From: Candidatus Krumholzibacteriia bacterium | GTDB lineage: Bacteria > Krumholzibacteriota > Krumholzibacteriia > Krumholzibacteriales > Krumholzibacteriaceae | Assembly: GCA_028696635.1 (NCBI GenBank) | Contig: JAQVGR010000001.1 | Coordinates: 1-25,786, forward strand | Reading direction: 5' to 3' | Length of the DNA stretch: 25,786 nt | Part shown: piece by piece, positions 1 to 25,786 of the stretch | Layout of the letters: each line of letters begins with the position of its first letter | How positions within the stretch are numbered: the first letter of the stretch is position 1 | The notes under the pieces: generated by a model | What the model was told of the DNA's origin: nothing | The model's input: the letters and a program-made list of their open reading frames with translations, nothing else | Database searches by the model: none | Made by a program: the position numbers and the translations under genes

Positions 1-184
1 AATAGGTGTACGCGGGCAGAAGCTCGCCGCTCGCTTCCATGAAGGAGCCTCGAAGGTAATAGAGCAGCGCGTTCCGGTCGAGGCGCTCCTGCGCGCCTAC
101 CGGCGCCGCGACCGCCAGAAACGCCGCAAGCGCCGAAAGAGCCAGCGCCGCGCCGATGATCGATCCTCGCTCACGCCTGTACAT
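1..184 (-). CDS. Secreted/exported protein, N-terminal part only (runs off window start); possibly TPR-type
   Basis: Not in the ORF track; manual translation from ATG at 184 gives MYRRERGSIIGAALALSALAAFLAVAAPVGAQERLDRNALLYYLRGSFMEASGELLPAYTY, a basic N-region, hydrophobic core and VGA-Q signal peptidase I-like site, with a promoter immediately upstream. The TPR guess rests only on the YYLRG...E..G.L..AY pattern. Confidence 0.7.
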   Translation of the reverse strand, partial: MYRRERGSIIGAALALSALAAFLAVAAPVGAQERLDRNALLYYLRGSFMEASGELLPAYTY

Positions 185-190
185 GCTATA

Positions 191-219
191 AGTATACGCC
201 CTTGCCGCTGTCCGGGCAA
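191..219 (-). promoter_or_regulatory. Sigma70-like promoter for the leftward gene (TTGCCC-N17-TATACT), 6 nt from ATG
   Basis: Minus strand: TTGCCC at 219-214, 17-nt spacer, TATACT at 196-191, then tatagc and ATG at 184; no Shine-Dalgarno possible in between. Confidence 0.6.
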
Positions 220-256
220 AGCGAAAGGCGCCCCGTACTGAAGTTCGGGGTCCGCA

Positions 257-286
257 TTGACAGCGCTCGCCGGCGGGGAGTATACT
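257..286 (+). promoter_or_regulatory. Sigma70-like promoter for the FadL-like gene (TTGACA-N18-TATACT)
   Basis: TTGACA at 257-262, TATACT at 281-286; purine-rich SD (GGAGAGGAAGGA) precedes ATG 341. Confidence 0.7.
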
Positions 287-340
287 CCGTAACGAGACCC
301 TCCGCAGCTCGATCGCGCCCCTGGAGAGGAAGGATACGCA

Positions 341-1666
341 ATGAAGCAGAAGATAGCGGCGATCGGCGCCGCGATGATCGCCACCGCCGTCATTTCGTCG
401 GCAGCCGGGGCACAGCTTCTCGGCGTGCTCACCGTAGAGCGCCTCTCGATACTCGACGAGCCCTGGGCCGGAGCGAGGGCGTGCGGCATGGGCGGGGCTT
501 ACACCGCCGTGAGCGACGACCCCCTCGGAGTGCTTTACAATCCGGCGGGGATCGCGCGCGCCAGCGGGAGCGACGTCTCGCTCGGCATATACGAGCGCTG
601 GCAGGATGTCGAGCATGTCTACGACGGCGCCGGATCGGCCGCGTCGGGCTCGTATCTCTCCTTCGGACACATCGGCGCGATCCTCCCCTACTCCAGCTAC
701 TCGACCGACATCTACTTCGGCGTCGGGGTCTTCCGCACGGGCGGCTCCGATCTCGAATACGTCAGGACAGGCGAACGGCCCGATCTCGGCGGCGATATCA
801 GGAACGTCCTGCTGCAGGACGGTTCGGTCTACCAGTACCGGTTCGCCGTCGCCGGCAAGCTCTCACCGGCCGTCTCGGTCGGCGCCGCCTTCGTCCTGTG
901 GGACGGGAACCCCCGGTTCCTCGAGGAGATCTCGTTCCAGGGGGCGGCCGACTCGAGCTACGTCTTCTCGGACGACGTGACGGCGAATCTCGACGGGGTC
1001 AGCTTCGATTTCGGGGTCCACGCCCGCCTGGGACGGCTCTTCGACGCCGGGCTGGTCGTGACGACCCCCACATGGCTCGACTACGGAGGCGACGGGGTGG
1101 AGCGATACTCGGGCACCTGGCCCGACGGGTCGGGCTGGACGACCGATCCGTACTATTTCCGGGTCGACGACGAAATCACCCTCCCGATGACCATCCGCGG
1201 CGGCGCCGCGCTCCGGACGGAGCCGCTGACCGTCAGCGCGGAGGCGACCTGCGCCGATTACACGCAGACGAAGTACAACGGCAGAACCCTCTATCACGAG
1301 GACGATCCGCGCATCGACGTGCTCAAGCAGGTCTGGTCGTACCGGATTGGAGCCGAGCTGCGCGTCCCGAGGACGACGCTCTCGCTCCGGGCGGGGTATG
1401 CGTACCAGCCTCTCCCCGTGCGCGGGATCGACGAGATGACCTATGTCGAGGAGACACCTGACGAATTCTGGCTCGTGACCGACTGGCAACTCGGAGCAGT
1501 CACGAGCGAGCGGCGGCTCTTCACGTTCGGAGCCGGAATCGTCATTGACCGGAGCCTTTCCGTAGACGCGGCCGTGACGACGGGTCGCTTCGAACGCGAG
1601 ACGCTCTACCTGGCCGAAACGAGGGAGCTCACAGAGCTTCTCGTATCGGGATCGTTCCGCTTCTGA
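341..1666 (+). CDS. Outer-membrane beta-barrel, FadL/OmpP1/TodX (hydrophobic compound channel) family
   Basis: Signal peptide; N-terminal GARACGMGGAYTAVSDDPLGVLYNPAG motif typical of the FadL-like superfamily; alternating amphipathic strands; C-terminal Phe (SFRF); SD and promoter present. Confidence 0.75.
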   Translation: MKQKIAAIGAAMIATAVISSAAGAQLLGVLTVERLSILDEPWAGARACGMGGAYTAVSDDPLGVLYNPAGIARASGSDVSLGIYERWQDVEHVYDGAGSAASGSYLSFGHIGAILPYSSYSTDIYFGVGVFRTGGSDLEYVRTGERPDLGGDIRNVLLQDGSVYQYRFAVAGKLSPAVSVGAAFVLWDGNPRFLEEISFQGAADSSYVFSDDVTANLDGVSFDFGVHARLGRLFDAGLVVTTPTWLDYGGDGVERYSGTWPDGSGWTTDPYYFRVDDEITLPMTIRGGAALRTEPLTVSAEATCADYTQTKYNGRTLYHEDDPRIDVLKQVWSYRIGAELRVPRTTLSLRAGYAYQPLPVRGIDEMTYVEETPDEFWLVTDWQLGAVTSERRLFTFGAGIVIDRSLSVDAAVTTGRFERETLYLAETRELTELLVSGSFRF

Positions 1667-1702
1667 AATCGCTACGGGATATCGACGCGTCCTCGCGCCC
1701 GT

Positions 1703-2614
1703 TCATCGCCCGCCGAGGACGCCGGGGCTGATCGCCTCGGCAAACTCCTCGAGCAGAAGCACCAGCCGCGGACCGGGGATCGACGCATGATCGCCGGTGA
1801 GGATCGTCACCCTGCCCGTGCGCACCGCGCGCAGTTCCGCGGCGCCCTTCCAGCCGCCGGTTATGCGCTGCAGGCCAAGGCGCCGGGCGTCGGCGGCCGG
1901 CACGATTTCTATGATCACCTCGGGATCGAGGTGAAGCATGCCTTCCATCGACAGCTCGGGATAAGCGGGAACGCGGGAATCGATGGCGTTGCGCCCGCCG
2001 GCCGCCTCGAGGAGCTCGTCGTAGAAGGTGCCCCGCCCCGCCGCGCATATGCCGGCCGGCGAGGACCCGTACGCCCGAGAGACGACGACGAGCGTCGAGG
2101 GCCGGTCTGAGGCCGATGTGAGACGGCGCACGGATTCGATGCGCCGCTCGATCGAGGCACGGACCGCCGCCGCGGAATCCGCAGCGCCGCACCGCCGGCC
2201 GATCGTCGTGATCGACGAGAGGATCTCTCCGATCGTCTCGTTTCCCACGGCGAGACACTGTATGCCGACCCTCTCGAGAACGGACCCGGCACTCTCGTGG
2301 GCGGGAAGCATGACGACGAGGTCGGGCTCGAGGGCGACCACCGCTTCGACGTTCGTGTCGTAGTACCCGCCGACCCGCGGCAGCAGCGCGGCCTCGGGCG
2401 GATAGTTGCAGAACCGCGTGGCGCCGACGAGACGGTCGCCGAGACCGACGGCGAAGAGAATCTCCGTGATGTTCGGAGAGAGCGAAACGATGCGCCGGCA
2501 GGGCTCGCGATCCCCCGCCTCGGACGCCGGTCCGCATGCGGCGCAGATCAGAACGAAGAGGCACAGAACGGCTCCGATGGCGCGTTGCCACGGCGATCCG
2601 CAGCCGCCGGTCAT
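1703..2614 (-). CDS. Helical-backbone ABC substrate-binding lipoprotein, BtuF (cobalamin)/siderophore-like
   Basis: RIVSLSPNITEILFAVGLGDRLVG, VGGYYDTNVEAVVALEPDLV, LSMEGMLHLDPEVII and IPGPRL motifs; lipobox-like ICAAC; start overlaps the upstream stop (TGATG). Confidence 0.85.
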   Translation of the reverse strand: MTGGCGSPWQRAIGAVLCLFVLICAACGPASEAGDREPCRRIVSLSPNITEILFAVGLGDRLVGATRFCNYPPEAALLPRVGGYYDTNVEAVVALEPDLVVMLPAHESAGSVLERVGIQCLAVGNETIGEILSSITTIGRRCGAADSAAAVRASIERRIESVRRLTSASDRPSTLVVVSRAYGSSPAGICAAGRGTFYDELLEAAGGRNAIDSRVPAYPELSMEGMLHLDPEVIIEIVPAADARRLGLQRITGGWKGAAELRAVRTGRVTILTGDHASIPGPRLVLLLEEFAEAISPGVLGGR

Positions 2615-3102
2615 CAGTCGGTTTTGCGGCTGATGCCCTTGAGCAGCGACAGGTATGCCTCGTCGAGACGTGAGAGCATCTCCTCCGAGAGTCCGCCGCC
2701 GGTCTCCATGATCTGCGTATAATGCTGCTCGAGGTATCGGCAGAGAGAGACCGCGCCGCTTCCGATCTGCCCGTCGACGAGCTTCCGCGCCTCTTCACGG
2801 GCGGCCCGGAACGGCTCGTCCTCCTCGCGGCCGTCGACGTTGTGGATGTACTCGTTGAGCAGCTGGAGCCAGTACGCGTCGTGCCTGCCGCCGTTATCGA
2901 AAACACAGCCCGGCTCGCCGACGAGGAAACAGTACCCGTATACGAAATACGAGCAATGAAGCATCCCCGTCAGGAAGAGCCTCCGGTGACAGTCGATCGA
3001 CATCTCCTCCATGGCGCACGGAAGCCTGCACTCCGCGCAGAGAACGGCCGGATCGCCTCCGAATGTGAATGGAAACCGTCTTGTTGCGGGCCGCGCGTTC
3101 AT
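2614..3102 (-). CDS. Hypothetical Cys/His-rich protein (162 aa)
   Basis: Fills the gap between rnc (stop 3107) and the btuF-like gene (1-nt overlap); N-half has CAEC plus five more Cys; no family recognised. Confidence 0.65.
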   Translation of the reverse strand: MNARPATRRFPFTFGGDPAVLCAECRLPCAMEEMSIDCHRRLFLTGMLHCSYFVYGYCFLVGEPGCVFDNGGRHDAYWLQLLNEYIHNVDGREEDEPFRAAREEARKLVDGQIGSGAVSLCRYLEQHYTQIMETGGGLSEEMLSRLDEAYLSLLKGISRKTD

Positions 3103-3106
3103 ACGA

Positions 3107-3865
3107 TCAGTTATGCACCCGCCTGAGCTCCTTGAGGGCTTCCTTGGCAGCCATCTGCTCGGCGTCCTTCTTGCTCTTGCCCCGCCCCCGCCCGAGGAGC
3201 CCGTGGCCGGCGCGGACCTCGACGAGGAAGATCTTGTCGTGCTCGGGGCCTGTCGTCGACCTGATCCGGTAGCGCGGGTACGTTCTGAACTTGCGCTGCG
3301 TATACTCCTGCAGGTGGCTCTTGTAGTTGATGTGATCGCTGTGCTCGAGGGTCACGTCGACTTCGTCGAGGATCGTCTCCTCGATGAATCGCCTCGCTTC
3401 CTCGAGACCGCCGTCGAGGTAGATGCCTCCGATCACCGCCTCGAGAACGGCCGTCTGAATAGAGTCCTGCCCGTGGACTCCTCCTCTGAACGCGTTCTCG
3501 CTGAGGATGACGTGATCCTTGAGGCCGATCGCTTCGGCCTTCTTGGTGAGGACCGTCTGGCTGACGAGCAGGGATTTCTTCTGCGTCAGCTGCCCTTCGT
3601 TCTCTTCGGGGAAGTTGCGAAGCAGGAAATCGGTCGTCACGAGCGCCAGCACCGAATCCCCGAGGAACTCGAGCCGCTCGTACGTGATCCCCGGCTCGCC
3701 CGGCTTCAGCTCTCCGAGCGTCGATCGATGCGTGAGGGCTTCTACGAGGATGTCGCTGTTCGCGAAACAGTACCCGAGTTTGCGTTCGAGCTCCGAAAAC
3801 CTCGACGGCGCGGCCTGCCTCCGGCGGCTGAACAGTCTTTTCACTCTTTCGATGGACCAGCCCAT
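3107..3865 (-). CDS. rnc: Ribonuclease III
   Basis: ALTHRS, signature ERLEFLGDSVL, EAVIGGIYLDGG, dsRBD NYKSHLQE...GKSKKDAEQMAA. Start moved from 4000 to ATG 3865, just after the fabF stop. Confidence 0.97.
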   Translation of the reverse strand: MGWSIERVKRLFSRRRQAAPSRFSELERKLGYCFANSDILVEALTHRSTLGELKPGEPGITYERLEFLGDSVLALVTTDFLLRNFPEENEGQLTQKKSLLVSQTVLTKKAEAIGLKDHVILSENAFRGGVHGQDSIQTAVLEAVIGGIYLDGGLEEARRFIEETILDEVDVTLEHSDHINYKSHLQEYTQRKFRTYPRYRIRSTTGPEHDKIFLVEVRAGHGLLGRGRGKSKKDAEQMAAKEALKELRRVHN

Positions 3866-3879
3866 ACGACTCGAATCCG

Positions 3880-5121
3880 TCAATCGGCGAATCTCCTCAG
3901 CAGGAGACTTACGTTGTGTCCGCCGAATCCAAGCGAATTGCTCAGGGCAAATTCGAACTCCTTGGGCATGGCTTTGTTCGGCACGTGGTTGACAGCGCAC
4001 TCCGGATCGATGTTGTCGAGGTTCGCGGTCGGAGGCATGATCTGCTCGATCAGGGCGCGCGCGGTCATGATGAACTCGAGCCCTGCCGCGGCGCCGAGCA
4101 TGTGGCCGGAGCAGGACTTTGTCGAGCTCACGTGCAGATCGTCCCTCCCACCGAAGACCGCGACGATCGCCTCCGCTTCCGCCTTGTCGTTGTACTTCGT
4201 CGAGGTGCCGTGCGCGTTGATGTAACCCACCCGGTCGAGCCCGATCCCCGCGTCGCGCACGGCGCGCCGCATCGCCTCGCCCGGGCCGATCCCTCCGGGT
4301 GCCGGAGCGGTCATGTGGTAGGCGTCCCCCGTCATGCCGACCCCGGCGAGCTCGGCGTATATCGTCGCGCCTCTCGCGCGCGCGTGAGCGAGCTCCTCGA
4401 GCAGGACGATCCCCGCTCCCTCCGCCATCACGAAGCCGTCCCGGTCGACGTCGAAGGGGCGGCTCGCCCGCCGCGGTTCGTCGTTGCGGGTGGAGAGCGC
4501 TTTCATGGAGCAGAACCCGCCGAGGGCCATCGGGGAAATCGTTCCCTCCGTCCCGCCGGTGAGCATGGCATCGGCATGGCCGGCCTTGATGAGCAGGTAC
4601 GACATCGCGATCGCGTGGCCGCCCGAAGCGCAGGCCGAGACGGTCGCGAAATTGGGGCCCTTCAGGCCGTATCTGATGGATGCCAGACCCGAGGTCATGT
4701 CGATGATCATCAGCGGGATGAAGAAGGGGCTGATCTTCGAAGGCCCTTTCTCGAGGTACACGGCGTGCTGCTCCTCGAAGGTGAGGATGCCCCCGATCCC
4801 GGAGCCGATGACGACGCCGAAGTTCTCGCGGTCGAACTCGGCTCCCTCGAGATCCCGCATTGCCTCGACGGATGCCGCCATCGCCAGCTGCGTCGACCGG
4901 TCCATCCGCCTGGCGTCCTTCTTGTCGATGTACTTCAGCGGATCGAAGCTCTTGACCTCGCCGCCGATCTGCGAGCTGAACCCGCTGACGTCGAAGGCCG
5001 TGATCCTGTCGATCCCGGACCTTCCCGCGCTGATGTTCAGCCAGTTCTCCTCGACGGTCTCACCGCAGGGGCTCACGAGCCCCATGCCGGTAACGACCAC
5101 GCGTCTGCCGTTCGCGGACAC
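3880..5121 (-). CDS. fabF: 3-oxoacyl-ACP synthase II
   Basis: RRVVVTGMG start, catalytic ACASG, HGTST, GHMLGAAAG, SNSLGFGGHN; GTG start. Confidence 0.97.
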   Translation of the reverse strand: MSANGRRVVVTGMGLVSPCGETVEENWLNISAGRSGIDRITAFDVSGFSSQIGGEVKSFDPLKYIDKKDARRMDRSTQLAMAASVEAMRDLEGAEFDRENFGVVIGSGIGGILTFEEQHAVYLEKGPSKISPFFIPLMIIDMTSGLASIRYGLKGPNFATVSACASGGHAIAMSYLLIKAGHADAMLTGGTEGTISPMALGGFCSMKALSTRNDEPRRASRPFDVDRDGFVMAEGAGIVLLEELAHARARGATIYAELAGVGMTGDAYHMTAPAPGGIGPGEAMRRAVRDAGIGLDRVGYINAHGTSTKYNDKAEAEAIVAVFGGRDDLHVSSTKSCSGHMLGAAAGLEFIMTARALIEQIMPPTANLDNIDPECAVNHVPNKAMPKEFEFALSNSLGFGGHNVSLLLRRFAD

Positions 5122-5172
5122 TCTCTGTCTCTCCGATCACTGATGGTGTGTGCGCGCTCTCCCGACCGATCG

Positions 5173-5412
5173 CTACTCGGTCACGTGCGCCTTTACGTAA
5201 TCGATCGCTTCGCCGACCTTCGTGATCTTCTCGGCCTCTTCGTCGGGGATCTCGACCCCGAACTCCTCCTCGAGCGCCATCACGAGCTCGACCGTATCGA
5301 GCGAGTCGGCGCCGAGATCGTCGATGAACGACGCTTCGACGGTGATCTGGTCCTGATTGACCGACAGCTGATCCTCGATGACCTTCCTCACGCGTTCCTC
5401 GATCGTTGCCAT
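5173..5412 (-). CDS. acpP: Acyl carrier protein
   Basis: [20 protein letters not shown] phosphopantetheine motif; SD AGGAGG. Confidence 0.98.
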
Positions 5413-5440
5413 GCTTCAGAAACCTCCTTGCCTGAGTCGA

Positions 5441-6199
5441 CTACCGTGCCATGACCATGCCGCCGTCGCAGTTCACGACCTGCCCGGTCACGTACGACCC
5501 GAGATCGGAAACGAGGAACAGGACCACATTGGCCACGTCCCCTCCGCTCCCGAACCGCCCGAGCGGTATCATGCGACGCATCTGATCCTGTACCTCTTCG
5601 GGTAGAACAGCCGTCATCGGCGTGTCTATGAAACCGGGGGCGATCGCGTTGACCGTCACTCCGCGAGGAGCGAGCTCCTTCGCGGCCGATTTCGTGAAAC
5701 CGATGATCCCTGCCTTGCTGGCGGCGTAGTTGCTCTGACCAGCGTTCCCCATCTGCCCGATCACCGAGGCGATGTTCACGATGCGGCCCGACCGCTTCCT
5801 GAACATGTGCTTCGCCACCGCCCTCGTCATGTTGAACGTGCCGGTGAGATTGATGCGCAGGACGCGCTCCCACTCCTCGCCGCTCATGCGCAACAGCAGG
5901 TTGTCCCGCGTGATCCCCGCGTTGTTCACGAGGATATGGACCTGCTCGCGCCATTCGAGGACCTCCCGGACGCAGCGCTGCACGTCCTCGGCGTCCGACA
6001 CGTCGCATCTGAGCGCGAGCGCTCCGCGCCCGGCCTCCTCGACGAGACCGGCCGTCTGGGCCGCGCCCTCCACGTCGACGTCGAGAACGGCCGTATCGGC
6101 GCCGCTCCCCGCGAGGGCGAGGCATATATCCCGCCCGATGCCGCGGCCGGCGCCGGTGACGATCGCCGTTGTTCCTTCGATCCCTTTCATATCGACCAT
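5441..6199 (-). CDS. fabG: 3-oxoacyl-ACP reductase (start may be ATG 6190)
   Basis: TGAGRGIG, NNAGITRD, YAASK catalytic motif, VNAIAPGFIDTPMT; position in fab cluster. Confidence 0.96.
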   Translation of the reverse strand: MVDMKGIEGTTAIVTGAGRGIGRDICLALAGSGADTAVLDVDVEGAAQTAGLVEEAGRGALALRCDVSDAEDVQRCVREVLEWREQVHILVNNAGITRDNLLLRMSGEEWERVLRINLTGTFNMTRAVAKHMFRKRSGRIVNIASVIGQMGNAGQSNYAASKAGIIGFTKSAAKELAPRGVTVNAIAPGFIDTPMTAVLPEEVQDQMRRMIPLGRFGSGGDVANVVLFLVSDLGSYVTGQVVNCDGGMVMAR

Positions 6200-6201
6200 G
6201 C

Positions 6202-6231
6202 TCTATAGCAAAAGCCCGCGCGGTTCGTAAA
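6202..6231 (-). promoter_or_regulatory. Candidate internal promoter before fabG (TTTACG-N18-TATAGA with TG extension)
   Basis: Minus strand reads tttacg aaccgcgcgggcttttgc tataga gcATG; no SD before either fabG ATG. Confidence 0.35.
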
Positions 6232-6236
6232 GCATT

Positions 6237-7187
6237 TTATGAGACGGCGACGGCTTCGATCGCCGCGGCGACCTGATCGGCCGTGCCCACCGATGCGACC
6301 GGACGGTCGCGCCGAATCCGTTTCATGAGGCCGGTAAGGACCTTGCCCGGTCCGACCTCCATGATCTCGCCGTCCCACCGGTCGGCGAGCGCGGTCATCG
6401 AGTCGGACCACAGGACCGGGCTTGTCAGCTGGCGCGAGAGCGCGTCGATGATCTCGCCGGAGGCCCTGACGATCTTCGCATCGGCGTTGGTAATCACCCC
6501 GACCGGCGCGTCGCCGACGGGAAAGCTCCTGATATAATCGACCAGCTCGGTCTGCGCGGAGGCGACGAGCGGCGAGTGGAACGCCCCGCTCACGTTCAGA
6601 CGGACGACCTTCGAGGCACCCTTCGACTCGGCGATCCGCATCGCCTCCTCGACCGCCTCGATCTCTCCCGAGACGACGATCTGGCCGGGCGCGTTGATAT
6701 TGGCCGTTACGACGGTGCGCCCGCCGGACGCCGCCTCCCTGCAGACCTCGTCGACGACCTCGCGCTCGAGGCCGATGATCGCAGCCATCGTGCCCGGCTG
6801 CCTGAGCCCCGCCTCGTACATGAGCTCGCCGCGCCTGCGGACGATCCGCAGCGCGTCGGTCCATTCGAGGGCCCCGACGCAGGCGAGCGCCGAGTACTCG
6901 CCGAGGCTGTGCCCCGCCGCGATCGCCGGTTCGACGCCCGCCTCCTCGCTCAGGATCCGCGCGACGACCACGCTGCAGAGCAGGATGGCCGGCTGCGCGT
7001 TGCGCGTCTCGGTGAGGACCTCGGGATCGCCCTGGAAACAGAGCCTGGAGAGCTTCATTTCGAGGATATCGTCGGCCTGCCGGTAGATCTCGGCGGCGGC
7101 GGGAAACCGCTCGGCGAGGTCCTTTCCCATCCCCGCGTACTGCGAACCCTGCCCGGGGAAGAGCATCGCCGTCTTCTTCGCTGCCAT
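6237..7187 (-). CDS. fabD: Malonyl-CoA:ACP transacylase
   Basis: FPGQGSQ, GHSLGEYSAL catalytic motif, VSGAFHSPL, EVGPGKVLTGL; SD AAAGGAG fits ATG 7187 better than GTG 7190. Confidence 0.97.
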   Translation of the reverse strand: MAAKKTAMLFPGQGSQYAGMGKDLAERFPAAAEIYRQADDILEMKLSRLCFQGDPEVLTETRNAQPAILLCSVVVARILSEEAGVEPAIAAGHSLGEYSALACVGALEWTDALRIVRRRGELMYEAGLRQPGTMAAIIGLEREVVDEVCREAASGGRTVVTANINAPGQIVVSGEIEAVEEAMRIAESKGASKVVRLNVSGAFHSPLVASAQTELVDYIRSFPVGDAPVGVITNADAKIVRASGEIIDALSRQLTSPVLWSDSMTALADRWDGEIMEVGPGKVLTGLMKRIRRDRPVASVGTADQVAAAIEAVAVS

Positions 7188-7233
7188 CACGTCTCCTTTA
7201 TCCGTCCGGAGCGCCGTTGCGACGGGCCCCGCA

Positions 7234-8232
7234 TCAATACCGCGCCAGGACCGCGCCCCAGGTGAGCCCGCCGCCGAAGGCGACCATCATCACCAGGTCC
7301 CCCTTGTGCAGCGTGCCGCCGTCCCTGAGCTCCGAGAGGGCGATCGGGATGCTCGCCGAGGAGGTGTTCCCGATCCGGTCGATATTGACGACGACCTGTT
7401 CCTTCGCGAGTTTCAGGCGTTTCCTGACCCCCTCGATGATGCGGATGTTCGCCTGGTGGGGGATCAGGTAGTCAATGTCGGAAAGCTGCAACCCCGCCTC
7501 GTCGAGGGTGCTGCGCGCCGCGTCGACCATCGCGCGGACGGCGTACTTGAACAGCCCGTCGCCCCTCATCTTGACGTACTGCTGGCGTTCCGCTATCCGT
7601 TGCGCGTCGAGCGGCATCCGCGAGCCGCCGCCGGGGACGTAGAGAAGCTCGCCGAGCGAGCCGTCGCACTGCATGAACGTGCCGAGAATCCCTTCGCCTT
7701 CGGGGCCCTCCTCGAGGACGACGGCGCCGGCGCCGTCGCCGAATAGGACGCACGTCGCCCGGTCCTCGTAGTCGAGGATCCGCGAGAGCACCTCGACCCC
7801 GACGATCAGGATCTTCTTCGCCCTGCCCGCGGCGATCAGGGCGTGGCCCGTGGTCAATCCGTATACGAACCCCGAGCAGGCCGCCGAAAGATCGAACCCG
7901 GCGGCGCGCTTCGCCCCGAGCCGGCTCTGCAGCAGGCAGGCGGTGGCGGGCAGGGACATGTCCGGGGTCACGGTGGAAACGATGATCAGGTCGAGCTCGT
8001 CCGCCGCGACCCCGGCGTCCTCGATGGCGCGCCTGGCCGCGTTCAGGGCGAGATCGCTCGCCGCCTCGGACTCGTCCGCGATGCGGCGCTCGCGGATCCC
8101 CGAACGCGTGACGATCCACTCATCGCTCGTATCGACCATCTTCTCGAGATCGAAGTTGGTCAGCACCCGCTCGGGCAGGTAATGCCCGATCCCGGTGATC
8201 CGCGCGCCTTTCGGCTGAATCCCTCTCGTCAC
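7234..8232 (-). CDS. fabH: 3-oxoacyl-ACP synthase III
   Basis: ITGIGHYLP, AACSG (Cys), PHQAN (His), GNTSSAS (Asn), AFGGGLTWG; GTG start overlaps plsX stop (GTGA). Confidence 0.96.
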   Translation of the reverse strand: MTRGIQPKGARITGIGHYLPERVLTNFDLEKMVDTSDEWIVTRSGIRERRIADESEAASDLALNAARRAIEDAGVAADELDLIIVSTVTPDMSLPATACLLQSRLGAKRAAGFDLSAACSGFVYGLTTGHALIAAGRAKKILIVGVEVLSRILDYEDRATCVLFGDGAGAVVLEEGPEGEGILGTFMQCDGSLGELLYVPGGGSRMPLDAQRIAERQQYVKMRGDGLFKYAVRAMVDAARSTLDEAGLQLSDIDYLIPHQANIRIIEGVRKRLKLAKEQVVVNIDRIGNTSSASIPIALSELRDGGTLHKGDLVMMVAFGGGLTWGAVLARY

Positions 8233-9230
8233 GACCCTGTCCCTCCGACCTTTTCCTTGATGCGCCTGTTCACGCCGTTGAGCACGAACCGCTCGGCCGC
8301 GAGAACGGCGTTCCTGACGGCCTTGGCGGACGATCCGCCGTGACCGATTATCATCACTCCATCGACGCCGAGCAGCGGCATTCCCCCGTACTCGGCATAA
8401 TCGAGGGTCCGCTTCATATGCGAGAAAGCGGGCCTCATCAACAGGGCCCCCGCCCTCGCGAGCAGGCTGTCCTCGATCCCCTCGCGCAGCAGCGTGCCGA
8501 CGTACGAGACGATGCTCTCTGCGAACTTCAGCAGCACGTTGCCGACGAATCCGTCGGTGACGACGACGTCGACCGTGCCGGATATGACGTCCCGGCCCTC
8601 GACGTTCCCCGCGAAGTTCAGTCCGCTCGCCGCGATTCGCCGGTGCGCCTCGCGCGTCAGATCGTTCCCCTTCGAAGGCTCCTCGCCGATGCTGAGCAGT
8701 CCGATCCTCGGATTCGTCCGTCCGAGGAAGAGCTCCGCGTAGGCGGAGCCCATCAGGGCGAACTGCTCGAGATGGACCGGCAGGCATTCGGCGTTCGCTC
8801 CCCCGTCGAGCACTATCGTCCCGCCGTTGCGGGACGGATAGAGGATCGCGATCGCCGGCCTGTCGATCCCCGGTATCCTCCCCAGCGAGAGCAGCGCGCT
8901 CGCCACCGCCGCCCCGGTGTTCCCCGCGCTGACCACCGCTTCGACCGCTCCCTCGCGGTGCAGACGGGTCGCGACGGCGATCGATGAATCCTTCTTGCGC
9001 CGGATCGCGGTGGCGGGGCTCTCCGACATCCCGACCGCCTCCGACGCATGCACGATCTCGAGGTGGTCCGTCGGCAGGGCGCTCTCCGCTATATGGCGCT
9101 CGATCTCCTCCCGCCTGCCCACGAGCACGATCGTGAACCGCCCCGCCCCCGCGGCAGCCGCCTCGGCGGCTCCGTCGATGATATCGAGGGGCGCCCGGTC
9201 ACCGCCCATGGCGTCCAACGCGATCTTCAT
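8229..9230 (-). CDS. plsX: Phosphate acyltransferase PlsX
   Basis: MKIALDAMGGD start, VSAGNTGA, IDRPAIA, LDGGANA, GNVEGRD, TDGFVGNV, GMPLLGVDG, HGGS; start moved from 9953 to ATG 9230 with GGAGA SD. Confidence 0.97.
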   Translation of the reverse strand: MKIALDAMGGDRAPLDIIDGAAEAAAAGAGRFTIVLVGRREEIERHIAESALPTDHLEIVHASEAVGMSESPATAIRRKKDSSIAVATRLHREGAVEAVVSAGNTGAAVASALLSLGRIPGIDRPAIAILYPSRNGGTIVLDGGANAECLPVHLEQFALMGSAYAELFLGRTNPRIGLLSIGEEPSKGNDLTREAHRRIAASGLNFAGNVEGRDVISGTVDVVVTDGFVGNVLLKFAESIVSYVGTLLREGIEDSLLARAGALLMRPAFSHMKRTLDYAEYGGMPLLGVDGVMIIGHGGSSAKAVRNAVLAAERFVLNGVNRRIKEKVGGTGS

Positions 9231-9309
9231 CGTCTCTCCAAGCCGCGCCCGTCCCCGCCCCGGCGCGCCGAAGGCGATTGGCGTACGGCCGATGCCCCCG
9301 GAGAAATCC

Positions 9310-9498
9310 CTACTCTTCTTTTTCCTTGGGCTTGACGATCTCGCGCCCGCCGTAGTATCCGCAGTTCGGACAGACCGCGTGGGCCGGCTTGGGCTGATGG
9401 CAATGCGAGCATTTCGCCAGAGACGGCGCCACGGCCTTGTAGTGCGCCCGCCGCATTCGTTTTCGCGCTTTCGATGTTCTATGCTTCGGTACAGCCAT
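9310..9498 (-). CDS. rpmF: 50S ribosomal protein L32 (zinc-ribbon form)
   Basis: MAVPKHRTSKARKRMRRAH, CxxC...CxxCGYY; SD GGAGG; canonical yceD-rpmF-plsX order. Confidence 0.96.
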   Translation of the reverse strand: MAVPKHRTSKARKRMRRAHYKAVAPSLAKCSHCHQPKPAHAVCPNCGYYGGREIVKPKEKEE

Positions 9499-9526
9499 TC
9501 CTTGACCTCCCGGTTCCGGGGAATAT

Positions 9527-10066
9527 TCACCGTTCGTCGTCTTTGTTCAACAGTTTTTTCAGATCCCCCCATCGGGGATCGCCGTTCCCGTCCCCGCAGC
9601 CGCAGGGCCCCTCGTTCCTGTTCGCCCCGCACCGGGGACAGATACCCGCGCACTCCTCCCTGCAGAGGAACCTGATCGGCATCTCGAGCAGTATCGACTC
9701 TCTCACATGGGGAAAGATGTCGTACCGGTACTCCTCCCCCTCCCCGAGCAGGACGAAATCGGCCTCTTCGATCCCTTCGGGGACTGCGGCGCCGCCTCCC
9801 CGCTGGAGCACGACGCTGAACGCCGTCTCGAGCCCGTGCTCGAACGGCGCGAGGCACCGGGCGCACTCGGCCTGTATCGCCGCACGGATCGTTCCCTCGA
9901 GCAGGAACCGGTTTCCGGACTTCGTCATGACAGCCGTGACCGCCGCCCTGCACTGCAGATCCTCCCCGCCGCCGCCGGTCAGAGCGAACCCCTCGTCGAA
10001 CGAGAAGGATTCGCGGTCCCCGGCGTGGCCGAGGTCTATCTGCATCTGCGGAAAATCCTTGTCCAT
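9527..10066 (-). CDS. yceD: YceD/DUF177 family protein
   Basis: CARCL, HVRESILLEMP, LCREECAGICPRCGANRN, DPRWGDLKKL; directly upstream of rpmF. Confidence 0.93.
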   Translation of the reverse strand: MDKDFPQMQIDLGHAGDRESFSFDEGFALTGGGGEDLQCRAAVTAVMTKSGNRFLLEGTIRAAIQAECARCLAPFEHGLETAFSVVLQRGGGAAVPEGIEEADFVLLGEGEEYRYDIFPHVRESILLEMPIRFLCREECAGICPRCGANRNEGPCGCGDGNGDPRWGDLKKLLNKDDER

Positions 10067-10072
10067 GAAGCG

Positions 10073-10104
10073 ATTATACTATTCGCGGCCGAACACGATG
10101 GCAA
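10073..10104 (-). promoter_or_regulatory. Internal promoter overlapping the ndk stop, driving yceD-rpmF-plsX-fab
   Basis: Minus strand: TTGCCA (10104-10099), N17, TAGTAT overlapping a perfect TATAAT (10078-10073), then 6 nt and the yceD ATG; no SD. Confidence 0.6.
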
Positions 10105-10483
10105 GTTCTTTTTCCGCAGAGGACCGGGAGTCGGATGCATGCACGGCGTTGGCCTGCAGCGACGTGCCGTACATGTACCGGATCGTCCCGGGACGCGCGG
10201 AGGCGGGATCGGTCGCGCCGACGAGCTCGCGCAGCAGCGCGACGCCCTCCTCCTTCTCCAGCTCCATCCCGACGACCTCGCCCGATGTGATGTACGCCAC
10301 CAGCGCCTCGAAGAACGGCTTGCCACGATGGACGCCGTAGAACTCCCCGGCCGTGCCGGCGTCGAAGCGAAACTGCTTCATCCGCCTTATCCTGAACCGG
10401 TTGGCCAGCAACATATCTATGATCCGTCCCTGGTGCCCCGCCGCGACGGCCTCCGGCTTTATCATCAGAAAGGTCCTGTCCAC
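10079..10483 (-). CDS. ndk: Nucleoside diphosphate kinase
   Basis: TFLMIKPE, FYGVHRGKPFF, GATDP, PGTIR, NAVHASDS phospho-His motif; SD AGGAGG, GTG start. Confidence 0.96.
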   Translation of the reverse strand: MDRTFLMIKPEAVAAGHQGRIIDMLLANRFRIRRMKQFRFDAGTAGEFYGVHRGKPFFEALVAYITSGEVVGMELEKEEGVALLRELVGATDPASARPGTIRYMYGTSLQANAVHASDSRSSAEKELAIVFGRE

Positions 10484-10513
10484 GTCTCCTCCTGTGTCCC
10501 TGCCGGACGCGTC

Positions 10514-11386
10514 TCAGCCGGTGACGCGCCTGACGATATCGACGATCTGTGCGGGGGTGTCGGCCACCTCGACGCCGACCTCCTTGAAGGCGGCTATCTT
10601 CCCCTCGGCGGTCCCCGCGCCGCCGGCGATAATCGCGCCGGCGTGCCCCATCCGCTTCCCCGGGGGGGCGGTCCTGCCGGCGATGAAGGCGGCGACCCTC
10701 TTCGGATAGCCGTCGCGTATCATCCGGGCGGCCAGCTCCTCGTCGTTTCCGCCGATCTCGCCGATCAGCACCACAGCGTCGGTCCCCTCGTCTGCTGCGA
10801 AGAGCGACATCGCATCGAGCAGGTTCGTGCCGACTATCGGATCGCCCCCGATCCCGATGCAGGTCGATTGCCCGAAGCCGCTCTGAGAGAGATGATGCAC
10901 GATCTCGTAGGTGAGGGTGCCGCTGCGCGAGATGACGCCGACGCGCCCCTGCCGGTGGATCTCTCCCGGCATGATCCCGACTTTCGCCAGGCCAGGAGAT
11001 ATCACGCCCGGGCTGTTCGGGCCTATGAGCCTGGTGCCGCGTTCCCTGAGGAACGGAAGCGCCCGCACCATGTCGCGCACGGGTATCCCCTCCGAGATGC
11101 ATACGACCAGGCCGATCCCGGCGTCGGCGGCCTCGCAGACCGCATCGGCGGCGAACGAGGCGGGGACGTAGATCACGCTCGTATCGGCGCCCGTCGCGGC
11201 GACCGCGTCGGCGACCGAGTCGAAGACGGGGACGCCGTCTTCGGTCTTCGCGCCGCCCTTGCCCGGCGTCACGCCGGCGACGACCTTTGTCCCGTAGGCT
11301 ATCATCTGCCGGGCGTGGAATCCGCCGTCGCGCCCGGTGATCCCCTGGACGACGAGGCGAGTCTCTTTTCCGACCAGAATGCTCAC
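10514..11386 (-). CDS. sucD: Succinyl-CoA synthetase alpha subunit
   Basis: [39 protein letters not shown] phospho-His motif. Confidence 0.97.
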
Positions 11387-11429
11387 AGTACGATTCCTTT
11401 CTGTCGATACCGCCCCCAGGGGACGGAGA

Positions 11430-12563
11430 TCAGCCGCGTGCAGCAGCGATGGCGCCCTTCACCGCTTCATCCATCGTCTCGGCGCCGATCAGGTCGGTGC
11501 CGGCGAGGAGTTCTCCCGCCTCGCGCGCGTTCGTGCCGGTCAGCCGGACGACGAGCGGGACATCGAGCCCGAGCCGCTTCTTCGCCTCGATCAGCCCCAT
11601 GGCTACGTCGTCGCACCGGGTGATGCCGCCGAAGATGTTGATCAGGATCGCCTTCACGCTTGGATCGCGGAGGATGATCCGCATCGCGGCGAGCACCTTG
11701 TCCGGGCTCGAGCTGCCGCCGATGTCGAGGAAGTTCGCCGGCTCGGCGCCGTAGTGCTTGATCATGTCCATCGTGGCCATCGCGAGCCCCGCCCCGTTGA
11801 CGACGCAGCCTATCGATCCGTCGAGCTTGACGAACGACAGCCCCGCCTCGCGCGCCGCCGTCTCGCCCGGATCCTCGTCTGCCGTGTCCCGGAGCGCCTC
11901 TATCTCGGGGTGGCGGAAGAGCCCGTTGTCGTCGATGTTTATCTTCGCGTCGATCGCCCAGACGGTCCCGTCCTGGCTGAGAACGAGGGGGTTGATCTCG
12001 GCGAGCGAAGCGTCGACGCCCATGAAGGCGTCGTAGAGAGCCTGCAGGACCGCTCCTATCTGTTTGGCCACCGCCCTGTCCCCGGTGAGGAACGAGGTGA
12101 GGCGCCGCGTCTGAAAGGGCATCAGCCCCCCTTCGGGGTTGAGGGGGAGCTTGAGGATCCTCTCCGGAGCGGTGCGCGCCACCTCCTCGATATCCACCCC
12201 TCCCGAGGGCGACACCATCATCATCGGCCTGCGGGTGACGCGGTCGAAGACCATCGCCGCGTAGAACTCCTTCACGATATCGACGGCCCGGGCGACAAGA
12301 ACCTTCTCGACGGCCAGGCCCTTGATCTCCATTCCCAGGATCGTCCCGGCCTTCTCCCCCGCCTCGCGGGGCGATGAGGCGAGCTTGACCCCCCCGGCCT
12401 TCCCCCTCCCGCCGACGAGCACCTGCGCCTTGACGACGACCGGACAGCCGAGCTCCTCGGCGGCCGCTTCGGCGGCCCGGGGGTCGGCGACGAGTCGGCT
12501 CGGCGGAACGGGCAGGCCGAACCGGGTGAAAATGGCGCGGGCGTCGGATTCGTGTATCTTCAC
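11430..12563 (-). CDS. sucC: Succinyl-CoA synthetase beta subunit
   Basis: KIHE start, [51 protein letters not shown]; start set to GTG 12563 with GGAGG SD. Confidence 0.97.
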
Positions 12564-12610
12564 TGGCTGCACCTCCGGCATTCGTTGGGCGCCGCCCCGC
12601 GGAGGCGCCG

Positions 12611-13948
12611 CTATTCGAGAAAACGCGCGAGGGCGTCGCGCAGATCCGGCGAGCCGATCTCGGCGAGATCGTACGTGACCCGTACCGACGGCTGAGCGAT
12701 CCTGATGATCCGCCCGAGATCTATCGGCGTTCCGACCACGACCGTGTCGCACTGGACCGCCGCGATCGTCTTCTCGAGGTCCCGGATCTGCTCCGTGCCG
12801 TATCCCATCGCCGGCAGGAGCGTCCCGATGCCGGGGTAGCGCTCGAAGGTCCGCATGATCTTACCCGCGGCCCAGGGCCGCGGATCGACGAGCTCGGCCG
12901 CCCCGTACTTCATCGCGGCCATGACGCCGGCGCCGTACCGCATGCCGCCGTGCGTCAGCGTCGGGCCGTCCTCGACGCAGAGGACCCGCTTGCCGCGGAT
13001 CAGGCCCGGGTCGTCGACGTGCAGCGGCGAGGCCGCGTCGACGACTATCGCGTCGGGGTTGTAGGCGGCGATGTTCTCCCTGACCTTCTCGATCCCGCAC
13101 AGGTCGGCCGTGTCGATCTTGTTGATCACGATCACGTCGGCCATCAGGAGGTTGACGAACCCGGGATAGTACTCGACCTCGTGCCCGGGACGGTGCGGGT
13201 CGACGACGGTGATCGCGCAGTCGGGCTTGTAGAACGGCATGTCGTTGTTGCCGCCGTCCCAGAGTATGACGTCCGCTTCCCGCTCGGCCTGCCTGAGGAT
13301 CGCCTCGTAATCGACGCCGGCGTAGATGATGACTCCGCTGACGATGTGCGGCTCGTACTCCTCCATCTCCTCTATCGTGCAGTGGTGTTTCTCGAGATCG
13401 TCGAGGCTGGCGAACCGCTGCACGGCCTGCCTGGCGAGGTCGCCGTACGGCATCGGGTGCCTGATCGCCACGACCTTCCTGCCCGCATCGAGCAGGATCC
13501 TGGCCACGCGGCGGGTCGTCTGGCTCTTGCCGCACCCGGTGCGCGTGGCGCAGATCGAGATGACCGGCTTCGAGCTGCGGATCATCGTCGGCTCCGCTCC
13601 GACGAGCGAGAAATGGGCGCCGAGCGAATTGACGAGCTGCGCCTTCTCCATCACGTACTGGTTCGAGACGTCGCTGTAGGAGAAGACGACCTCCGCGACC
13701 TCGCCGTCGACGATCAGCTGCTCGAGCTCCTCCTCCGAGTGGATCGGGATCCCGTCGGGGTAGAGCGGCCCGGCGAGCTCGGGCGGGTACTTGCGCCCCT
13801 CGATGTCGGGGATCTGCGTCGCCGTGAAGGCGACGACCTCGACCGACCGATCGTCCCGGTAGAGCGTGTTGAAGTTATGGAAATCCCTTCCCGCCGCACC
13901 CATGATCAGGATGCGCCGCCGTGCCGTGCCTCGCTCGACCTCCGTCAC
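12611..13948 (-). CDS. P-loop enzyme of the COG2403 / cyclic-2,3-diphosphoglycerate-synthetase-related family, arginine synthetase (ArcE)-like clade
   Basis: GAAGRDFHNFN, AFTATQIPDIEGRKYPPELAG, Walker A TRTGCGKSQT, IRHPMPYGDL, WDGGNND, EDGPTLTHGGM, LPAMGY; start set to GTG 13948 after SD GAGGAGG. Family certain by motif, activity inferred. Confidence 0.8.
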   Translation of the reverse strand: MTEVERGTARRRILIMGAAGRDFHNFNTLYRDDRSVEVVAFTATQIPDIEGRKYPPELAGPLYPDGIPIHSEEELEQLIVDGEVAEVVFSYSDVSNQYVMEKAQLVNSLGAHFSLVGAEPTMIRSSKPVISICATRTGCGKSQTTRRVARILLDAGRKVVAIRHPMPYGDLARQAVQRFASLDDLEKHHCTIEEMEEYEPHIVSGVIIYAGVDYEAILRQAEREADVILWDGGNNDMPFYKPDCAITVVDPHRPGHEVEYYPGFVNLLMADVIVINKIDTADLCGIEKVRENIAAYNPDAIVVDAASPLHVDDPGLIRGKRVLCVEDGPTLTHGGMRYGAGVMAAMKYGAAELVDPRPWAAGKIMRTFERYPGIGTLLPAMGYGTEQIRDLEKTIAAVQCDTVVVGTPIDLGRIIRIAQPSVRVTYDLAEIGSPDLRDALARFLE

Positions 13949-13974
13949 GATTCCTCCTCTGTCCGTTCGGGGCC

Positions 13975-14475
13975 TCATCGGCCCGCCGTTCCTTCACGCG
14001 ATCGGCCGATCCTGTCGATCAGCTCGCTCGACGAATATCCTTCGACCATCGGGATCCGGACCACCCGGCCCCCGCTCTCCCTGACGAGGTCCTCGCCGAC
14101 GATCTCGCCCGCGCCGTACTCCGCTCCCTTGACGAGAACGTCGGGGCGCAGCGCTGCGATCGTCTCGAGCGGCGTGTCCTTGTCGAACACCGTCACGAAA
14201 TCGACGCTGCGCAGGTGCAGCAGGATGAAGGCGCGGTCCGGCGCGGCGGTCACGGGCCGGGACGGCCCCTTGAGCCGCCGCACCGAGTCGTCGCTGTTGA
14301 TGCCGACGACGAGGCAATCGCCGAGCCCGCGCGCCGTCGCGAGGAGCTCCACGTGCCCCCGGTGCAGGACGTCGAAACATCCGTTCGTGAAGACGATCCT
14401 CACTCCGGCCAGCCGCGCCCGCAGGCCGGCGAGCTCATGACGCTCCAGCGCTCCGCCGGGCCGGCCCCCGTCCAT
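13975..14475 (-). CDS. rfaE2: D-glycero-beta-D-manno-heptose 1-phosphate adenylyltransferase (stand-alone HldE domain II)
   Basis: VFTNGCFDVLHRGHV (HxGH), GINSDDSVRRLKG, PDVLVKG, YSSSELI. Confidence 0.92.
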   Translation of the reverse strand: MDGGRPGGALERHELAGLRARLAGVRIVFTNGCFDVLHRGHVELLATARGLGDCLVVGINSDDSVRRLKGPSRPVTAAPDRAFILLHLRSVDFVTVFDKDTPLETIAALRPDVLVKGAEYGAGEIVGEDLVRESGGRVVRIPMVEGYSSSELIDRIGRSREGTAGR

Positions 14476-14479
14476 AGTA

Positions 14480-15454
14480 TCAGATCCCGAACGCATCTGC
14501 CATCTCCTCCGGCTTCGCCGCCGCGGTGCCGAGCTCCCTGATCACGATCCCCGCCGCCGCGTTGGCCAGCTCGATCGCTTCGCGCAGCCCCGCCCCCGCT
14601 GCGACGGCGGCGGCGAGCACGCTGATGACCGTGTCCCCCGCACCGGTCACGTCGTAGACCTCCCTCGCTCGCGTGGGCAGATGGTGCGACAGCCTGCCTT
14701 CCTCGAACAGCGTCATCCCCTCCTCGCCCCGCGTGATCAGGACCGCCCGCGCGCCGAGGTCGCGCAGCAGGGCGCGGCCGACCCACTCGAGATCGGCTGC
14801 GCCGCGGATCTTCGTATTGTAGAACCCGGCGGCTTCCTTCAGGTTGGGGGTCACGCACCACGCGCCACGATAGAGGTCGAAGTGCCCCTCTTTCGGATCT
14901 ATGAGCACCGGCGCCGCGTCCGCGCAGAGCCGCCTGAGATCGTCCATCACGGGCATCGAGACGACGCCCTTCCCGTAATCGGAGACGACCACCGCGCCGC
15001 ATCCCTCGACCGCGTCGCCCAGCGCCGATCGCAGGCGCCCCAGCACGGGTCCGGCGACCTCCGCGTTCGTCTCGAAATCCGCCCTGACGACCTGCTGGTT
15101 GTGCGCGATGATGCGGATCTTCTCGGTGGTCACCCGCCGCCCGTCCGCGACGACGAACCGGTCGGCGATGCCCCGTTCGCCGAGCAGGCGCCTGAGCTCC
15201 CGCCCCTGGTGGTCGCGCCCGCAGATCCCCACGAGCCGCACGTCGCACCCGAGAGACATGAGGTTCCAGGCGACGTTCGCCGCCCCGCCGGGGCGGACGT
15301 TCGTCGAGGCGACCCCGACGACGGGAACCGGGGCCTCCGGGCTGATCCGCTCGACATTCCCCCAGAAGTAGCGGTCGAGCATCAGGTCGCCGACGACGGC
15401 GACCGGCGTGCCCTTTACGGCCTTGAGTATCTCCGCGGCCCTGCGCCTGCGCAT
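14480..15454 (-). CDS. rfaE1: D-glycero-beta-D-manno-heptose 7-phosphate kinase (stand-alone HldE domain I, PfkB family)
   Basis: VVGDLMLDRY, RISPEAPVPV, GGAANVA, SDYGKG, TPNLKE, DVTGAGDTV. Confidence 0.92.
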   Translation of the reverse strand: MRRRRAAEILKAVKGTPVAVVGDLMLDRYFWGNVERISPEAPVPVVGVASTNVRPGGAANVAWNLMSLGCDVRLVGICGRDHQGRELRRLLGERGIADRFVVADGRRVTTEKIRIIAHNQQVVRADFETNAEVAGPVLGRLRSALGDAVEGCGAVVVSDYGKGVVSMPVMDDLRRLCADAAPVLIDPKEGHFDLYRGAWCVTPNLKEAAGFYNTKIRGAADLEWVGRALLRDLGARAVLITRGEEGMTLFEEGRLSHHLPTRAREVYDVTGAGDTVISVLAAAVAAGAGLREAIELANAAAGIVIRELGTAAAKPEEMADAFGI

Positions 15455-15537
15455 GCTTTTTCATCCTTCCGGCGGAGGATCCCTCTCGGGGACCCATGAA
15501 TCGGAGGCGCCGGTCGGGCCCGGCGCCGTCGCCGGTC

Positions 15538-15567
15538 AATATACCCGTACGCGGAGGCCGAGTTCAA
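15538..15567 (-). promoter_or_regulatory. Candidate promoter heading the 17-gene run (TTGAAC-N18-TATATT)
   Basis: TTGAAC at 15567-15562, TATATT at 15543-15538, about 80 nt upstream of the heptose kinase ATG. Confidence 0.5.
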
Positions 15568-15641
15568 GCCCATAATCCCCGTCCCGCTGTCCCTCGGCGG
15601 CTGCAGAACCTCGTATGAGCGTGACAGTGCGGCGGCGAAGA

Positions 15642-15938
15642 TCAGAACGGCTCCTCTTCAGGCCGAAACTGCTCCCAGAGCCTTCTGAAACGGCCGAGAT
15701 ATATCGCGTCGAACAGATCGCCGCTTCCCGGAAAGACCTCGAGCACGTCCGCGCGCAGCGCCGCGATCTCCTCCTGGACCTCGTCTCCGTTCGCCTCTCC
15801 GCCGAGTATCAACGATGCGATCCGGTCCGCCTCGAGCCTGATCCCGCGCGCTATGGCGCGATCCTCGTCGTTGCGCGACGCTTCGAGCAGGGCATCCTCG
15901 ACCGGATCGCCGCCTGAATCAACGCCGTTCGGTTCCAT
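15642..15938 (-). CDS. Small acidic helical hypothetical protein (98 aa)
   Basis: Protein-like C-terminus DLFDAIYLGRFRRLWEQFR; start set to ATG 15938, 10 nt after an extended -10 TGCTATCAT (15957-15949); the longer ORF start overlaps the upstream gene. Confidence 0.7.
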   Translation of the reverse strand: MEPNGVDSGGDPVEDALLEASRNDEDRAIARGIRLEADRIASLILGGEANGDEVQEEIAALRADVLEVFPGSGDLFDAIYLGRFRRLWEQFRPEEEPF

Positions 15939-15956
15939 AATCGCAACGATGATAGC

Positions 15957-15988
15957 AGAAAGAGGGGCGCCGGGGGTACCCCGGCGCC
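15957..15988 (-). terminator. Intrinsic terminator-like hairpin after the lipoprotein gene
   Basis: Perfect 10-bp stem GGCGCCGGGG/CCCCGGCGCC (15966-15975, 15979-15988), 3-nt loop, followed on the minus strand by CCTCTTTCT. Confidence 0.55.
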
Positions 15989-16011
15989 ACCGTGAAGCCG
16001 CCCGAGCCCGC

Positions 16012-17538
16012 TCAGGAGGCGGGTTCGAAGCACTGGTCGGAGAGATCATCGTCGTCTGTGTCGCGGGAGGCAACCGGGTCGGTCTCACCGCAGACGAAGA
16101 TCTCGATGCGCAGGTCCCAGCAGGCGGGACCGAGTCCAATTAACGGCACCCGGTAGGTGTCATGACTGCCCACTCCGTCGACCGTCCAGCAGGCCGTGGA
16201 AAAGTAGTAGCTCCAGTCGCCCCCCCCCGCCGGGCGTCTGTAGACCCGGGCGTTGACCTCGGCTGTCCGCAGCCCGGCGCCGAGATCGACATCCCAGGTG
16301 AGGGTGCGCCGCTCCGCGTATCCGTCGCCGTCGGCGTCCACGACCGCCTCCCACCAGGCGTCGGCGATCACGTAGGCGGCGAGGTACGGCTCGTCGAAAC
16401 ACTGGTCCGCCAGGTCGGAGTCGTTGGCAAAGCTCCGCTCTGCGGCCTTGCCGTACCCGTCGCACTCGTAGACGTCGATGATGAACTCGTACCGTTTGGG
16501 CTCGAGCCCGTACACATCGACGTACCGCGCGTCGGCCTCGCTCTTGCCGGAGACCGTCCAGCACGGGGTCGAGTGGTACCATGTCCACGCGTCTTCGCCG
16601 ACCGGGCGGCAGTAGACGTGCGCCTGCACGAGATGGGGGGCGTCGTCGTCGACGTCGACATCCCACCAGAGCCGTCCCGCCTCGCGACAGCCGTCGCCGT
16701 CGTTGTCGACCTCGCCGCTCCACCAGGCGTCGTAGACGCTGAAGGTGACGAGCGTCTCGAAACGACGGCCGCGAAGGTCTTGATCGTCGACGCGCCCGCG
16801 GGCAGCGACGATCCCCGAGCGGCCGCACTCGTAGAGAACGATCGAGAACTCGTACGTGCCTTCCGGCAGATGGTCGACGATCACCGAGACGGTGTCCGCT
16901 TCGCCGTCGCCGACTATCTCCGCGCAGGGAGTGGTCGCGTAGTGGGTCCAGTCTCCCGCGCATATCTCGCGGTAGAAGATCTGCGCGCTGACCGTGCGGA
17001 TCGTCCCGTCGTTCATGTCTGGATCGAAGACCAGCGTCCCGCGCTCGGCGTACCCGTCGCCATCTTCGTCAACGAGGTCGCGCCACCAGGCATCCTCGAT
17101 CGCGAAGGCCGGGTCGAGGGCAAAGAGCGTATAAGTCACCTGAACGTTCACGGGACTGTTGTCTGCGGAGCATCCGTGGACGCGTACGAGGCTCTCGTAC
17201 ACGCCTGGAGGAAGATCGGTCGTGTTCACCGAGACACGCGCCCGCATGCTCTCCAGTGTGCAGCCGGGGACAGAGGTCCCTGAGGTCGGATCGAGGCCGG
17301 TCCAGTCCTCGACGGTCGTCAGCTCCCAGAGGAGGACCCCGCCCCCCGTGTTCAGGATCTGTATCTCCTGCGGCGGCGGAAGCTCGCCGCCGGCGACGGC
17401 GTTGAACGCCAGCGCGCCGGGGACGACCTTGATGTGCGGGGTGTCCGGCTCGGGACAGACGCAGTCATCGTCGAGGCACCCGCCCGCGCAGGTGAACGCG
17501 AGACAGAGGACGATCAGCGCCGCTGTCCTATCAGACAT
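16012..17538 (-). CDS. Surface lipoprotein: BACON/Ig-like domain plus three tandem about 122-aa acidic repeats (choice-of-anchor H-like)
   Basis: Hydrophobic signal ending AGG-C21; aa about 35-138 match a BACON pattern (ILNTGGG.L.W...W, V.V....L.PG.Y...V.V); DAWW recurs at aa 149, 270, 393. Confidence 0.8.
   Translation of the reverse strand: MSDRTAALIVLCLAFTCAGGCLDDDCVCPEPDTPHIKVVPGALAFNAVAGGELPPPQEIQILNTGGGVLLWELTTVEDWTGLDPTSGTSVPGCTLESMRARVSVNTTDLPPGVYESLVRVHGCSADNSPVNVQVTYTLFALDPAFAIEDAWWRDLVDEDGDGYAERGTLVFDPDMNDGTIRTVSAQIFYREICAGDWTHYATTPCAEIVGDGEADTVSVIVDHLPEGTYEFSIVLYECGRSGIVAARGRVDDQDLRGRRFETLVTFSVYDAWWSGEVDNDGDGCREAGRLWWDVDVDDDAPHLVQAHVYCRPVGEDAWTWYHSTPCWTVSGKSEADARYVDVYGLEPKRYEFIIDVYECDGYGKAAERSFANDSDLADQCFDEPYLAAYVIADAWWEAVVDADGDGYAERRTLTWDVDLGAGLRTAEVNARVYRRPAGGGDWSYYFSTACWTVDGVGSHDTYRVPLIGLGPACWDLRIEIFVCGETDPVASRDTDDDDLSDQCFEPAS
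16015..17106 (-). repeat. Three intragenic tandem domain repeats (period 121-123 aa)
   Basis: Each unit has DAWW, D-x-DGDG, D-x-D, W..Y..T.C, YEF/WDL, YEC/FVC and D..DL...F-E/D. Confidence 0.9.
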
Positions 17539-17592
17539 GAGCAGCCACCGTACCGGTTCGGCGATGGAAATACTTGAACTCGTTTCTAGATA

Positions 17593-17621
17593 ATTGTATC
17601 AAGCATTTGTCATTTTGTCAA
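17593..17621 (-). promoter_or_regulatory. Near-consensus sigma70 promoter of the lipoprotein gene (TTGACA-N17-TACAAT)
   Basis: TTGACA at 17621-17616, TACAAT at 17598-17593, within an AT-rich patch. Confidence 0.8.
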
Positions 17622-17672
17622 TTGCAGTAATGATTCCGAATGCAACTCCGGAACGGGGAGGTATCTATCGGC

Positions 17673-17702
17673 TTGCTCCTGCACGCCTTGTGGCGGTATA
17701 GT
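17673..17702 (+). promoter_or_regulatory. Candidate promoter of the DUF3467 gene (TTGCTC-N18-TATAGT)
   Basis: TTGCTC at 17673-17678, TATAGT at 17697-17702; SD AAAGGG before ATG 17757. Confidence 0.45.
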
Positions 17703-17756
17703 GTCGGGGTCCGGTGAACGGTCTGGCGCCCCGCCTTCTCACACGAAAGGGATACG

Positions 17757-18092
17757 ATGCAGAAACAGCCTCAACCCCAGCAGCAGATACAGGTGCAGCT
17801 CGACGAGTCGGCCGCGGAGGGTATCTACTCGAACTTCGTGCTCACGGGGAACACGCACGCGGAGTTCATCCTCGACTTCGCCCGCATGCTCCCGGGCCTG
17901 CCGAAGGCGAAGGTCCTCTCGCGGATCATCATGACGCCGCAATCGGCCAAATCGCTGCAGATCGTGCTGACAAGAACGATCGAGCAGTACGAGAAGAACT
18001 TCGGCGAGATCAAGATGAAGGGGGGCAGGGAGGCCTCCCAGATCGGGTTCCAGGCCAAGGCCGGCGCTCCCGACTCCGGCGACGACTCCTGA
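17757..18092 (+). CDS. DUF3467 domain protein
   Basis: IQVQLDESAAEGIYSNF, EFILDFA, SRIIMTPQSAKSL, YEKNFGEI, IGF tail. Confidence 0.88.
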   Translation: MQKQPQPQQQIQVQLDESAAEGIYSNFVLTGNTHAEFILDFARMLPGLPKAKVLSRIIMTPQSAKSLQIVLTRTIEQYEKNFGEIKMKGGREASQIGFQAKAGAPDSGDDS

Positions 18093-18110
18093 GGAGCCCC
18101 GCGCTCATCG

Positions 18111-19037
18111 TCAGAGGGCTACCGCATTCTCGCGCGGAGGGCGCGTCTTCCAGCGCCGATGCGCCCAGAAATAGTGATCGGGATGCTTTCTGACCGCCTC
18201 CTCGAGCGCACGCGTGTACGCCCCGGTGAGCCGGGCGGTCTCCTCGTCGCGCGGCGCCGACTGATCCGGCTCTATCGGCGGCAGGAATATCGCCTCGTGC
18301 GTCTCGTCGGGGTTGCGCACGATGAAGCAGCAGACGATCGGAGCGCCGGTGCGCAGCGCGAACTGGGCAGCTCCCGGATAGGTCGACGACGGGATCCCGA
18401 AGAACTCGACGAAGATCCCCGCGCGCCTCGCATCCTGGTCTGACAGCAGCGCCACCATCCGGCCCGCCTTCAGCGACGCGAAGACGCCGCGCGCTGCGAT
18501 CCCCCGGGCGATGATGCCGATCCCCGCCGCCCGCCTCAGACCGTTGATCAGATCGTCGATCGACTTGTTCGACTGCTCTCCCACGAGAAAATCGGCCGGC
18601 ATCCCGTGGGCCACCGAGGCGGCCCCGAGCAGCTCCCAGCTCCCGAAATGCCCAGTCACGACCACGACCCCCTTCCCCCGGGAGAGCGCCCCGTCGATGT
18701 GCCGCCGATCCCGCACGGCGACGAGCCGCCTGAGGCGCTGGCCGCCGAGCCGGCCGATGGAGGCGAACTCGATCATCGACTTGGCGAAATTGATGTACGA
18801 GCGTCGGCCGATGCGCGCACGCTCTGCAGGAGAGAGCGCTCCGCCGAACGCGCGCTCGAGGTTCTCGAGCGTCACGCGCCGCCTGATTCTCACCGTGTCG
18901 AAGGCGATGCGGCCGAGGATCTCCCCTCCCGCCCTCACCGACCACCGCAGCGGCAGCACCGCGGGAAGCCGGATCAGCAGGCGCACGCCGGCGAGCTCGA
19001 TCCGGTGCCTCAGCCGTTTCCAGTATGAAAGCGCCAT
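18111..19037 (-). CDS. Lipid A late acyltransferase, LpxL/HtrB family
   Basis: TGHFGSWE, LSDQD, VEFFG, WAHRRWKTRP; start set to ATG 19037 after GAGGG (alternative 19082). Confidence 0.9.
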   Translation of the reverse strand: MALSYWKRLRHRIELAGVRLLIRLPAVLPLRWSVRAGGEILGRIAFDTVRIRRRVTLENLERAFGGALSPAERARIGRRSYINFAKSMIEFASIGRLGGQRLRRLVAVRDRRHIDGALSRGKGVVVVTGHFGSWELLGAASVAHGMPADFLVGEQSNKSIDDLINGLRRAAGIGIIARGIAARGVFASLKAGRMVALLSDQDARRAGIFVEFFGIPSSTYPGAAQFALRTGAPIVCCFIVRNPDETHEAIFLPPIEPDQSAPRDEETARLTGAYTRALEEAVRKHPDHYFWAHRRWKTRPPRENAVAL

Positions 19038-19069
19038 ATCCCTCGGCCGCCTCGCGCCCGGCGCGCCGG

Positions 19070-20200
19070 TCACGATATCCATCGGGCGAGACGGCTCAAT
19101 TCGATCCCGACCGCCTTCTCCGGGCAGAGCTCATGGCAGCACATGCATTGCACGCACCGCTCGTGCACGACCCGGTATTGCTCGCCGTCGGGGACGATCG
19201 CCTTCACCGGGCAGCTGCTGAAGCACATCGCGCAGCCTGTGCACCTGTCCGTGTCGATACTCAGGCGCAGCCAGACGAGCGGAGCGACCAGACGCGCCAG
19301 AGCGCCGGGCACGAGCCGGATCTTGAGGTTGGAGGGAAGCGAGAACCCCTCGATCCTCGCGCCGGCCGCATCCCCCATGACGTCTATCCTGTCGAGATCG
19401 CCGATCCCGGCTCCCGTCTGCGCGGCTATGCGCGTCGTATCGACCTGGCCGGGCCTGAAACCGATCGCCCGGGCGAGAACGGCGTCGACCGCCACCGCGT
19501 CTGTCCCCGCCGCCAGCAGTTCGATCCTTCGAGGCTCCCCCGAGCTCGGCCCGTTCCCCTCCATCGCGACCACCGCGTCGACGATCGAGAGCGCGGGGGC
19601 GATGCGCCGGTACAGCTCGACGAGCATCGCGGCGAAGGGCGCCGGCTTGGGGTAGAGCTTGTGCATCTCTGACTTGCGGAAGCCGGGGATCACGCCGAAG
19701 ACGTTCTTGACCGCCCCCGTCATCAGGGTCAGCGAATGCGTCTTGAGCTTGGCGAGGTTGATGACCAGATCGGCCTCGAGCACCGGCCGGGCGACGTAGA
19801 AACGGTACGGCCCCGCGTCGATCGCTGTTGAGCCCGACGCCTCGAAGTTGACCAGCTCCAGCCCGGCCCGGGCGGCCATCTCGCTCATCAGGGTGTTGTC
19901 CCAGACCCGCTGGATGCCGCGGATCGCGCCTCCGGGGCTGTCGCCGACCACCGGCTCCCCTCCCGCCTCGCGCACCATGGCGGCGACTGCCTCGACCAGA
20001 TGCGGATGGGTCGTGACGGCCCGCGGAGGGGCCTTGGCGGAGAGCAGGTTCGGCTTGAGCAGCACGCGCATCCCGGGGCGTACGAAGGCGGCGATGCCTC
20101 CGAACGGCTCGAGCGTGGCGGCGAGCGCCGCGCGCAGGGGCGCGTCATCGTACGAGTCGCATCTGACGAGGGAGACGGCGGCCCTGGTCGTCGGATCCAT
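19070..20200 (-). CDS. DUF362 domain protein with C-terminal 2x[4Fe-4S] ferredoxin
   Basis: VLLKPNLL, TTHPHLV, VGDSPG, INLAKLKTH, GAVKNVFG, MEGNGPSSG; CTGCAMCFSSCP and CVQCMCCHELCP. Confidence 0.9.
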   Translation of the reverse strand: MDPTTRAAVSLVRCDSYDDAPLRAALAATLEPFGGIAAFVRPGMRVLLKPNLLSAKAPPRAVTTHPHLVEAVAAMVREAGGEPVVGDSPGGAIRGIQRVWDNTLMSEMAARAGLELVNFEASGSTAIDAGPYRFYVARPVLEADLVINLAKLKTHSLTLMTGAVKNVFGVIPGFRKSEMHKLYPKPAPFAAMLVELYRRIAPALSIVDAVVAMEGNGPSSGEPRRIELLAAGTDAVAVDAVLARAIGFRPGQVDTTRIAAQTGAGIGDLDRIDVMGDAAGARIEGFSLPSNLKIRLVPGALARLVAPLVWLRLSIDTDRCTGCAMCFSSCPVKAIVPDGEQYRVVHERCVQCMCCHELCPEKAVGIELSRLARWIS

Positions 20201-20221
20201 TGCGTATAGTCCCCGGACTGC

Positions 20222-21358
20222 TCAGTGGTGGTCGTCTCCGCTCCTGCGCAGCGCTCCGGAAACGGCGTACGTTCCGCCGCCGCATGATTCGATGATCCCC
20301 CGCATCTCGAGATCGAGCAGGAGCGGAAGGATAACGGTCGGAGAACTATGGCAGATTCGGACGAGGTCATCAATATGTTTCGGGTTGAGGTCGAGGGCGT
20401 CGACCAGGGAGCGCTCGACGTCATCGAGCTCCGCGACCGTATCCCTCCCGCCGGGCTGCGCCCGCGTCGGCCCGTCGACGATCCTGCCGCACGGCGGCAG
20501 CGCCGCGAGGATGTCGCCGACGCTCTCGACGAGCATCGCCCCCTGCTTGATCAGGTGATGGGGCCCGCGGCAGGTCTCCTGCTCGACGGGGCCGGGGACG
20601 GCGAACACCTCGCGGTTCTGATCGATCGCCCACCTGGCGGTGTTCATCGCTCCGCTGTCGAGCCCCGCCTCCACGACGACCACGCCGAGCGAAAGGCCGC
20701 TGAGTATCCGGTTGCGCCGGGGGAAATGGTGCTTCATCGGAGGCGTACCCGGCGGGAACTCGGAGAAGAGGCAGCCGTGCCTGGCGATCTCGAGGGCGAG
20801 CGCGGCGTTCTCCTGCGGGTAGGGGACATCGATGCCGCAGGCGAGCACGGCGCAGGTGCCGCCTTCCCCCGCGAGCGCTCCGTCGTGCGCGACGGTGTCG
20901 ATCCCGCGCGCCATCCCGCTCACGACGAGTATGCCCCGCCGCGAGAGCTCCCACGCCAGCTCGCGGGCGATGATCATCCCGCGCCGGCTGGAGCGGCGCG
21001 AGCCGACGATGCAGACGGCCGGCCTCCCGGCGACGGCGGGGTCCCCGTCGTAGAAGAGCAATACCGGGGGATCATCCGTCTGCTGCAGGATCGAGGGATA
21101 TCCGGGGTCCTCGCGGCAGAGCACGCCGCAGTACTTGCGGGCGAGGAACGATTCCACCTTCTCGATCAGATGCGGGCTCGGCTCTCCGATCTCGCGCCCG
21201 GCGATACTGCCGAGCTCGCGCCGGCCCGACTGCGTTTCGAGCATCGAGACGATCCGTGCGGCGCCCAGCCGCTCGGCGAGGAGTATCCAGGTGTGTTGGC
21301 TGATTTCCCGTACCGACAGGATCCGCACCCAGCGGCTCGCCGCATCAGAACACCTCAT
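20222..21358 (-). CDS. dprA: DNA-processing protein DprA/Smf
   Basis: DPGYPSILQQTDDPPVLLF, IVGSR, VSGMARGIDTVAH, SEFPPG...FPRRNRILSGLS, VFAVPG, C-terminal winged helix; start set to ATG 21358 after GGAGG. Confidence 0.95.
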   Translation of the reverse strand: MRCSDAASRWVRILSVREISQHTWILLAERLGAARIVSMLETQSGRRELGSIAGREIGEPSPHLIEKVESFLARKYCGVLCREDPGYPSILQQTDDPPVLLFYDGDPAVAGRPAVCIVGSRRSSRRGMIIARELAWELSRRGILVVSGMARGIDTVAHDGALAGEGGTCAVLACGIDVPYPQENAALALEIARHGCLFSEFPPGTPPMKHHFPRRNRILSGLSLGVVVVEAGLDSGAMNTARWAIDQNREVFAVPGPVEQETCRGPHHLIKQGAMLVESVGDILAALPPCGRIVDGPTRAQPGGRDTVAELDDVERSLVDALDLNPKHIDDLVRICHSSPTVILPLLLDLEMRGIIESCGGGTYAVSGALRRSGDDHH

Positions 21359-21403
21359 CATCCACCTCCGCATCGAACCCGTACTGTCCTGAACGGTATA
21401 TAT

Positions 21404-21432
21404 AATATATCCGGATTCGCGAGCCCGGTAAA
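21404..21432 (-). promoter_or_regulatory. Candidate dprA promoter (TTTACC-N17-TATATT)
   Basis: TTTACC at 21432-21427, TATATT at 21409-21404 inside a 14-nt A/T-only tract. Confidence 0.55.
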
Positions 21433-21505
21433 GCCGCACTTGTTATTCGATGCGCGACAAGCGGTTACGCAATGGATCCGCCCCGGCATTCCGCAATGGA
21501 TAGCA

Positions 21506-21535
21506 TGAGGGCGGCGTTTTCGGTCGCCGCCCTCA
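21506..21535. terminator. Strong hairpin downstream of the M56 gene (terminator or stabiliser; no clear U-tract)
   Basis: Perfect 11-bp stem TGAGGGCGGCG/CGCCGCCCTCA with an 8-nt loop. Confidence 0.45.
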
Positions 21536-21617
21536 CGTGCCGGGAACCCGGGCCGTCACCGTCCGATCCAGCCTGCCGGCTCCGGCCCCGTGCCCGGCTC
21601 TGGTGCCCTGTCCGTCC

Positions 21618-23345
21618 TCAACGGGCCGTATTCTTCGCGGCCACTTCCTCCTCCCGGAGCTGCTCGATCTTGGCGAGCATCTGCTTGCCGTTCTCGTTCT
21701 CCGGATTCAGCGCGAGCGACTTCTCGTAGAACTTCTGCGCCTTGTCGAGCTTGCCGGCGACGAGCAATCCCTCTCCGAGGCTGTCGTAGACGTTCCACGA
21801 TTCGGGGTACATCTCGACGTTGTTCTTGAAAACGTAGATCGCCTCTTCGACCTTCCCGTTGTGCAGCAGGACGTACCCGAGGGTGTTGAACTCGCTCTCC
21901 TTGAAATAGTATTCCGAGGAGCCCGACTGCTCCATCTTCTGCAGCTTCTGCAGCACGGCCCCCGCCTTTTCCTGCCCTTCCTTCTTCAGGGCCATCGCGA
22001 ACTCGACCGCCGCGGAGCTTCCCTTTCCCTCTTCCATGATCTTCTGCCAGGTCATCTCGACCTTGGCCTTCGGATCAGTCGGGAACTCGCCCGCCTCCGT
22101 CTTTTCCTTCATCATCATCTTCTTCTCGAGCTGCAGCTTCTTGAGCTCTTCATCGGTCAGTTGCTTCTCGTGCTGCAGCTTTTTCATTTCCTCTTCGGTC
22201 AGCTTCTGTTCAGCCTCACGCTTGATCTTCACCTTCCGGACATCCTCGTCGTCCTTCTCCTGGGCCTGGATCTGCCAGATCCCCGAGACGGACAGCGGAA
22301 ACACGAGACTGAGGACGAGAATGCCTGCGACGATCGCAGACCTGCGCCCTCCGGTGCTCCTGTTCACCCCCGGGTTGAGGATGCACAGCAGCCGGTCCTT
22401 GAGATTGGATCCCTGCGAAATCATGACTGCCTCCCATGCCGGTCTCGCCGCGCTGCCGAGATCGGCGGCGATGTCCATCAGCAGCGAAGCGTAGGCCGAA
22501 GGCCGTACGCCGCAGCCGAGGACGGCGTTGTCGCAATCGCGCTCGCGCTCGATCCGCAGGCGCCTGACGGCGAGCCAGGCCAGCGGATTGAACCAGTGGA
22601 GCACGGTCGCGGAATGAGCGAGCAGCTCGATCCATCCGTCGCGGCGCTTGACGTGCGCCAGCTCGTGGGACAGGACGAGCCGCAGACGTTCCTCGGACCA
22701 GGCGGTCGACGCGGAAGGAAGGATCACGGCGGGGTCGGCGCATCCCGTCGTGATCCCGGTCATCACACGCTCCGACAGGAGGACGCGCACGGGGCGCTCC
22801 AGGCCTATCTCCGCCGCCGTCGCTCTCGCCACGGCGCGGAGCCTGTCGCCGGCGGGGACCGCTCCCCGCGCGACCCTCCCGGCGATCGCGGTCGTGAAGA
22901 GGAACCACGCCATCATGACGACAGCGCCGGCGATCCAGACGAGAAGCACGACCTCGGACCAGTGGAGTCCGATCGCTCCGGACCGTCCGGCCGCGTCGAT
23001 CGAGGGTGTCCCGGCCGGAGACGGAGGTCCGACGAGGATCTCCTTTCCCGAAACCGCGCTGAGATCGCCGTCCGGCCCGGCGGATACGGGAGCGTCCGCC
23101 ATCGCCGGCAGCAGGCCGAGGTTCCACATCGGGGTCAACGGCGCCATCGCGGGGATCAGGAGCAACCCCGCGACCGCCGCGACCCAGATCATCTTCCGCG
23201 TGTATGCCGAAGAACCGCGCATCATCAGCGTCGTCGCTCCCGCGGCGGCGCAGAGCATCGCTCCCTTGAGGGAGACCCCGGCGATCAGCTGGAGGATCTC
23301 GTACCGGGGCATGCCGGCCATGAGCGTGGAAAAGAAGCCGTCCAT
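21618..23345 (-). CDS. BlaR1/MecR1-like M56 membrane metalloprotease-sensor with C-terminal TPR domain
   Basis: N-terminal TM helices, PAVILP, HELAHVKRRD (HExxH), ERERDCD, LKDRL, final TM, then charged linker and TPR-like NTLGYVLL...NVYDSLGE...YEKSLALNP; 1 nt after the blaI-like stop. Confidence 0.92.
   Translation of the reverse strand: MDGFFSTLMAGMPRYEILQLIAGVSLKGAMLCAAAGATTLMMRGSSAYTRKMIWVAAVAGLLLIPAMAPLTPMWNLGLLPAMADAPVSAGPDGDLSAVSGKEILVGPPSPAGTPSIDAAGRSGAIGLHWSEVVLLVWIAGAVVMMAWFLFTTAIAGRVARGAVPAGDRLRAVARATAAEIGLERPVRVLLSERVMTGITTGCADPAVILPSASTAWSEERLRLVLSHELAHVKRRDGWIELLAHSATVLHWFNPLAWLAVRRLRIERERDCDNAVLGCGVRPSAYASLLMDIAADLGSAARPAWEAVMISQGSNLKDRLLCILNPGVNRSTGGRRSAIVAGILVLSLVFPLSVSGIWQIQAQEKDDEDVRKVKIKREAEQKLTEEEMKKLQHEKQLTDEELKKLQLEKKMMMKEKTEAGEFPTDPKAKVEMTWQKIMEEGKGSSAAVEFAMALKKEGQEKAGAVLQKLQKMEQSGSSEYYFKESEFNTLGYVLLHNGKVEEAIYVFKNNVEMYPESWNVYDSLGEGLLVAGKLDKAQKFYEKSLALNPENENGKQMLAKIEQLREEEVAAKNTAR
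22122..22205 (-). repeat. 42-bp tandem duplication (2 copies, 33/42 identical) encoding a 14-aa charged repeat
   Basis: KLTEEEMKKLQHEK / QLTDEELKKLQLEK. Confidence 0.85.
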
Positions 23346-23346
23346 C

Positions 23347-23739
23347 TCACCGGCCCTCCTTCCGGGACCGGTCGATCAGATCCTCGATCGCCCGGACCTC
23401 TTCGCCGGAGAGCCTGCCCTCCGACTCCTTCAGTATCGAGATGACGGCGTTCGCCTCGGCGCCCTTGAAAAAAGTGTCGAGCACGTTCGCCAGCGCCGTC
23501 GTCCGGGCCTTCTGCAGCGGGATCGTCGGATAGTAGATGTACCGCCCCTTCTCCGTCTCGTGCCGCAGGAACCCCTTGTCCTCGAGCACGCCGAGCATCG
23601 TCCGCACCGTGGCGTTGACCGGCCTGTCGGGGAGGGCTTCCATCACCTCCACCGCGCTCACCCGTCCGAGACGGTAGACGATCTCCATGATCTGCCTCTC
23701 CCGCCGCGTGAGGTTACCGAGCTGTGGTTTCTTGCCCAT
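23347..23739 (-). CDS. BlaI/MecI/CopY family transcriptional repressor
   Basis: LTRRERQIMEIVY, TVRTMLGVLEDKGFL, GRYIYYP, LDTFFKG, IEDLID; start set to ATG 23739 (SD AAGGGAG). Confidence 0.93.
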   Translation of the reverse strand: MGKKPQLGNLTRRERQIMEIVYRLGRVSAVEVMEALPDRPVNATVRTMLGVLEDKGFLRHETEKGRYIYYPTIPLQKARTTALANVLDTFFKGAEANAVISILKESEGRLSGEEVRAIEDLIDRSRKEGR

Positions 23740-23812
23740 GAGTCCGATTCGCTCCCTTCGCGATGGTGCGCGGTCCCGGCCGATCGTTCCGGTCCCGCGT
23801 GACCGATCAGGC

Positions 23813-23887
23813 ATGCCAAATCTTTCACATGAGAAATATTTAACATCTTTGCCCGCCTGTCAAGGGGAAATGTTAAATTTTTCTCAT
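23813..23887. promoter_or_regulatory. Operator/promoter region with three copies of ATG-N2-AAATNTTT-N2-CAT and a minus-strand TTGACA
   Basis: 23813-23830 ATGCCAAATCTTTCACAT; 23829-23846 ATGAGAAATATTTAACAT; 23870-23887 ATGTTAAATTTTTCTCAT; TTGACA at 23863-23858 (minus). Confidence 0.8.
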
Positions 23888-23920
23888 GCCGGGTATACGG
23901 CCTCGGCGGGAAAAGGTTCC

Positions 23921-24982
23921 CTACCGCTTCGCCTCGATGACCCCGCCGCCGAGCACGAGGCCGTCTCGGTAGACGACCACCGACTGGCCGGGGGTGATCG
24001 CCCTCTGGGGCTCGTCGAAGCGGACCTCGAGGCGGCTCCCCTTCAGCGAGAACTCGCAGGGGGCTGGGGCGTGAGCATACCGTATCTTCGCTTCGGCGCG
24101 CCCTCCCTTCTCACCCGGAGGGAAGTTGACCGCGGTGGCGAGCAGATCGCTCCCGCCGAGGTATGCTTCCGGGCCAACGATGAGGCGGTCGCGCGCGGGA
24201 TCTATGGCGATCACATAGAGCGGCTCGGGGGCGCTGATCCCCAGTCGTCGCCGCTGGCCGATCGTGTAGTTGAAGATCCCATCGTGCTCGCCGACGATCT
24301 CTCCGTCGACCGAGACGATCTGTCCCGGCCTCGAAGGGATCCCGCGCGCCGCGAAGAAGGCGGCCGCCCCACCCTCGGGCCAGAAACAGACATCCTGGCT
24401 CTCCCGCTTCTCCGAGACCGAGAGACCGGCCTCGTCGGCAAGGGCCCGGACCTCGTCCTTGGCCAGCTCGCCGACGGGGAAGAGAACCCGCTCGAGACGC
24501 TCGCGGGGGATCGAGTAGAGGAAATAGGTCTGGTCCTTCCCGAGGTCTTTCGGGCGCGAGAGGTAGAGAACTCCGTCCCGCCGCTCGAGCCGCGCGTAAT
24601 GCCCGGTGGCGATCATGTCGAACCGCGCGCCGGCGAGCTTGTCGGCGAGGAGGCGGAACTTGATCCGCTCGTTGCAGAGCACGCAGGGGTTGGGGGTGCG
24701 CCCGCAAAGGTATTCCTCGACGAACGGGGCGATCACCTCGCGCTCCATGTCATCACTCATCGAGATGACATGGTGCTCGATTCCCAGCGCTGCGCATACC
24801 CTCCGCGCGTCGACGATGTCCCCGGGGCTGCAGCAGCGCCGCGCCCCGGCCTCGCCCCCGGTCCCGATGCACATCGTCACCCCGGAGACGTCGTACCCGC
24901 CGCGCTTCAGAAGGAGCGCGGCGACCGACGAGTCGACCCCGCCGCTCATCGCTGCCAGTATGCGTGTGACGGTGCGGATCAT
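23921..24982 (-). CDS. mnmA: tRNA-specific 2-thiouridylase MnmA
   Basis: AMSGGVDSSVAA PP-loop, TPNPCVLCN, ATGHYA, KDQTYFL, ESQDVCF, HDGIFNYTIGQR, AITPGQSVV. Confidence 0.97.
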   Translation of the reverse strand: MIRTVTRILAAMSGGVDSSVAALLLKRGGYDVSGVTMCIGTGGEAGARRCCSPGDIVDARRVCAALGIEHHVISMSDDMEREVIAPFVEEYLCGRTPNPCVLCNERIKFRLLADKLAGARFDMIATGHYARLERRDGVLYLSRPKDLGKDQTYFLYSIPRERLERVLFPVGELAKDEVRALADEAGLSVSEKRESQDVCFWPEGGAAAFFAARGIPSRPGQIVSVDGEIVGEHDGIFNYTIGQRRRLGISAPEPLYVIAIDPARDRLIVGPEAYLGGSDLLATAVNFPPGEKGGRAEAKIRYAHAPAPCEFSLKGSRLEVRFDEPQRAITPGQSVVVYRDGLVLGGGVIEAKR

Positions 24983-25044
24983 GCTGCTGCAGTATCTCTC
25001 CTGTCCGGCTTGCCGGGACTCGCGAGATCGAGCCGCCGGAGGGA

Positions 25045-25389
25045 TCAGTTCACGATCTTGCTCTTCAGATGCTCTATCAGCGCGCTCTTGATCAGCTCCA
25101 GAGCGTCTTCCTCCGCGTCTTCGTAGTCCACCAGCCCGCTGACCGAATAATCGGTCAACAGACGGTTCTTTTCAAGATGTTCGATGACGGACCGCTTGTC
25201 GCCTTCGGTCACGTCGGGCTTCTCATCGCTCGCGAAGACGAGGCTCTGCCAGCTCCACGGCCTGAGGACGCCTCCGTTGGAGGTGCATCCGATCCTCGTC
25301 AGATGATCGAGGTATTCGTCGATGACCCTGTTGTTCTCATCGACGCTCAGCCCGTCGATGGTCTTGAACGAGACCCAGAACGCCTTCAT
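25045..25389 (-). CDS. Hypothetical protein, YggL/DUF469-like
   Basis: SD AAAGGAG; pattern F.V.F...G.S.D....VID.Y...GG...W..L...VTE....V...LE...V..L.D resembles the YggL core as recalled; not verified. Confidence 0.6.
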   Translation of the reverse strand: MKAFWVSFKTIDGLSVDENNRVIDEYLDHLTRIGCTSNGGVLRPWSWQSLVFASDEKPDVTEGDKRSVIEHLEKNRLLTDYSVSGLVDYEDAEEDALELIKSALIEHLKSKIVN

Positions 25390-25466
25390 CTCACGCTCCT
25401 TTCGTTCCGGTGAAATGCCGGGGACCGGCGGCGCGACGGCCGCCGGCCCCCTTCCCTCCGGCGCCG

Positions 25467-25786
25467 CTAGTCGAGATAGGCGAGATTGGAGGTCGTGATC
25501 TCAGCGTTGATCATCACCCGGTGCCATCCCTCGAGACGGATCGTCGCGTGGTCGGCGTGCCTGACCGAGCCGCGCGCGTACATCTCCGGGTTCCTCATGC
25601 GCGTTCCCCGCACGTACGAGCGCATCCGGGGATTGAACTTGACGGCACGGTTGAAATCTTCCTGGTTGTATGCCCGGGTGCCGATCAGATACACCAGCTC
25701 CCCGCCGAGACGCACCAGCTCCTCGCAGACGTGCGGCTTGCTCTGCGGCGTTCGCTGGAGCGGCTCTCCCCTGTGGATGACCGCCG
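25467..25786 (-). CDS. C-terminal part of a hypothetical protein (runs off window end)
   Basis: Frame stays open to the edge: AVIHRGEPLQRTPQSKPHVCEELVRLGGELVY...ARGSVRHADHATIRLEGWHRVMINAE...LAYLD-stop. Confidence 0.75.
   Translation of the reverse strand, partial: AVIHRGEPLQRTPQSKPHVCEELVRLGGELVYLIGTRAYNQEDFNRAVKFNPRMRSYVRGTRMRNPEMYARGSVRHADHATIRLEGWHRVMINAEITTSNLAYLD

Follow-up and report, generated by a model that had tools for sequence, protein, structure and literature searches.

ArcE, the product of TK2200 of Thermococcus kodakarensis with homologues throughout the Thermococcales, is the closest described counterpart of the gene considered here. It interconverts L-arginine, ADP and Pi with L-citrulline, NH3 and ATP in a reversible, Mg-dependent and L-arginine-specific reaction (Michimori, Yokooji and Atomi 2024, PMC11032458), in agreement with the reaction that a first-pass annotation of our DNA had given for the family. 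The enzyme was found as the step that complements a missing arginine deiminase (ADI) in genomes having carbamate kinase, and it prefers ADP, GDP giving 8.4% relative activity (PMC11032458); its sigmoidal ADP kinetics are consistent with a tetramer. Formerly annotated as a hypothetical protein or GTPase, TK2200 has distant similarity to CpgS, and LpxK (PDB 4EHY), reported as a structural neighbour, was the basis for inferring its nucleotide dependence (PMC11032458). Two directions of use have been described. Most Thermococcales are arginine auxotrophs that employ ArcE-ArcB-ArcC to obtain ATP, ornithine and carbamoyl phosphate (Michimori et al. 2026, PMC13260591), and in T. kodakarensis fed with citrulline the reaction supports arginine synthesis in vivo, an anabolic role having been proposed also for some bacteria (PMC11032458). 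A wide bacterial distribution of ArcE has already been reported, with Krumholzibacteriota absent from the phyla listed (PMC11032458).

The gene studied here lies within a stretch of 25,786 nucleotides (hereafter the window, meaning the whole stretch analysed) at positions 1 to 25,786 of contig JAQVGR010000001.1 in assembly GCA_028696635.1, a Candidatus Krumholzibacteriia metagenome-assembled genome (MAG) from landfill. The assembly comprises 2.2 Mb in 407 contigs and is 75% complete, and our statements on absent genes accordingly lean on its relatives. The stretch is present in landfill metagenome DNA runs, and the top named homologues come from Candidatus Krumholzibacteriota. The longest open reading frame at the locus, on the minus strand, spans 12611..13978 and encodes 455 aa from an ATG; starting instead at the GTG listed in Table 1 gives a protein of the same length as its closest homologue, which is 90% identical. 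The frame ends in a TAG stop at 12611-12613. With more than 8000 homologues in one sequence collection (3738 cluster representatives in another), the gene is real, and all three motifs noticed by the first-pass annotation are found in its translation. In an alignment of 24 sequences (445-aa numbering), G140 of the P-loop is invariant and G138 and K141 nearly so, while G17, G20 and H24 are invariant within the N-terminal motif, of which families f5 and f8 of the phylum (in our numbering of its families) carry the variant GAAGKDFHVFN.

Table 1. Features of the arcE locus and its surroundings, in window coordinates.
Feature	Position	Strand	Basis and remarks
ndk, nucleoside diphosphate kinase	10079..10483	-	PF00334, 147 bits
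sucD, succinate-CoA ligase alpha	10514..11386	-	NF004230, 418 bits
sucC, ADP-forming succinate-CoA ligase beta	11430..12563	-	NF001913, 476 bits, over cut-off; GTG start at 12563
arcE-sucC spacer, 47 nt	12564..12610	-	GC-rich hairpin, no U tract, Shine-Dalgarno sequence for sucC; RNAfold -22.9 kcal/mol
Predicted arcE-type arginine synthetase gene	12611..13948	-	445 aa, GTG start; open reading frame and translation
HPMPYGDL motif	13436..13459	-	identical in Thermococcus orthologue
Walker A / P-loop TRTGCGKS	13523..13546	-	motif read in translation
GAAGRDFHNFN, N-terminal motif (Rossmann-like first strand and loop)	13868..13900	-	motif read in translation
Shine-Dalgarno GGAGG	13953..13957	-	4 nt 5' of arcE GTG; read from sequence
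rfaE2, RfaE domain II-type heptose-1-phosphate adenylyltransferase	13975..14496	-	TIGR02199, 182 bits
pfkB-family sugar kinase (RfaE domain I-like)	14480..15454	-	PF00294, 147 bits; first gene of co-directional run
Promoter-like site 5' of pfkB	15538..15567	-	consensus match only
Terminator-like 10-bp all-GC hairpin	15966..15988	-	closes preceding gene; pattern scan

Profile models bear out the downstream genes sucC, sucD and ndk, and the short same-strand distance to sucC was measured correctly. On the other side, the rfaE2 stop lies 26 nt 5' of the arcE start, and pfkB and rfaE2 together represent a split HldE. The all-GC hairpin upstream of pfkB likely marks the start of the transcription unit. 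The remark that no clear terminator follows arcE was broadly right: the spacer hairpin has no U tract, and the pattern scan places one terminator-like site inside the 3' coding end of arcE (12624-12642), with three such sites in the region against 2.3 expected from shuffled sequence, which is not above background. A search of 9000-16500 against Rfam gave no match.

No family model was matched by the protein in Pfam and NCBIfam searches. Its partial match to PF02492 (cobW) reaches 19.2 bits against a cut-off of 20.7 and thus misses the gathering threshold, and we rejected on this ground an assignment to the G3E/SIMIBI GTPases (CobW, HypB, UreG), from which the ‘GTPase’ label derives. The protein does contain an NKID motif, but TK2200 favours ADP over GDP. 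For comparison with the characterized enzyme, we used Thermococcus ArcE orthologues as a proxy for TK2200, whose own sequence did not enter the comparison; the Thermococcus genomes were located through a short N-terminal stretch of KOD DNA polymerase, which matched MAGs rather than the T. kodakarensis record. Each of five such genomes holds a single strong homologue (E about 1e-190, ~640 bits, 62-63% identity over residues 19-455), and pairwise alignment with the Thermococcus peptonophilus orthologue extends over 434 aa without a gap at 62% identity and 81% positives. Four of the five proteins share one 90%-identity cluster, whose 201 members come from many named Thermococcus species; the fifth forms a cluster by itself. 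Three of the five genomes contain in addition a weak second homologue (E about 1e-4 to 1e-5), and this paralogue is the true CpgS, with E=2e-108 to the Methanothermus fervidus enzyme (8oru) and 8e-169 to 9sxb. The window protein itself matches the solved CpgS structures at E=0.03 (8oru, 16 bits) and 5e-7 (9sxb) and in the P-loop region only, so that sequence similarity including the N-terminal domain does not place it with CpgS.

The same assignment follows from a maximum-likelihood tree in which the query was joined by 19 phylum homologues, four Thermococcus ArcE proteins, 32 full-length cluster representatives and three CpgS paralogues, 59 sequences in all. The query and all homologues from the phylum are sister to Thermococcus ArcE with an SH-aLRT of 88, and the CpgS paralogues are set apart by a long branch of 100% support; clustering with CpgS, which the first-pass annotation had named as the outcome that would count against its proposal, was not found. 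The AlphaFold model, built on the 24-sequence alignment, has a pLDDT of 92.5 and a pTM of 0.90. Its top Foldseek match is CpgS (E 1.5e-16, TM 0.45, 15% identity in the structural alignment), and LpxK 4EHY, the neighbour reported for TK2200 too, is matched at a TM of 0.70 normalised to the target with 10% identity. The Walker A motif, the predicted model and the 4EHY match together describe a P-loop NTPase core whose nucleotide pocket resembles that of LpxK. Placement of the protein in the ArcE clade of COG2403, and not with CpgS, is thus backed by identity, phylogeny and fold, as well as by the gene content of the genome considered below. Given the 62% identity, the window protein would be expected to catalyze the same reaction as TK2200.

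The gene content of the source genome fits this assignment. Carbamate kinase (arcC) is encoded there with 379 bits, over an equivalog cut-off that only two of 14 control genomes reached, as is ornithine transcarbamoylase (OTC, ArcB), also over its cut-off, whereas ADI (no match to PF02274), ArgG, ArgH and the large subunit of carbamoyl-phosphate synthetase (CPS, CarB) were not found over cut-off in this 75% complete genome. The combination that guided the discovery of ArcE, arcC present with arcA not detected, is therefore seen here as well. It had been cautioned earlier that the substrate could differ, there being no arcB or arcC in the window; the window indeed has neither, but both genes are found on other contigs, and the doubt is answered. 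The gene arcB follows xerC-hslVU and arcC lies between an aminotransferase gene and purine genes, unrelated housekeeping surroundings in both cases. Proximity of arcE to arcB or arcC, which is seen in some genomes and is not a defining property, does not occur in this one: the genes of the pathway are scattered in the window lineage.

Relatives extend the picture. An ArcE homologue, essentially single-copy and 57-82% identical, was found in 140 of 151 genomes of the phylum (108 of the 117 of high quality), and arcC exceeded its cut-off in 134 of the 151. Among 46 genomes of the order there was no ArgG except for one marginal match of 27.1 bits, and neither ArgC nor ArgH was found in any of the 25 high-quality genomes of the family. 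CarB is encoded in 16 of the 46 genomes, its presence being mixed even within the nearest genus sampled; PyrB is encoded in 24 of 25 genomes, those without carB included. No strong ADI match came from the genomes of the window's own order sampled in the phylum search. True arcA was confined to one genus, in which it stands directly beside arcC with E about 1e-125 and in which four of 12 genomes have no arcE. Families f5, f6 and f8 gave mid-scoring matches to PF02274 (E 1e-47 to 1e-74), which may be other enzymes of the amidinotransferase superfamily rather than ADI. Together with the arcA-bearing genus, two gene arrangements within or near the phylum tie the ArcE family to arginine/citrulline metabolism. 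In family f5, and in no other, arcE adjoins OTC, tail to tail, and among metagenomic cluster representatives there is one in which carbamate kinase is fused to ArcE, its first 325 residues matching TIGR00746 with 340 bits; known from a single contig, this fusion is no more than suggestive. Taken as a whole, the gene pattern of the relatives matches that of the Thermococcales, namely arginine auxotrophy combined with a catabolic ArcE-ArcB-ArcC route. We consider it likely, therefore, that the gene encodes an ArcE-type arginine synthetase (an ATP-forming arginine deiminase) that acts catabolically, and that its position is inherited instead of marking a dedicated unit with succinate-CoA ligase (SCS) and nucleoside diphosphate kinase (NDK).

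Such a unit was what the first-pass annotation had suggested, with arcE, sucCD and ndk co-expressed for substrate-level phosphorylation in amino-acid fermentation and their adjacency selected for this purpose. The notion has some attraction, as all three enzymes handle NDP/NTP and the genes are co-directional, the 47 nt between arcE and sucC holding no U-tract terminator. Of 29 related loci retrieved for the same family and order, 26 preserve the arrangement pfkB-rfaE2-arcE-sucC-sucD, which with ndk-yceD-plsX added is found also in families f6, f7 and f9; arcE adjoins sucC in six of the nine families (f1, f2 in part, f3, f6, f7 and f9), with spacers of 17 to 130 nt across relatives and, in the nearest genus sampled, of 17-36 nt containing a ribosome-binding site only. 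Adjacency in six of nine families and spacers down to 17 nt in close relatives make co-expression of arcE with SCS and NDK likely, and co-transcription of arcE with sucC in the source genome is plausible from the arrangement of the genes. The same comparison, however, shows that arcE and sucCD can part. Families f4, f5 and f8 have arcE elsewhere, beside unrelated genes or OTC, and the genomes inspected from f4 and f8 keep the string lpxL-pfkB-rfaE2-sucC-sucD-ndk-yceD-plsX intact without it, rfaE2 standing directly 5' of sucC. One genus has ndk-yceD immediately after arcE and carries a more divergent sucCD, of about 50% identity, some 300 kb distant. Family f6 has GC hairpins with T runs, terminator-like in appearance, after arcE. 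The block moreover runs into genes with no relation to such a role, for heptose activation upstream and yceD-plsX downstream, and the true partners of the pathway, arcB and arcC, are outside it. The expectation of conserved synteny thus held in the majority of families and failed in f4, f5, f8 and the one genus, and the proposed phosphoryl-transfer group is not supported: among relatives, either arcE or sucCD may be missing from the block. A regulatory rationale for placing arcE beside SCS and NDK is possible, but selection of the adjacency for a fermentation module seems to us unlikely. The arcE gene looks like the occupant of a slot in a conserved housekeeping gene string of the phylum, its order inherited, and we read the arcE-sucC adjacency as carrying little functional information.

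The direction of the reaction needs separate consideration. Let us suppose that ArcE serves anabolically, as the sole arginine-forming step (citrulline + NH3 + ATP to arginine) in place of ArgG and ArgH. This would account for the missing ArgG of the order and ArgH of the family, OTC is available in the source genome, and the in vivo precedent of citrulline-fed T. kodakarensis shows that the reversible reaction can be used in this way (PMC11032458). A weak class-III aminotransferase, found in every genome, would also make a non-acetylated route to ornithine, and with it an anabolic role, possible. Against this, the lack of ArgC in the 25 high-quality relatives, a true ornithine aminotransferase in only three of 25 and the scarcity of CPS, which most relatives do not encode, mean that no pathway leading to ornithine or citrulline is evident, and a nearly universal dedicated carbamate kinase fits catabolism. 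We regard an anabolic function as quite unlikely, and the catabolic direction as the most likely one in the source organism since a route to ornithine or citrulline is not visible and carbamate kinase is near-universal. A different function altogether is suggested by database names: homologues are called ‘cyclic 2,3-diphosphoglycerate synthase’ or ‘GTPase’ at NCBI, the closest solved structure is CpgS, and the pfkB-rfaE2 neighbours, as conserved as sucCD, might point to a P-loop enzyme acting on a heptose or phospho-sugar. NCBI applies the first of these names to Thermococcus proteins of either type, ArcE or CpgS. The window protein scores 16-32 bits to solved CpgS against about 640 to Thermococcus ArcE, and those Thermococcus genomes encode their true CpgS as a distinct paralogue, on its fully supported long branch. 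We reject a role in heptose metabolism with the upstream rfaE genes on the strength of the 62% identity to ArcE and of the rfaE2-sucC junction that occurs without arcE. Synthesis of cyclic 2,3-diphosphoglycerate, or action on a sugar substrate, is in our judgment highly improbable.

Returning to the catabolic arginine synthetase reading, we can consider how the enzyme and its partners would act. ArcE would convert L-arginine, ADP and Pi to L-citrulline, NH3 and ATP, and with ArcB and ArcC acting after it each arginine would be broken down to ornithine, NH3 and CO2 with a gain of up to two ATP; in the relatives without carbamoyl-phosphate synthetase, the pathway would probably provide carbamoyl phosphate for pyrimidines as well. 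At the active site, phosphate might attack the guanidinium carbon, with ammonia leaving, and the resulting phospho-isourea intermediate would then pass its phosphate to ADP at the P-loop. This chemical scheme is our own proposal and is not taken from the ArcE paper. Going one step further, the pathway could be a core and constitutive one in organisms that are obligate scavengers of arginine, in which ArcE-ArcB would be the source of ATP and ornithine and, in CPS-less members, the sole source of carbamoyl phosphate. We hold this broader scenario to be possible, at somewhat less than an even chance. If true, it would constitute a bacterial parallel to the Thermococcales, and the constitutive role would explain why arcE shares a housekeeping operon with the SCS and NDK genes.

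The ArcE family, described in 2024, is known to be wide in bacteria, and the window gene is a bacterial member of it. What is new is the phylum-wide pattern of gene content, the separability of the sucCD adjacency, and the overlap in NCBI naming of ArcE- and CpgS-type Thermococcus proteins. The assignment corrects the names ‘GTPase’ and ‘cyclic 2,3-diphosphoglycerate synthase’, widespread in databases, for a gene that about 93% of the genomes sampled from an uncultured phylum carry, and it would extend the arginine synthetase pathway, experimentally shown so far in one archaeon only, to a bacterial lineage that is likely mesophilic. It predicts that the window lineage needs external arginine and gains two ATP from it, and that many members gain carbamoyl phosphate in addition, which may help those who try to cultivate these bacteria or to model the metabolism of landfill and sediment communities. 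The adjacency of arcE to sucCD-ndk, for its part, is not to be read as a functional unit.

Lastly, the locus can be set against the systems it most resembles. With Thermococcus ArcE the protein shares 62-63% full-length identity to the orthologues, the same P-loop, the HPMPYGD motif and the LpxK-like structural neighbour, and, as in T. kodakarensis, it belongs to a genome with arcC and OTC in which ADI, ArgG, ArgH and CPS were not found. Unlike the T. kodakarensis enzyme, it is known from sequence alone, its host is a bacterium and, judged from the landfill source, probably not a thermophile, and its gene sits inside a housekeeping block beside sucCD-ndk, away from arcB and arcC. CpgS (Methanothermus fervidus, PDB 8ORU/8ORK; 9SXB) is a distant homologue with a common two-domain P-loop architecture; it differs in that it begins with IDGEHY in place of the GAAGRDFHNFN motif, which it does not have, and as a separate paralogue in Thermococcus it serves another reaction. 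The resemblance to the tetraacyldisaccharide 4'-kinase LpxK (Aquifex aeolicus, 4EHY) is confined to the fold level of a P-loop kinase core, with 10% identity, another substrate and other domain additions. ArcA of the classical ADI pathway (PF02274) likewise turns arginine into citrulline overall and so supplies OTC and carbamate kinase, but does so with an unrelated fold and by an irreversible hydrolysis that conserves no ATP.

The window protein is 62-63% identical to Thermococcus ArcE, versus 57-69% to homologues in other families of its own phylum. That the Thermococcus protein is as close to it as those of the other phylum families points, at the level of sequence identity, to either unusually slow evolution of the ArcE family or transfer between domains. 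Within the phylum, families f5 and f8, in which arcE lies outside the housekeeping block (L039, L040, L050, L052), carry the N-terminal motif GAAGKDFHVFN instead of GAAGRDFHNFN, and the sequences of this type form a separate, well-supported clade.

Three Thermococcus genomes each encode, besides the ArcE-type gene, a separate CpgS-type paralogue, which matches the solved CpgS structure (PDB 8oru) with E=2e-108. The ArcE-type proteins, too, bear the NCBI name 'cyclic 2,3-diphosphoglycerate synthase', which looks like a propagated misannotation. The N-terminal 53 residues of KOD DNA polymerase are matched with 100% identity by a stretch encoded on a short scaffold (L056) of a bacterial assembly, which was probably contaminated by a reagent or an amplicon.

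In genus g27, a true arginine deiminase gene immediately adjoins the carbamate kinase gene in all 12 sampled genomes, while arcE is absent from four of these 12 and present as a fragment only in one; the pattern looks like a replacement in progress. One ArcE homologue (P0146, 766 aa) is fused to a carbamate kinase, the kinase part scoring 340 bits to TIGR00746 and the ArcE part being 48% identical to the window protein. It appears to be a natural fusion but, being known from one 2.8-kb Logan contig, may also be an artefact of assembly or of a frameshift. Another homologue (P0237, 806 aa) is split by an intein, which includes a homing endonuclease domain of the LAGLIDADG type.

Coordinates of the loci discussed
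Feature	Location	Strand	Remarks
Arginine deiminase + carbamate kinase	G019:C1:2954205-2956263; G099:C10:8940-12010		genus g27, example loci
ArcE-type gene	L114:808-2112	+	Thermococcus; companion loci L115, L116 (genomes G151, G152, G154)
Carbamate kinase-ArcE fusion, P0146	L125:134-2434
KOD polymerase-like stretch	L056, QXXF01000046.1		2473-bp scaffold from 'Clostridiales bacterium strain 16'
pfkB kinase + separate adenylyltransferase (split HldE)	window 13975-15454	-

The pfkB kinase and adenylyltransferase pair upstream of sucCD is kept across the phylum, with a lipid A acyltransferase gene farther upstream. HldE, one bifunctional protein in Proteobacteria, is represented in the window by two separate genes, whose reading frames overlap.

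Follow-up and report, generated by a model that had tools for sequence, protein, structure and literature searches.

BlaI/BlaR1 is the textbook antibiotic-sensing switch. In this pair and in MecI/MecR1, both known from S. aureus, a repressor gene is followed by the gene of an M56 membrane zinc protease, palindromic operators lie over the pair's own promoter, the protease bears an extracellular penicillin-binding domain, and a beta-lactamase or PBP2a gene is linked to the pair. BepA, an M48 metalloprotease of E. coli, combines a gluzincin protease with a TPR domain, but it is a soluble periplasmic protein whose two domains share one compartment and it has no repressor partner. Its TPR domain contacts the outer-membrane assembly machinery.

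Several non-canonical BlaIR systems have also been described, namely CenIR in C. difficile, PvmSR in P. aeruginosa, BlaIR in Mycobacterium and PetR/PetP in cyanobacteria (10.64898/2026.04.08.717257; 10.64898/2026.08.03.742534; PMC7896320). They pair a BlaI-family repressor with an M56 protein devoid of a transpeptidase domain and respond to signals other than beta-lactams, and the C-terminal region of their sensors is short, disordered or absent. A penicillin-binding sensor is present in only ~6% of M56 proteins; M56 with a C-terminal TonB_C domain is the second commonest architecture, and TPR is not among the nine M56 architectures with at least 100 entries (survey, section 12, 10.64898/2026.04.08.717257). 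These data agree with a preliminary description of the locus studied here, according to which M56 proteins with varied C-termini are known.

Here we analyse a blaI/M56 gene pair located in a 25,786-nt stretch of DNA (hereafter the window) from a Candidatus Krumholzibacteriia bacterium. Our favoured reading, to which we assign a probability of about 0.6, is that the two genes encode a proteolytic signalling switch of BlaI/BlaR1 type that regulates its own expression, in which a TPR domain would act as sensor, BlaI would be inactivated and the regulon would consist of secreted and outer-membrane proteins. Most likely, such a switch would serve signalling at the cell envelope in response to a periplasmic protein or peptide ligand and would not be a canonical beta-lactam resistance locus.

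The gene pair and its neighbourhood

Both genes are on the minus strand. The gene of the blaI-like winged-helix repressor (23347-23739; 130 aa, beginning with MGKKPQ) is followed by the M56 zinc protease gene (21618-23345; 575 aa) after exactly 1 nt (TGA g ATG), so that the pair is coupled as the preliminary description had stated. The same order of genes is found in relatives, as blaI lies immediately 5' of the M56-TPR gene at every locus examined, with a gap of 1-2 nt. A longer repressor ORF of 155 aa (extending to 23814) was dropped in favour of the shorter one, because homologues are 129-130 aa long at all loci examined and a GGGAG sequence sits 8-12 nt ahead of the inner ATG.

Within ~4 kb, the pair is flanked by mnmA, a weak YggL-like ORF, dprA, a DUF362/4Fe-4S gene and a lipid-A-type acyltransferase-like ORF (named after its counterpart at locus L006), and the remainder of the window contains fatty-acid synthesis genes and sucC. 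The BlaI/BlaR1 and MecI/MecR1 loci include a beta-lactamase or PBP2a gene, whereas our profile search of the window detected no beta-lactamase, PBP or PBP2a gene near the pair, as previously described.

The repressor matches the Pfam Penicillinase_R profile (PF03965) of BlaI/MecI/CopY repressors, which combine a winged helix with a C-terminal dimerisation domain, over positions 1-114 of 115 (3.2e-24; 85.9 bits for a cut-off of 22.6), and its alignment with MecI (1SD6/1OKR) covers aa 11-123. Asn101-Phe102, which we take to be the scissile bond of BlaI and MecI, is not conserved: this position is occupied by Ser-Ile, within a conserved AVISILK stretch, and cleavage at that position is therefore unsupported by sequence. 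Furthermore, in several genomes of one sister genus, the M56-TPR gene has been lost or split, yet blaI, the operators and the operator-linked targets have been kept, which means that the repressor can persist without this protease.

Operators and probable autoregulation

Three 18-bp palindromes sharing the consensus ATGTTAAATATTTAACAT are arranged around and across a near-consensus promoter upstream of blaI (TTGACA-17-AATATT, 10/12 matches; shuffled sequences contained 0.4 such sites on average). Site 3 (23870..23887; 32.2 bits by pattern and PWM) is located just upstream of the -35 hexamer TTGACA (23858..23863, minus strand, promoter scan). Site 2 (23829..23846), which with 35.2 bits is the best site in the genome, lies over the -10 hexamer AATATT (23835-23840), and site 1 (23813..23830; 25.6 bits) abuts it in a 16-nt register and covers the expected transcription start. 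Sites 3 and 2 also form a 19-nt inverted repeat with 95% complementarity. This arrangement over the pair's own promoter recalls that of BlaI/BlaR1 and MecI/MecR1, but the operator core TGT-N10-ACA inside ATGTTAAATATTTAACAT differs from the BlaI/MecI operators.

The motif is retained upstream of blaI down to ~42% protein identity. Site 3 is conserved at two loci (L005 and L006), and the pair of sites 16 nt apart recurs at five (L005, L006, L080, L082 and L083). Using the PWM, we detected five sites above 18 bits in the bacterium's own genome versus none in the reversed control, and family-wide there were ~70 operator matches versus ~14 in the control. As the palindromes bracket and cover the blaI promoter, the pair is probably autoregulated through these predicted operators.

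The membrane protease

The M56 protein matches Peptidase_M56 (PF05569) at aa 129-321 (3.3e-34; 118.9 bits for a cut-off of 31). Its zinc site is intact, as claimed previously, with HELAH at aa 227-231 and ERERDCD at aa 266-272, and H227, E228 and H231 are invariant among 50 homologues. Hydropathy reveals four hydrophobic segments (about 16-41, 52-70, 129-156 and 335-360). The N-terminal membrane part (22878..23345, minus strand) comprises TM1-TM3, modelled by AF2 as helices 14-41, 47-70 and 129-161, and a disordered, putatively periplasmic loop (aa 73-123, pLDDT <50). It is followed by the zinc-protease core, predicted to be cytoplasmic (aa 157-334; 22344..22877, minus strand, with HELAH at nt 22653-22667), by TM4 (aa 335-360; 22266..22343, minus strand; within AF2 helix 334-387) and by a Glu/Lys-rich stalk of 64 aa (aa 361-424; 22074..22265, minus strand), modelled as long helices of low confidence. 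Of the 72 aa that follow TM4 (aa 361-432), 15 are E and 16 are K, and stalk length is highly variable among aligned homologues, the stalk being absent in P0108 and far longer in P0039.

The AF2 model has an overall pLDDT of 78.9, with values >90 for the protease core and the TPR domain. Its top PDB matches in Foldseek are all S. aureus BlaR1 structures (8EXT, 8EXS, 8EXP and 8EXR, within the 8EXP-8EXT series); the core aligns with 8EXR_A over 180 columns (TMt 0.63, rmsd 3.0 A, probability 1.00), and the two proteins have in common a four-TM core with an HExxH motif. K/R-rich sequences are found in loop 42-51 and at the start of the 157-334 domain. Considered together, hydropathy, the positive-inside rule and the BlaR1-like fold suggest an N-out, C-out topology like that of BlaR1, which would place the TPR domain outside the cytoplasm. 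The preliminary description had called for a check of this topology, and the C-terminus does not appear to be cytoplasmic.

The likeness with BlaR1 does not extend to the sensor domain, as BlaR1 and MecR1 carry a penicillin-binding extracellular domain where this protein has a TPR domain on a charged stalk. No Pfam match to a penicillin-binding (transpeptidase-like) domain was found in the M56 protein, and the SxxK/SxN/KTG set is absent after the last TM, the sole stray occurrences in the protein being SNLK (313) and SWN (516). In addition, the NCBIfam profile blaR1_generic (NF000326) scores 85.2 for a cut-off of 400 and aligns with aa 130-344 only. On these grounds the protein falls outside the BlaR1/MecR1 beta-lactam sensor-transducers (NF000326, NF033108 and NF033109).

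The TPR domain

The C-terminal part of the protein, predicted to be periplasmic (aa 425-575; 21621..22073, minus strand), is modelled as an eight-helix domain (aa 425-574, pLDDT 92-98). Both TPR_2 (PF07719, 34.5 bits) and TPR_1 (PF00515, 29.9 bits) match above cut-off at aa 519-550, and the domain also matches consensus TPR structures, TPR domains being right-handed superhelices of 34-residue helix-turn-helix repeats. Profiles, motif search and the AF2 model are thus in accordance with the charged linker, TPR-like helices and missing penicillin-binding domain reported in the preliminary description, and the C-terminus has a TPR rather than a transpeptidase-like fold. Ten residues of the domain are invariant in 50 homologues (S444, E483, N487, G490, Y491, W517, N518, D521, S522 and E525); among them, N487, Y491, N518, D521 and E525 presumably occupy the positions of TPR helix A that canonically face the ligand. 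Such invariant groove residues fit a domain predicted to bind a peptide or a protein.

This module is not special to the sensor, however. Atlas structural matches (TM 0.77-0.80) identify it at the C-terminus of many exported enzymes, on beta-lactamase-fold, MBL-fold, S41, FKBP, transglutaminase and esterase proteins. A C-terminal module this promiscuous, attached to so many unrelated enzymes, is less easily read as a dedicated sensor. The earlier proposal that the system senses a periplasmic protein or peptide through the TPR domain is therefore only partly upheld: the invariant groove residues fit, but the module is generic. A comparison of the module with 1.84 billion representatives returned mostly long multi-repeat TPR proteins and is uninformative on architecture beyond a few C-terminal single-module matches.

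Operator-linked genes

Surveying the neighbourhoods of M56-TPR homologues, as the preliminary description had suggested, revealed several types of operator-linked genes. The operator is located upstream of CBM9+DUF5916 genes in nine genomes, and these make up the majority of operator-linked genes. In G003 and G037 it precedes genes that combine ankyrin repeats with an MBL fold (Ank+MBL-fold), in G014 and G032 a small MBL-fold gene, and in G031 an esterase+TPR gene; it likewise precedes the gene of a degenerate MBL-fold+TPR protein whose metal motif has been lost (3/3 orthologues). A 381-aa barrel-like protein also belongs to the operator-linked set, and the system is intact in the sister genomes G038 and G035. 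An Ank+MBL-fold gene lies directly downstream of M56-TPR at two loci (L007 and L082), and at L081 and in G045 blaI has its divergent promoter region in common with an esterase+TPR gene. The sequences suggest that the regulon in relatives encodes secreted and putative outer-membrane proteins; it looks like an envelope or secreted-hydrolase programme, and not like classical beta-lactam resistance. A site in another genome (G024:C277) lies inside an ORF and was taken as a chance match.

The bacterium's own genome, as assembled (75% complete), gave a different picture. A tblastn search of it for the MBL-fold and degenerate-MBL-TPR targets detected no homologue, and its DUF5916 homologue (contig C133) is devoid of operator. 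Beyond the blaI sites, the PWM scan yielded only C63:2460 (32.7 bits) and C102:1235 (22.8 bits). The former is a candidate extra operator, and the latter, which lies in AT-rich DNA beside transposase-like ORFs, was taken as a chance match. The regulon, described previously as unknown, has thus become visible in relatives, while none of these genes was found operator-linked in the incomplete genome under study.

Proposed mechanism

Based on these observations, BlaI dimers would bind the three palindromes flanking the -35 hexamer and covering the -10 hexamer and the start, thereby repressing the bicistron. The M56 protein would be a four-helix membrane zinc protease with its catalytic domain in the cytoplasm and its C-terminus reaching the periplasm, as a charged helical stalk bearing a small TPR domain. 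Binding of a periplasmic protein or peptide ligand to the TPR groove, or its loss from it, would be relayed via TM4, and the activated protease would inactivate BlaI and derepress the regulon. Judging from sister genomes, the output would comprise CBM9+DUF5916 proteins, MBL-fold hydrolases, some of them bearing ankyrin repeats, and degenerate-MBL-TPR or esterase-TPR proteins. M56-TonB_C proteins offer a parallel, as they combine an M56 core, a linker that could span the periplasm and an end domain that binds proteins; by analogy, this common layout suggests a coupling to outer-membrane partners, although the end domain is a different one and no TonB-dependent receptor is linked to the locus studied here.

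A more speculative idea, which we regard as rather doubtful, is that the TPR domain serves as an address tag common to the sensor and some of its target enzymes, so that the switch would gauge the occupancy of a docking site and tune how much secreted enzyme is supplied. Since the esterase-TPR and degenerate-MBL-TPR proteins carry the same module as the sensor, all of them would vie for, or monitor, a single envelope partner or substrate, which might be the co-regulated CBM9+DUF5916 proteins. If true, such feedback would be a principle that has not been described for BlaR1-type sensors.

Alternative explanations

The generic nature of the module bears most directly on the possibility that the switch is real but that its TPR domain is a localisation or scaffolding handle, for example for envelope docking, signal perception then falling to the membrane and loop part of M56, as it must in the relatives PetP, Mycobacterium BlaR and PvmS, which have no sensor. 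M56 proteins without sensor domain have indeed been described (10.64898/2026.08.03.742534; PMC7896320), the M56 and TPR parts are in different frames in G037, and stalk length is very variable. We nevertheless consider a mere handle unlikely, as conservation of the TPR domain equals that of the protease core among homologues with 37-81% identity, its groove residues are invariant and it is retained in more than 300 proteins. The sensor reading also has to be distinguished from that of an envelope quality-control protease similar to BepA, acting on periplasmic substrates next to a blaI gene of no mechanistic meaning. E. coli BepA (6AIT, 6SAR) forms the second-best group of fold matches, right after BlaR1, and there are weak matches to the M48 profile (17.9 for a cut-off of 20.3) and to the BepA profile NF052400 (16 bits for a cut-off of 570). 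The former is below cut-off, the coupling with blaI is invariant at the loci examined, and TM4 and the 64-aa stalk intervene between protease and TPR domain, which are therefore expected on opposite sides of the membrane; such a function is very improbable.

Two further alternatives concern the signal. The parent family regulates beta-lactamases, and the HxHxDH motif is intact in operator-linked MBL-fold genes of G014, G003, G032 and G037, as would be expected if a beta-lactam or lactone activated M56 and the MBL-fold outputs hydrolysed the compound. Nevertheless, the MBL domains fit PF12706/PF13483 (with a partial PF00753 match, 2.5e-06) and no class-B beta-lactamase profile, one regulon member has no metal motif, the sensor has no penicillin-binding domain, CBM9+DUF5916 proteins predominate among operator-linked genes and the bacterium's own incomplete genome yielded no such MBL-fold gene. 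We thus view a resistance switch as improbable. As MBL-fold hydrolases are among the outputs, the earlier statement that this is no beta-lactam resistance locus is probable but falls short of proof. A metal-responsive switch similar to CopY or to PetR/PetP, a copper-responsive BlaI/M56 pair (PMC7896320), is hardly credible: CopY/TcrY (TIGR02698) is the repressor's top NCBIfam match, but its score of 51.4 bits is far below the cut-off of 121.95, the 130-aa repressor has no cysteine and hence no CxC motif, and no metal-transport gene was found linked to the pair or the operator.

Envelope signalling by a BlaI/BlaR1-class switch is the reading that we retain. Pairs of this kind should not be annotated as beta-lactam resistance determinants. 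The operator is so sharply defined that a first regulon could be derived purely from genome sequences, and the output of the sensor, perhaps also its ligand, is now directly testable.

Distribution of the M56-TPR architecture

More than 300 M56-TPR proteins of the same length were found, most of them in MAGs of Krumholzibacteriota and Latescibacterota. This is by no means a rare architecture, and uncultured FCB-group phyla are rich in the TPR-type variant. Our literature search retrieved no work joining Peptidase_M56 with tetratricopeptide and nothing on DUF5916. The preliminary description had placed the novelty of the locus in its sensor and signal; this novelty is lower than first thought, since hundreds of homologues exist, and it is the predicted links between operator and genes of secreted or putative outer-membrane proteins in sister genomes that appear new. 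The well-folded and highly conserved TPR domain distinguishes these proteins from the sensors of non-canonical BlaIR systems. When genome contigs were searched for M56, the matches listed were mostly M56 cores from other phyla.

The BlaI/M56 gene pair and its distribution

On the minus strand of the window, a gene for a 130-aa BlaI-like repressor (23347-23739; Penicillinase_R match, 3.2e-24) is followed after a 1-nt gap by a gene for a 575-aa protein, M56-TPR (21618-23345), which matches Peptidase_M56 (3.3e-34, aa 129-321) and, above cut-offs, TPR_2/TPR_1 (aa 519-550). Both the HELAH (227-231) and the ERERDCD (266-272) motif are intact and do not vary among 50 homologues, and M56-TPR has no SxxK/SxN/KTG set beyond its last membrane helix. 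The NCBIfam BlaR1 equivalog model covers only the protease core (85 bits, for a cut-off of 400). The pair is surrounded by mnmA, a weak YggL-like ORF, dprA, a gene for a DUF362/ferredoxin protein and an ORF resembling an acyltransferase, with sucC and fatty-acid synthesis genes located farther away. The preliminary description, which reported coupled genes, intact catalytic motifs, TPR helices in place of a penicillin-binding domain after the last membrane segment and no adjacent beta-lactamase or PBP gene, is therefore correct in every detail. The feature is real, and belongs to the M56/BlaI class, outside the BlaR1/MecR1 equivalog.

More than 300 proteins of this length and architecture were found by database search, the named carriers being Candidatus Krumholzibacteria/-ota, Latescibacteria and one Bacteroidales MAG. 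When the whole protein was used to search 18 sister genomes of the window's family (43 genomes), 13 of them had full-length M56-TPR. A survey of homologue neighbourhoods, suggested in the preliminary description, revealed that close relatives have kept the order mnmA-blaI-M56TPR-dprA-DUF362 and that distant relatives have lost it; thus, the conserved unit is the blaI/M56-TPR bicistron. A study of ~15,000 M56 proteins listed 254 domain architectures, with the penicillin-binding type making up only ~6%; ~96% lie close to a BlaI gene, and the nine architectures listed with at least 100 entries do not include TPR (10.64898/2026.04.08.717257). Non-beta-lactam BlaIR pairs under study include PvmSR (10.64898/2026.08.03.742534) and PetR/PetP (PMC7896320). 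The TPR-type variant occurs abundantly in databases; its operator is now defined, and a candidate regulon can be assigned to it.

Structure of the sensor-protease

Hydropathy indicates four membrane segments in M56-TPR, and K/R-rich stretches occur in loop 42-51 and at the start of the 157-334 domain. These features predict a BlaR1-like topology, with the protease on the inner side of the membrane and both the N-terminus and the C-terminal domain on the outer side, which agrees with the extracytoplasmic sensor initially proposed. In an AlphaFold2 model built with 50 homologues as input (mean pLDDT 78.9; protease core above 90), periplasmic loop 73-123 is disordered, TM4 and a Glu/Lys-rich stalk are joined in one long helix, and residues 425-574 form eight helices (pLDDT 92-98). 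The best Foldseek match in the PDB is Staphylococcus aureus BlaR1 (8EXR_A: TMt 0.63, rmsd 3.0 A, 180 columns), followed by Escherichia coli BepA, which joins a TPR domain to an M48 protease. In the TPR domain, N487, Y491, N518, D521 and E525 are invariant and align with helix A positions 2, 5 and 9. These positions line the ligand groove of well-studied TPR domains, and on the basis of TPR structure we take the five residues to be groove-lining.

The TPR module is promiscuous. In an Atlas structure search, M56-TPR residues 432-567 align (TM 0.77-0.80) with C-terminal modules of serine beta-lactamase-fold hydrolases (PF00144+DUF3471), MBL-fold proteins, S41 peptidases, FKBP, and transglutaminase-like, DUF2306 and SnoaL-like proteins, mostly from Bacteroidota and Acidobacteriota. 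Several sister-genome proteins also carry the sensor-type module (40-64% identity).

Operators and linked genes

The blaI promoter (TTGACA-17-AATATT, minus strand) is bracketed by a 19-nt inverted repeat (95% complementary), each arm of which is an 18-bp palindrome; a third copy adjoins the second. These three sites lie just upstream of the -35 (23870-23887), over the -10 (23829-23846) and over the expected start (23813-23830), with consensus ATGTTAAATATTTAACAT. This operator is likewise kept ahead of blaI in loci encoding M56-TPR proteins that are 81%, 57%, 43% and about 42-45% identical to the window's.

Scanning the 2.2-Mb own assembly with a position-weight matrix (threshold 18 bits) yielded five sites, versus none in the reversed control. 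Three are the blaI sites. The fourth (32.7 bits; G000:C63:2460-2477, or 1501-1518 in locus L004) is located 41 nt past the gene for a T9SS-sorted protein. It overlaps a start codon, that of a 141-aa ORF whose match to the Fib_succ_major domain is confined to the C-terminal half of the domain; 353 nt of contig remain beyond. The fifth, weaker site is in AT-rich mobile-element DNA and was taken as chance. This genome has one BlaI gene and one M56 gene, no homologues of the MBL-type targets described below in its 75% complete assembly, and a DUF5916 homologue without operator. It gives evidence only of probable autoregulation and of the C63 site, although its regulon may be unassembled, as the assembly is 75% complete and divided into 407 contigs.

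Across the family, the operator pattern gave about 70 matches, versus about 14 for a control pattern. We examined the genes flanking the non-blaI sites, the operator being 40-190 nt upstream of those listed here. CBM9_1+DUF5916 proteins (741-857 aa) are preceded by it in nine genomes from four genera, and one such gene is directly downstream of M56-TPR in locus L081. The operator also precedes genes for secreted ankyrin+MBL-fold proteins in genomes G003 and G037 (two copies), with orthologues immediately following M56-TPR in L007 and L082, and for a secreted MBL-fold protein of 269 aa that has the motif HSHGDH, in G014 and G032; in G014, a DUF5916-type gene comes next. A 469-487-aa secreted protein has the operator in 3/3 orthologues (G006, G013, G032; L040:717-2126, L041:717-2159, L052:1501-2871). 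Atlas assigns its N-terminal domain, which has lost HxHxDH, to the MBL fold (feature score 0.95, TM 0.75-0.84); its C-terminus is the sensor's TPR module (44-45% identical). The protein, probably a pseudo-enzyme, is under BlaI-operator control in all three genomes. An esterase (PF00756)+TPR gene is operator-linked in G031; in L081 and G045, a gene of this type is transcribed divergently from blaI and has its promoter region in common with it. Finally, a 381-406-aa gene divergent from blaI in one genus, with only weak TraF_2 and Toluene_X matches, looks like a putative outer-membrane barrel. Two operator-linked promoters copy the blaI layout exactly (TTGACA, then two abutting sites).

In sister genus g10, M56-TPR is deleted in G009, G018 and G034 (dprA directly follows blaI) and split in G037, where one part encodes 370 aa of M56 and TPR lies in a frame of its own. 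All four genomes retain blaI and operators, and G009, G018 and G037 retain operator-linked targets. The g10 loci (L043, L046, L094, L100, which include the deletions) have a barrel-like gene divergent from blaI.

In L048 (G008:C1:3987500-3993000), a paralogous pair encodes a BlaI of 137 aa and an M56 protein of 648 aa whose C-terminus consists of HEAT repeats. The operator of this pair, ATGTAAATTATTTTACAT, is related to the one above, and the next gene downstream is of the CBM9+DUF5916 type.

A probable proteolytic switch

The best reading, to which we give a probability of about 60%, is a proteolytic switch in which the periplasmic TPR domain would receive a protein or peptide signal and the output would be a programme of envelope proteins and secreted hydrolases. 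This repressor has Ser-Ile where MecI has its Asn-Phe cleavage pair, so its sequence lends no support to cleavage at this position. In the main rival, the switch is the same, but the TPR domain serves for docking and is not the receptor. The generic nature of the module, the existence of sensor-less M56 proteins and the persistence of g10 blaI and operators where M56-TPR is split or deleted all favour this rival, which we nevertheless consider rather unlikely.

That the switch serves resistance is suggested by MBL-fold outputs in relatives, but the profile type of these MBL domains, the pseudo-enzyme among the outputs and the sensor itself argue against it, making it improbable. BepA-like quality control is more doubtful still and metal sensing the most doubtful: the former fails on topology and gene coupling, the latter on the repressor, which has no cysteine among its 130 residues.

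Other genes of the window

On the minus strand, a fatty-acid synthesis cluster (3880-9953) comprises plsX-like (FA_synthesis), fabH-like, fabD-like (acyltransferase), fabG-like and fabF-like genes; true starts of the long plsX and fabH ORFs are probably later. The YggL-like ORF (25045-25389, minus strand; 25.2 bits, under cut-off) is upstream of mnmA. The DUF362 protein (19070-20200, minus strand) has a C-terminal 2x[4Fe-4S] ferredoxin domain, and its gene adjoins dprA, a pairing conserved in relatives.

Follow-up and report, generated by a model that had tools for sequence, protein, structure and literature searches.

The promoter region of a blaI-like gene in Candidatus Krumholzibacteriia contig JAQVGR010000001.1 carries three copies of an 18-bp dyad which, judged from sequence comparison, are very probably (about 0.85 in our estimate) the operators of the BlaI-family repressor encoded beside them, and the blaI-M56 operon would in this way repress itself. 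The analysis covered a stretch of 25,786 nt, referred to here as the window. An earlier note on this DNA had predicted that the dyads are the repressor's own operator, and this prediction is now supported by conservation in orthologs and by the co-variation of half-site and recognition helix. The sites, their position on the promoter, the conservation, the recognition-helix co-variation and a dimer model were all computed and are described in turn.

Organization of the region

The features of the region are listed in order of position.

21618..23345, minus strand: gene for a membrane metalloprotease of the M56 family (BlaR1-type), whose C-terminus has a TPR region (PF05569, E 3.3e-34)
23347..23739, minus strand: blaI-like repressor gene, 130 aa, no cysteine (PF03965 profile match)
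23740..23812, minus strand: GC-rich leader of 73 nt, from O2 to the start codon, ending in the RBS GGGAG
23813..23830: site 1, predicted operator O2, ATGCCAAATCTTTCACAT (dyad scan; ortholog alignment)
23829..23846: site 2, predicted promoter-proximal operator O1, ATGAGAAATATTTAACAT on the plus strand and ATGTTAAATATTTCTCAT on the gene strand (dyad scan)
23835..23840, minus strand: predicted -10 hexamer AATATT, within O1 (consensus scan only)
23858..23863, minus strand: -35 hexamer TTGACA (promoter scan; conserved 11 nt upstream of O1 in orthologs)
23870..23887: site 3, predicted auxiliary upstream operator O3, ATGTTAAATTTTTCTCAT (dyad scan)
23921..24982, minus strand: mnmA (PF03054), ending upstream of the spacer that bears the sites

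The pattern ATG-N2-AAA-N2-TTT-N2-CAT has exactly three matches in the window, at 23813-23830, 23829-23846 and 23870-23887, and a search with ATGNNAAANNTTTNNCAT allowing up to 2 mismatches returned only the same three places (0.05 expected by chance; three matches in 0 of 100 shuffles). The three palindromes reported earlier upstream of the blaI-like gene were thus recovered. Extended to the whole genome (2.2 Mb) with up to 1 mismatch, the search with ATGNNAAANNTTTNNCAT gave just two additional places, and a control with the pattern reversed gave none. All three sites are confined to the sole AT-rich patch of the region (GC 0.42 versus ~0.67 around it), which is held by the 181-bp spacer between the mnmA stop and the start of the BlaI-family gene. 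Two nucleotides (AT) are shared by sites 1 and 2, which puts their centres 16 bp apart, with CATG across the junction, as had been described. Sites 2 and 3, at 41 bp centre to centre, constitute a 19-nt inverted repeat that is 95% complementary with 23 nt between the arms, and the minus-strand TTGACA (23863-23858) around which this repeat was said to be arranged does lie inside that interval.

A promoter scan found one promoter-like site, TTGACA-17-AATATT on the minus strand, with 10/12 matches (shuffles average 0.1). The AATATT (23840-23835) falls inside site 2, confirming that this site covers the expected -10. Relative to this predicted promoter, whose transcription start is placed near 23828, O1 spans about -18 to -1 and covers the -10, O2 spans about -2 to +16, and O3 lies 6 nt upstream of the -35 at about -59 to -42, its centre 41 bp from that of O1.

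The repressor matches PF03965 (BlaI/MecI/CopY; Penicillinase_R winged-helix) over profile positions 1-114 of 115 (E 3.2e-24, 85.9 bits, cut-off 22.6). Its start is at 23739 (MGKKPQ..., RBS GGGAG), as in the orthologs. The in-frame ATG further upstream at 23814, inside site 1, is not the start. The leader sequence between O2 and the start codon (23740-23812) is conserved in the nearest relatives (GCGGGACCGGAACGG...CCGG.ACCGCGC), and a consensus fold of seven leaders has 16 pairs, 0 of them with a compensatory change. The same leader holds a 19-nt direct repeat (23771-89 and 23790-808, 74% identical).

The nearest solved structure to the repressor is that of MecI (1sd6, E 7e-4). A homodimer model reached an ipSAE of 0.58 (0.00 for the best of three controls) with a pLDDT of 82, and placed the interface at residues 75-126, in the C-terminal part; the runs shared at least 85% of their contacts. 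Of proteins with solved structures, 20 of 30 pairs and 1 of 23 single chains reached the mark that this model passed. The model suggests that the repressor homodimerises via its C-terminal helices, but MecI and BlaI dimers have already been solved and the pass may for this reason reflect likeness alone.

The M56 gene begins 1 nt after the blaI-like gene, the two presumably share one operon, and about 100 of 110 related loci retain the pair. TPR matches were found at residues 487-560 of the M56 protein and a HELAH (HExxH) motif is visible in its translation. In BlaI and MecI the scissile bond, which we take to be N101-F102, lies in the dimerisation domain. In the alignment MecI ...vlNFvek... 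stands opposite ...viSIlke... of the repressor examined here, and because the N-F pair aligns with S-I, proteolytic release is not assured. Downstream of the M56 gene by 178 nt, and on the same strand, is dprA (PF02481; 20222-21439, minus strand). In one relative (G009; L009 and L069, contig C15), only the last ~55 residues of the M56 protein, the TPR tail, are matched after the blaI ortholog, near the blaI end, and the M56 gene may be largely deleted there though all three operators are intact.

The closest loci in the databases are from MAGs labelled Candidatus Krumholzibacteriota or Krumholzibacteria. Of the sequencing runs, only a landfill metagenome matches the stretch well (share 0.97), and this run is probably its source; RNA runs contained no more than 0.08 of its words.

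Conservation of the dyads in orthologs

A search of 41 related genomes gave 20 loci, of which 19 are orthologous (59-80% identity) and one is a paralog (55%). Motif conservation upstream of orthologs had been set beforehand as a test of the operator proposal, and it held, over a range of 55-82% protein identity, in 19 of the 20 loci, where TTGACA is followed after 11 nt by the tandem dyad pair, in a fixed position relative to the hexamer; the one remaining locus is truncated at the end of its contig. The nearest-relative loci from a named collection have the same pattern of TTGACA and tandem dyads. On the gene strand the consensus is RTGTTAAAT[A/T]TT[A/T]CACAT overlapping ATGT[T/G]AA....TTTAACAT. 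In the alignment of the tandem pair, positions 2-9, 11-12 and 16-20 are nearly invariant, and the spacer between -35 and operator and the leader vary. O1 (alignment positions 1-18) is the best-conserved dyad, and part of the conservation at its centre could stem from the -10 element itself. O2 (alignment positions 17-34) is kept as the second dyad in most orthologs, its outer half better conserved than its inner half. Site 3 was found only in the window and in the sister (nearest) genus (L063-L066, L069), where it stands 15 nt from the -35 (6 nt in the window) and 50 bp from the O1 centre (41 bp in the window). One relative (G014, 90% complete) has the sites, yet no BlaI ortholog was found in it with the query used.

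Half-sites and the recognition helix

Relatives at 43-54% identity, spread over no fewer than five other phyla (Acidobacteriota, Gemmatimonadota, Planctomycetota, Gammaproteobacteria and Fibrobacterota), also have two 18-bp dyads directly after TTGACA, in the frame RTG-N12-CAY. Most of these dyads read RTGCTAA-N4-TTAGCAY, with the half-site TGCTAA, and the two are spaced by 16, 18 or 19 bp; in smaller groups the arms are TGTCAA, TGCGTA/TGTGTA or GCGAAA-type. At the equivalent promoter position, more distant paralogs within this family of genomes bear palindromes of other kinds: L030 and L035 (paralogs at 40% identity, in genomes G021 and G008) and L026 have TAGGAAAATATTCCTA-type repeats or the perfect 18-mer ATGCTGATGCATCAGCAT at the promoter. 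Genome G008 encodes at least six BlaI-like genes.

We aligned 81 proteins, sorted them by the half-site found upstream and compared the N-terminal part of residues P40-E53. In the alignment with MecI these residues lie opposite SPKTIRTLITRLYKKG (the SPKTIRT part), and they correspond to helix H3, which in Bacillus licheniformis BlaI (P41-K53) contacts DNA (PMC1935004). The H3 N-terminus and the half-site pair as follows.

xNAT[V/I]RT: half-site TGT[T/G]AA
SYSA[V/I]RA: half-site TGCTAA
TYTAVRG: half-site TGTCAA
SYSTVRT: half-site TGCGTA/TGTGTA

In the protein of the window H3 reads VNATVRT, and the half-sites are TGTTAA, TGTGAA or TGAGAA. Since the half-site and the N-terminus of the recognition helix change together, the sites are tied to the adjacent BlaI-like protein. 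Such co-variation is what would be expected for direct readout by that protein and not for the site of an unrelated global regulator, though it is largely a difference of clade against clade and hence represents few independent events. On the same comparison, the TGTTAA group appears to be a sister specificity to the TGCTAA group and not an identical one.

Which unit is bound

The unit of the putative operators is TGTTAA-N4-TTAACA within the ATG...CAT 18-mer, which places the half-site centres ~11 bp apart, one helical turn. The junction of sites 1 and 2 also offers a CATG-centred palindrome (TTAACA|TGTTAA) that is closer to the classical inner ACA..TGT. This candidate was rejected because isolated sites are always A/T-centred 18-mers standing alone, and because the spacing between the dyads varies among relatives (16, 18 or 19 bp). 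CATG as a methylation or restriction motif was likewise rejected, as relatives have GTG...CAC ends. No TACANNTGTA core is present near the gene even at 1 mismatch, the sole match in the window (up to 1 mismatch) being at 17788, 6 kb away; the earlier suggestion that the recognition sequence departs from TACA-N2-TGTA is therefore upheld.

The core of the 18-mer, TGT[T/G]A-N6-T[A/C]ACA, shares its 16-bp frame with TGTGA-N6-TCACA, which we take to be the CRP box, and TGTGA itself occurs in gene-strand site 1 (ATGTGAAAG...) and in many ortholog O2 sites, raising the question of whether a different regulator, such as a CRP/FNR-family protein, binds the dyads. We regard this as very improbable. The sites accompany blaI-like genes across phyla at a constant promoter position, their half-site shifts with the BlaI recognition helix, they number 3-5 per genome, far below the numbers expected of a global regulator, and their placement over the -10 and the start site is that of a repressor.

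The relationship between sites 2 and 3 could also be accounted for at the RNA level, if their inverted repeat formed a hairpin that terminates or attenuates read-through from mnmA, instead of or besides serving as protein sites. The predicted fold of minus-strand RNA from 23925 to 23810 does contain an extended hairpin (-42.7 kcal/mol, z -4.1). In both the window and the sister genus, which likewise has mnmA upstream, site 3 nearly equals site 2 read as its reverse complement, even at the AG/CT positions that depart from the palindrome. However, no U-tract follows the hairpin and a terminator scan found none, O1 and O2 are kept in most orthologs without site 3, and in a relative (L146) ATGAGAAAAATTTAACAT, identical to site 3, occurs by itself before an ankyrin gene. 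Two copies of any palindrome will pair in any case. We give this account very little chance.

That the AT-rich repeats are mere promoter elements (-10 and UP-like tracts), palindromic but of no regulatory role, can be dismissed as scarcely credible, for although the O1 centre coincides with the -10 and AT-rich tracts lie upstream of the -35 in many orthologs, the same symmetric 18-mer occurs downstream of the start as O2 and upstream of the -35 as O3, GC-rich variants (GTGCTAA...TTAGCAC or ATGCTGATGCATCAGCAT) take the same place in relatives, and isolated copies are found upstream of other genes.

Proposed mode of regulation

If the dyads are operators of the BlaI-family repressor, as we favour, then the binding of the repressor, the repression it exerts, its release by proteolysis and the kind of signal involved are all inferred. 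One dimer would occupy each dyad, with one recognition helix per half-site (ATGT[T/G/A]... in each arm). Repressor bound at O1, over the -10, and at O2, over the transcription start, would keep RNA polymerase off the promoter, and O3, just upstream of the -35, would add a third dimer in the lineage of the window and in its sister genus. By analogy with BlaI/BlaR1, MecI/MecR1 and PetR/PetP, the M56-TPR protease, in which the sensor region contains TPRs instead of a penicillin-binding domain, would respond to a signal, and the repressor would then be lost and the operon derepressed.

Candidate regulon

The earlier note had also proposed that the motif could be used to find the regulon of the repressor, by means of a genome-wide PWM scan. 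This is borne out in part: sites recur in relatives, but the genome of the window itself (75% complete, 407 contigs, 66% GC, 2.2 Mb) contributes one extra site, and a doubtful one. PWM and core scans of that genome agree on a sole other strong dyad, ATGTTAATAATTTAACAT, at C63:2460-2477 (L004:1501-1518). This dyad coincides exactly with the start codon of an ORF of 141 aa, which we did not count as a target because it matches only the second half of Fib_succ_major (positions 81-187). A truncated gene is one possible explanation of this ORF, a junction in the assembly another. Weaker matches are in low-GC contigs or inside coding sequence. The contigs from which they come (C102, C232 and C16) have a far higher AT content than the genome at large (66% GC), which may point to mobile DNA or to contamination during binning. 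Of the DUF5916 paralogs in this genome, one (C133) has no site and the other (C183) runs off the contig end, and no ankyrin homolog was found with the query used in this 75% complete genome.

Across 43 genomes of the family, a search with ATGTTAAANNTTTAACAT at up to 2 mismatches gave 0-5 matches per genome, versus 0-1 for the reversed control. The genes that recur downstream of sites in relatives are these.

DUF5916/CBM9 genes: sites in five sister-genus genomes and two other genera (L047, L143, L144, L145, L147; L045; L053, L054)
Ankyrin-repeat genes: L038, L049, L146
Secreted TPR protein: L036, L041, with a full copy of the TTGACA-plus-tandem-operator arrangement
MBL-fold protein: L044, L151
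Esterase-TPR gene: L042

On one 2.3-Mb contig of a relative, all five sites (5/5) are close upstream of genes (two blaI, two ankyrin and one DUF5916). In the sister genus (L047:1519-1577 and L143-L147) a conserved GC-rich inverted repeat (GGGGCCGG...CCGGCCCC) is present in the 5' leader, after the single dyad that precedes DUF5916/CBM9.

A broader reading would be that a signal other than an antibiotic acts through the BlaI/M56-TPR pair of Krumholzibacteriota on a small, conserved regulon of the envelope (DUF5916/CBM9 outer-membrane-type proteins, together with ankyrin-repeat, secreted TPR and MBL-fold ones) and, jointly, that the pairing of H3 with half-site is a recognition code (NAT..T with TGTTAA, YSA..A with TGCTAA, YTA..G with TGTCAA and YST..T with TGCGTA). 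We advance this combined reading tentatively and think it rather unlikely to be correct as a whole. If it were true, operators and regulons would be predictable from protein sequence alone in a very large uncharacterised branch of the BlaI family.

Comparison with known systems

BlaI-family repressors autoregulate through pairs of dyads, and the motifs differ between members (PMC1935004, PMC7253601, PMC8457756, bioRxiv 10.1101/2020.07.31.226407). The system in the window resembles BlaI/BlaR1 and MecI/MecR1 of Staphylococcus aureus and B. licheniformis in having a PF03965 winged-helix repressor beside an M56 gene. It is also like them in its dyad operators, usually two, over the repressor's own promoter, in a dimer formed through the C-terminal domain and in the reading of the half-site by H3 (PMC1935004). 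However, the BlaI/MecI operators are imperfect dyads of 24-30 bp with a central TACANNTGTA (PMC1935004), whereas those described here are 18-mers with a TGTTAA-N4-TTAACA core in which the conserved bases are outside and the centre is A/T, and the half-site separation is ~11 bp as against roughly 6 bp in TACANNTGTA. BlaR1 and MecR1 have an extracellular penicillin-binding sensor, while the M56 protein of the window has TPR repeats (M56 and TPR only, in the profile search), and no beta-lactamase or PBP gene is near the blaI-M56 pair of the window. Scores against the NCBIfam models were far below the CopY, BlaI, MecI and BlaR1 cut-offs (for example, 85 bits against a cut-off of 400 for blaR1_generic, over residues 130-344 only).

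CopY/CopR proteins bind the cop box, RNYKACANNYGTMRNY, a 16-bp operator often present in two copies upstream of the operon (PMC7253601). CopY has a C-terminal cysteine motif (CxC, metal-binding), in contrast to the 130-aa protein of the window, which has no cysteine and scored 51.4 bits against TIGR02698 (CopY; cut-off 121.95). A pattern scan found no KACANNYGTM cop-box core.

Close counterparts are the TGCTAA-N4-TTAGCA systems of the relatives described above, which share the 18-bp RTG-N12-CAY frame, the tandem pair right after TTGACA and the gene pair. In the window, T replaces C at position 4 of the half-site (or the arm is TGTGAA/TGAGAA), H3 is xNATVRT and not SYSAVRA, the dyads overlap by 2 nt (16 bp apart) where most others are 18-19 bp apart, and a third, upstream dyad is present. 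A literature search of partial coverage returned no paper giving the TGTTAA or TGCTAA motif, full-text matches to BlaI with TTAGCA being unrelated primers; the Pseudomonas aeruginosa BlaIR preprint and the Clostridioides difficile CenIR paper describe no operator, and the Mycobacterium tuberculosis BlaI paper gives its motif in a figure only.

Of the experimentally characterised systems, BlaI_0696 and BlaI_1845 of Clostridium thermocellum were shown by DAP-seq and EMSA to recognize GTCTAT-N5-ATAGAC, with two dyads per target (PMC8457756). They resemble the system of the window in their non-TACA, 6-nt inverted repeats, in a similar half-site separation and in small regulons that include their own operon; they differ in the half-site itself and in N5 as opposed to N4. 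Two dyads accommodate four protomers at the C. thermocellum targets, whereas some presumed targets in relatives of the window have a single dyad. PetR/PetP of Synechocystis sp. PCC 6803 has the motif GACN5GTC and responds to copper, and PetR can also activate (bioRxiv 10.1101/2020.07.31.226407). It too combines a BlaI-family regulator with an M56 protease lacking a beta-lactam sensor, in a Gram-negative organism, with its own motif and a small regulon that is not concerned with resistance. Compared with PetR, the sites in the window are at the positions of a repressor.

Given the published precedents of BlaI/MecI, CopY, C. thermocellum BlaI and PetR, a BlaI-family system that combines tandem dyads and a motif of its own with a sensor for something other than antibiotics is of an already known kind. 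The window itself holds an ordinary autoregulatory promoter, and its chief value is for annotation and for the design of binding experiments, with the helix/half-site pairing and the candidate Krumholzibacteriota regulon as useful extras. In environmental bacteria, BlaI/M56 pairs lacking a penicillin sensor abound, and signals or targets are established for hardly any of them. A defined operator gives a handle on the targets, which in relatives point to DUF5916/CBM9, ankyrin-repeat, secreted TPR or MBL-fold genes, and the shift of the half-site with the recognition helix provides a simple, testable rule of specificity.
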